Virus record (IMG/VR): IMGVR_UViG_3300022758_000081
Span: 1-4,384 of that record
Direction: 5' to 3' (one strand)
Length of the DNA stretch: 4,384 bases
Source of the DNA: a virus
Lineage: Duplodnaviria > Heunggongvirae > Uroviricota > Caudoviricetes
Part shown: positions 1 to 4,384 of the stretch, piece by piece
Numbering within the stretch: position 1 is the first letter of the stretch
How the letters are laid out: every line of letters starts with the position of its first letter
Program-made: the position numbers and the translations under genes
Notes under the pieces: model-generated
Seen by the model: the letters and a program-made list of their open reading frames with translations, nothing else
What the model was told of the DNA's origin: nothing
Databases searched by the model: none

Positions 1-1096
1 GCCGGGATTCTGGAACTCTCCGTGAAATGCAACATGGGCGATCCGGATAACGATTTCTTCGAGCTTCGTGCAGATGACCTGCGTGATGAGCGTTCTTACC
101 GTCGCCGCATCCAGGCATCCGCCGAAAAAACTGGCGAATAACATTGAGTCAGCAATTGCCAAACAGGCAACCGAAATGGGCTCACTTGTTGTTCACGATA
201 CCCGCGCAATTGGTCCATCTACTGGCCTGTCTGGCTGGGATTTTGTGTCTGATGCAGAGCGCCTGATGTTCTCCCGTGAGCTAAACCGCGATATGGGCAT
301 CAGTTACTTCCTGAACCCTGACGATTACCGCAAAGCAGGCCGCAACCTGGTAGATGGTGACATCTTTGGGCGCGTTCCTGAAGACGCGTATCGCAACGGT
401 ACTATTCAGCGTCAGATTGCTGGCTTTGATGAAATTCTTCGCTCACCGAAACTTCCGGCAGTTACCAAGTCAACCGCTACTGGTGTAACTGTTTCTGGTG
501 CGCAGAAGTTTAAGCCGCAGGCATACACTCTTGATACCGATGGTAACAAAGAGAACGTCGACAACCGTGTTGCAACTGTGACCGTATCCTCCACCACCGG
601 GTTTAAGCGCGGCGACAAAATCAGCTTCACTGGTGTGAAATTCCTGTCTCAGATGGCGAAGAACGTGCTGACTGATGATGCTACTTTCTCAATCACCCGT
701 GTGATCGATGGTACTCACATCGAAATCACGCCGAAGCCGATTGCACTGGATGACGCGTCACTGACAAAAGAAGAGAAGGCTTACGCTAACGTAAACACCT
801 CTCTTGCTGATACCACTCCGGTAAACGTTCTGAACGTGGCAACAACCACCGCTAACGTGTTCTGGGCTGATGACTCAATCCGACTGCTGTCTCAGCCTAT
901 CCCGGTAACCCATGAGCTGTTTGCTGGCATGAAAACGTCTTCCTTCAGCATTCCTGGTATTGGTGTTAACGGCATCTTCGCAACGCAGGGTGATATCAAC
1001 ACTCTGTCTGGTAAGTGCCGTATTGCTGTGTGGTATTCAGCATGTGCTGTACGACCAGAGGCAATTGGTGTTGGTCTGCCTAACCAGACTGCGTGA
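1..1096 (+). CDS. P22-like major capsid (coat) protein, gp5 family; 5'-partial and interrupted by a +1 nt frameshift
   Basis: Frame 1 from the window start translates [38 protein letters not shown], which matches the P22 coat protein as I recall it (..[33 protein letters not shown]). That frame stops at TAA 139-141. Coat homology (KKLANNIE...EMGSLV...[10 protein letters not shown]...GDKISF.GVKFL.QMAKNVL...[12 protein letters not shown]) resumes in frame 2 and runs to TGA 1094-1096. The frame switch maps to the A6 run at 125-130. The ORF-track start at GTG 68 is internal, not the real start. Confidence 0.88.
2..22. repeat. Left copy of a 21-bp perfect inverted repeat (CCGGGATTCTGGAACTCTCCG) shared with the right window terminus
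   Basis: Direct comparison: the reverse complement of 4364-4384 is identical to 2-22, and similarity stops abruptly at the inner boundary. The repeat lies inside the coat ORF (encoding GILELS). Confidence 0.85.
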
Positions 1097-1104
1097 TAAC
1101 CAGA

Positions 1105-1126
1105 GGGAGCTTCGGCTCCCTTTTCT
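1105..1126 (+). terminator. Putative intrinsic (rho-independent) terminator/attenuator downstream of the coat gene
   Basis: Perfect 6-bp GC-rich stem GGGAGC (1105-1110) / GCTCCC (1115-1120) with a TTCG tetraloop (1111-1114), followed by TTTTCT (1121-1126), starting 9 nt after the coat stop codon. Partial terminators after the highly expressed coat gene are a known feature of tailed-phage late operons. Confidence 0.6.
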
Positions 1127-1139
1127 ATTGGAGATACCA

Positions 1140-1727
1140 ATGAGCGTAATGATTTTTCAGGCTGGCGGAGATACCAAAATCTGGGGGCGCAAGCTGAAAA
1201 CGAAAACCGTTGATCCTGATGATGTAGCTGTGCACTTAGCAAATGGCTGGTATAAGCACCCTGACGATGTTCCTGATGATCCTCTTGTTGGTGATCAAAT
1301 TGGGAGTGTTGGCGGAGGTGAAACTTCCCCAGTTGATATGGGCGAAGTGTCCGACGGTTATCACACTTTTAACGAGCTTTACGCTCACCGAGTGCGCCTC
1401 TTCTCATCGCTGATGCATGCTTACGCTGAGCTTTCGTGGTGGTCTCGCAAACACAGTGACGGTGAAGAGTGGGATGGCTGGATCATTGCTGGTATCACCA
1501 CTCCAGAAGGCGAAATCACTTATCACCTACCTGTTGAAGAAATCGAGTTCCTTCCTGAAGGTACTGAGCTTGAGTTCGGGAAAGAGTGGGATGGTCATGA
1601 AGCAAATGATGTTCTTGGACGACTCCTGAGTTTGCGTCCGGCCATTGCAGAGCCAGAAGAAAAACAGCGTAAAAAGCCTGGTCGAAAACCTAAGGCGGCA
1701 GCAGATGAACCTGACAACGAAGGGTGA
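1140..1727 (+). CDS. Hypothetical acidic protein (195 aa) between the coat and gp4 genes; function unknown, possible moron
   Basis: ATG 1140-1142 preceded by GGAG at 1130-1133 (6-nt spacer); open to TGA 1725-1727. The product is visibly Asp/Glu-rich ([53 protein letters not shown]) with a short basic C-terminal tail ([11 protein letters not shown]). Its 3' end overlaps the gp4 start by 23 nt. I do not recognise the family. Confidence 0.6.
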
Positions 1728-2316
1728 TTTAGTTCTTGCGGCATTACGTAAGCTCGGTGTGGCATCAAATGCCACGTTAACCGATGTCGAACCGCAGTCT
1801 ATGGAAGACGGCGTCAACGACCTTGAAATGATGATGGCTGAATGGCTTGGCGGTGATGCGTCACCTGGGATCAACGTTGGCTACATTTTTGCTGATGCAG
1901 ATGTCGCTCCGGATCCGGGCGATGAACACGGTTTATCAAATAACGCTATCAATGCCGTTATTTTCAATCTTGCCTGCCGCATTGCTCCAGATTATGCGCT
2001 GGAAGCGTCTGCAAAACTTATAACCACTGCCAGATACGGGAAAGAGCGACTCGTCAAACTGTCTGCAATGGACAGAGCAAAAGCCGCTAAATGTAAGTCC
2101 GGTTATCCAAACCGTATGCCTGTTGGTAGCGGTAACCAGTTGGCGAAGTGGAACGGTTGGAATTACTTCCACCGAAAGAACCTTGCGATAACGGGAGCGA
2201 ATAATGCCGATTCAGCAACTTCCGCTCATGAAAGGTGTCGGCAAAGACTTCCGAAATGCCGACTATATCGACTATCTACCAGTGAATATGTTGGCTACAC
2301 CCAAAGAAATCCTTAA
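1705..2316 (+). CDS. P22 gp4-like head completion / portal-binding tail accessory factor; 3' end uncertain (possible frameshift)
   Basis: ATG 1705-1707; the N-terminal region [33 protein letters not shown]...[14 protein letters not shown] matches my recollection of P22 gp4. As read, the frame runs 112 nt into gene 10 and ends in an Arg/Cys-rich tail ([15 protein letters not shown]...) that looks like out-of-frame read-through. A TAA at 2202-2204 in the -1 frame would give a TAATG stop-start overlap with gene 10. Confidence 0.72.
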
Positions 2317-3620
2317 CAGCAGCGGATATCTTCGCTCATTCCCGGGCATTGCCAAACGCTCTGATGTAAACGGTGTATCGCGCGGAGTCGAGTACAACAT
2401 GGCGCAGAATGCTGTTTATCGCGTGTGTGGTGGGAAGCTTTACAAAGGCGAAAGCGAAGTCGGTGACGTCGCCGGAAGTGGTCGCGTATCAATGGCGCAT
2501 GGTCGGACATCTCAGGCTGTAGGTGTTAATGGTCAACTGGTCGAGTATCGCTATGATGGCACGGTTAAAACCGTCTCAAACTGGCCTACAGACAGCGGAT
2601 TCACACAGTACGAGTTAGGTTCAGTTCGCGACATTACGCGCTTACGTGGGCGTTATGCGTGGTCAAAAGACGGAACTGATTCATGGTTTATCACTGACCT
2701 TGGAGACGAATCGCACCCTGACCGATACAGTGCACAATATCGTGCCGAGTCTCAGCCTGACGGTATTATCGGCATCGGAACATGGCGAGACTTCATCGTC
2801 TGCTTTGGTTCATCGACGATTGAATATTTCTCCCTGACTGGTGCAACCACAGTTGGTGCTGCTTTGTATGTCGCACAGCCATCGCTGATGGTGCAAAAAG
2901 GCATCGCCGGGACTTACTGCAAACGCCGTTTGCTGATTCCTATGCGTTTATCAGCAATCCGGCAACAGGTGCGCCGTCTGTATACATCATCGGCTCCGGT
3001 CAGGTGTCACCAATTGCCAGCGAGAGCATTGAGAAATCCTCCGCTCCTACACTGCTGATGAACTGGCTGATGGTGTGATGGAATCGCTGCGGTTTGATGC
3101 TCATGAGTTGCTGATTATCCACCTTCCTCGCCATGTTCTCGTGTACGACGCATCTTCAAGCGCCAATGGTCCGCAATGGTGTGTACTGAAAACAGGCTTG
3201 TATGACGATGTGTACCGCGCTATCGACTTCATTTACGAAGGAAATCAGATAACGTGCGGCGATAAGCTGGAATCGGTGACCGGGAAATTGCAGTTCGATA
3301 TCAGCAGTCAGTATGGGCTTCAACAGGAACACCTGCTGTTTACTCCACTGTTCAAAGCGGATAACGCCAGATGCTTCGATCTGGAGGTGGAATCATCCAC
3401 TGGCGTAGCTCAGTACGCCGACCGCCTGTTCCTCTCTGCAACCACTGACGGCATAAATTATGGGCGTGAGCAGATGATTGAGCAGAATGAACCGTTCGTT
3501 TACGACAAACGCGTTTTGTGGAAACGAGTAGGGCGCATCAGGAAAAACATTGGTTTCAAATTGCGCGTTATCACGAAGTCACCTGTCACTCTGTCTGGCT
3601 GCCAGATAAGGATTGAGTAA
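2204..3620 (+). CDS. P22 gp10-like tail accessory factor (head completion / tail hub protein), interrupted by two -1 nt frameshifts
   Basis: ATG 2204-2206 with GGGAG at 2193-2197. [49 protein letters not shown]... closely matches P22 gp10 as I recall it. Homology runs in frame 2 to about 2920, frame 1 from 2923 to 3033 ([38 protein letters not shown]), and frame 0 from 3033 to TAA 3618-3620 ([39 protein letters not shown]...LSGCQIRIE). The ORF-track pieces 2204..3058 and 3075..3620 are fragments of this one gene. The stop overlaps the next ATG as TAATG (3618-3622). Confidence 0.88.
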
Positions 3621-3757
3621 TGGCGGATTCGAATCTCAATGTGCCGGTAATCATTCAGGCTACACGGCTAGACACATCAGTCCTTCCACGCAATATCTTC
3701 TCGCAGTACATCTGCCCGTGGCGGAATTTGCGCGCAGCGAACGATGTGACGCACTGA
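3620..3757 (+). pseudogene. Remnant of the P22 gp26-like tail needle gene: N-terminal ~30 codons only
   Basis: ATG 3620-3622 is translationally coupled to gp10. [28 protein letters not shown] matches the gp26 N-terminus as I recall it ([28 protein letters not shown]). Similarity ends at about codon 29-30 (near 3705-3712). The frame then reads unrelated sequence ([17 protein letters not shown]) to TGA 3755-3757. No frame downstream encodes the expected coiled-coil needle shaft. Confidence 0.7.
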
Positions 3758-4038
3758 ACGGTGGTGTTAGTCAGAATGTATCGCCAGAACGCCAGCCCGA
3801 TTTCCTTGCTGAAGCCGCGAATCTCTGGCAGGTACATGGCGTGGCAATCGAATGTCAGCGGCTGAATCTCCTGATAGTAAACAATGCCGCCGAACTGCCC
3901 GTGCACGTTCACCTCAAAGTAACGGCAATCAGGTTTGTAGTCGTATCCATCACCGTTGTTGCTCCCGGCGATAATGTCAGGGTGATTTCCTACTGCTTCG
4001 ATCAGGTCGATGTTTCGCGTTGGTTTGAACTGAATCAT
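3655..4038 (-). CDS. Hypothetical protein (127 aa), unknown function; convergent with the late operon
   Basis: Start ATG is the complement of 4036-4038, with GGAG about 7 nt upstream on the minus strand. It overlaps the upstream gene's TAA as TAATG. Codon choice in the sampled core (aac ggt gat tac gac aaa cgt gtg) looks like genuine enterobacterial coding sequence, whereas the in-register plus-strand ORF 3613..4095 uses rarer codons (agg, gta). The last ~17 codons are antisense to the gp26 remnant and use rare codons (agg, gga, ata), so the native C-terminus is probably lost or altered. Confidence 0.55.
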
Positions 4039-4384
4039 TACTGCTCCGCGATTATCTTGATGGTTGTGGCAGTAAACGCCGCACCATTTGACTGAATGGT
4101 TAACGTACTGCCATTTGTGGCAAGAAAGCCGTCTTTATCCACGCTGAAGAACGTAGCTAACAGGATGTTGTCGGTTGTTGTCGCCGCATTACGACTGCTG
4201 ACCAGTGTGTCAGGAACAGAGCCGGAAAAGGTTAGCTGCATTGACCTGTTTGCGGTTCCGCTGGGCCACGTCCCGACGATCGACAGCTTGAAGAACAAGG
4301 TTTTGTTCTCGTTGAACACAACCATCTTGTTGTTAACGGTGTCGAAGAATGGTGCCAACGTGCCGGAGAGTTCCAGAATCCCGG
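4038..4384 (-). CDS. Hypothetical protein, C-terminal portion only (the gene continues beyond the right edge of the window); Thr/Ser/Asn-rich, beta-type sequence
   Basis: The minus-strand frame is open from the window edge (..GILELSGTLAPFFDTVNNKMVVFNENK...GSTLTIQSNGAAFTATTIKIIAEQ) to a TAA that is the complement of 4038-4040. The TTG at 4356-4358 reported by the ORF track is not a real start. The composition resembles a fibre, adhesin or receptor-binding domain, but I recognise no family. Its first visible codons lie in the 21-nt terminal inverted repeat. Confidence 0.5.
   Translation of the reverse strand, partial: GILELSGTLAPFFDTVNNKMVVFNENKTLFFKLSIVGTWPSGTANRSMQLTFSGSVPDTLVSSRNAATTTDNILLATFFSVDKDGFLATNGSTLTIQSNGAAFTATTIKIIAEQ
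4364..4384. repeat. Right copy of the 21-bp perfect inverted repeat (reverse complement of 2-22)
   Basis: CGGAGAGTTCCAGAATCCCGG at 4364-4384 is the reverse complement of 2-22. It is read in the same frame (GILELS) by the minus-strand terminal ORF. Confidence 0.85.

What the first reader, a model, noticed from the sequence alone, without database searches (positions are those of the whole stretch)
121..141. +1 nt frameshift in the coat gene at an A6 homopolymer
Coat homology switches from frame 1 to frame 2 at the A6 run 125-130. Frame 1 ends at TAA 139-141 only 4 codons later. Removing one A restores a continuous coat reading frame (..[22 protein letters not shown]..). A phage cannot tolerate a broken major capsid gene, so this is either a sequencing or assembly homopolymer error or a genuinely inactivated prophage gene.
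Basis: seen in the sequence. Interest (0 to 1): 0.5.

Follow-up and report, generated by a model that had tools for sequence, protein, structure and literature searches.

The report
Coat-gene frameshift in an error-ridden contig
The broken capsid gene is real in this sequence, but it is one of four single-base frameshifts and at least two scrambled joins found in no related phage, so it is most likely a sequencing or assembly artefact and is of no biological interest.

Summary
The window is the late structural module of a P22-like (Lederbergvirus) E. coli phage or prophage: coat (3' three quarters), a WDGH gene, gp4, gp10 and the first 88 nt of the tail needle. The coat frame does switch from frame 1 to frame 2 at 124-130, and frame 1 stops at TAA 139-141. 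The A-run is not expanded, however. 131 relatives in the panel read GCC-AAAAAA-CTG (A-K-K-L), also A6. The window's extra base is G124.

The frameshift is not isolated. Three more private 1-nt deletions break gp4 (GG>G, 2178) and gp10 (A4>A3 at 2921-2923 and at 3034-3036). At 3702-3707 the sequence folds back onto the reverse strand of gp14 and the needle. The last 21 nt are an inverted copy of window 2-22.

The window has 4 private indels against 1 private substitution. Twenty intact relatives have 0 private indels against 80 private substitutions (Fisher p = 2.5e-6). None of the indel alleles or junctions occurs in any collection searched.

Best explanation: a low-quality, chimeric contig (about 0.8). 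Rival: a genuinely decayed, rearranged prophage (about 0.18). Programmed recoding is rejected.

The parts
1..1096 (+). 3' three quarters of a P22-type major coat gene (equivalent to P22 gp5 residues about 68-430). It is split between frame 1 (1-141) and frame 2 (about 124-1096).
   Evidence: After repair it matches Pfam PF11651 at E 3.7e-137 and P22 coat PDB 2xyy/5uu5 at E 5.4e-179, residues 69-430. It is 98.4% nt identical to phages IME10 and Louie and 99.4% to L126.
124..124 (+). The surplus nucleotide (G) that causes the +1 nt frameshift.
   Evidence: All relatives lack it: GCC-AAAAAA-CTG. None of 217 complete E. coli genomes with this site matches better than 70/71 with one gap. There are 0 exact matches to the window allele in viral, genome or metagenome contigs.
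125..130 (+). A6 run, at its native length. It encodes K-K in the intact gene.
   Evidence: 131 relatives have A6 and 2 draft contigs (L007, L033) have A5. It is the only run of 6 or more in the repaired 3.7 kb.
139..141 (+). Premature TAA reached in frame 1, five codons after the insertion.
   Evidence: Translation.
1140..1727 (+). Intact WDGH-domain accessory gene between coat and gp4.
   Evidence: PF25311 at E 1.3e-39. It is 100% nt identical to intact prophages, and the exact protein is listed in 290 collection blocks.
1705..2203 (+). gp4 (tail accessory factor) gene with a private 1-nt deletion (native GG, single G at 2178). The deletion replaces the last 9 codons and makes the ORF read on to 2316.
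   Evidence: 0 relatives have the window allele and 83 have the native one. Against L126 there are 0 mismatches and 1 gap over 500 nt. Repair gives 166 aa matching PF11650.
2204..3620 (+). gp10 (packaged-DNA stabilisation protein) gene with two private 1-nt deletions (native A4, A3 at 2921-2923; native A4, A3 at 3034-3036). It also carries the only private substitution, C>A at 3023.
   Evidence: 0 relatives have either window allele, while 75 and 86 have the native forms. Repair gives 472 aa matching PF11134 at E 1.8e-298.
3620..3707 (+). First 88 nt of the tail-needle (gp26-type) gene. Native homology ends at 3707.
3702..3707 (.). Junction 1: a 6-nt microhomology (CGCAGT) where the + strand needle gene (nt 88) is joined to the reverse strand of gp14/DUF2824 (nt about 337). 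This is an inverted join that skips about 1.1 kb.
   Evidence: It is absent from viral, metagenome and genome contigs. No E. coli record spans it among 655 records. The chimeric ORF product is not on record.
3702..4038 (-). First about 112 codons of the DUF2824 (P22 gp14-type) gene, in inverted orientation.
   Evidence: PF11039 at E 2.2e-43, profile positions 2-113 of 151. blastn to L004 on the minus strand.
4038..4367 (-). C-terminal knob of an Sf6-type tail needle, in inverted orientation.
   Evidence: PF16532 at E 1.3e-71, profile positions 67-175 of 175..
4364..4384 (-). Junction 2 (microhomology TCCG at 4364-4367) followed by an inverted copy of coat positions 2-22. Together with 2-22 it forms a perfect 21-nt terminal inverted repeat.
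   Evidence: The native needle gene reads ...GTCATCCGGCACG... and has no such 21-mer. The junction has 0 matches in viral contigs.
1..1 (+). A private G where 97 of 97 relatives have A. Native coat homology therefore begins exactly where the terminal inverted repeat begins.

Best explanation
The window is a short, low-quality, chimeric contig or read from an otherwise ordinary and intact P22-like (Lederbergvirus) E. coli phage or prophage of the L126/L129 lineage. The extra G at 124 is a base-calling or consensus insertion error next to the A6 run. It belongs with three single-base deletions at short homopolymers in gp4 and gp10. The strand-switching joins at 3702-3707 and 4364-4367 are chimeric junctions made during amplification, library preparation or assembly. 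The underlying phage very probably has a normal coat gene reading ...IQASAKKLANN....

Shown: the indels and junctions are private to this sequence, and the ratio of indels to substitutions is abnormal. Inferred: the cause is technical. No reads are available.
For: 1. All four indel alleles are absent from every relative: 0 against 131, 83, 75 and 86 loci with the native forms. The coat allele is also absent from 217 complete E. coli genomes and from viral, genome and metagenome contigs.

2. Leave-one-out control: 20 intact relatives have 80 private substitutions and 0 private indels over the same 3.7 kb. The window has 1 private substitution and 4 private indels (Fisher p = 2.5e-6).

3. The spontaneous substitution-to-indel ratio in E. 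coli K-12 is 10-12:1 (PMC6330053, Table 1). Four or more indels among 8 changes has p = 0.002-0.004.

4. The other distinctive substitutions (577, 1968, 2767) are synonymous third-position changes shared with the intact prophages L126 and L129. gp4 differs from L126 only by the deletion, and the WDGH gene is 100% identical to intact prophages. There is therefore no sign of relaxed selection.

5. Repairing four bases restores full-length coat, gp4 (166 aa) and gp10 (472 aa).

6. There are two non-native junctions with 6-nt and 4-nt microhomology, one of them inverted with an intervening deletion. The contig also ends in a 21-nt inverted copy of its own start. The junctions were found nowhere else. 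This matches the description of amplification chimeras: over 85% are inverted with intervening deletions, and priming occurs at 2-21 nt of complementarity (PMC1855051).

7. The same A6 run is miscalled as A5 in two draft contigs, one of which has another 1-nt indel in its portal gene.
Against: No reads, quality values or platform information are available, so the error is inferred and not seen.

The coat lesion is an inserted G beside the run, not a change in run length, so it is not the textbook homopolymer-length miscall.

Real cryptic prophages do accumulate frameshifts and rearrangements. A mismatch-repair-deficient host would raise the share of indels: with an indel fraction of 0.2, P(4 or more of 8) = 0.056.

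I could not find the source record, so I cannot tell whether the contig is flanked by host DNA.
Confidence: 0.8

Rival explanations
1. This is a genuine, recently inactivated and rearranged P22-like prophage remnant. Real mutations (+G in coat, -1 in gp4, two -1 in gp10) and real microhomology-mediated rearrangements have destroyed the morphogenesis module, possibly in a mutator host.
For: Four essential structural genes are broken and the needle/gp14 region is inverted and partly deleted. Decaying prophages look like this in outline. Real slippage mutations also favour homopolymer contexts (PMC6330053). With a mutator-like indel fraction of 0.2 the 4-of-8 excess is only marginally unlikely (p = 0.056).
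Against: At natural E. coli rates, four neutral indels should come with roughly 40 or more substitutions, most of them nonsynonymous. The window has one private substitution. Twenty relatives show 80 private substitutions and no indel. gp4 is otherwise identical to an intact allele. Three of the four indels lie in very short runs (G2, A4, A4), while five A5, T5 or G5 runs in the same 3.7 kb are untouched. No independent assembly carries any of the alleles or junctions. The contig ends in a 21-nt inverted copy of its own start, with position 1 non-native, which looks technical.
Confidence: 0.18
2. This is a functional gene expressed by recoding. Either transcriptional slippage on the A6 run (loss of one A in the mRNA) or a +1 ribosomal frameshift restores the coat frame.
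For: An A-run lies at the exact frame-switch point, and loss of one A from the transcript would give an in-frame coat (...SAEKLANN...).
Against: The frameshifted arrangement is conserved in none of the homologues: 0 of 131 panel loci and 0 of 217 E. coli genomes. A -1 slip would enter the wrong frame. No +1 shifty-codon-plus-stop motif is present at 124-141 (from the sequence). From general knowledge, A6 is too short for efficient RNA-polymerase slippage, and a major capsid protein is needed in hundreds of copies per virion. The neighbouring gp4 and gp10 are also broken at non-slippery sites, which recoding cannot rescue.
Confidence: 0.01

Closest known systems
Intact P22-like prophages in E. 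coli assemblies GCA_949281575.1 (L126) and GCA_907165475.1 (L129); phages IME10 and Louie
   Same: They have the same gene order: coat, WDGH, gp4, gp10, needle. L126 is 98.2% identical over window 2-3715, with coat 99.4%, gp4 at 0 mismatches and WDGH 100%. They share the window's distinctive synonymous variants at 577, 1968 and 2767.
   Different: They have uninterrupted coat (431 aa), gp4 (166 aa) and gp10 (472 aa), and a collinear needle-to-DUF2824 region on one strand. None has G124, the three deletions or the junctions.
Salmonella phage P22 coat protein gp5 (PDB 2xyy, 5uu5)
   Same: The repaired window protein aligns to residues 69-430 at E 5.4e-179 and matches Pfam PF11651.
   Different: P22 reads SAARKLANN where the E. 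coli lineage reads SAKKLANN. The window's reading frame breaks at the residue-109 equivalent.
Amplification (MDA-type) chimeras as described by Lasken and Stockwell 2007 (PMC1855051)
   Same: Junction 1 is an inverted join with an intervening deletion of about 1.1 kb and a 6-nt microhomology. Junction 2 has a 4-nt microhomology. Both fall within the described 2-21 nt range.
   Different: Nothing shows that the sample was amplified. Junction 2 joins sequences in the same orientation, which is the minority class. The resemblance is in form only.
Homopolymer-associated indel errors of flow-based or long-read sequencing
   Same: Three of the four indels are losses of one base from a run (GG, AAAA, AAAA), and the fourth abuts the only A6 run. 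Substitution errors are nearly absent.
   Different: The coat lesion is an inserted G, not a change in run length. The platform is unknown.

Membership tests
P22 coat protein family (Pfam PF11651) | Sequence match above the curated cut-off | tested here: met
   The repaired translation scores 458 bits against a cut-off of 24, covering profile positions 70-422 of 423. It matches P22 gp5 in the PDB at E 5.4e-179.
P22 coat protein family (Pfam PF11651) | One uninterrupted ORF of about 430 codons | tested here: not met
   As it stands, the frame breaks at 124 with a stop at 139-141. The 5' end (about 67 codons) lies outside the window.
Programmed frameshift or transcriptional slippage site | The frameshifted arrangement is conserved among homologues | tested here: not met
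   0 of 131 panel loci and 0 of 217 complete E. coli genomes carry it. There are 0 exact matches in three public collections.
Programmed frameshift or transcriptional slippage site | A slippery motif suited to the required direction (+1, or loss of one A from the RNA) | tested here: not met
   By inspection of 121-141. There is no shifty codon followed by a stop or rare codon at the switch point. A -1 slip gives the wrong frame. From general knowledge, A6 is shorter than the runs known to give efficient slippage.
Homopolymer-length sequencing error | Run length differs from that of close relatives | tested here: not met
   This row concerns the coat site. A6 is present in both the window and the relatives, and the surplus base is G124.
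Homopolymer-length sequencing error | Run length differs from that of close relatives (the other three indels) | tested here: met
   GG>G at 2178, A4>A3 at 2921-2923 and A4>A3 at 3034-3036. None occurs in any relative.
Homopolymer-length sequencing error | Discordant or low-quality reads at the site | not testable with these tools
   No reads or quality values are available, and the source record was not found.
Chimeric (amplification or assembly) junction | A join of non-adjacent or inverted genome segments at a short microhomology, unsupported elsewhere | tested here: met
   Junction 1 has CGCAGT and is inverted. Junction 2 has TCCG. Both are absent from all collections searched.
Decaying prophage pseudogene | Relaxed selection: private, largely nonsynonymous substitutions accompanying the indels | tested here: not met
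   The window has 1 private substitution against 4 private indels. Relatives have 80 substitutions against 0 indels. gp4 is otherwise identical to an intact allele.
Decaying prophage pseudogene | Integrated in a host chromosome and reproducible in independent sequencing | not testable with these tools
   The window holds no host DNA, and no second copy was found in any collection.

The most novel reading that the evidence does not exclude
The extra base is real and the coat protein is still made, by loss of one A during transcription of the A6 run or by +1 ribosomal frameshifting. That would make this a recoded major capsid gene in a P22-like phage.
Probability: 0.01. Interest if true: 0.5.

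Novelty: not a real feature. Interest (0 to 1): 0.04.

Why it matters
It matters only as quality control. Taken at face value, this contig would add false pseudogenes for coat, gp4 and gp10, a false fused DUF2824 ORF and a false inversion to any catalogue of prophage decay or recoding sites.

It also shows that a frameshift next to a homopolymer need not be a change in run length. Counting the A's alone would have wrongly 'validated' the sequence.

If the lesions proved real, the result would be an ordinary dead prophage, which is still of low interest.

Tried and rejected
1. I searched for it explicitly and found 0 in the panel and 0 in IMG/VR. Rejected in favour of GCC-AAA-AAA-CTG.

2. Locating the source, or an independent copy. 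Exact-pattern scans for the coat allele in viral, genome and metagenome contigs found nothing. Scans for junction 1 and junction 2 also found nothing. Exact-product look-ups of the frameshifted gp10 and gp4 ORFs and of the chimeric DUF2824 ORF found nothing.

3. Recoding. Rejected on lack of conservation, on the wrong geometry for a -1 slip, and because neighbouring genes are also broken.

4. A mis-join at a repeat in a de Bruijn graph. The microhomologies at the junctions (6 and 4 nt) are far too short for a k-mer collision, so the junctions must have been present in reads or molecules. However, the perfect 21-nt inverted ends, together with the non-native position 1, suggest that the contig was cut at a hairpin or palindrome in an assembly graph. 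I could not settle which assembler behaviour produced this.

5. My first count of four private substitutions was too high. Three of them are shared with L126 and L129 once those loci were added.

6. The 'private deletion' flagged at about 1646 is an alignment-edge effect at the WDGH presence/absence boundary. It appears for most relatives too and is not a real difference.

Full report
WHAT IS IN THE WINDOW. The 4384 bases carry the late structural module of a P22-like (Lederbergvirus) phage or prophage of E. coli. The + strand holds the 3' three quarters of the coat gene (1-1096), a WDGH-domain gene (1140-1727), gp4 (1705-2203), gp10 (2204-3620) and the first 88 nt of the tail-needle gene (3620-3707). 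Megablast finds 96-98% identical DNA in phages IME10, Louie and others. It also finds matches in 1254 of 5426 complete E. coli genomes, always ending near window 3707. Pfam confirms each gene once the frames are repaired: PF11651, PF25311, PF11650 and PF11134. The repaired coat aligns to P22 gp5 residues 69-430 at E 5.4e-179.

CHECK OF THE OBSERVATION. The coordinates are right. A6 lies at 125-130, frame 1 reads ...[13 protein letters not shown] with TAA at 139-141, and the coat homology continues in frame 2 to the native stop at 1094-1096. There is one surplus nucleotide and nothing downstream compensates for it.

The diagnosis of an expanded A-run is wrong. Base-by-base alignment shows that relatives read GGCATCCGCC-AAAAAACTGG. 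With ten further loci added, the count is 131 native against 0. Among the 217 complete E. coli genomes that hold the site, the best match is 70/71 with one gap. The A-run therefore has its normal length. The surplus base is G124, and the native peptide is ...IQASAKKLANN..., at the position of P22 residue 109.

THE FRAMESHIFT IS NOT ALONE. The same alignments show three more single-base deletions private to the window.
- GG>G at 2178 rewrites the last 9 codons of gp4 and runs the ORF on to 2316.
- A4>A3 at 2921-2923 breaks gp10.
- A4>A3 at 3034-3036 breaks gp10 again, so the gene is split into ORFs 2204-3058 and 3075-3620.

None of these alleles occurs in any relative: 0 against 83, 75 and 86 loci with the native forms. 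Restoring the four bases gives a continuous coat, a 166-aa gp4 and a 472-aa gp10. These are exactly the sizes found in ten independent genomes that encode the identical WDGH protein.

THE CONTIG IS ALSO CHIMERIC. Native needle homology stops at 3707. From 3702 the sequence is the reverse complement of DUF2824/gp14 (its first 337 nt or so), followed by the C-terminal knob of the needle back to about nt 520. In every relative these genes lie downstream on the same strand. The join shares the 6 nt CGCAGT.

At 4364-4367 (shared TCCG) the reverse-strand needle sequence is joined to a reverse-complement copy of coat positions 22-2. As a result the window ends in a perfect 21-nt inverted repeat of its own start. 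The native needle gene has no such 21-mer. Position 1 is a G where 97 of 97 relatives have A, so coat homology begins exactly at the repeat boundary.

Junction 1 is absent from viral, metagenome and genome contigs and from all 655 matching E. coli records. Junction 2 is absent from viral contigs. The fused ORF that junction 1 creates is not on record.

ERROR OR REAL DECAY? The key test is the balance of private indels against private substitutions. Against about 130 relatives, the window has four private indels and one private substitution (C>A at 3023, 11 nt from one of the deletions), or two substitutions if position 1 is counted. The three other distinctive substitutions are synonymous third-position changes shared with the intact prophages L126 and L129.

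I ran the same analysis on 20 intact relatives, leaving each out in turn. It gave 80 private substitutions and no private indel (Fisher p = 2.5e-6). Mutation-accumulation data for E. coli K-12 give 10-12 substitutions per small indel (PMC6330053, Table 1). Under that spectrum, four indels among eight changes has p = 0.002-0.004. Four neutral indels should also come with some 40 substitutions, most of them nonsynonymous.

Instead, gp4 is identical to an intact allele apart from the deletion, and the WDGH gene is 100% identical to intact prophages. The genes look as if they were under selection until the moment they were sequenced. The junctions have the form described for amplification chimeras: mostly inverted with an intervening deletion, primed at 2-21 nt of complementarity (PMC1855051). 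The same A6 run is miscalled as A5 in two draft contigs, one of which has another 1-nt indel in its portal gene.

VERDICT. The most likely explanation (about 0.8) is a technical artefact: a low-quality, chimeric contig of an otherwise normal phage of the L126/L129 lineage. That the lesions are private and the indel excess is abnormal is shown. The technical cause is inferred, because no reads are available and the source could not be found.

A genuinely decayed and rearranged prophage, perhaps in a mutator host, remains possible (about 0.18). With an indel fraction of 0.2 the excess is only marginal (p = 0.056).

Programmed recoding is rejected (about 0.01). The arrangement is conserved in no homologue, a -1 slip gives the wrong frame, there is no +1 motif, A6 is short for slippage, and gp4 and gp10 are broken as well.

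NOVELTY AND INTEREST. This is not a real biological feature, or at best an ordinary dead prophage. Interest is very low. The useful result is the correction: the extra base is G124 and not an extra A, and the whole contig is unreliable.

Noticed in passing
window 2178; 2921-2923; 3034-3036: Three further private 1-nt deletions (GG>G in gp4; A4>A3 twice in gp10) break two more essential structural genes. They are absent from all relatives.
   Followed up: yes
window 3702-3707: A fold-back junction joins the needle gene at nt 88 (+ strand) to the reverse strand of DUF2824/gp14 at nt about 337, at a 6-nt microhomology (CGCAGT). It creates false ORFs at 3620-3757 (+) and 3655-4038 (-). It was found in no public collection.
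   Followed up: yes
window 2-22 and 4364-4384; position 1: There is a perfect 21-nt terminal inverted repeat. The right-hand copy is coat sequence joined to reverse-strand needle sequence at TCCG. Position 1 (G) is non-native, since 97 of 97 relatives have A. This suggests the contig was cut at a hairpin or palindrome, but the exact origin is unresolved.
   Followed up: partly
window 1140-1727: An intact WDGH-domain gene (PF25311) occupies the gap between coat and gp4. Only about a quarter of the panel relatives carry it, so this is a variable accessory slot. RefSeq annotates only a 315-nt ORF here in some genomes (L001, L004) but a WDGH protein in others.
   Followed up: partly
window 1103-1122: A GC-rich hairpin (GGGAGC-TTCG-GCTCCC) followed by TTTTCTATT lies just after the coat stop codon. 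The centroid fold is -14.4 kcal/mol with z = -1.9. It is a likely intrinsic terminator or attenuator that the simple consensus scan did not list.
   Followed up: partly
L007 495-522; L033 3076-3103 and about 1021: Two IMG isolate-derived contigs have A5 in place of A6 at the same coat run, giving a -1 frameshift. L033 also has a 1-nt insertion in its portal gene. The A6 run is therefore a recurrent indel site in draft assemblies.
   Followed up: partly
L002 3210-3737; L129 4073-4588; L130 8506-9051; L131 1018-1518 and 7207-7791: Relatives carry HNH or NUMOD4 homing-endonuclease genes at different positions in the same module: between scaffold and coat, terminase and portal, and gp10 and needle. 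In L131 one follows a 34-aa gp10 fragment and precedes a full gp10. The window has none.
   Followed up: no
window 3023: The only private substitution (C>A, Ala>Glu in the repaired gp10) lies 11 nt from the deletion at 3034-3036. That is a small cluster of differences, consistent with a locally poor consensus.
   Followed up: partly

What the first reader, a model, noticed from the sequence alone, without database searches (positions are those of the whole stretch)
121..3042. All detected frameshifts sit in poly-A runs: systematic homopolymer error or a decaying prophage
There are three clear indels (A6 at 125-130, A3 at 2921-2923, A3 at 3034-3036) and one probable indel (gp4 3' end) in about 3.6 kb of otherwise well-conserved structural genes, with no in-frame stop codons or other lesions seen. 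Restriction to A homopolymers is the signature of homopolymer-prone sequencing such as unpolished nanopore or older pyrosequencing data. Homopolymer slippage is also a common route of real pseudogenisation in cryptic prophages. The distinction matters for whether this element is functional.
Basis: inference. Interest (0 to 1): 0.5.

Follow-up and report, generated by a model that had tools for sequence, protein, structure and literature searches.

The report
Probable sequencing-error frameshifts in P22-like prophage
Four one-base frameshifts in otherwise perfect P22-like phage structural genes are unique to this short, rearranged sequence. They most likely reflect error-prone, chimeric sequence data rather than a decaying prophage, so the finding is ordinary.

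Summary
The window is the late-gene block of a P22-like (Sf6/HK620-type) E. coli prophage: coat, WDGH ORF, gp4, gp10 and the tail-needle N-terminus. The four one-base indels are real in the sequence. Only two are poly-A changes (A4 to A3 at 2921-2923 and 3034-3036). The first is an inserted G at 124, next to an unchanged A6. The gp4 one is GG to G at 2178.

All four are absent from every relative examined: 213-909 E. coli genomes and 135 fetched loci. Undoing them gives full-length proteins 99-100% identical to those of a related prophage with intact gene calls (L007). Only one substitution (3023) is private. Uncompensated coding frameshifts are about 370 times denser here than in 131 relatives.

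At 3702-3707 the needle gene is fused to a reverse-complemented piece of DUF2824 plus the needle knob. At 4364-4367 that piece is fused to the reverse complement of window 2-22, which gives a perfect 21-nt terminal inverted repeat. Both joints use 4-6 nt of microhomology and occur nowhere else.

Best reading (about 0.65): a low-accuracy, chimeric read or contig. Real, very recent decay (about 0.25) cannot be excluded without reads. Interest is low.

The parts
1..1096 (+). Coat protein gene (P22 gp5 family), codons about 68-431. Frame 1 runs to a TAA at 139-141 because of the inserted G at 124. The rest of the gene continues in frame 2 to the stop at 1094-1096.
   Evidence: Pfam PF11651, E = 3.7e-137 on the restored product. 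The restored product matches the L007 coat at 362 of 363 residues.
124..124 (+). Private 1-nt insertion (G) directly 5' of an unchanged A6 run (125-130).
   Evidence: all references read GCC|AAAAAA. The window allele is found in 0 of 135 loci, 0 IMG/VR contigs and 0 GTDB genome contigs. The restored allele is found in 133 of 135 loci and at least 120 IMG/VR contigs. The best of 217 E. coli genomes is identical except for the gap.
1103..1126 (+). GC-rich stem with a UUCG loop followed by a U run, just after the coat stop. Probably an intrinsic terminator. It is background and not part of the lesions.
   Evidence: Fold of 1092-1138: -15.3 kcal/mol, z = -2.0. The simple terminator scan did not list it.
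1140..1727 (+). WDGH-domain ORF (195 aa), intact.
   Evidence: The exact protein is on record in 290 blocks of public assemblies. Pfam PF25311, E = 1.3e-39. It matches L007 at 195 of 195 residues.
1705..2316 (+). gp4 (head-tail adaptor, P22_Tail-4). The native gene would end at 2202-2204. The 1-nt deletion at 2178 replaces the last 8 residues and extends the ORF to 2316.
   Evidence: The restored product is 166 of 166 residues identical to L007. Pfam PF11650. The 203-aa frameshifted product is not on record.
2178..2178 (+). Private 1-nt deletion, GG to G (reference AAAGGAAC, window AAAGAAC).
   Evidence: The window allele is in 0 loci and the restored allele in 45 of 135 loci. The best of 213 E. 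coli genomes is identical except for the gap.
2204..3620 (+). gp10 (head closure, Phage_stabilise), split across three frames: 2204-3058, a short shifted stretch, and 3075-3620.
   Evidence: The restored product is 472 aa, with 467 of 472 residues identical to L007. Pfam PF11134, E = 1.8e-298. The truncated products are not on record.
2921..2923 (+). Private 1-nt deletion, A4 to A3.
   Evidence: The window allele is in 0 loci and the restored allele in 50 of 135 loci. None of 909 E. coli genomes matches the surrounding 246 nt better than 96.8%.
3023..3023 (+). The only substitution still private after 90 relatives (C to A, Ala274Glu of gp10). It lies 11 nt upstream of the indel at 3034.
   Evidence: C in 90 of 90 relatives.
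3034..3036 (+). Private 1-nt deletion, A4 to A3.
   Evidence: The window allele is in 0 loci and the restored allele in 37 of 135 loci. A pattern spanning it has 0 matches in metagenome contigs.
3620..3707 (+). The first 29 codons of the tail needle gene (gp26), cut off by joint 1.
   Evidence: Alignments to all references end at 3707-3715. The translation is [29 protein letters not shown].
3702..3707 (.). Joint 1: 6-nt microhomology (CGCAGT) between the gp26 N-terminal region and the reverse-complemented DUF2824 gene.
   Evidence: No E. coli genome spans it: 0 of 656 with at least 80% coverage. There are 0 exact matches in viral, genome or metagenome contigs.
3702..4038 (-). DUF2824 (P22 gp14 position), codons 1 to about 112 of 151, reverse-complemented relative to the rest. 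With read-through into antisense gp26 it forms a 127-aa chimeric ORF (3655-4038).
   Evidence: 98-99% identity. Pfam PF11039, profile positions 2-113 of 151. The chimeric product is not on record.
4038..4367 (-). C-terminal part (about 109 codons) of the Sf6-type tail needle knob, reverse-complemented.
   Evidence: Pfam PF16532, profile positions 67-175 of 175. It has no private substitutions or indels.
4364..4367 (.). Joint 2: 4-nt microhomology (TCCG/CGGA) between the needle-knob piece and the reverse complement of the coat gene at window 2-22.
   Evidence: No E. coli genome spans it: 0 of 789 with at least 80% coverage.
4364..4384 (.). The right arm of a perfect 21-nt terminal inverted repeat. 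The left arm is window 2-22. Both ends of the window therefore stop at the same coat-gene coordinate.
   Evidence: the repeat finder I1, 100% complementary.

Best explanation
The four frameshifts are most likely technical errors in a low-accuracy, chimeric piece of sequence, not mutations of a living or decaying prophage.

The underlying DNA is an ordinary, apparently functional P22-like (Sf6/HK620-type) E. coli prophage late region. The window looks like a single or low-coverage long read or small contig. Residual errors in such data are mainly 1-nt indels in or beside short purine or A runs. Its structure was scrambled by template switching at 4-6 nt microhomologies, for example by strand-displacement amplification or a fold-back chimeric read.

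Shown: the privacy of every lesion, the intact background, the excess of indels, and the anatomy of the joints.

Inferred: that the cause is technical, and which platform or amplification was responsible.
For: 1. Privacy.
- None of the four indels occurs in any relative.
- The best matches among 217, 213 and 909 E. coli genomes are identical except for the gap, or reach at most 96.8%.
- Among 135 loci the window alleles occur 0/0/0/0 times and the restored alleles 133/45/50/37 times.
- The wild-type allele at indel 1 occurs in at least 120 IMG/VR contigs and the window allele in 0.

2. Intact background.
- Undoing the four bases gives coat 362/363, WDGH 195/195, gp4 166/166 and gp10 467/472 residues identical to L007.
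- The 62 nucleotide differences from L007 fall in 49 synonymous and 8 nonsynonymous codons.
- Block by block, the window is almost identical to other prophages whose late genes are called intact: 0-1 mismatch per 200 nt over about 400-3000 against L007, and 0 mismatches over 3201-3707 against L001.

3. Spectrum.
- There are four private indels against one private substitution. 3023 stays private; 3015T and 3128T occur in 8/90 and 4/88 relatives.
- E. coli mutation-accumulation lines give 147 substitutions to 37 indels (PMC5289635).
- Counting the three substitutions that looked private against 15 references, P(4 or more indels among 7 events) is 0.003-0.03. It is lower with one substitution.

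4. Density. There is 1 uncompensated coding frameshift in 347 kb of 131 relatives, against 4 in 3.7 kb here.

5. Run length. Natural indel rates rise exponentially with run length (PMC8510543). None of the eight runs of 5 or more is altered, while A4, A4, G2 and a non-run site are.

6. Error profile. It resembles reported nanopore-assembly errors: deletions in 2-8 nt homopolymers, mostly A/T; insertions not tied to homopolymers; indels 69% of errors (PMC12007338).

7. Clustering. Five of the seven differences that were private against the first 15 references lie within 208 nt, P of about 8e-4. That suggests a local low-quality patch.

8. Rearrangement. The same 4.4 kb carries two unique inverted or deleted joints with 6- and 4-nt microhomology and a 21-nt terminal inverted repeat. 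This is the pattern described for MDA chimeras: more than 85% are inverted with intervening deletions, with priming at 2-21 nt complementarity and mostly within one molecule (PMC1855051).
Against: - No reads, quality values or sample metadata are available, so the technical origin is inferred and not observed.
- The source sequence could not be located in any collection, so the platform is unknown.
- Classical homopolymer-error platforms should hit the longest runs first, but the A6 and the seven 5-nt runs are correct.
- One lesion is a non-homopolymer insertion.
- If the DNA really is rearranged in vivo, the genes are already dead and neutral frameshifts could accumulate.
- Microhomology joints also arise in vivo.
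Confidence: 0.65

Rival explanations
1. Real, very recent decay. The window is a true piece of a defective, rearranged P22-like prophage remnant, or of a defective phage DNA molecule. An in vivo microhomology-mediated template switch inverted and deleted part of the needle/DUF2824 region. Four neutral 1-nt indels then accumulated in the dead genes.
For: The lesions are truly present in the sequence. The rearrangement truncates gp26 and DUF2824, so downstream decay would be neutral. Short-run slippage and microhomology joints are known in vivo processes. Non-detection in 5,426 RefSeq E. coli genomes does not cover Shigella, draft assemblies or rare lineages.
Against: There is only one private substitution against four private indels, whereas the E. 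coli spectrum is about 4 substitutions per indel. The background is essentially identical to prophages with intact gene calls and shows a strong synonymous bias, so there was almost no time for decay. Real slippage should prefer the A6, A5, T5 and G5 runs. No lesion and no joint is shared with any other sequence. Six independent inactivating events without IS elements or nonsense mutations is an odd way for a prophage to decay.
Confidence: 0.25
2. Consensus artefact of a mixed population. The window is a collapsed consensus of two or more co-occurring related prophages, in a metagenome or a polylysogen. The indels arise where haplotypes were mis-merged.
For: The window switches between parental types: L008-like, then L007/L010-like, then L001-like. 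The cluster of private or rare differences (2921-3128) sits at the switch from the L007-like to the L001-like block.
Against: Mosaicism at this scale is normal for P22-like phages. Indels 1 and 2 lie inside long blocks that are identical to a single reference. This explanation overlaps with the main artefact explanation and does not exclude it.
Confidence: 0.07
3. Functional recoding. The frameshift sites are programmed ribosomal frameshift or transcriptional-slippage sites, or phase-variable tracts that regulate structural genes.
For: The sites are in or next to A-rich tracts.
Against: The tracts are only 3 nt long in the window. No relative has these frames. gp10 would need two successive shifts. 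Coat, gp4 and gp10 are single-frame genes in all references.
Confidence: 0.01

Closest known systems
Gene-fragmenting indel errors in long-read or low-coverage assemblies (ONT, PacBio, 454, Ion Torrent), as described for example for the Kastor tool (PMC12007338)
   Same: One-base indels at about 1 per kb split otherwise conserved genes. The deletions are in short A or G runs and the insertion is not tied to a homopolymer. Indels outnumber substitutions. The lesions are absent from all relatives.
   Different: No reads or platform information are available. The longest runs (A6, A5, T5, G5) are all correct. The total is only four events.
Template-switch chimeras of multiple displacement amplification (Lasken & Stockwell 2007, PMC1855051) and fold-back chimeric long reads
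   Same: An inverted segment with an intervening deletion. The joints have 6 and 4 nt of complementarity. Both partners lie within about 5 kb of the same phage genome. Both ends of the sequence map to one coordinate.
   Different: There are two joints in a single 4.4-kb sequence. There is no evidence that the sample was amplified. Similar joints can arise in vivo by replication template switching.
Cryptic or defective prophage decay (pseudogenisation of prophage structural genes)
   Same: Essential head and tail genes carry frameshifts and truncations.
   Different: There are no accompanying private substitutions, nonsense codons or IS elements. No lesions are shared with related isolates. The background is indistinguishable from prophages with intact gene calls.
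P22-like phages of E. coli and Shigella (Sf6, HK620, CUS-3, IME10): head-completion and tail-needle module
   Same: Gene order is coat, (WDGH ORF), gp4, gp10, needle (Sf6-type knob), DUF2824. Identity is 92-96% to these phages and 96-98% to E. coli prophages.
   Different: The order is broken after needle codon 29, and the next 666 nt are reverse-complemented.

Membership tests
P22-like phage late (head-completion / tail-needle) module | P22-type coat protein | tested here: met
   PF11651, E = 3.7e-137 on the restored product.
P22-like phage late (head-completion / tail-needle) module | gp4 and gp10 head-completion proteins follow the coat gene in that order | tested here: met
   PF11650 and PF11134. 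The order is the same as in the annotated prophages.
P22-like phage late (head-completion / tail-needle) module | An intact tail needle gene followed by DUF2824 (gp14 position) on the same strand | tested here: not met
   The needle gene is cut at codon 29. The knob C-terminus and the DUF2824 N-terminus are present only as a reverse-complemented 666-nt piece.
Homopolymer-length sequencing error | Each indel changes the length of a homopolymer | tested here: inconclusive
   Three of four do (A4 to A3 twice, G2 to G1). The insertion at 124 does not.
Homopolymer-length sequencing error | Errors are concentrated in the longest runs | tested here: not met
   None of the eight runs of 5 or more differs from the references.
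Homopolymer-length sequencing error | The indel is absent from independent sequences of the same allele | tested here: met
   0 of 135 loci and 0 of 213-909 E. coli genomes carry any of them.
Homopolymer-length sequencing error | The indel is unsupported by, or disappears with, accurate reads or polishing | not testable with these tools
   No reads are available and the source was not found.
Decaying (cryptic) prophage | Lesions are shared by related isolates or lineages | tested here: not met
   No indel or joint was found elsewhere.
Decaying (cryptic) prophage | Relaxed selection: private substitutions, many of them nonsynonymous or nonsense, accompany the indels | tested here: not met
   One private substitution. 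There are 49 synonymous and 8 nonsynonymous differing codons against L007, and no nonsense codon.
Decaying (cryptic) prophage | Integrated in a bacterial chromosome with flanking host genes | not testable with these tools
   The window contains phage sequence only, and both of its ends map to the coat gene.
MDA-type / template-switch chimera | An inverted orientation across the joint, with an intervening deletion | tested here: met
   Joint 1 links gp26 codon 29 to reverse-complemented DUF2824 codon 112, and the middle of gp26 is missing.
MDA-type / template-switch chimera | Short complementarity (2-21 nt) at the joint | tested here: met
   6 nt (CGCAGT) and 4 nt (TCCG). The criterion is taken from PMC1855051.
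MDA-type / template-switch chimera | The sample was amplified, or the joint is supported only by a minority of reads | not testable with these tools
   No metadata or reads are available.

The most novel reading that the evidence does not exclude
The lesions are real and linked. An in vivo break in a P22-like prophage was repaired by microhomology-mediated template switching, which produced the inverted joints. The accompanying error-prone synthesis (DinB/Pol IV-type, which I recall to favour -1 frameshifts) left a cluster of 1-nt deletions and a substitution within about 0.8 kb of joint 1 (2921-3034, against the joint at 3702-3707). That would be a natural footprint of mutagenic break repair in a prophage.
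Probability: 0.05. Interest if true: 0.4.

Novelty: not a real feature. Interest (0 to 1): 0.08.

Why it matters
Mainly as a quality flag. Taken at face value, the sequence would be annotated as a dead prophage with pseudogenised coat, gp4, gp10, needle and DUF2824 genes. The evidence says the underlying phage is an ordinary, probably functional P22-like prophage, and that this sequence should not be used to infer pseudogenisation, recoding or rearrangement. If the lesions were real, they would be an unremarkable example of prophage inactivation. Only the unlikely linked break-repair scenario would carry some mechanistic interest.

Tried and rejected
1. Locating the source or a sibling sequence. 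None of these found anything, so no platform or sample information was obtained.
- Exact-product look-ups of the frameshifted gp10 pieces, the extended gp4 and the chimeric DUF2824 ORF.
- Exact scans for joint 1 in viral, genome and metagenome contigs.
- A scan for the indel-4 / private-SNP stretch in metagenome contigs.
- Scans for the indel-1 allele in genome and viral contigs.
- A plasmid search, which gave only 95% relatives.

2. Programmed frameshifting or phase variation. Rejected, because no relative carries these frames and the tracts are only 3 nt long.

3. A de Bruijn-graph explanation for the joints. Rejected for the joints themselves, because 4-6 nt overlaps are far below any k. 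A k=21 graph could at most explain why both ends of the contig stop at the same 21-mer, and the extra base at position 1 does not fit that neatly.

4. Methylation-motif (Dam/Dcm) error contexts for the substitutions at 3015, 3023 and 3128. By my own reading of the sequence (no tool call), no GATC or CCWGG motif lies at those sites, so this is uninformative.

5. Run-length test. Two hits in A4 runs and none in runs of 5 or more is only weakly discriminating between error models, by my own rough estimate (P of about 0.06-0.2 depending on the assumed length dependence).

6. Strand bias (A runs rather than T runs). Not significant, because A runs of 3 or more are twice as common as T runs on this strand.
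Full report
**What the window is.** BLAST against 5,426 complete E. coli genomes and against phage records shows that window 2-3707 is the late-gene block of a P22-like (Sf6/HK620-type) prophage. Identity is 96-97% to many E. coli prophages and 92-96% to phages Louie, IME10, Sf6 and HK620. The annotated neighbours give the gene order: coat, a WDGH-domain ORF, gp4, gp10, tail needle (Sf6-type knob), DUF2824. Pfam scans of the window's products confirm this: P22_CoatProtein, WDGH, P22_Tail-4, Phage_stabilise, DUF2824 and Phage_tail_NK.

**Checking the observation.** I aligned the window base by base to 14 reference loci from 13 genomes. The window differs from all of them by the same four 1-nt indels.
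- At 124 there is an inserted G. References read GCC|AAAAAA and the window reads GCC-G-AAAAAA.
- At 2178 a G is lost (AAAGGAAC becomes AAAGAAC).
- At 2921-2923 an A is lost (A4 to A3).
- At 3034-3036 an A is lost (A4 to A3).

The headline that all frameshifts sit in poly-A runs is true for only two of them. The A6 run at 125-130 has the reference length, so the lesion there is a non-homopolymer insertion beside it. The gp4 lesion is in a G dinucleotide.

Some association with A tracts remains.
- A runs of 4 or more cover about 2% of bases, yet they took 2 of 4 hits, which I calculate as P of about 0.003.
- All four indels lie in or touch an A run of 3 or more. Such positions make up 9.3% of the sequence. 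That criterion was chosen after seeing the data.
- None of the eight runs of 5 or more nt changed length.

**The lesions are private.**
- For the 71 nt around indel 1, the best of 217 E. coli genomes is identical except for the gap.
- The same holds for the 76 nt around indel 2 in 213 genomes.
- For the 246 nt around indels 3 and 4, none of 909 genomes exceeds 96.8%.
- An exact scan of IMG/VR finds 0 contigs with the window's indel-1 allele and at least 120 with the allele lacking the G.

**The background is intact.** Removing the G and restoring the three deleted bases gives full-length genes whose products match L007 (GCA_949281575), a prophage with intact gene calls. The matches are coat 362/363, WDGH 195/195, gp4 166/166 and gp10 467/472 residues. 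The 62 nucleotide differences from L007 fall in 49 synonymous and 8 nonsynonymous codons.

Block by block, the window is a near-exact mosaic of other prophages.
- 1-400 is L008-like, with 0 mismatches.
- About 400-3000 is L007/L010-like, with 0-1 mismatch per 200 nt.
- 3201-3707 is L001-like, with 0 mismatches.

Against the first 15 references only three substitutions were private. With about 90 relatives only one remains: 3023 C to A, Ala274Glu, 11 nt from the indel at 3034. The exact WDGH protein occurs in 290 blocks of public assemblies.

**Why this favours an artefact.**
- A decaying gene accumulates substitutions faster than indels. E. coli mutation-accumulation lines gave 147 substitutions to 37 indels (PMC5289635). 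Here the private changes are four indels to one substitution. Even counting the three substitutions that at first looked private, P(4 or more indels among 7 events) is 0.003-0.03.
- Natural indel rates rise exponentially with run length (PMC8510543). Yet the A6, A5, T5 and G5 runs are untouched.
- In 347 kb of aligned sequence from 131 relatives I found one uncompensated coding frameshift. The window has four in 3.7 kb.
- Five of the seven differences that were private against the first 15 references fall within 208 nt, P of about 8e-4. That pattern fits a local low-quality patch.
- The profile matches what has been reported for nanopore assemblies: deletions in 2-4 nt A or G runs, one insertion not bound to a homopolymer, and more indels than substitutions. 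In that report deletions occurred in 2-8 nt runs, mostly A/T, insertions were not tied to homopolymers, and indels made up 69% of errors (PMC12007338).

The sequence is also structurally scrambled.
- Window 3702-4367 is the reverse complement of a 666-nt piece that normally lies downstream. It comprises the needle-knob C-terminus plus the first 112 or so codons of DUF2824, at 98-99% identity with no private changes.
- It is joined to needle codon 29 through 6 nt of microhomology (CGCAGT, 3702-3707).
- At its other end it is joined through 4 nt (TCCG/CGGA, 4364-4367) to the reverse complement of window 2-22. The window therefore has a perfect 21-nt terminal inverted repeat, and both of its ends stop at the same coat-gene coordinate.
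- Neither joint is spanned in any of 656 and 789 E. coli genomes that carry the flanking sequence. Joint 1 has no exact match in viral, GTDB-genome or metagenome contigs.

Inverted joints with intervening deletions, 2-21 nt of complementarity and partners within one molecule are the pattern described for MDA template-switch chimeras (PMC1855051). Fold-back chimeric long reads look similar. I could not find the source sequence, so the platform and any amplification remain inferred.

**Rivals.**
- Real and very recent decay of an in vivo rearranged remnant cannot be excluded without reads. The lesions are in the sequence, the rearrangement would make later frameshifts neutral, and my collections do not cover Shigella or most draft genomes. 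This reading has to accept six independent inactivating events on a background with essentially no private substitutions, and slippage that avoided every long run. I give it about 0.25.
- A mixed-haplotype consensus artefact is a variant of the technical explanation. The lesion cluster sits at the switch from the L007-like to the L001-like block.
- Programmed recoding is effectively excluded.

**Verdict.** Nothing here is novel. The practical value is as a warning not to read pseudogenisation or rearrangement biology into this sequence before checking the reads.

Noticed in passing
window 2-22 and 4364-4384: A perfect 21-nt terminal inverted repeat. Both ends of the window map to the same coat-gene coordinate, and position 1 (g, where references have a) is the only base outside it. 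If the sequence were circularised, the two arms would form a 43-nt palindrome centred on position 1.
   Followed up: partly
window 3702-4367: A 666-nt reverse-complemented piece (needle-knob C-terminus plus DUF2824 N-terminus), joined at both ends by 4-6 nt microhomologies. It creates a chimeric 127-aa ORF (3655-4038, minus strand) that is not on record anywhere.
   Followed up: yes
window 1140-1727: An intact WDGH-domain ORF lies between the coat gene and gp4, with an internal direct repeat (1460-1477 and 1577-1594) that encodes the repeated EWDG motif. The identical protein occurs in 290 blocks of assemblies. RefSeq annotates it inconsistently: in some genomes as a 104-aa 'hypothetical protein', in others as a 129-aa 'WDGH domain-containing protein', whereas the full ORF is 195 aa.
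   Followed up: partly
window 1103-1126: A GC-rich hairpin with a UUCG tetraloop followed by a U run, directly after the coat stop codon. It is probably an intrinsic terminator or attenuator between the coat gene and the head-completion genes. The simple terminator scan did not flag it.
   Followed up: partly
window about 3074-3200; also about 400: Mosaic breakpoints. The window switches from L008-like to L007/L010-like near 400, and from L007-like to L001-like between about 3074 and 3200. The region 2850-3250 has no close match in any single relative; the best has 7 mismatches in 399 nt.
   Followed up: partly
L012 11066-13157; L010 and L015 8073-8588; L011 12506-13051: In related prophages, HNH (NUMOD4/HNH_3) endonuclease genes are inserted at different points of this module: inside the 5' end of gp10, which leaves a duplicated 34-aa gp10 stub; between the scaffold and coat genes; and between gp10 and the needle gene. 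These look like mobile homing endonucleases.
   Followed up: no
restored position 2975 in one of the fetched loci (among 131 relatives): One relative carries its own single uncompensated 1-nt deletion in gp10. It is the only such case in 347 kb of aligned relatives. I did not identify the locus.
   Followed up: no
window 3496-3527: An imperfect 21-nt palindrome (81% complementary) lies inside the gp10 coding sequence. No function is suggested.
   Followed up: no

What the first reader, a model, noticed from the sequence alone, without database searches (positions are those of the whole stretch)
1140..1727. Unrecognised highly acidic ORF inserted between the coat and gp4 genes of the late operon
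This position is occupied by only a small ORF in P22 as I recall it. Here a 195-codon gene with a good ribosome-binding site sits immediately after the coat terminator hairpin. The product is strongly Asp/Glu-rich with internal repeat-like motifs ([25 protein letters not shown]) and a short Lys/Arg-rich C-terminal tail ([11 protein letters not shown]). That composition is shared with phage DNA-mimic or anti-restriction proteins and some packaged internal proteins. Expression from the late operon would suit a virion-associated or late-acting accessory (moron) function, but this is speculative.
Basis: partly seen in the sequence, partly recalled or inferred. Interest (0 to 1): 0.6.

Follow-up and report, generated by a model that had tools for sequence, protein, structure and literature searches.

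The report
P22 orf69 gene carrying WDGH domain
The acidic ORF is a real, already catalogued phage gene: the small "orf69" gene that all P22-like phages keep between coat and gp4, here enlarged by a widespread phage domain of unknown function (WDGH) that is sometimes fused to known anti-immunity "sponge" domains; it does not look like a DNA mimic.

Summary
The ORF at 1140-1727 is real and matches the description: 195 aa, GGAG 6 nt before the ATG, just after the coat hairpin, pI 4.7, net charge -18, basic tail. It is not unrecognised. Identical DNA sits in E. coli prophages, where RefSeq calls it "WDGH domain-containing protein". It matches Pfam PF25311 (E 1e-39) and PHROG 3769 (E 1e-101). Salmonella phages L, ST64T, ST104 and BTP1 carry the counterpart (Orf186, function unknown).

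It is not a new gene inserted at this position. It is the resident orf69-type gene. Its first 45 residues and its Lys/Arg/Pro tail align with P22 orf69, and about 120 residues (acidic linker plus WDGH domain) lie between them. The WDGH domain is under strong purifying selection (dN/dS about 0.05) and keeps five His and four Asp almost invariant. It has no solved-structure relative, so nothing supports an Ocr/ArdA-type DNA mimic.

The only functional lead is indirect. WDGH is fused to the Sequestin and Tad2 signal-sponge domains in some phage proteins, and it neighbours Acb2/Tad1-like genes in two loci. My best guess, at low to moderate confidence, is an accessory counter-defence module expressed alongside the capsid. 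The gene is known, its function is open, and interest is modest.

The parts
1..1096 (+). 3' four-fifths of the P22-type coat (gp5) gene, stop at 1094-1096
   Evidence: 98% identical to the coat genes of phages Louie and APC_JM3.2 and collinear with E. coli prophages. One extra G at 124 shifts the frame in this window only.
1102..1129 (+). Coat-gene hairpin (9-bp stem, UUCG loop, 1102-1123) followed by a U-rich run: an intra-operon terminator-like element
   Evidence: Fold gives -18.3 kcal/mol, z = -3.2. The same position is annotated as terminator or stem-loop in g341c, Sf6 and P22. It is discussed as an intra-operon terminator in phage L. The consensus scan did not flag it.
1130..1133 (+). 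Shine-Dalgarno GGAG, 6 nt before the ATG
   Evidence: Read directly from the sequence.
1140..1727 (+). The ORF: 195-aa orf69-family protein carrying a WDGH domain
   Evidence: PHROG 3769 full length, E 1.6e-101. Same CDS as RefSeq WP_162853413.1. No mismatches to L003 or L004. Overall dN/dS is 0.13-0.19.
1140..1274 (+). N-module (aa 1-45): beta-hairpin plus helix with the 'GW..HP' motif, shared with P22 orf69
   Evidence: phrog_1175 matches residues 1-44, E 1.9e-14. It aligns with P22 orf69 and APC_JM3.2 gp22. AF2 gives strands 3-14 and 17-24 and helix 26-34, pLDDT 87-97. A profile search finds the 69-82-aa orf69-like proteins.
1275..1340 (+). Acidic, Gly-rich disordered linker (aa 46-67)
   Evidence: Net charge -5. 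pLDDT is below 50 for residues 50-60. This is the most variable segment, dN/dS 0.24-0.41.
1341..1634 (+). WDGH domain (aa 68-165), Pfam PF25311
   Evidence: E 1.3e-39, covering profile positions 1-97 of 97. pLDDT 90-98. dN/dS 0.05-0.06. About 40 of 98 positions are at least 80% conserved in 250 cluster representatives.
1635..1727 (+). Tail (aa 166-195): AEPEE, then the Lys/Arg/Pro-rich [12 protein letters not shown] (AT-hook-like), then an acidic end; it overlaps the gp4 start
   Evidence: Identical tail in the short alleles of APC_JM3.2 and Louie, and similar in P22 orf69. Some orthologues carry a canonical RGRP core. pLDDT 61-69.
1135..1647 (+). Allelic cassette: the only stretch of 2-3700 that does not align to the closest E. 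coli phages, which carry a short orf69-type allele here
   Evidence: blastn of the window against L001 and L002 aligns 2-1134 and 1648-3715 only. GC is 0.49, the same as the flanks.
1705..2205 (+). gp4 (head-tail adaptor) gene: its ATG lies 23 nt inside the ORF's 3' end and its SD (AAGGCGG) lies within the tail codons
   Evidence: RefSeq gp4 CDS mapped onto the window. In this window its 3' end is frameshifted by 1-nt deletions near 2173 and 2202.

Best explanation
The explanation has three layers, each with its own confidence.

(1) Shown, about 0.9. The ORF is the resident orf69-type gene that every P22-like phage keeps between the coat hairpin and gene 4. It has a 45-residue N-module and a Lys/Arg/Pro-rich, AT-hook-like tail. 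In this allele they are separated by an acidic linker plus a WDGH domain (PF25311), not by a short acidic spacer. The whole 5' part of the gene (1135-1647) swaps as an allele between otherwise near-identical phages.

(2) Inferred, about 0.7. The gene is transcribed from the late operon by read-through of the coat hairpin, since no promoter-like site lies nearby. It is translated from its own GGAG. Its stop lies 23 nt past the gp4 start, so gp4 translation is probably coupled to it. The gene is dispensable for virion assembly.

(3) Inferred, about 0.35-0.4. The WDGH domain is an accessory counter-defence module. Most likely it binds or hydrolyses a nucleotide-derived molecule such as a Thoeris or CBASS signal. 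It would be made together with the capsid, at the time structural proteins trigger such systems. The near-invariant His/Asp/Arg/Trp set would form the ligand, metal or catalytic site. The basic tail may tether the protein to nucleic acid.
For: Architecture:
- The alignment with P22 orf69, Sf6 gp6, APC_JM3.2 gp22 and Louie shows the shared N-module and tail with the insertion between them.
- phrog_1175 matches residues 1-44 and PF25311 matches residues 68-165.
- The N-module profile retrieves the 69-82-aa orf69-like proteins.
- The DNA swap boundaries are 1134/1135 and 1647/1648.

Accessory nature:
- The domain is absent from P22, Sf6, Louie and IME10.
- It is present in 42 of 217 E. coli genomes that match this junction.
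- The phage L paper describes orf186 as interrupting synteny, function unknown.

Functional constraint:
- dN/dS on the domain is 0.05-0.06.
- S71, D72, H75, T76, E79, Y81, H83, R84, W100, H105, D107, Y128, H129, W150, D151, H153 and R161 are at least 95% conserved across 250 representatives.
- The family has 4,565 clusters at 50% identity. They span phages of Listeria, Bacillus, Streptococcus, Klebsiella, cyanobacteria and actinobacteria.

Counter-defence lead:
- WDGH is fused to Sequestin (PF21825) in 7 of 60 multidomain representatives and to Tad2-like (PF11195) in 1.
- P0101 has the order Tad2-like, WDGH, Sequestin.
- Sequestin itself was discovered as a 3'cADPR sponge through its fusions to Tad2 and Acb4.
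- In L019 the WDGH gene is followed directly by an Acb2/Tad1-hairpin gene and lies 3 kb from a Tad2-Sequestin gene.
- In L012 an Acb2/Tad1-hairpin gene lies three genes upstream.

Timing rationale: capsid-vertex and tail-fibre proteins determine Thoeris sensing in recent work.
Against: - There is no experimental datum on any WDGH protein. Literature searches for 'WDGH' and for the motif SDGYHTF found nothing, and the Sequestin paper's supplements do not contain it.
- The fusions are a minority, 8 of about 250 representatives.
- In a wider sample of 27 diverse loci, only 3 sponge-type domains appeared among 247 neighbouring ORFs plus the 25 WDGH genes themselves. The commonest neighbour was a DnaB-like helicase. 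The distal control of 150 ORFs showed none among the 25 families listed, so the enrichment is not significant.
- The very high sequence conservation is unlike known sponges, which diverge strongly, and fits an enzyme better.
- The domain is acidic overall, mean net charge -7, whereas the sponge-prediction pipeline looked for positively charged pockets.
- Oligomeric state and pocket geometry could not be examined.
- Anti-defence genes are usually early genes, and this one is late.
Confidence: 0.4

Rival explanations
1. The WDGH domain is a small enzyme or cofactor of phage nucleotide or DNA metabolism, for example acting on nucleotides, modified bases or replication intermediates, with no role in immunity. 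In P22-like phages it is simply carried in a permissive late-operon slot.
For: Five His, four Asp, one Glu and two Arg are nearly invariant, and about 40% of positions are conserved, which is typical of a catalytic site. In about 6 metagenomic phage loci the gene follows a DnaB-like helicase. Other neighbours include dUTPase, dCMP deaminase, dGTP diphosphohydrolase, ligase, RuvC and DNA methylases. One fusion partner hits a PHROG named nucleotide pyrophosphohydrolase.
Confidence: 0.2
2. The protein is a virion-associated or assembly accessory protein, for example bound to packaged DNA or the portal vertex through its basic tail. On this view the orf69 family is structural and WDGH is a passenger delivered into the next host.
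For: An orf69-type gene is conserved between coat and the head-completion genes in all P22-likes examined. Its stop overlaps the gp4 start. The tail is AT-hook-like, with RGRP cores in some orthologues. A WDGH gene lies between the portal and minor head genes in Streptococcus phage phiARI0468-4. Phage L virion preparations contained nine further unnamed phage proteins.
Against: The phage L paper lists the virion components (gp1, 5, 4, 10, 26, 14, 7, 20, 16, 9, Dec, gp8 and small terminase) without Orf186 and calls its function unknown. Most WDGH genes lie outside structural modules. From my own knowledge, not tested here, no orf69 or gp6 product is known in P22 or Sf6 virions.
Confidence: 0.12
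3. This is the first reader's idea: an acidic DNA-mimic anti-restriction protein of the Ocr/ArdA type that blocks restriction-modification or other DNA-binding defence enzymes.
For: Net charge is -18 and pI 4.7, and the WDGH domain is acidic family-wide, with mean net charge -7 and 77% of members at or below -5. The gene has an accessory, patchy distribution.
Confidence: 0.04
4. The protein product is unimportant. The ORF only serves to carry ribosomes across the coat hairpin to the gp4 start by translational coupling, and the WDGH segment is a neutral passenger.
For: The ORF overlaps the gp4 start by 23 nt, and the gp4 SD lies in its tail codons. Short and long alleles are interchangeable.
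Against: dN/dS of 0.05-0.06 on the WDGH segment and 0.15-0.29 on the N-module shows selection on the proteins themselves. The domain is conserved across phyla and in unrelated genomic contexts.
Confidence: 0.03

Closest known systems
Orf186 of Salmonella phage L, with ST64T, ST104 ORF54, g341c gp6 and the BTP1 homologue
   Same: Same position between the coat terminator and gene 4. Same three-part architecture of N-module, WDGH domain and basic tail. About 62% amino-acid identity over residues 1-167. PHROG 3769.
   Different: This is the E. coli lineage allele, with a longer and more acidic linker, a more acidic domain (net charge -14) and a different tail end (…[10 protein letters not shown]). 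Its function is equally unknown ('detailed function unknown').
P22 orf69, with Sf6 gene 6, HK620 hkbT and APC_JM3.2 gp22 (phrog_1175)
   Same: Same locus, same N-module (MxxMxYKxGG…GWxxHP), same Lys/Arg/Pro tail and same overlap with gene 4.
   Different: These proteins are 61-88 aa, with only a short acidic or (EP)n spacer where the window's protein has the linker plus the 98-residue WDGH domain.
Pfam PF25311 WDGH domain family, stand-alone and multidomain phage proteins
   Same: Full-length domain match at 134.8 bits, with all signature residues present.
   Different: Most members are 110-160-aa stand-alone proteins in early or accessory gene arrays. The orf69 N-module and tail context is specific to enterobacterial P22-like phages.
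Phage immune-signal sponges Tad2 (PF11195), Sequestin (PF21825) and Acb2/Tad1
   Same: A small phage-specific domain of about 100 aa, widespread across phage types. It is physically fused to Tad2-like and Sequestin domains in some proteins and adjacent to Acb2/Tad1-like genes in two loci. This is the same fusion logic that uncovered Sequestin.
   Different: No sequence or fold relationship to any of them. WDGH is much more conserved in sequence and rich in His and Asp, so it looks more like an enzyme. It is acidic overall. Its oligomeric state and ligand binding are untested.
Ocr (T7 gp0.3) and ArdA DNA mimics
   Same: Acidic phage accessory protein.
   Different: No structural similarity, no carboxylate arrays among the conserved residues, late rather than immediate-early expression, and moderate acidity (pI 4.7).

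Membership tests
Pfam PF25311 (WDGH domain) | HMM score above the gathering cut-off (27 bits) over the whole model | tested here: met
   134.8 bits, E 1.3e-39, residues 68-165 against profile positions 1-97 of 97.
Pfam PF25311 (WDGH domain) | Signature residues SDGYHTF…YxHR…HxDG…YHLP…WDGH…DV..R | tested here: met
   All are present in the window protein. Each is at least 88% conserved in 250 representatives.
PHROG 3769 (Orf186-type long allele) | Full-length profile match | tested here: met
   E 1.6e-101, residues 1-193 against profile positions 1-186 of 186.
P22 orf69 family (phrog_1175) | N-terminal module homologous to orf69 | tested here: met
   phrog_1175 matches residues 1-44, E 1.9e-14. 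A profile of the N-modules retrieves the Salmonella and Serratia orf69 proteins at E about 1e-17. Alignment.
P22 orf69 family (phrog_1175) | Position between the coat hairpin and gene 4, with the 3' end overlapping the gene 4 start, and the shared basic tail | tested here: met
   Window 1102-1123 hairpin, ORF 1140-1727, gp4 ATG at 1705. P22 orf69 is at 6135-6344 against gene 4 at 6328. Tail alignment.
Ocr/ArdA-type DNA mimics | Fold resembling Ocr or ArdA, or another solved DNA mimic | tested here: not met
Ocr/ArdA-type DNA mimics | Very high negative charge carried by conserved surface carboxylates spaced like DNA phosphates | tested here: inconclusive
   Net charge -18 and pI 4.72. The conserved residues are mainly His, Trp, Tyr, Arg and Gly with 4 Asp and 1 Glu. 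Surface geometry could not be inspected because no coordinates are returned.
Ocr/ArdA-type DNA mimics | Binding and inhibition of restriction or other DNA-binding enzymes | not testable with these tools
   Needs biochemistry or plating assays.
Nucleotide-signal sponges (Tad1, Tad2, Acb2, Acb4, Sequestin, Lockin) | Sequence or fold membership in one of the described sponge families | tested here: not met
   Pfam reports only PF25311. There are no PDB sequence or structure hits, although structures of these sponges are described in the literature. The motif is absent from the supplements of the Sequestin/Lockin paper.
Nucleotide-signal sponges (Tad1, Tad2, Acb2, Acb4, Sequestin, Lockin) | Occurs fused to, or next to, known sponge domains (the criterion used to find Sequestin) | tested here: met
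   Fused to Sequestin in 7 of 60 and Tad2-like in 1 of 60 multidomain representatives. P0101 is Tad2-WDGH-Sequestin. Neighbouring Acb2/Tad1-hairpin genes occur in L019 and L012. The neighbourhood enrichment in 27 loci is not significant.
Nucleotide-signal sponges (Tad1, Tad2, Acb2, Acb4, Sequestin, Lockin) | Homo-oligomer with ligand pockets at the protomer interfaces, and sequestration of the signal | not testable with these tools
   Only single-chain prediction is available and no coordinates are returned. Needs AF-Multimer or AF3 plus binding assays.
AT-hook DNA-binding motif | Core R-G-R-P flanked by Lys/Arg | tested here: not met
   The window has KKPGRKPKA, with a G-R core but not RGRP. 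Orthologues P0033, P0043 and L063 have KKRGRP(T/A)KV. The motif is therefore AT-hook-like only.

The most novel reading that the evidence does not exclude
WDGH (PF25311) is a new and very widespread family of phage counter-defence domains, with about 4,500 clusters at 50% identity. It would bind, or more likely hydrolyse given its invariant His/Asp set, a nucleotide-derived immune signal. The fusion-based screen that found Sequestin missed it. In P22-like phages it has been spliced into the orf69 late gene, so it is produced together with the capsid proteins that trigger signalling defences.
Probability: 0.25. Interest if true: 0.7.

Novelty: already known. Interest (0 to 1): 0.3.

Why it matters
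As a sequence feature this is ordinary. It is an annotated accessory gene at a mosaic joint of P22-like genomes that was already noted in the literature. Two things add some value.

First, the 'extra gene' of phage L and ST64T-type phages is shown to be the universal orf69-type gene with a domain spliced between its two conserved ends. That explains how the slot varies without disturbing gp4 expression.

Second, the fusions of the WDGH domain to the Tad2 and Sequestin sponges give a concrete and cheap hypothesis to test for a large family of unknown function. That family is also present in Listeria, Bacillus, Streptococcus and Klebsiella phages, including groups used in therapy or biocontrol. 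If the hypothesis is confirmed, it would add another family to the phage anti-signalling repertoire.

Tried and rejected
- NCBIfam and PADLOC scans gave no hits.
- The PDB sequence search found only noise, E at least 0.5.
- The afdb50 library was unavailable.
- Literature searches for 'WDGH', 'SDGYHTF', 'orf186' and 'orf69 P22' yielded only the phage L genome paper, which says function unknown. The other hits were unrelated.
- The supplements of the Sequestin paper do not contain the motif.
- The phage L virion protein table is not held, and the Casjens and Thuman-Commike 2011 review is not held.
- The Sequestin-type domain of P0077 has no PDB sequence relative.
- The internal-repeat idea (EEWDGW against KEWDGH, and PDDV twice) is rejected, because the first copy of each is not conserved among homologues.
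- Recent foreign origin judged from base composition is rejected. The cassette GC of 0.49 equals that of the flanks.
- A private promoter, as in a classic moron, is rejected. No sigma-70-like site lies in 900-1900, and only 43 nt separate coat from the ORF.
- The neighbourhood enrichment test for sponge genes around WDGH genes was inconclusive. It used 27 de-duplicated IMG/VR loci. It compared 247 neighbouring ORFs plus the 25 WDGH genes with 150 distal ORFs. The result was 3 hits against 0 visible, and only the top 25 families are listed.
- The search for other cargo domains inside orf69-type genes found only short forms among the 120 best hits.
- PHROG scans of the fusion partners returned families with no assigned function, apart from one named nucleotide pyrophosphohydrolase.

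Full report
**Observation**

The window is a P22-like late-operon segment. It contains the 3' part of coat, the ORF in question, gp4, gp10 and the start of gp26. The ORF runs from the ATG at 1140 to the TGA at 1725-1727, which is 195 codons.

GGAG at 1130-1133 lies 6 nt upstream of the ATG. A 9-bp UUCG hairpin with a U-rich tail lies at 1102-1129, directly after the coat stop at 1096. Its fold energy is -18.3 kcal/mol, z = -3.2. The records of g341c, Sf6 and P22 annotate a terminator or stem-loop at the same place. The simple terminator scan did not flag it, and no promoter-like site lies in 900-1900.

The protein has 38 Asp+Glu (19.5%), net charge -18 and pI 4.72. Residues 166-183 have pI 10.4.

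The ORF is a real gene. It has no mismatches to two complete E. coli chromosomes, one of which annotates the same 588-nt CDS as 'WDGH domain-containing protein' WP_162853413.1. Codon-level comparison with diverged alleles gives dN/dS of 0.13-0.19 overall and 0.05-0.06 for residues 68-165.

**What it is**

Residues 68-165 match Pfam PF25311 'WDGH domain' end to end (E 1.3e-39, 134.8 bits against a cut-off of 27). The whole protein matches PHROG 3769 (E 1.6e-101), and residues 1-44 also match phrog_1175, a 72-aa family.

tblastn finds the full-length protein, at about 62% identity, at the coat-gp4 junction of Salmonella phages L (Orf186), ST64T, ST104 (ORF54), g341c, Emek and BTP1. The domain alone, at 27-75% identity, occurs in phages of Klebsiella, Serratia, Bacillus, Listeria, Streptococcus, Staphylococcus, Lactococcus, Arthrobacter, Actinoplanes and a cyanobacterium. 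The phage L genome paper describes orf186 as interrupting the synteny of the head genes, 'detailed function unknown'.

**Architecture: the main new point**

The closest sequenced E. coli phages (Louie, APC_JM3.2, Dewey, IME10; 95-96% identity) align to the window at 2-1134 and 1648-3715. Only 1135-1647 is replaced. What they have there is a short ORF of 82-88 aa, not nothing. That short ORF begins with a related N-module and ends with the identical tail [15 protein letters not shown](A/S)DEPDNEG. The two ends are joined by an (EP)n spacer.

P22 orf69 (69 aa, 6135-6344, overlapping gene 4 at 6328) and, more distantly, Sf6 gene 6 have the same layout. A profile of the N-modules retrieves several hundred orf69-like proteins from enterobacterial prophages, most of them 69-82 aa and the shorter ones largely partial records.

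So the window's ORF is the orf69-type gene with about 120 residues placed between its two conserved ends. Those residues are an acidic disordered linker (aa 46-67) plus the WDGH domain. The long allele is old, because it is shared with Salmonella, Pantoea, Serratia, Erwinia and Xenorhabdus prophages. It is itself mosaic: L034 has a 92%-identical domain behind a different N-module. The cassette's GC (0.49) equals that of its flanks. In complete E. coli genomes, 42 of the 217 that match this junction carry the long allele.

**Structure**

An AF2 model built on 69 homologues has mean pLDDT 86.
- N-module: beta-hairpin 3-24 plus helix 26-34, pLDDT 87-97.
- Linker: residues 50-60 below pLDDT 50.
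- WDGH domain: long helix 77-94, three strands (99-102, 114-121, 124-131) and helices 132-137 and 155-163, pLDDT 90-98.
- Tail: disordered.

Across 250 representatives, S71, D72, G73, H75, T76, F77, E79, L80, Y81, H83, R84, W100, H105, D107, Y128, H129, W150, D151, G152, H153 and R161 are at least 95% conserved. The domain is acidic family-wide, with mean net charge -7.2, and the window's -14 is near the extreme. The apparent repeats EEWDGW/KEWDGH and PDDV are not conserved as repeats.

**Function: what can be inferred**

A full HMM search finds 4,565 clusters (50% identity) with the domain. Most members are stand-alone proteins of 110-160 aa.

Among 60 multidomain representatives, 7 carry PF21825, 1 carries PF11195 (Tad2-like) and 1 carries DUF551. 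The rest of the partner sequence has no Pfam match, and its PHROG matches have no assigned function apart from one named nucleotide pyrophosphohydrolase. PF21825 is Sequestin, a 3'cADPR sponge that inhibits type I Thoeris. It was discovered precisely because it is fused to Tad2 and Acb4. Tad2 (DUF2829) sequesters gcADPR. P0101 has the order Tad2-like, WDGH, Sequestin, and lies between the lysis genes and the portal gene of a P22-like prophage.

In L019 the WDGH gene is followed immediately by an Acb2/Tad1-hairpin gene, and a Tad2-Sequestin gene lies 3 kb upstream. In L012 an Acb2/Tad1-hairpin gene lies three genes upstream.

A broader test was weaker. It used 27 de-duplicated IMG/VR loci. Among 247 ORFs within 3 kb plus the 25 WDGH genes themselves, there was one hit each to Acb2/Tad1-hairpin, Tad2-like and Sequestin. 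The commonest neighbour was a DnaB-like helicase (6-7 loci). 150 ORFs more than 5 kb away showed none of these among the 25 families listed. This points the same way but is not significant.

In annotated phages the gene lies in arrays of small unknown ORFs (Listeria LP-125, Klebsiella SopranoGao) or between the portal and minor head genes (Streptococcus phiARI0468-4).

**Best explanation**

With high confidence, this is a dispensable long allele of the orf69-type late gene. It is transcribed by read-through of the coat hairpin and translated from its own SD. It ends 23 nt inside gp4, whose SD lies in the tail codons, so gp4 translation is probably coupled to it.

With low to moderate confidence (about 0.35-0.4), the WDGH domain is a counter-defence module acting on a nucleotide-derived molecule. 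The invariant His/Asp set and the unusually high conservation suggest an enzyme or metal site more than a classic sponge. Late co-expression with the capsid would make sense, because capsid-vertex and tail-fibre proteins determine Thoeris sensing in recent studies.

The basic tail is only AT-hook-like: PGRKP here, canonical RGRP in some orthologues. Its role is unknown.

The rivals are a nucleotide or DNA-metabolism enzyme unrelated to immunity (0.2), a virion or assembly accessory (0.12), a DNA mimic (0.04), and a mere coupling spacer (0.03, contradicted by dN/dS).

**Comparison with the known, and novelty**

The gene belongs to catalogued families (PF25311, PHROG 3769, the phrog_1175 N-module). 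It is annotated in RefSeq on identical DNA and was described, without function, in phage L. It fails the testable membership criteria for DNA mimics and for every described sponge family. It meets only the 'fused to known sponges' criterion.

Searches of the held literature for the name and the motif found no functional study. I therefore rate it 'already known' as a feature, with a modest open lead on function.

**Window quality**

Relative to near-identical complete prophages, the window has five 1-nt homopolymer indels.
- An extra G at 124.
- Missing bases near 2173 and 2202.
- Missing bases near 2920 and 3033.

These indels frameshift coat, gp4 and gp10.

From 3702 to 4367 the window is a reverse-complement copy of the gp14 5' end and the gp26 3' end, joined at a 6-7-nt microhomology. 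The last 21 nt are the reverse complement of nt 2-22. This looks like an error-prone, fold-back chimeric assembly. It does not touch the ORF under study.

Noticed in passing
window 124, ~2173, ~2202, ~2920, ~3033: There are five single-base homopolymer indels relative to near-identical complete E. coli prophages (L003, L004). They frameshift coat, the 3' end of gp4, and gp10, which ORF listing splits into 2204-3058 and 3075-3620. The cause is probably sequencing or assembly error, or else a decaying prophage. The ORF at 1140-1727 is untouched.
   Followed up: yes
window 3702-4367: This stretch is a reverse-complement copy of the 5' part of gp14 (DUF2824) and the 3' knob part of gp26. It is joined to gp26 codon ~29 at a 6-7-nt microhomology (CGCAGT). 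The reference prophages are collinear here, so this is an inversion or a fold-back chimera.
   Followed up: partly
window 2-22 and 4364-4384: The last 21 nt of the window are the exact reverse complement of its start, which lies inside the coat gene. This 21-mer occurs only once in the reference prophages. It suggests an assembly-graph or fold-back artefact.
   Followed up: partly
window 1648-1665 and the homologous sites in L002, L001, L020, L033, L071: The GAGCCA/(Glu-Pro)n tract just upstream of the basic tail varies in length between alleles. It reads AEPEE here, AEPEPEE in L020, EPEPEPEE in L033 and (EP)8 in APC_JM3.2, where it is annotated as a repeat_region. The tract is slippage-prone and sits at the right-hand recombination joint of the cassette.
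   Followed up: partly
L003 9317-9631 versus L004 9044-9631: RefSeq annotates identical DNA inconsistently. In strain EC21Z-014 it is a full 588-nt 'WDGH domain-containing protein'. In strain PapM-32-1 it is only a 315-nt 'hypothetical protein' that starts inside the domain.
   Followed up: yes
L034 (IMG/VR UViG_2636415690_000005) around 8001-8294: The WDGH domain is 92% identical to the window's, but it sits behind a clearly different N-module (MSQIMLYKLGSMITCGPHSLDYII…). This shows a mosaic joint inside the gene, between the N-module and the domain.
   Followed up: partly
L019 3031-4122 and 7001-7846: This is an apparent anti-defence gene cluster in a prophage-like contig. It holds a 363-aa Tad2-like plus Sequestin fusion gene, then a WDGH gene followed directly by an Acb2/Tad1-hairpin gene.
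   Followed up: partly
L074, L076, L081, L084, L097 (IMG/VR metagenomic phages), just upstream of the WDGH gene: In one clade of metagenomic phages the stand-alone WDGH gene follows a DnaB-like helicase gene and is followed by glycosyltransferase or sugar-nucleotide genes. This context differs from the P22-like one and does not obviously relate to defence.
   Followed up: no
L001 710-1237 (phage Louie): An HNH endonuclease gene lies on the opposite strand between the scaffolding and coat genes of phage Louie. It is absent from APC_JM3.2 and the E. coli prophages. It is another mobile insertion in the same head-gene block.
   Followed up: no

What the first reader, a model, noticed from the sequence alone, without database searches (positions are those of the whole stretch)
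2136..2316. gp4 probably carries a 1-nt deletion near its 3' end; a TAATG junction with gene 10 exists only in the -1 frame
Read in its starting frame, gp4 extends 112 nt into gene 10 and ends in an Arg/Cys-rich tail that is typical of out-of-frame read-through. In the -1 frame a TAA at 2202-2204 overlaps the gene 10 ATG (2204-2206) as TAATG, the same coupling seen at the gp10/gp26 junction (3618-3622). With a one-base correction the product would be 166 aa, which is the length I recall for P22 gp4. The A3 run at 2175-2177 is a candidate site, by analogy with the other indels. My recall of the gp4 C-terminus is not reliable enough to be sure.
Basis: inference. Interest (0 to 1): 0.4.

Follow-up and report, generated by a model that had tools for sequence, protein, structure and literature searches.

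The report
Single-base frameshift error in phage gp4
The head-to-tail adaptor gene (gp4) of this P22-like E. coli phage fragment lacks one G that every relative has, which breaks its last 8 codons; this is most likely one of several sequencing or assembly errors on a short, chimeric metagenome contig, so it is ordinary.

Summary
Relatives read CGAAAGGAACC; the window reads CGAAAGAACC, so one G of a GG pair is missing at 2178, just 3' of the proposed A3 run. Restoring it gives a 166-aa gp4 ending ...[11 protein letters not shown], with TAATG joined to gene 10. That protein is identical to one seen on at least 1000 contigs.

- **The allele is private.** None of 204 E. coli genomes or 84 viral contigs carries it, and the 203-aa product occurs once in 15 billion proteins, on this 4384-nt JGI/IMG contig.
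- **Three more private 1-nt indels sit at A-runs.** They are +G124 in the coat gene and A4 to A3 at 2921 and 3034 in gene 10.
- **The contig ends in two inverted chimeric joints.** Its last 21 nt are the reverse complement of positions 2-22.
- **Selection looks intact.** After correction all genes are open, with dN/dS of 0-0.09 and no amino-acid change in coat or gp4 against one relative.

This favours sequencing or assembly error (about 0.75) over real prophage decay (about 0.2).

One nuance: P22 itself has no TAATG junction. Its gene 4 overlaps gene 10 by 41 nt, in the same relative frame as the window's read-through.

The parts
1705..2316 (+). gp4 (head-to-tail adaptor, P22_Tail-4) as it reads in the record: a 203-aa frameshifted ORF
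   Evidence: Pfam PF11650, E=1.4e-58, residues 2-164. This exact product is a singleton in the protein collection, on one JGI/IMG contig of 4384 nt.
1705..2178 (+). Part of gp4 still in its native frame (residues 1-158)
   Evidence: Identical to the first 158 residues of the common 166-aa gp4, P0031.
2178..2179 (+). Site of the missing base: relatives have AAAGGAA, the window has AAAGAA (one G of a GG pair lost)
   Evidence: Alignments. All 90 loci spanning the site have the gap. All 204 E. coli genomes match at 65/66 at best. The deleted-allele 24-mer is absent from three collections, while the intact 25-mer is present in 84 viral contigs.
2179..2204 (+). Native C-terminal codons of gp4, now in the -1 frame: (G)AA CCT TGC GAT AAC GGG AGC GAA TAA = EPCDNGSE*
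   Evidence: frame translation; relatives' proteins; corrected translation.
2179..2316 (+). Out-of-frame read-through tail (45 codons plus stop), overlapping gene 10 by 113 nt
   Evidence: No fetched relative has such a tail.
2202..2206 (+). TAATG stop/start overlap between native gp4 and gene 10
   Evidence: Read directly from the sequence. Louie, APC_JM3.2 and E. coli prophages are annotated with gp4 ending on the base where gene 10 starts.
2193..2197 (+). GGGAG, a Shine-Dalgarno-like sequence 6 nt upstream of the gene 10 ATG, inside the gp4 3' end
   Evidence: Read directly from the sequence. Its function is inferred.
2204..3620 (+). Gene 10 (tail hub, Phage_stabilise), split by two further 1-nt deletions
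   Evidence: Pfam PF11134 matches two fragments. A4 to A3 at 2921-2923 and at 3034-3036. The corrected product is 472 aa.
124..124 (+). Extra G in front of an A6 run, which frameshifts the coat gene (gene 5)
   Evidence: 56 of 56 loci lack it. The corrected gene 5 is open to its stop at 1094-1096.
3702..3707 (.). Inverted chimeric joint 1 (microhomology CGCAGT): gene 26 codon ~29 is joined to the reverse complement of gene 14
   Evidence: The junction 26-mer is absent from the viral, metagenome and genome collections.
4364..4384 (.). Inverted chimeric joint 2 (microhomology CGGA at 4364-4367): the last 21 nt are the perfect reverse complement of window 2-22
   Evidence: (I1).

Best explanation
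The window is a complete 4384-nt JGI/IMG metagenome contig. It carries the coat - WDGH ORF - gp4 - gp10 - gp26 stretch of a P22-like (Lederbergvirus, IME10-type) E. coli phage or prophage.

Its gp4 gene lacks one G (GG to G at 2178). Residues 1-158 are therefore read normally. The native last 8 codons (EPCDNGSE, with a stop overlapping the gene 10 ATG as TAATG) fall out of frame, and the ORF runs 113 nt into gene 10.

The most likely cause is a base-calling or assembly error, not a mutation in the phage. It is one of four private single-base length errors, all at or next to A-runs. The contig also ends in two inverted chimeric joints.

Shown: the deletion, its exact position, its uniqueness, and the intact state of the corrected genes. 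Inferred: that its origin is technical.
For: 1. **Position and restoration.** Alignment to six relatives places a 1-nt gap at 2178. The corrected gp4 is 166 aa and 100% identical to a protein seen on at least 1000 contigs.
2. **Private allele.** None of the 204 E. coli complete genomes carrying this stretch matches without the gap. The deleted 24-mer has no hit in the genome, viral or metagenome collections, while the intact 25-mer hits 84 viral contigs. The 203-aa product occurs once in about 15 billion proteins, on a contig of 4384 nt.
3. **Three more private 1-nt indels in 3.7 kb.** These are +G before an A6 run, and two A4 to A3 changes. They are absent from 56, 85 and 85 loci that span them. 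Only 9.3% of positions lie in or next to an A-run of 3 or more, so four out of four has p of about 7e-5.
4. **Relatives are intact.** Among the fetched relatives of this gp4 type, every gp4 that lies whole within its locus and aligns end to end (85 loci) reads in a single frame; one further locus (L073) matched only residues 114-166 and was not examined. Only 1 of about 81 gp10 genes is split.
5. **No sign of relaxed selection.** After reverting the four indels there are no stop codons. dN/dS is 0.00-0.09. Against prophage L006 there are 24 synonymous and 0 non-synonymous differences in coat plus gp4. In mutation-accumulation lines of Vibrio, substitutions outnumber indels about 4-11 fold, with or without mismatch repair (PMC5854121). 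Two real indels in these genes should therefore come with about 5-15 non-synonymous changes; P(0) ranges from about 1e-2 to 3e-7.
6. **Poor contig quality.** There are two inverted joints with 4-6 nt of microhomology, and a perfect 21-nt terminal inverted repeat.
Against: - No reads, coverage figures or sequencing-platform information are available, so the error is not shown directly.
- Single-base indels at short homopolymers are also the commonest real frameshift mutations.
- Defective prophages with rearrangements do exist.
- The nearest relative is only 97.2% identical. The window's own terminal branch cannot be isolated, so the substitution argument is indirect.
- GG to G and a G inserted before an A-run are less classic homopolymer errors than A4 to A3.
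Confidence: 0.75

Rival explanations
1. The deletion is a real, very recent mutation in a defective, decaying P22-like prophage or a non-viable phage genome. On this reading gp4, coat and gp10 are young pseudogenes, and the inversions are real rearrangements.
For: - There are four frame-breaking indels in three essential virion genes, plus rearrangement of genes 26 and 14. That is what a dead prophage can look like.
- Real indels also prefer short runs (PMC5854121).
- One other contig among the relatives (L021) has a split gp10, so broken copies do occur in databases.
Against: - There are no nonsense substitutions, and dN/dS is 0-0.09.
- There are no amino-acid differences from relatives in coat or gp4, despite two indels there. 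This does not fit any known mutation spectrum, because substitutions outnumber indels (P of about 1e-2 to 3e-7).
- All four alleles and both joints are singletons.
- The contig's end is an exact 21-nt reverse complement of its start, which looks like an assembly path and not a genome.
Confidence: 0.2
2. The 203-aa form is a functional natural variant. It would be a gp4 with a longer C-terminus that overlaps gene 10, similar to the overlapping arrangement in P22.
For: - P22 gene 4 naturally overlaps gene 10 by 41 nt in the same relative frame.
- The junction architecture varies across the family: a 41-nt overlap, TAATG, TAAATG, or an 8-9 nt gap.
- Only the last 8 residues are changed.
- In the related phage Sf6, the last 10 residues of the gp4 homologue (gp7) show no density in the symmetry-averaged map and are ordered in only 5 of 12 copies (PMC9728967). 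The frameshift falls in the equivalent terminal stretch.
Against: - No other sequence has this tail.
- All relatives at 95-97% identity keep the G.
- The tail is simply gene 10 read out of frame and is rich in Arg and Cys.
- The neighbouring coat and gp10 genes are broken in the same manner, so the contig cannot encode a viable virion as written.
- In Sf6 the extreme C-terminus of the homologue contacts the coat protein (PMC9728967), so replacing it is unlikely to be neutral.
Confidence: 0.03
3. Programmed or tolerated -1 ribosomal frameshifting. A slip of tRNA-Lys from AAG (2176-2178) back to AAA (2175-2177) would read GAA CCT ... TAA and produce exactly the wild-type 166-aa protein.
For: The sequence C CGA AAG AAC contains A_AAG, a known shift-prone Lys motif in E. 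coli (own knowledge, from the dnaX A_AAA_AAG site). The arithmetic of the slip restores EPCDNGSE* exactly.
Against: - The arrangement is not conserved, because every relative has the in-frame gene.
- There is no full X_XXY_YYZ heptamer, and no stimulator was looked for or seen.
- The other three indels have no such rescue.
- At best this would describe a leaky mutant, not a designed signal.
Confidence: 0.02

Closest known systems
gp4 of IME10-type Lederbergviruses (Enterobacteria phage IME10, Escherichia phages Louie, Dewey and APC_JM3.2; E. coli prophage proteins such as WP_001054834.1)
   Same: - 95-97% DNA identity across coat, gp4 and gp10.
- Same gene order.
- Residues 1-158 are identical to a common allele.
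- Same TAATG junction sequence with gene 10.
   Different: The window lacks one G at 2178, so the annotated product is 203 aa instead of 166 aa. It also carries a full WDGH-domain ORF upstream. The prophages have this ORF, but IME10 and Louie do not.
Salmonella phage P22 gp4 (head-to-tail adaptor; PDB 8tvu, 4v4k, 5gai)
   Same: - Same Pfam family (PF11650).
- Also 166 aa.
- Same position between coat and gp10.
- E=5e-57 to the PDB chains.
   Different: - P22 gene 4 overlaps gene 10 by 41 nt and ends ...EQNADSTTPHDEGNG.
- It lacks the 22-nt segment that puts the stop on the gene 10 ATG in the E. coli lineage.
- It has internal 2-aa and 4-aa gaps relative to the window.
Sf6 gp7 / HK620 gp4 / CUS-3 head-completion protein
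   Same: Homologous adaptor (PDB 7sfs, E=1e-27) that sits next to a gene 10 sharing 92-95% DNA identity with the window's gene 10. In Sf6, C-terminal residues 151-160 act as prongs that contact the coat.
   Different: The gp4 sequence type is different. DNA similarity starts only at window ~2199. An 8-9 nt gap separates the gene from gene 10.
Homopolymer-length miscalls and inverted chimeras in metagenome assemblies
   Same: - Single-base length changes at or next to A-runs.
- Singleton alleles.
- Inverted joints with 4-6 nt of microhomology.
- A terminal inverted repeat of k-mer size.
   Different: The platform and the reads are unknown. One of the four events (+G124) is an insertion of a different base next to a run, not a change in run length.

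Membership tests
P22 gp4 / head-to-tail adaptor (Pfam PF11650 P22_Tail-4) | Significant match to the family profile over most of its length | tested here: met
   198 bits against a cut-off of 21. Residues 2-164 match profile positions 3-155 of 159 for the raw ORF, and residues 2-160 match for the corrected one. E=5e-57 to the P22 gp4 PDB chains.
P22 gp4 / head-to-tail adaptor (Pfam PF11650 P22_Tail-4) | Located between the coat gene and gene 10 (tail hub) in the late operon | tested here: met
   The order is coat (ends 1096), WDGH ORF, gp4 (1705), gp10 (2204), gp26 (3620). The relatives have the same order.
P22 gp4 / head-to-tail adaptor (Pfam PF11650 P22_Tail-4) | Intact reading frame of about 160-166 aa with the lineage's C-terminus | tested here: not met
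   The raw ORF is 203 aa and its last 45 residues are out of frame. The feature is met only after inserting one G.
Sequencing or assembly artefact (homopolymer-associated indel) | The allele is private to one record while close relatives are invariant at the site | tested here: met
Sequencing or assembly artefact (homopolymer-associated indel) | The indels cluster at mononucleotide runs, and the same record shows other signs of error | tested here: met
   Four of four indels lie at or next to A-runs of 3 or more (p about 7e-5). There are two inverted chimeric joints and a 21-nt terminal inverted repeat.
Sequencing or assembly artefact (homopolymer-associated indel) | The raw reads disagree with the consensus or give it only low support | not testable with these tools
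   No reads or coverage data are available, and the look-up of encoding contigs returned no record.
Prophage pseudogene (real decay) | Relaxed selection: dN/dS rising towards 1, nonsense substitutions, larger deletions or IS insertions | tested here: not met
   dN/dS is 0.00-0.09. There are no non-synonymous differences in coat plus gp4 against L006, and no stop codons after the indels are corrected.
Programmed -1 ribosomal frameshift site | The two-frame arrangement and a slippery heptamer are conserved among relatives | tested here: not met
   All relatives encode gp4 in a single frame. The window has only A_AAG, not a full X_XXY_YYZ heptamer.

The most novel reading that the evidence does not exclude
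The deletion could be a real allele that survives because it is mild. It changes only the last 8 residues of gp4, the stretch that in the Sf6 homologue shows no density in the symmetry-averaged map (PMC9728967). It also sits on an A_AAG motif where a -1 slip would regenerate the exact wild-type protein. On this reading it would be a snapshot of how the gp4/gp10 junction moves between the TAATG type and the P22-type overlapping architecture.
Probability: 0.03. Interest if true: 0.3.

Novelty: not a real feature. Interest (0 to 1): 0.07.

Why it matters
The main value is for annotation. gp4, the coat gene and gene 10 on this contig should be treated as frameshifted copies of ordinary genes, and the 203-aa "protein" should not be propagated as a new gp4 variant. 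The last ~680 nt should be treated as chimeric.

There is one small biological point. The gp4/gp10 junction differs between lineages of P22-like phages: a 41-nt overlap, TAATG, TAAATG, or an 8-9 nt gap. A read-through frame can therefore mimic homology to P22's own C-terminus. This is a trap for anyone judging frameshifts from P22 alone.

Tried and rejected
- **Natural P22-like overlap.** I first suspected the read-through might be natural, because P22's gp4 tail (NADSTTPHDEGNG) resembles the window's [11 protein letters not shown] rejected this because the window belongs to the E. coli lineage, which has a 22-nt extra segment and a TAATG stop, and because all close relatives carry the extra G.
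- **Searching for the source or another carrier.** I searched for the deleted 24-mer and for the junction 26-mer. Neither was found in any collection.
- **The look-up of encoding contigs.** A query with the 203-aa product returned no record, so no sample metadata could be obtained.
- **Looking for a closer relative.** I checked 84 IMG/VR loci in order to isolate the window's own branch. None was closer than 97.2%.
- **Corrected gp10.** The exact corrected gp10 sequence is not in the protein collection. This says nothing either way, because gp10 is more diverged (dS of about 0.2).
- **Programmed frameshifting.** I considered it and rejected it for lack of conservation.
- **Not run.** I did not run structure prediction or large protein searches, because the DNA alignments already settled the question.

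Full report
**What is in the window.** ORF listing and Pfam scans show the late-operon stretch of a P22-like podovirus.
- The 3' three-quarters of the coat gene (gene 5) ends at 1096.
- An ORF with a WDGH domain (PF25311) lies at 1140-1727.
- gp4 (PF11650) starts at ATG 1705.
- Gene 10 (PF11134) starts at ATG 2204 but is split into two fragments.
- Gene 26 starts at 3620.

The closest DNA relatives are E. coli prophages, at up to 97.2% identity over 2-3707. Next come the Lederbergviruses IME10, Louie, Dewey and APC_JM3.2 at 95-97%. An exact protein look-up shows that the window is a complete JGI/IMG contig of 4384 nt.

**Check of the observation.** All stated coordinates are correct.
- In its own frame gp4 runs from 1705 to TAA 2314-2316, giving 203 aa.
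- It overlaps gene 10 by 113 nt including the stop.
- TAA 2202-2204 is in the -1 frame and forms TAATG with the gene 10 ATG.
- TAATG recurs at 3618-3622.
- AAA is at 2175-2177.
- The tail after residue 158 has 6 Arg and 2 Cys in 45 residues.

**What it is.** Alignment to Louie, IME10, APC_JM3.2 and three prophages places a single 1-nt gap in the window. Relatives read CCGAAAGGAACC and the window reads CCGAAAGAACC.
- One G of a GG pair is missing at window 2178.
- The relatives' gp4 is 166 aa from the homologous ATG and ends ...[14 protein letters not shown]. The stop overlaps the gene 10 ATG as TAATG in Louie, APC_JM3.2 and most prophages, and abuts it as TAAATG in IME10 and PapM-32-1.
- Inserting the G into the window yields a 166-aa protein identical to a database protein seen on at least 1000 contigs.

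**A nuance about P22.** P22 gp4 is also 166 aa, but P22 gene 4 overlaps gene 10 by 41 nt.
- The relative frame is the same as that of the window's read-through. In both cases the gene 4 frame equals the gene 10 frame minus one.
- P22's last residues QNADSTTPHDEGNG therefore partly align with the window's [11 protein letters not shown].
- It does not refute the deletion. The resemblance reflects conserved gene 10 DNA read out of frame.
- The E. coli lineage has 22 extra nucleotides before the ATG, which place the stop on the ATG.
- P22's stop is made by gene 10 codons GGT AAA. These are GGC AAA in the window and in its relatives.
- Sf6, HK620 and CUS-3 have yet another arrangement, with an 8-9 nt gap. 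Their DNA similarity to the window begins only at about 2199, so a mosaic boundary lies at the gene junction.

**Real mutation or error?**
- *The allele is private.* All 204 E. coli complete genomes with this stretch match at 65/66 at best. The deleted 24-mer is absent from the genome, viral and metagenome collections, whereas the intact 25-mer occurs in 84 viral contigs. The 203-aa product is a singleton among about 15 billion proteins.
- *The window has three further private 1-nt indels.* They are an extra G at 124 before an A6 run (coat gene), and A4 to A3 at 2921 and at 3034 (gene 10). None of the 56, 85 and 85 loci spanning these sites shares them.
- *All four indels lie in or next to A-runs of 3 or more.* Such positions make up 9.3% of the region, giving p of about 7e-5.
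- *Relatives are rarely broken.* Among relatives of this gp4 type, all 85 gp4 genes that align end to end are in one frame. One further locus (L073) matched only residues 114-166 and was not examined. One gp10 in about 81 is split.
- *The corrected genes look functional.* After reverting the four indels, coat, gp4 (166 aa) and gp10 (472 aa) are open with no stop codons. dN/dS against three prophages is 0.00-0.09, and there are 24 synonymous and 0 non-synonymous differences in coat plus gp4 against L006.
- *This does not fit a mutational process.* In mutation-accumulation experiments with Vibrio, substitutions outnumber indels about 4-11 fold in both wild-type and mutS lines (PMC5854121). Two real indels in coat plus gp4 should therefore be accompanied by several non-synonymous changes. 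The probability of seeing none is about 1e-2 to 3e-7, depending on the ratio assumed.

**The contig is also chimeric at its 3' end.**
- At 3702-3707 (microhomology CGCAGT), gene 26 is joined to the reverse complement of gene 14. As a result, 3702-4367 is the reverse complement of the 5' part of gene 14 plus the 3' knob part of gene 26.
- At 4364-4367 (microhomology CGGA), the sequence jumps to the reverse complement of the contig's own start. Positions 4364-4384 are a perfect 21-nt reverse complement of 2-22.
- A graph traversal with k=21 that runs back into its first k-mer would end in exactly this way. This is an inference.
- The first junction is absent from all three collections.

**Conclusion on origin.** These points together make a technical origin the best explanation (about 0.75). 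A real, very recent set of lesions in a defective prophage remains possible (about 0.2), because no reads can be inspected.

**Consequence if it were real.**
- Residues 1-158 would be unchanged. They cover the Pfam domain and everything that the P22 PDB chains of 146-150 residues align to.
- Only the last 8 residues would be replaced, by a 45-residue basic tail.
- In Sf6, the extreme C-terminus of the homologous adaptor (residues 151-160) is ordered in five of twelve copies, where it contacts the coat protein at the fivefold vertex (PMC9728967). The change might therefore not be neutral.
- Gene 10 keeps its own GGGAG 6 nt upstream of the ATG, but it would lose the stop/start overlap.
- A -1 slip of tRNA-Lys on A_AAG (2175-2178) would restore the wild-type C-terminus exactly. 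This is arithmetic on the sequence and has not been tested.

**Comparison with what is known, and verdict.** The gene is an ordinary member of the P22 gp4 head-to-tail adaptor family. The TAATG junction is the normal arrangement of its lineage. The frameshift is a private defect of this record. Nothing here is new biology, so interest is low. The practical outcome is that the 203-aa product, the split coat and gp10 ORFs, and the last ~680 nt should be flagged as artefacts of the contig.

Noticed in passing
window 124: An extra G in front of an A6 run frameshifts the coat gene (gene 5). Relatives read GCC AAA AAA CTG (A K K L). The allele is private to the window: 56 of 56 loci lack it.
   Followed up: yes
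window 2921-2923 and 3034-3036: Two further private single-base deletions (A4 to A3 in both) split gene 10 into a 284-aa fragment and a 181-aa fragment. With both restored the product is 472 aa, as in the relatives.
   Followed up: yes
window 3702-4367: Inverted segment. After gene 26 codon ~29 the sequence continues as the reverse complement of the 5' 336 nt of gene 14 (DUF2824) and the 3' knob part of gene 26. The joint has CGCAGT microhomology and is not found in any collection.
   Followed up: partly
window 2-22 and 4364-4384: A perfect 21-nt terminal inverted repeat: the contig ends in the reverse complement of its own start, joined through CGGA microhomology. It looks like a k=21 assembly-graph path or a fold-back chimera.
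   Followed up: partly
window 1140-1727: A 195-aa ORF with a WDGH domain (PF25311) lies between the coat gene and gp4 and overlaps the gp4 start by 23 nt. The identical protein occurs on 171 contigs. In IME10, Louie and APC_JM3.2 this region (window ~1129-1647) is replaced by a short ORF and a variable (CAGAGC)n repeat, which their annotations sometimes fuse to gp4 as an N-terminal QSQSQS extension.
   Followed up: partly
window ~2199; L007 (P22) 2789-2829; L008-L010 698-707: The gp4/gp10 junction architecture differs between lineages of P22-like phages: a 41-nt overlap in P22, TAATG or TAAATG in the IME10 type, and an 8-9 nt gap in Sf6, HK620 and CUS-3. A mosaic boundary lies right at the junction, because Sf6-type phages match the window only from 2199 onwards.
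   Followed up: partly
L021 (IMGVR_UViG_2534682161_000018) 1743-3159: One other contig among the roughly 90 relatives has gene 10 split across two frames near codon 330, so broken copies of these genes occur elsewhere in public data.
   Followed up: no
window 1460-1477 and 1577-1594: An 18-nt imperfect direct repeat (GAAGAGTGGGATGG core) inside the WDGH ORF encodes the repeated EEWDG/KEWDG motif of the domain.
   Followed up: no

What the first reader, a model, noticed from the sequence alone, without database searches (positions are those of the whole stretch)
2915..2930. First -1 nt frameshift in gp10 at an A3 run (TGCAAACGCC)
gp10 homology leaves frame 2 after ..GIAGTYCK and continues in frame 1 as TPFADSYAF... 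One extra A at 2921-2923 (AAA to AAAA) restores ..[12 protein letters not shown].., which matches P22 gp10.
Basis: seen in the sequence. Interest (0 to 1): 0.45.

Follow-up and report, generated by a model that had tools for sequence, protein, structure and literature searches.

The report
One-base deletion breaking phage gp10
The tail-hub gene (gp10) of a P22/Sf6-like phage really is broken here by a missing A. The same 4.4-kb metagenome contig has three more private one-base frameshifts and two chimeric junctions, so this is most likely a sequencing or assembly error and not biology.

Summary
Observation confirmed. At 2921-2923 the window has AAA where every intact relative examined has AAAA. 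gp10 homology moves from frame 2 (..GIAGTYCK) to frame 1 (TPFADSYAF..). A second A4>A3 at 3034-3036 moves it to frame 3. Restoring both A's gives one 472-aa ORF, 468/472 identical to Sf6 gp8 and aligned end to end with solved Sf6 and P22 tail-hub chains.

The A3 allele is private. It has 0 exact hits in three public collections, against at least 120 for the A4 allele. No copy occurs in 5,426 complete E. coli genomes or in the phage collection.

The window is a whole 4,384-nt JGI/IMG metagenome contig. It also carries private frameshifts in the coat gene (+G at 124) and gp4 (GG>G at 2178). An inverted junction lies at 3702-3707, a second junction at 4364-4367, and the two ends form a 21-nt inverted repeat. 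Only one private substitution was found.

Four indels against one substitution, on a chimeric molecule, points to technical error (about 0.72). A real, very recent inactivation in a defective phage is the rival (about 0.25). Programmed frameshifting is rejected: no slippery heptamer, no unusual downstream structure, no conservation. Interest is low.

The parts
2204..3620 (+). gp10 / Sf6 gp8 tail-hub gene ('packaged DNA stabilization protein gp10', PF11134). It is 1,417 nt here against 1,419 nt in all intact relatives, and is split over frames 2, 1 and 3.
2921..2923 (+). The finding: an A3 run where relatives have A4. The 1-nt deletion shifts gp10 from frame 2 to frame 1 after residue K239. It also turns GCAAAAC-GCC-GTTTGC into a perfect 6-bp hairpin, GCAAAC(GCC)GTTTGC.
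2204..3058 (+). The ORF actually open in the window: 284 aa, of which 239 are native gp10 residues and 45 are out of frame.
2924..3033 (+). gp10 residues about 240-277 (TPFADSYAF...SESIEK), readable only in frame 1.
3023..3023 (+). The only private substitution in the window: C>A, giving A274E in the repaired protein. It lies 11 nt upstream of the second deletion.
3034..3036 (+). Second A4>A3 deletion in gp10, shifting frame 1 to frame 3.
3075..3620 (+). gp10 C-terminal part (PF11134 positions 289-469), in frame 3. The 180-aa version starting at ATG 3078 is on record once only, from a JGI/IMG contig of length 4,384.
124..124 (+). Private +G insertion in the coat gene (GCC-AAAAAA > GCCGAAAAAA), shifting frame 1 to frame 2.
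2178..2178 (+). Private GG>G deletion in gp4 (the head-to-tail adaptor). The repaired 166-aa protein is an exact match to a protein seen on at least 1,000 contigs.
3702..3707 (.). Junction 1: gp26 codon 30 is joined to inverted gp14 codon 113 through the 6-nt microhomology CGCAGT.
   Evidence: the junction 28-mer is absent from all three collections
3708..4363 (-). Inverted block: the 5' 112 codons of gp14 (DUF2824) plus the C-terminal Sf6-type tail needle knob (PF16532).
4364..4384 (-). Junction 2 (microhomology CGGA, 4364-4367) followed by an inverted copy of window 2-22 (coat codons 68-75). This forms a 21-nt perfect terminal inverted repeat.

Best explanation
The A3 run at 2921-2923 is a one-base under-count of a conserved A4 run in an otherwise ordinary gp10 (tail hub) gene of a P22/Sf6-like Escherichia/Shigella phage. 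It is most likely not present in the biological template. It is one of four private single-base indels on a short metagenome contig that is itself a chimeric, fold-back molecule. That pattern fits indel-prone reads (pyrosequencing, semiconductor or single-molecule) at low coverage, and/or in-vitro template switching during amplification. Taken literally, the sequence would give a 284-aa product that lacks the C-terminal half of the beta-propeller, and no functional tail hub. What is shown: the deletion, its privacy, the co-occurring indels and the junctions. What is inferred: that their cause is technical.
For: (1) Privacy. The 24-mer carrying A3 has 0 hits in genome contigs, viral contigs and metagenome contigs. 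The A4 version has at least 120 hits in viral contigs alone. In 5,426 complete E. coli genomes the best 76-nt matches around both sites are perfect or near-perfect apart from the one-base gap, and the phage collection gives the same result for the first site. In an evenly spaced sample of 60 of the 925 matching E. coli records, every match longer than 62 nt is exactly 2 nt longer than the window.
(2) Spectrum. Every 25-mer of the window occurs in at least one of 133 related loci, except those covering position 1, four indels (124, 2178, 2921-2923, 3034-3036), one substitution (3023) and the two junctions (per-gene panels). That is 4 private indels against 1 private substitution. If indels were about 10% of mutations, as I recall for E. 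coli, at least 4 of 5 being indels has a probability of about 5e-4 (my calculation).
(3) All four indels frameshift genes needed to build the virion (coat, gp4 and gp10 twice). Yet the repaired gp4 is an exact copy of a very common protein, and the repaired gp10 is 468/472 identical to Sf6 gp8. There is no sign of relaxed selection.
(4) The contig is structurally aberrant. It has an inverted junction with 6-nt microhomology, a second junction with 4-nt microhomology, and a 3' end that copies the contig's own first 21 nt in reverse. This matches published multiple displacement amplification (MDA) chimeras: more than 85% were inverted with an intervening deletion, and priming occurred at 2-21 nt of complementarity (PMC1855051).
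(5) The window is a whole JGI/IMG metagenome contig seen only once.
(6) Only one other gp10 in the panel has small indels, and it is also metagenome-derived (L068).
Against: No reads, coverage or platform information are available, so the error was never observed directly. A3/A4 and G1/G2 runs are short for classical homopolymer miscalls. If the contig came from an Illumina assembly, consensus indels of this kind would be unusual and the changes would then be real. The +G at 124 is not a homopolymer length change. The privacy of the allele would equally be expected for a recent real mutation.
Confidence: 0.72

Rival explanations
1. Genuine inactivating mutation. The contig faithfully represents a defective P22-like prophage, or a defective phage genome, in which gp10 has truly lost one A. 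The loss could come from replication slippage or from quasi-palindrome template switching. gp10 would then be a pseudogene alongside coat, gp4, gp26 and gp14.
For: The deletion is really in the deposited sequence. One-base deletions in short runs are the commonest natural indel (my own knowledge). The deletion converts an imperfect inverted repeat into a perfect 6-bp hairpin with a 3-nt loop, as quasi-palindrome correction predicts. Prophage remnants with a truncated gp10 exist in complete E. coli genomes (rows H157-H160). The rearrangement junctions carry microhomology, which in-vivo template switching also produces.
Against: Four private indels against one private substitution is the opposite of a neutral mutation spectrum. 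The allele is in no other genome or contig, so it is not a lineage trait. In the sampled finished E. coli genomes, full-length gp10 matches are always 1,419 nt, and the decayed copies are truncated and carry no extra small indels. No host flank, IS element or other hallmark of an old remnant is on the contig. Its ends fold back on themselves. A long inverted duplication of that kind would, to my knowledge, be unstable in vivo.
Confidence: 0.25
2. Recoding. gp10 would be expressed from this sequence by programmed -1 ribosomal frameshifting, or by transcriptional slippage at the A runs. The tract could also be a phase-variable switch.
For: The downstream frame is the -1 frame. Both shifts occur at A runs. 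A small hairpin begins at the site.
Against: The site has no X XXY YYZ heptamer (C TGC AAA C). An A3 run is far shorter than the roughly 7-9 nt tracts I recall being needed for transcriptional slippage or phase variation. The 96 nt from 2905 fold no better than shuffled controls (z = -1.67, 13 of 200 shuffles as good). The flanking sequence is identical to that of genomes with A4 and a single ORF. Two consecutive -1 events would be needed. There are 0 other carriers, and 90 of the 91 other panel genes are single ORFs.
Confidence: 0.02

Closest known systems
Shigella phage Sf6 gene 8 protein / Salmonella phage P22 gp10 (tail hub; 'packaged DNA stabilization protein gp10'; Pfam PF11134 Phage_stabilise; PDB 7sg7, 8tvr, 8u10, 8eap)
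   Same: The gene sits in the same position (coat - small ORF - gp4 - gp10 - gp26). DNA identity to Sf6 is 95.8%. After repair the protein is 472 aa, 468/472 identical to Sf6 gp8, and aligns 1-472 with P22 gp10.
   Different: The window copy lacks one A at each of two A4 runs, so no single ORF encodes the protein. The open product keeps only residues 1-239. The hub is a six-bladed beta-propeller with an apical domain built from both termini (PMC9728967), so the truncated product would lack roughly the C-terminal half of the propeller and the C-terminal share of that domain (my inference from residue numbers).
Homopolymer-length and other one-base indel errors in low-coverage consensus from indel-prone sequencing platforms
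   Same: The indels are single-base. Three of the four are contractions of short runs. They far outnumber substitutions, are unique to one contig, and hit genes that are intact everywhere else.
   Different: The runs are short (2-4 nt), and the platform of this contig is unknown. The assignment is by pattern only.
Multiple displacement amplification chimeras (Lasken & Stockwell 2007, PMC1855051)
   Same: There is an inverted join with an intervening deletion between sites 1.2 kb apart. Junction microhomologies of 6 and 4 nt fall within the published 2-21 nt range. The rearrangement is intramolecular, and the 3' end copies the molecule's own 5' end.
   Different: It is not known whether the sample was amplified. 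In-vivo template switching would leave the same scars.
Quasi-palindrome template-switch mutations (known from E. coli genetics; cited from my own knowledge)
   Same: Losing the A removes the one unpaired base of GCAAAAC/GTTTGC and gives a perfect hairpin. DNA folding energy is -4.8 against -3.1 kcal/mol.
   Different: Only one of the four indels has this property, so it may be coincidence. Simple slippage or a miscall explains the site equally well.

Membership tests
P22 gp10 / Sf6 gp8 tail hub (PF11134) | Full-length match to the family profile | tested here: met
   Repaired protein: PF11134 positions 1-469 of 469, E = 1.8e-298. Unrepaired ORFs cover positions 1-239 and 289-469.
P22 gp10 / Sf6 gp8 tail hub (PF11134) | Conserved position between gp4 (adaptor) and gp26 (needle) | tested here: met
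   The order matches annotated relatives L001-L013.
P22 gp10 / Sf6 gp8 tail hub (PF11134) | A single uninterrupted ORF of about 472 codons, that is, a functional gene | tested here: not met
   Two 1-nt deletions split the gene over three frames. 90 of the 91 other panel genes are intact at 1,419 nt.
Programmed -1 ribosomal frameshift site | Slippery heptamer X XXY YYZ at the shift point | tested here: not met
   The sequence is C TGC AAA C.
Programmed -1 ribosomal frameshift site | Stimulatory downstream RNA structure | tested here: inconclusive
   MFE is -30.8 kcal/mol, z = -1.67, and 13 of 200 shuffles fold as well. The same sequence occurs in relatives that are not frameshifted.
Programmed -1 ribosomal frameshift site | The two-frame arrangement is conserved in relatives | tested here: not met
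   0 carriers of the A3 allele in any collection searched.
Phase-variable or transcriptional-slippage homopolymer | A long tract (about 7 nt or more; from my own knowledge) with length polymorphism among relatives | tested here: not met
   The tract is 3 nt. The A4 version gave at least 120 exact hits and the A3 version none, and all 91 other panel genes have A at this column.
Decayed prophage pseudogene | Excess of private substitutions, or relaxed constraint, alongside the frameshifts | tested here: not met
   One private substitution in 4,384 nt. The panel median is 2 per gp10 gene.
Decayed prophage pseudogene | The same lesion is inherited by related genomes, or host flanks are present | tested here: not met
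   There are no carriers elsewhere. The contig has no host DNA.
Sequencing or consensus indel error | Indels greatly outnumber substitutions and are confined to one assembly | tested here: met
   4 indels against 1 substitution. The contig is on record once, from JGI/IMG.
Sequencing or consensus indel error | Reads disagree on, or under-support, the run length | not testable with these tools
   No reads or platform metadata are available.
Amplification (MDA-type) chimera | Inverted join with an intervening deletion and 2-21 nt of junction complementarity | tested here: met
   Junction 1 has CGCAGT, is inverted, and joins sites 1.2 kb apart. Junction 2 has CGGA. The ends form a terminal fold-back of 21 nt. 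The criteria come from PMC1855051.
Amplification (MDA-type) chimera | The sample was actually amplified with phi29 polymerase | not testable with these tools
   Sample metadata could not be retrieved.

The most novel reading that the evidence does not exclude
The lesions are real and arose in vivo. On this reading the contig is a replication-derived, fold-back rearranged P22-like genome, such as a defective prophage or a defective particle genome. Template switching would have produced both inverted junctions and, by quasi-palindrome correction, the A4>A3 change at 2921-2923. It would be a natural snapshot of template-switch mutagenesis acting at several scales on one molecule.
Probability: 0.07. 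Interest if true: 0.35.

Novelty: not a real feature. Interest (0 to 1): 0.06.

Why it matters
It matters mainly for quality control. Taken at face value, this contig would add false pseudogenes of the coat, gp4, gp10, gp26 and gp14 genes to catalogues, along with truncated 'novel' ORFs of 284, 203, 127 and 45 aa. If the deletion were real, it would only be one more inactivated structural gene in a defective P22-like element, which is a well-known situation. Neither reading opens a new question about gp10 or about frameshifting.

Tried and rejected
(1) Source and sister contigs. Exact look-ups of four products unique to this contig found nothing: the 284-aa gp10', the 127-aa gp14' fusion, the 180-aa gp10 C-terminal part and the 203-aa gp4'. 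A cluster look-up later showed the 180-aa product once, on a JGI/IMG contig of 4,384 nt, with no sample information.

(2) Carriers of the same allele or junction. Exact scans for the A3 24-mer and the junction 28-mer returned 0 in genome contigs, viral contigs and metagenome contigs.

(3) A near-identical intact relative. The best found is L005 (GCA_949281575.1) at 98.2%, and the best complete E. coli genome is at 97.2%. The exact repaired gp10 protein, with either E274 or A274, is not in the 15-billion-protein collection.

(4) Recoding. I looked for a slippery heptamer and a stimulatory structure and found no support.

(5) Quasi-palindrome correction as a common cause of all four indels. Only the 2921-2923 site fits.

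(6) The terminal 21-nt inverted repeat as transposon ends. I rejected this because the left arm is in-frame coat sequence shared with all relatives, and the right arm is a copy of it joined through a 4-nt microhomology.

(7) The first MAFFT run of the 92-sequence panel timed out and was repeated with fast settings.

Full report
**What the window is.** The 4,384-nt window is the late-operon segment of a P22/Sf6-like (Lederbergvirus) phage of Escherichia/Shigella.
- Coat gene, C-terminal 5/6: 2-1096.
- Coat terminator stem-loop: about 1100-1128.
- An intact 195-aa WDGH-domain ORF: 1140-1727.
- gp4 head-to-tail adaptor: from 1705.
- gp10 tail hub: 2204-3620.
- The first 29 codons of the gp26 needle: from 3620.
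- On the minus strand, the 5' 112 codons of gp14 (DUF2824) and the C-terminal Sf6-type needle knob: 3708-4363.

These assignments rest. A cluster look-up shows that the 180-aa C-terminal gp10 fragment encoded at 3078-3617 is on record exactly once, from JGI/IMG, on a contig of length 4,384. The window is therefore a complete metagenome contig.

**Checking the observation.** The sequence at 2918-2927 is TGCAAACGCC, with an A3 run at 2921-2923. Frame 2 reads ..[11 protein letters not shown] and then nonsense until a stop at 3056-3058. Frame 1 reads [38 protein letters not shown]. Frame 3 then reads [31 protein letters not shown]...

Alignment with three annotated intact genes (E. coli CT02, phage Sf6, E. 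coli JCKP02) shows exactly two gaps in 1,417 nt. One is an A at 2921-2923 and the other an A at 3034-3036. Both are A4>A3.

Inserting the two A's yields a single 472-codon ORF. It is 468/472 identical to Sf6 gp8. It matches PF11134 over profile positions 1-469. It aligns 1-472 without gaps to the solved Sf6 gp8 (7sg7_T) and P22 gp10 (8tvr_S) chains, including the [12 protein letters not shown] motif.

**Is the allele shared?** It is not.
- The 24-mer with A3 has 0 exact matches in genome contigs, viral contigs and metagenome contigs.
- A 76-nt query round the first site finds 302 complete E. coli genomes. The best seven match every base but span 77 nt, so they carry the extra A.
- The second site behaves the same way in 869 genomes, and the first site does so in phages.
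- In 60 rows spaced evenly down the ranking of 925 E. coli records, every match longer than 62 nt is exactly 2 nt longer than the window segment it covers.
- In a panel of 91 further gp10 genes, 90 are intact at 1,419 nt, and the two gap columns belong to the window only.

**The rest of the contig changes the picture.** Compared with relatives, the contig has two further private frameshifts. One is a +G at 124 in the coat gene. The other is GG>G at 2178 in gp4. The repaired gp4 is an exact copy of a 166-aa protein seen on at least 1,000 contigs.

A 25-mer test is the most compact summary. Every 25-mer of the window is present in at least one of 133 related loci, except those that cover the following:
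- position 1;
- the four indels;
- one substitution (3023, C>A, 11 nt from the second gp10 deletion);
- the two junctions.

The contig's private small changes are therefore 4 indels and 1 substitution, and its private substitution load is below the panel median. I recall that in E. coli substitutions outnumber small indels roughly ten to one. If so, at least 4 of 5 changes being indels has a probability of about 5e-4 (my calculation). Real decay that had gathered four frameshifts in 3.7 kb should also have left tens of substitutions. In the sampled finished genomes, full-length gp10 matches keep the 1,419-nt length, and the decayed copies are truncated and carry no extra small indels.

**Structure of the contig.** At 3702-3707, gp26 codon 30 is joined through the microhomology CGCAGT to the inverted strand at gp14 codon 113. 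The two sites lie 1.2 kb apart in a normal genome. The inverted block runs back to knob codon 209. There, through the microhomology CGGA (4364-4367), it is joined to an inverted copy of coat codons 75-68. That copy is the reverse complement of window 2-22, so the contig ends in a 21-nt perfect terminal inverted repeat.

In other words, the 3' end of the + strand copies the molecule's own 5' end and stops there. The junction 28-mer is absent from all three collections.

These joins are inverted, involve an intervening deletion, have short junction complementarity and are intramolecular. That is how multiple displacement amplification chimeras were described: more than 85% inverted, with priming at 2-21 nt of complementarity (PMC1855051). 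In-vivo template switching could leave similar scars. However, a phage genome with a long inverted duplication around this segment would not, to my knowledge, be stable or packageable.

**Mechanism and consequences.** The tail hub is a hexamer of six-bladed beta-propellers. Its apical domain is built from both the N and C termini and docks between two adaptor subunits. The hub also recruits the tailspikes and is plugged by the needle (PMC9728967). A product with only residues 1-239 plus 45 out-of-frame residues would lack roughly the C-terminal half of the propeller and the C-terminal contribution to the docking domain. If the sequence were real, the gene would be dead (inference).

Recoding is not credible, for these reasons:
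- There is no X XXY YYZ heptamer.
- A 3-nt run is far too short for transcriptional slippage or phase variation (my own knowledge).
- The RNA downstream folds no better than shuffles (z = -1.67).
- The flanks are identical to those of genomes with A4 and a single ORF.
- Two successive -1 events would be needed.

One detail is worth recording. Losing the A turns GCAAAAC-GCC-GTTTGC into a perfect 6-bp hairpin with a 3-nt loop (DNA folding energy -4.8 against -3.1 kcal/mol). That is the change a quasi-palindrome template switch would make. The other three indels show no such property, so I treat this as a possible coincidence.

**Verdict.** The feature is best explained as a technical one-base error on an error-laden, chimeric metagenome contig (confidence about 0.72). 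The rival is a real, very recent inactivating deletion in a defective phage genome (about 0.25). Programmed frameshifting is about 0.02. Read-level data would settle the matter, and these tools cannot reach it. On every reading the finding is ordinary, so interest is low.

Noticed in passing
window 124: A private +G insertion in the coat gene (GCC-AAAAAA > GCCGAAAAAA) splits it into frames 1 and 2. It is absent from 40 unique coat sequences in the panel.
   Followed up: yes
window 2178: A private GG>G deletion frameshifts gp4, so its ORF runs on to 2316 over the start of gp10. The repaired 166-aa protein is an exact match to a protein seen on at least 1,000 contigs.
   Followed up: yes
window 3023 and 3034-3036: A second A4>A3 deletion in gp10 has the contig's only private substitution (C>A, A274E) 11 nt upstream. 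The two changes are clustered.
   Followed up: yes
window 3702-3707: An inversion junction joins gp26 codon 30 to inverted gp14 codon 113 through the microhomology CGCAGT. It creates fusion ORFs of 45 aa (+ strand) and 127 aa (- strand). It was found nowhere else.
   Followed up: yes
window 1-22 and 4364-4384: The contig ends are a perfect 21-nt inverted repeat. The right end is an inverted copy of coat codons 68-75, joined to the knob gene through CGGA. Base 1 (G) does not match the coat sequence of the closest relative L005, which has A there. The contig looks like a snap-back or fold-back molecule.
   Followed up: partly
window 1140-1727: An intact 195-aa WDGH-domain (PF25311) ORF lies between the coat terminator and gp4, overlapping the gp4 start by 23 nt. 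In Sf6 and E. coli JCKP02 this slot holds a short unrelated ORF (gene 6, 186 nt), so it is an exchangeable accessory slot. The exact protein is indexed in 290 blocks of the assembly collection.
   Followed up: partly
L068 (IMGVR_UViG_3300045988_091342), gp10 alignment columns 967 and 1066: This is the only other gp10 in the 91-gene panel with small indels. It has two private 1-nt deletions and 11 in-frame stops, and is also metagenome-derived. It is probably another error-bearing contig.
   Followed up: partly
L010 11066-13157; L009 12506-13051; L008 and L013 8073-8588: HNH (homing-type) endonuclease genes are inserted at different points of the same late operon in relatives. In L010 one sits between a 34-aa gp10 5' fragment and a full gp10. 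In L009 one sits between gp10 and the needle gene. In L008 and L013 one sits between the scaffold and coat genes.
   Followed up: no
window 1100-1128: A GC-rich stem-loop (GGGAGC TTCG GCTCCC) followed by a T run lies just after the coat stop codon. It corresponds in position to the annotated 't coat' terminator of Sf6.
   Followed up: no

What the first reader, a model, noticed from the sequence alone, without database searches (positions are those of the whole stretch)
3028..3042. Second -1 nt frameshift in gp10 at an A3 run (GAGAAATCC)
About 110 nt after the first shift, homology moves from frame 1 (..SIEK, then out-of-frame [13 protein letters not shown]) to frame 0 ([21 protein letters not shown]..). 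Restoring AAAA at 3034-3036 gives ..[14 protein letters not shown].., consistent with P22 gp10 (..IEKIIRSYTAEEM.. as I recall it). The two deletions do not compensate each other, so as written the gene product is truncated.
Basis: seen in the sequence. Interest (0 to 1): 0.45.

Follow-up and report, generated by a model that had tools for sequence, protein, structure and literature searches.

The report
Private one-base deletion breaking phage gp10
One A is missing from a four-A run in the gp10 tail-hub gene of a P22/Sf6-like phage, which breaks the gene; because it is one of several one-base slips seen only in this scrambled 4.4 kb sequence, it is most likely a sequencing or assembly error, or otherwise an ordinary dead-prophage mutation.

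Summary
At 3034-3036 the window reads AAA. All 97 fetched relatives carry four bases there (96 AAAA, one AAGA), and 412 complete E. coli records carry the exact 36-mer with AAAA. Gp10 homology moves from frame 1 to frame 0 at this point. Adding back one A here and one at 2921-2923 gives a 472-aa protein that differs from Sf6 gene 8 protein at 5 residues.

The AAA allele was found nowhere else. The window also has three more private one-base indels (coat, gp4, gp10 site 1) and two private rearrangement junctions. It has only one private substitution, which lies 11 nt upstream of this site. Ninety-six relatives have intact 1419-nt gp10 genes and no private indels.

A lineage-specific change set dominated by indels, inside a chimeric sequence whose ends form a 21-nt inverted repeat, points to sequencing or assembly error (about 0.6). 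Genuine decay of a defective prophage is the main rival (about 0.3). Programmed recoding is excluded in practice: there is no slippery heptamer, no downstream structure and no conservation. Nothing here is novel, and interest is low.

The parts
2204..3620 (+). gp10 gene (packaged-DNA stabilisation / head closure Hc3 / tail hub; Sf6 gene 8 homologue). It is 1417 nt here against 1419 nt in every relative.
   Evidence: annotated Sf6, HK620 and 683R2 genes; 96 relatives all 1419 nt; PF11134; PDB 7sg7_T and 8tvr_S.
2204..2923 (+). N-terminal part of gp10 in frame 2, native residues 1-240 (M1..K240).
   Evidence: Pfam profile positions 1-239.
2921..2923 (+). Site 1: AAA where relatives have AAAA (-1), at codons K240/T241.
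2924..3036 (+). Middle part of gp10 in frame 1, native residues T241..K278 ([38 protein letters not shown]).
3023..3023 (+). The only private base substitution in the whole window: A where 97 of 97 relatives have C (gp10 A274E). It lies 11 nt upstream of site 2.
3034..3036 (+). Site 2, the finding: AAA where relatives have four bases (AAAA in 96, AAGA in one); -1 at codons K278/I279.
3037..3620 (+). C-terminal part of gp10 in frame 0, native residues I279..E472. As written, the I279 codon ATC would reuse the A at 3036. An ORF from the GTG at 3075 gives 181 aa.
   Evidence: Pfam profile positions 289-469.
3056..3058 (+). TGA that ends the ORF started at 2204 (284 aa as written).
3076..3078 (+). 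TGA that ends frame 1 if only site 1 is repaired (..[17 protein letters not shown]).

Best explanation
One A is missing from an A4 run at codons K278/I279 of the gp10 gene of a P22/Sf6-type (Lederbergvirus-like) phage. Together with an identical A4-to-A3 loss 113 nt upstream, it moves the reading frame twice. As written, the gene would give a 284-aa truncated product instead of the 472-aa tail-hub protein. That much is shown. The following is inferred. The lesion is most likely not a property of a living phage. It is most likely an indel-type read or consensus error, from a homopolymer-prone platform or low coverage, in a poor and chimeric contig. The true sequence most likely reads GAGAAAATCC, and the gene is most likely intact in the biological source.
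For: (1) The allele is private. The 24-mer with AAA has 0 exact matches in the species-representative genomes, IMG/VR viral contigs and JGI metagenomes. The 35-mer with AAA has no match in 5,426 complete E. coli genomes, while the same sequence with AAAA is found at 99% identity or more in 412 records of 415 genomes. All 97 fetched relatives have four bases there.
(2) The changes private to this sequence are almost all indels. Over 4,366 positions covered by at least 5 relatives there is one private substitution (C3023A). Against it stand four private 1-nt indels: +G at 124 in coat, -G at 2173-2178 in gp4, -A at 2921-2923 and -A at 3034-3036.
(3) In a leave-one-out control, 89 distinct relative gp10 sequences have a median of 2 private substitutions and no private indels.
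(4) In mutation-accumulation lines of two Vibrio species, indels make up about 8-21% of point events, with or without mismatch repair (PMC5854121). At those fractions, 4 or more indels among 5 events has probability 0.0002-0.008.
(5) The repaired protein differs from Sf6 gene 8 protein at 5 of 472 residues although the DNA is about 4% different. Selection therefore acted on this gene until essentially the present.
(6) The sequence is chimeric. There are two private junctions, J1 and J2, with 4-6 nt of microhomology (absent elsewhere). A perfect 21-nt inverted repeat ends exactly on the last base of the window, as expected of a whole contig bounded by an assembly-graph repeat.
(7) The single private substitution lies 11 nt from the deletion, which suggests a locally poor stretch.
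(8) Near-identical read-level assemblies of another P22-like phage differ from each other by 1-2 indels and 0-2 substitutions in four of five comparisons, and they split coat, gp26 and gp20 differently. This kind of noise in these genes does occur in public assemblies.
Against: No reads, quality values or platform information are available, so error is inferred and not shown. The runs hit are short (A4, A4, GG, and a G added before an A6), while the A5 runs at 2895-2899 and 3543-3547 are unaffected; classic homopolymer error favours longer runs. Four lesions in three essential genes plus rearrangements is also what a dead prophage remnant looks like. If the window comes from a finished, high-accuracy genome, the error reading fails.
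Confidence: 0.6

Rival explanations
1. The deletion is a genuine mutation in a defective (cryptic) P22-like prophage remnant. Once one essential late gene was knocked out, or the element was rearranged, further frameshifts in coat, gp4 and gp10 were neutral and accumulated. On this reading gp10 is a true pseudogene.
For: Several independent inactivating lesions sit within 4.4 kb: coat +1, gp4 -1 and two -1 in gp10. Gp26 and gp14 (DUF2824) are truncated at a junction with microhomology CGCAGT, which resembles illegitimate recombination in vivo. All lesions are of the slippage type in short runs. A different gp10 split, A5 to A4 giving 291 + 180 aa, recurs identically in 14 contigs from several runs, so broken gp10 genes may exist in nature.
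Against: There is only one private substitution against four private indels. Measured bacterial mutation spectra make that unlikely, at P about 0.0002-0.008. The repaired protein shows no relaxed selection: 5 differences from Sf6 in 472 aa and no nonsense codon. No other genome, metagenome or virome shares any of the lesions or junctions. The window ends coincide to the base with a 21-nt inverted repeat. That suits a graph-bounded contig better than a slice of a chromosome.
Confidence: 0.32
2. The gene is expressed by programmed recoding. A -1 ribosomal slip on the AAA Lys codon at each site (C-AAA-C and G-AAA-U), or insertion of an A by RNA polymerase, would restore the native 472-aa gp10.
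For: A -1 shift after the AAA codon at both sites would reproduce exactly the native sequences ..YCK|TPF.. and ..SIEK|ILR... A modest hairpin follows site 1 (z = -2.1).
Against: Neither site has an X XXY YYZ heptamer, nor even an A-AAA tetramer; the deletion itself removed the fourth A. The RNA downstream of site 2 folds no better than shuffled sequence (z = +0.51; 139 of 200 shuffles fold at least as well). By established knowledge, a run of three A's is far too short for transcriptional slippage, which needs about 7-9. Two inefficient events in series would be required. No relative among 97 loci and hundreds of E. coli prophages has this arrangement. Coat and gp4 are frameshifted too, in the opposite direction in coat.
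Confidence: 0.01
3. The sequence is an in vitro product, such as a single-primer or mis-primed long PCR amplicon, an MDA-amplified chimera, or a cloned or deliberately altered fragment. On this reading the indels arose during amplification, cloning or editing and not during sequencing.
For: The termini are a perfect 21-nt inverted repeat of native coat sequence. The right-hand copy joins gp26 through CGGA, which is the reverse complement of the 21-mer's 3' end TCCG, as mis-priming by a single primer would give. Position 1 is a non-native G. By established knowledge, inverted junctions with short microhomology, like J1, are typical of MDA chimeras.
Against: A 3' match of only 4 nt is weak for mis-priming. 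By established knowledge, polymerase errors are mostly substitutions and not indels. Nothing in the sequence identifies a vector, adapter or primer tail.
Confidence: 0.07

Closest known systems
Sf6 gene 8 protein / P22 gp10 (Pfam PF11134 Phage_stabilise; 'head closure Hc3', tail hub; PDB 7sg7 chain T, 8tvr chain S)
   Same: After repair of the two A runs the protein is 472 aa and differs from Sf6 gene 8 protein at 5 residues. It matches P22 gp10 end to end, and PF11134 over profile positions 1-469. The gene order is the same: coat, small ORF, gp4, gp10, gp26.
   Different: As written, the gene has two -1 deletions (K240/T241 and K278/I279) and cannot encode the full protein. Every relative examined is intact.
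Homopolymer indel errors in consensus sequences from indel-prone platforms or low coverage
   Same: The changes are single-base length changes in short runs, private to one record, greatly outnumbering private substitutions and scattered over several genes. Comparable indel-only differences are seen between near-identical read-level assemblies of a related phage.
   Different: The platform and coverage are unknown. The affected runs are short (2-4 nt), while the 5-nt A runs in gp10 are unaffected.
Frameshift pseudogenes in cryptic or defective lambdoid and P22-like prophages
   Same: Several inactivating lesions in essential late genes, together with rearrangement.
   Different: There is no accompanying build-up of private substitutions or nonsense codons. 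No IS element or host flank is present, and no second genome shares any lesion.
Programmed -1 ribosomal frameshifting (dnaX A AAA AAG; the tail-assembly chaperone gpG/gpGT type of lambda-like phages)
   Same: Only that a -1 shift at an AAA Lys codon would give the native protein.
   Different: There is no heptamer, no stimulatory structure at site 2 and no conservation, and two shifts would be needed.

Membership tests
P22 gp10 / Sf6 gp8 family (PF11134 Phage_stabilise) | Sequence match to the family profile over its full length | tested here: met
   The repaired protein scores 990 bits on profile positions 1-469 of 469. As written, the two ORFs cover positions 1-239 and 289-469.
P22 gp10 / Sf6 gp8 family (PF11134 Phage_stabilise) | Near-identity to structurally characterised members | tested here: met
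   PDB 7sg7_T (Sf6 gene 8 protein) 1069 bits; 8tvr_S (P22 gp10) 1018 bits; both aligned 1-472.
P22 gp10 / Sf6 gp8 family (PF11134 Phage_stabilise) | Conserved position between gp4 and gp26 in the late operon | tested here: met
   The order gp4, gp10, gp26 is seen in the window and in Sf6, HK620 and 10 prophages.
P22 gp10 / Sf6 gp8 family (PF11134 Phage_stabilise) | Uninterrupted ORF of about 472 codons (a functional member) | tested here: not met
   The window gene is 1417 nt in three frames, and the ORF from the start codon stops after 284 aa. The 96 relatives are all 1419 nt and open.
Programmed -1 ribosomal frameshift site | Slippery heptamer X XXY YYZ in the zero frame | tested here: not met
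   The zero-frame context is AUU GAG AAA UCC; re-pairing of tRNA-Lys at -1 would fall on GAA.
Programmed -1 ribosomal frameshift site | Stable downstream stem-loop or pseudoknot | tested here: not met
   Region 3037-3110 has an MFE of -15.2 kcal/mol against a shuffle mean of -16.4 (z = +0.51).
Programmed -1 ribosomal frameshift site | Frameshifted arrangement conserved in relatives | tested here: not met
   None of 97 loci has it; there is no E. coli genome match to the AAA 35-mer; and there are no exact matches in three large collections.
Transcriptional slippage site | Long A or T run (about 7 or more) | tested here: not met
   The run is 3 nt. The threshold comes from established knowledge, not from a test here.
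Decaying prophage pseudogene | Several inactivating lesions in the element | tested here: met
   Four 1-nt indels in coat, gp4 and gp10; gp26 and gp14 truncated at a junction.
Decaying prophage pseudogene | Neutral substitutions accumulating on the same lineage (substitutions outnumber indels; relaxed dN/dS) | tested here: not met
   One private substitution against four private indels over 4,366 positions. The repaired protein has 5 differences from Sf6 in 472 aa.
Decaying prophage pseudogene | The lesion reproducible in independent sequence of the same or related strains | tested here: inconclusive
   It was not found anywhere searched. The source record itself could not be located, so no independent sequence of the same strain was available.
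Sequencing or assembly artefact | Private differences dominated by 1-nt indels at runs, scattered over genes | tested here: met
Sequencing or assembly artefact | Reads disagree with the consensus, or show low coverage or quality at the site | not testable with these tools
   No reads or quality values are available.

The most novel reading that the evidence does not exclude
The AAA alleles are real and the phage is viable. Either gp10 works as separately made N- and C-terminal pieces, or low-level -1 slippage of tRNA-Lys on C-AAA-C and G-AAA-U re-creates enough full-length gp10 to close the portal channel. That would be a naturally split or doubly recoded tail-hub gene.
Probability: 0.01. Interest if true: 0.4.

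Novelty: already known. Interest (0 to 1): 0.06.

Why it matters
It matters only for data quality. As written, gp10 would be annotated as a pseudogene or as two fragments, and so would coat and gp4. The element would then be scored as a defective prophage. If the indels are errors, that annotation is wrong and the phage may well be intact. No new biology follows under either reading. Gp10 is a well-characterised, structurally solved tail-hub protein, and one-base losses in A runs are the commonest kind of both frameshift mutation and consensus error.

Tried and rejected
(1) Locating the source record or any second copy of the lesion failed. Exact look-ups of the 284-aa frameshift product, the 180-aa C-terminal ORF, the 203-aa read-through gp4 and the 127-aa chimeric DUF2824 ORF were all 'not on record'. 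Exact 24-mers across site 2 and across junction J1 gave 0 hits in genome, metagenome and viral collections. The best whole-window matches were only 95-98% identical in E. coli genomes, phages and plasmids.

(2) The 306-aa coat fragment look-up did return contigs. These are other coat genes cut near contig ends, 98% identical, with intact gp10 where it is present. They are not the source.

(3) A protein search with the frameshifted ORF found 291-aa clusters covering its out-of-frame tail. They turned out to carry a different lesion, A5 to A4 at the run equivalent to 2895-2899, with AAAA at both of the window's sites.

(4) Programmed frameshifting and transcriptional slippage were considered and rejected (no conservation).

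(5) Restriction-ligation at CCGG or CCCGGG was considered as the origin of the end structure. It was dropped because the junction sequences do not fit a cut-and-ligate product.

(6) Inferring the assembler's k from the 21-nt terminal repeat did not work out. The extra G at position 1 leaves the register ambiguous.

Full report
**What the window is**

The 4,384-nt window carries part of the late operon of a P22/Sf6/HK620-type podovirus (Lederbergvirus-like).
- Coat gene from its nt 203 onward: window 2-1096.
- A WDGH-domain ORF: 1140-1727.
- gp4: starts at 1705.
- gp10: 2204-3620.
- The first 90 nt or so of gp26: from 3620.

These assignments rest on Pfam hits PF11651, PF25311, PF11650 and PF11134 and on annotated matches in Sf6, HK620, vB_EcoP-683R2 and many E. 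coli prophages. The closest relative found is a prophage in GCA_949281575.1 (L008), at 98.2% over 2-3715. The source record itself was not found in any collection.

**Check of the observation**

- Frame 1 reads ..[24 protein letters not shown] and frame 0 reads [21 protein letters not shown]...
- Sf6, HK620 and 683R2 all have one more A here, and one more A at 2921-2923 (alignment A1; pairwise indel lists).
- Among 97 relatives covering the site, 96 have AAAA and one has AAGA.
- All 96 full-length gp10 genes are exactly 1419 nt with no internal stop. The window's gene is 1417 nt.
- Repairing both runs gives a 472-aa protein that differs from Sf6 gene 8 protein at 5 residues. It aligns 1-472 with the solved Sf6 (7sg7_T) and P22 (8tvr_S) proteins.
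- The sites fall at K240/T241 and K278/I279.
- The two -1 events sum to -2 and do not compensate. The ORF from the ATG at 2204 stops at 3056-3058 after 284 aa.

**Is the allele seen anywhere else?**

No.
- The 24-mer GAGCATTGAGAAATCCTCCGCTCC has no exact match in 185,579 species-representative genomes, IMG/VR or the JGI metagenomes.
- A 35-mer was designed so that only an AAA allele could seed a megablast hit. It finds nothing in 5,426 complete E. coli genomes.
- The positive control with AAAA restored hits 412 records at 99% identity or more, in 415 genomes.
- A search of 5.8 billion protein clusters with the 284-aa product found no cluster carrying both deletions.
- The only clusters that cover the out-of-frame tail (P0001, P0002; 291 aa) carry a different lesion. 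That lesion is A5 to A4 at the run equivalent to window 2895-2899, with AAAA at both of the window's sites.

**Context that decides the interpretation**

Projecting about 100 related loci onto the window shows that site 2 is one of four private single-base indels.
- An extra G at 124 (CCGCC-G-AAAAAA) shifts the coat gene. Frame 1 then stops at 139-141.
- A missing G at 2173-2178 (AAAGGAAC to AAAGAAC) removes the gp4 stop, and that ORF runs on to 2316.
- Two A4-to-A3 losses lie in gp10.

Across 4,366 positions covered by at least 5 relatives there is a single private substitution, C3023A (gp10 A274E). It lies 11 nt upstream of site 2. A leave-one-out control on gp10 gives the relatives a median of 2 private substitutions (maximum 40) and no private indels in 89 distinct sequences. 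The window has 1 private substitution and 2 private indels.

So the window's own branch is ordinary in substitutions and anomalous only in indels. Mutation-accumulation data for two gamma-proteobacteria put indels at about 8-21% of point events, with or without mismatch repair (PMC5854121: 219 to 60, 138 to 22, 4313 to 382 and 1022 to 273). At those fractions, four or more indels among five events has probability 0.0002-0.008. The repaired protein also shows the result of strong purifying selection: about 4% DNA divergence from Sf6 but only 5 amino-acid differences and no nonsense codon.

**The sequence is also scrambled**

- **Junction J1.** At about 3702-3707, gp26 nt 90 or so is joined to the reverse complement of gp14/DUF2824 nt 337. 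The join runs through a CGCAGT microhomology with an imperfect extension.
- **Junction J2.** The reverse strand then runs back to gp26 nt 625. At 4364-4367 it is joined, through CGGA, to the reverse complement of coat nt 203-223.
- **Terminal repeat.** As a result, 4364-4384 is a perfect 21-nt inverted repeat of 2-22, and it ends exactly at the last base of the window.
- **Position 1.** It is a G where every relative has A.
- **Neither junction occurs elsewhere.** For J1, no E. coli match spans it (best coverage 85%) and its 24-mer has no exact hit in the three collections. For J2, no fetched relative covers 4368-4384 or carries the reverse-oriented 21-mer, and no E. coli match extends past window 4367.

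The exact coincidence of the window's ends with the repeat suggests that the window is an entire contig bounded by a repeated k-mer, or an amplicon bounded by one primer. It does not look like a slice of a finished chromosome. This last step is inference.

**Best explanation and rivals**

- **Artefact (about 0.6).** The deletion at 3034-3036 is an indel-type consensus error in a low-quality, chimeric contig, and the biological gene reads GAGAAAATCC.
- **Real pseudogene (about 0.3).** All lesions are real and the element is a recently dead, rearranged prophage remnant. The multiplicity of lesions and the microhomology junctions fit this. The 4-to-1 ratio of indels to substitutions, the absence of any relaxed-selection signal and the end structure argue against it.
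- **In vitro origin (about 0.07).** Mis-primed PCR or MDA could explain the end repeat and the inverted junction, but explains the indel bias less well.
- **Programmed recoding (about 0.01).** A -1 slip after the AAA codon would give the native sequence at both sites. However, there is no slippery heptamer, the RNA downstream of site 2 folds no better than shuffles (z = +0.51), and three A's cannot support transcriptional slippage (established knowledge). Two events in series would be needed, no relative shares the arrangement, and coat and gp4 are broken as well.

**Comparison with known things, and verdict**

The gene is an ordinary member of the P22 gp10 / Sf6 gp8 family (PF11134) in every respect except that its ORF is interrupted. 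The lesion is an ordinary homopolymer -1 event. Nothing is novel. The practical message is that the frameshifts in this record should not be taken as biology until reads confirm them. Interest is low, at about 0.06.

Noticed in passing
window 118-124 (coat gene): A private extra G (CCGCC-G-AAAAAACT, where 33 of 33 relatives have CCGCCAAAAAACT) shifts the coat gene from frame 1 to frame 2. Frame 1 stops at 139-141.
   Followed up: partly
window 2173-2178 (gp4 3' end): A private loss of one G (AAAGGAAC to AAAGAAC; 33 of 33 relatives have the extra base) removes the gp4 stop, so the ORF runs on to 2316, over the gp10 start.
   Followed up: partly
window 2921-2923: This is the first gp10 frameshift (AAAA to AAA at K240/T241). 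It is private like site 2. A hairpin follows it (2924-2963; for the 74 nt folded, z = -2.1).
   Followed up: partly
window 3702-3707 (J1): Gp26 nt 90 or so is joined to the reverse complement of gp14/DUF2824 nt 337 through a CGCAGT microhomology. This truncates both genes and creates chimeric ORFs (3620-3757 on +, 3655-4038 on -). The junction 24-mer is absent from all collections scanned.
   Followed up: partly
window 2-22 and 4364-4384 (J2 at 4364-4367); position 1: A perfect 21-nt terminal inverted repeat of native coat sequence. The right copy is joined to the reverse complement of gp26 nt 625 through CGGA and ends on the last base of the window. Position 1 is a non-native G. This suggests a whole contig bounded by an assembly-graph repeat, or a single-primer amplicon. 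Unresolved.
   Followed up: partly
window 3023: The only private substitution in the whole window (C to A, gp10 A274E) lies 11 nt upstream of the site-2 deletion.
   Followed up: yes
L102-L107 (Logan contigs), gp10 at e.g. L104 4001-5418: Another P22-like phage has gp10 split into 291 + 180 aa by an A5-to-A4 loss, identical in 14 contigs from several runs. Coat, gp26 and gp20 are split differently between these near-identical contigs. This may be systematic homopolymer error or a real shared lesion; it was not resolved.
   Followed up: partly
L013 11066-13157; L012 12506-13051; L011 and L016 8073-8588: HNH homing-endonuclease genes are inserted in the late operon of some relatives. In L013 one lies just after a duplicated 34-aa gp10 stub and ahead of a full gp10. 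In L012 one lies between gp10 and gp26. In L011 and L016 one lies between the scaffold and coat genes.
   Followed up: no
window 1140-1727: A 195-aa WDGH-domain ORF (PF25311) occupies the slot between coat and gp4, where Sf6 and HK620 have a 61-aa ORF. The exact protein is widespread (index lists 290 blocks). RefSeq annotations of the same DNA call shorter versions (104-129 aa).
   Followed up: no

Follow-up and report, generated by a model that had tools for sequence, protein, structure and literature searches.

An apparently truncated tail-needle gene in a P22-like viral contig and its probable origin in a fold-back of the phage's own late operon

The late operon of the P22-like phages (Lederbergvirus) encodes the proteins of virion assembly, and in all ten relatives examined here its genes follow the canonical order gp10-gp26-gp14-gp7-gp20-gp16. 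The tail needle is gp26. Its N-terminal end plugs the portal channel, and without gp26 the DNA is packaged but falls out (PMC3741392). The N-terminal virion-binding domain of the P22 needle comprises 27 residues (PMC3741392). In the invertible segments of other systems (Mu G, P1 C and the shufflons), the inversion break lies inside a gene for a distal tail structure, after a conserved N-terminal domain. Microhomology-mediated rearrangements by template switching also occur in enterobacterial chromosomes in vivo, in the form of fold-back inversions and tandem inversion duplications. Inverted joins are likewise a product of amplification in the tube. When MDA was applied to one E. coli cell, inversions made up 85% of the 475 chimeras and for the most part linked sites less than 10 kb apart; complementary bases were present at 93.5% of the inverted joins of less than 10 kb, the stretches measured 2 to 21 nt over all chimeras, and direct-orientation joins of nearby sites were rare, with 11 cases among the 475 (Lasken and Stockwell 2007, PMC1855051).

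The stretch of DNA analysed here, called the window, is 4,384 nt long. Every coding segment in it belongs to a late (virion assembly) operon of the Sf6/HS1 type of P22-like phage, at 96-99% DNA identity, and the ORF list and the Pfam scans agree on this assignment. Homologues of coat, gp4, gp10, gp26 and gp14 are all present, with Pfam scores far above the gathering cut-offs (families P22_CoatProtein, P22_Tail-4, Phage_stabilise, Phage_tail_NK and DUF2824); the 29 N-terminal codons of gp26 were assigned through DNA homology to Sf6 gene 9. The closest relative found, L003 (GCA_949281575.1), is 98.2% identical to the left part of the window and 98.6% identical to the right part. It has the canonical gene order and a needle of 317 amino acids. 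Window positions 2-3707 correspond to L003 8864-12572 and are collinear with the coat, gp4, gp10 and gp26 genes of the Sf6/HS1-type operon. Beyond 3707 the window departs from that operon: it carries gp14 and the needle knob in inverted orientation, lacks the needle shaft and returns to inverted coat sequence, and its four frameshifts occur in no relative. The canonical collinear order in a single orientation thus extends only as far as 3707. The coordinates of the features are collected in Table 1.

Table 1. Features of the 4,384-nt window, with their positions, strand and supporting evidence
Feature	Position	Strand	Evidence
Coat protein gene (gp5), about codon 68 to stop	1-1096	+	Pfam P22_CoatProtein, E 1e-119; equals L003 8864-9957
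Private +1 insertion (extra G) breaking coat	124	+	Window form in 0 of 131 loci, canonical form in 31
GC-rich hairpin and T run immediately past the coat stop; probable coat terminator	1103-1122	+	Fold of -15.3 kcal/mol, z -2.4
WDGH-domain ORF (195 aa), intact, between coat and gp4	1140-1727	+	Pfam WDGH, E 1e-39
gp4 (head-tail adaptor), ORF extended	1705-2316	+	Pfam P22_Tail-4, E 1e-58
gp10 (head closure / tail hub), split into two ORFs, 2204-3058 and 3075-3620	2204-3620	+	Pfam Phage_stabilise
gp26 tail needle, native codons 1-29 (N-terminal plug domain)	3620-3707	+	Homology to Sf6 gene 9 and E. coli needle genes
Junction J1, 6-nt microhomology CGCAGT	3702-3707		Base-by-base three-way comparison
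gp14 (DUF2824), codons 1-112, inverted	3702-4038	-	DUF2824 profile positions 2-113 of 151, E 2e-43
Needle (gp26) C-terminal knob, codons 209-317 and stop, inverted	4038-4367	-	Phage_tail_NK profile positions 67-175 of 175, E 4e-71
Junction J2, 4-nt microhomology CGGA	4364-4367		Three-way comparison
Exact reverse complement (21 nt) of window 2-22 (coat codons about 68-75)	4364-4384	-	Repeat search, 100% complementary

Direct comparison with Sf6 showed that collinear homology ends at window position 3707, which is Sf6 position 8341 and codon 29 of the needle gene. The same limit appears in a far larger set of genomes. Homology ends between 3700 and 3715 in about 1,250 complete E. coli genomes (prophages) and in 116 phage records, and the left 3.7 kb is 95-97% identical in those E. 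coli genomes and in phages including Louie, IME10, Sf6 and HK620. Past codon 29 the gp26 ORF (3620-3757) reads 16 out-of-frame codons to a stop at 3755-3757, and the genes to the right of the break lie on the opposite strand. The first-pass annotation had placed the loss of gp26 at a rearrangement junction after about 30 codons, within 3690-3760, and the break at 3707 agrees with that statement. Comparison of 3600-4384 with P22-like genomes not only located this breakpoint but also traced the right-hand DNA to the same locus.

The right-hand DNA is the phage's own. Window 3702-4367 aligns in reverse complement to Sf6 9438-8773 (96.1% identity) and, free of gaps, to L003 13773-13108 (98.6%), and corresponds to a region that lies 0.5-1.2 kb downstream in intact relatives, turned around. 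Within it, the inverted gp14 segment matches the reverse complement of L003 13773-13437. The minus-strand gp14 ORF spans 3655-4038, its final 15 codons being antisense gp26. The knob frame (4041-4367, minus strand) matches the reverse complement of L003 13437-13108. Many E. coli prophages match the right-hand DNA at 98-99%, in genes annotated as 'DUF2824 family protein' and as 'tail needle knob protein'. In one of these genomes, NZ_CM142764.1, the left piece ends at 4494351 and the right piece occupies 4494783-4495448 on the strand opposite to that of the query. These coordinates show that the right piece is the normal downstream neighbour of the left one and that it is inverted in the window. 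Since L003 is the best match for both large pieces, one parental genome suffices to account for them.

At J1, codon 29/30 of gp26 is joined to the reverse complement of gp14 codon 112/113, a switch to the opposite strand about 1.2 kb farther downstream in the parental order. The two parental sites form an imperfect inverted repeat in which 12 of 15 positions agree, the gp26 copy reading CGCAGTCATATCTGC and the copy on the gp14 reverse strand CGCAGT-ACATCTGC. J1 is a site of microhomology and not a recombinase site. A second junction, J2, follows 660 nt later. All right-hand matches end at 4367, whichever relative is compared, and there the inverted knob is joined to inverted coat sequence by a same-strand jump of about 4.2 kb. 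Taken in order, the window runs from coat to codon 29 of gp26, then through inverted gp14 (codons 112-1) and inverted knob (codons 317-209), and then into the inverse of its own start, with gp26 codons 30-208, the coiled-coil shaft, absent from it. It ends 680 nt past J1, having turned back into coat, so that the downstream loss of the ejection genes (gp7, gp20 and gp16) and the tailspike given in the first-pass annotation is no more than conjectural.

The two ends of the window are thus a perfect inverted repeat of 21 nt (2-22 against 4364-4384), with an offset of one base at the left end. A chromosome cut at arbitrary points could not yield an inverted repeat exactly at both ends, and the window would therefore be a whole short contig whose ends were set by the hairpin-like structure of a molecule or of an assembly graph. 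A simple two-break inversion was considered and rejected: it would run past 4367 into inverted needle shaft, and neither J2 nor the terminal repeat fits it. A mate-pair circularisation junction was rejected as well, the polarity of J2 being of the deletion type and not end-to-start. Position 1 is a G, where all ten relatives have an A. This G is the complement of position 2 and may be the mark of a blunt palindromic fold-back; a single base is too weak to use. The length of the repeat, with its one-base offset, gives no clean fit to a specific assembler k.

Private differences are a further property of the window. Relative to L003 there are four single-nucleotide indels: in coat an additional G at 124, in gp4 GG shortened to G near 2177, and in gp10 AAAA shortened to AAA at both 2920 and 3033. 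Three of the four are contractions of single-base runs (GG, AAAA and AAAA). All four differ from the first relatives compared (10 of 10), and their window forms occur in none of 131 related loci, where the canonical forms were seen in 29-49. Set against these indels is one private substitution, at 3023, as judged from the 131 loci (median depth 50 on the left and 107 on the right). Between 386 and 2574, a length of 2.2 kb, the window is identical to L003 save for one indel. The indels break reading frames. Near 2177 the deletion removes the normal stop of gp4 near 2206, and the ORF reads on to 2316. In gp10 the Phage_stabilise profile is matched in two frames, at profile positions 1-239 and 289-469, and the split is caused by the two deletions, which are also seen in the alignment (window forms in 0 of 131 loci at both sites, canonical forms in 32 at 2920 and 49 at 3033). 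The essential head-completion genes are without intact frames: frameshifts affect coat, gp4 and, at two sites, gp10, and the native sequence of gp26 breaks off at codon 29 and that of gp14 at codon 112. Of the seven genes visible in the window, five are broken together.

Spontaneous mutations in E. coli are mostly substitutions, with indels making up roughly one tenth in mutation-accumulation studies. When the indel share is set at 0.1, a probability of about 5e-4 is calculated for at least four indels among five changes. A spectrum of four indels to one substitution is what indel-prone sequencing would be expected to give, and not what natural decay would. Three differences from the closest relatives fall within 19 nt of gp10 (3015-3033), namely two substitutions (3015 and 3023) and the 3033 deletion; such a cluster suggests a locally poor stretch of sequence.

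Neither junction was found in any other genome searched. Among 5,426 complete E. coli genomes none spanned J1 or J2; with 3600-4384 as the query, the best coverage was 85%, and among the E. coli matches listed all the top ones begin at query position 103. Both junctions were absent from 50,697 INPHARED phage records. The exact J1 pattern was absent from GTDB representatives, IMG/VR and JGI metagenomes, and that of J2 from IMG/VR and JGI metagenomes. The positive control was the canonical sequence spanning the J1 site, which at least 120 IMG/VR contigs contain. Look-ups for exact proteins returned no record of the gp14 fusion (127 aa), the N-terminal (284 aa) and C-terminal (181 aa) parts of gp10, or the frameshifted gp4 (203 aa). 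As the collections may have the source itself masked, these negative results mean that the junctions are not shared by other genomes, and do not mean that the junctions are nonexistent.

In structure the window is a chimera of three pieces of one HS1/Sf6-type P22-like late operon, folded back on itself, and we consider it moderately likely that this chimera is of technical origin, in amplification, sequencing or assembly. On that view the gene order of the parental phage is probably the normal one, gp10-gp26-gp14-gp7-gp20-gp16. The first piece (2-3707) runs forward, starting at coat codon 68 and stopping at codon 29 of gp26. At J1 the sequence changes strand and, over 3702-4367, continues backward along gp14 (codons 112-1) and the needle (codons 317-209), and at J2 it jumps on the same strand, to finish on the reverse complement of the first 21 nt of the window. 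Both joins look as expected for a displaced 3' end that re-annealed at a few complementary bases and was then extended, that is, for template switching. Judged from the sequence features, this switching most likely took place in vitro or in silico. Candidate sources are a chimera of strand-displacement amplification, a chimeric long read or a hairpin path in an assembly graph, with an indel-prone platform.

A technical origin is favoured because the two junctions lie only 660 nt apart, the end of the window is an inverted repeat of its start, the private differences are dominated by indels, and the junctions are unique to the window. Chimeras typically join nearby pieces of one parent, mostly in inverted orientation and over a few shared bases. 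J1 is such a join, inverted, over 1.2 kb and with 6 nt of overlap; J2 is direct, over 4.2 kb and with 4 nt. Other signs of technical error accompany them, namely the four private indels against one substitution and the 21-nt repeat at the ends. J1 thereby fits the predominant class of MDA chimeras, inverted joins of sites less than 10 kb apart with complementary bases at the join, whereas J2, a direct-orientation join of nearby sites, belongs to a class that is rare there (PMC1855051). Joins at microhomology are also formed in vivo, as are indels in runs of one base, which counts against an artefact.

The same junctions can be read as a genuine event. A microhomology-mediated rearrangement in vivo, in a decaying P22-like prophage whose frameshifts are real and pseudogenising, is possible, and we regard it as rather unlikely. 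Replicative template switching or illegitimate recombination at short microhomologies, inverted or direct, might, with a similarly low likelihood, have inverted the segment from gp26 codon 30 to gp14 codon 112, and a further deletion or inverted duplication might have joined the knob to coat. Put differently, and again tentatively, a fold-back in vivo may have made an inverted duplication of the head-gene region with an asymmetric centre, in which 8885-12572 (L003 coordinates) was joined to inverted 13773-13112. Joins at microhomology and the imperfect inverted repeat at J1 are as expected for template switching in vivo too, the simultaneous breakage of coat, gp4, gp10, gp26 and gp14 is coherent with a defective element, and E. 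coli and Shigella commonly carry prophages that are defective and rearranged. Short inverted microhomology is shared with known template-switch rearrangements, and the apparent flanking inverted duplication and asymmetric second junction resemble remodelled inversion-duplication joints. Against this, the putative inverted duplication is visible over 21 nt only, and the indel-dominated differences point to a technical origin, being improbable (about 5e-4) at an indel share of 0.1. Furthermore, past the second junction the window ends on the inverse of its own start instead of continuing into the needle shaft, and no other genome searched carries either junction.

Two other readings place the cause in a functional or foreign element. 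A programmed segment inverted by a recombinase, as in Mu G, P1 C or the shufflons, would swap the distal needle and with it the host range, and a break just after the conserved N-terminal virion-binding domain is superficially apt for such a constant/variable switch. However, the inverted state yields no alternative needle, only 16 nonsense codons and a stop, and it destroys gp14. No invertase gene is present in the window or beside the region in any of the ten relatives, the crossover shares only 6 nt and has no paired recombination site, and no relative shows the inverted state or a second knob cassette. Unlike the known switches, the window is without recombinase, sites or an in-frame alternative C-terminus, and its neighbouring gene is lost; a programmed inversion is effectively refuted and is very improbable. 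The first-pass annotation had named illegitimate or site-specific recombination as the route: the former fits the short microhomology, and the latter is to be dropped. It had also described the needle homology as replaced by unrelated, oppositely oriented genes, as in the insertion of, or replacement with, a foreign module. The opposite orientation is correct, the right-hand ORFs being on the minus strand, and the strand switch at 3707 is all that speaks for such a module. The description 'unrelated' is wrong, since, in reverse orientation, the 666 nt on the right match gp14 and needle-knob sequences from this phage group at 96-99% identity and include the needle's own knob (Pfam DUF2824 and Phage_tail_NK). 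With the right side belonging to the same locus, replacement by a foreign module is refuted, and its probability is close to nil.

As written, the copy would be unable to make stable virions, because its gp26 has only 29 native codons, its gp14 is truncated and its coat, gp4 and gp10 genes carry frameshifts. The first-pass annotation had predicted a virion without a tail needle and a probably non-infective copy, and this holds for the sequence as written, which could make neither needle nor stable virions. It had also named an assembly error at the junction as an observation that would overturn its account. That outcome is substantially borne out by two microhomology joins, an end that is the inverse of the start, a ratio of four indels to one substitution, and junctions shared with no other genome searched. 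The truncation is most likely not a real biological feature. If the window is a technical chimera, nothing about the phage follows from the 'truncated needle gene'. The case is a caution, in that an apparent 'truncated needle gene plus foreign module' proved to be the phage's own DNA folded back. The sequence bears several signs of a technical origin and is therefore not to be listed as a defective prophage, as a new junction of modules or as a switch of host range. Were the junctions real, they would amount to one private lesion in one dead prophage, a textbook case of illegitimate recombination with little wider consequence. Should the in vivo explanation be true, a natural inversion-duplication joint would have been caught inside a prophage morphogenesis operon.

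Several features of the operon and its relatives were observed in addition. The hairpin just past the coat stop is at the position equivalent to the 't coat' terminator annotated in Sf6; it was not listed by a consensus terminator scan. A protein identical to that of the WDGH ORF is on record in 290 blocks, and among the matches listed it lies between coat and gp4 in 10 of 10 places. Sf6 has only the small gene 6 at that location. In the relatives L002-L011 the needle gene after gp10 occurs in three lengths, 233, 282 (the length in Sf6) and 317 aa. A knob-domain match is found in the 282-aa and 317-aa classes, none is found in the 233-aa class, and the knob piece of the window is closest to the 317-aa class. 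Judged by the residue numbering used for it, the needle of HS1 (PMC3741392) appears to be the counterpart of the 317-aa class. HNH endonuclease genes (NUMOD4/HNH_3) are present at differing borders of the operon in four relatives. In L008 the gene (11207-11791) sits within the 5' end of gp10, of which a 34-aa stub remains. In L007 it lies between gp10 and gp26 (12506-13051), and in L006 and L011 between scaffold and coat (8073-8588 in both). By their placement, these genes look like mobile homing-endonuclease insertions.
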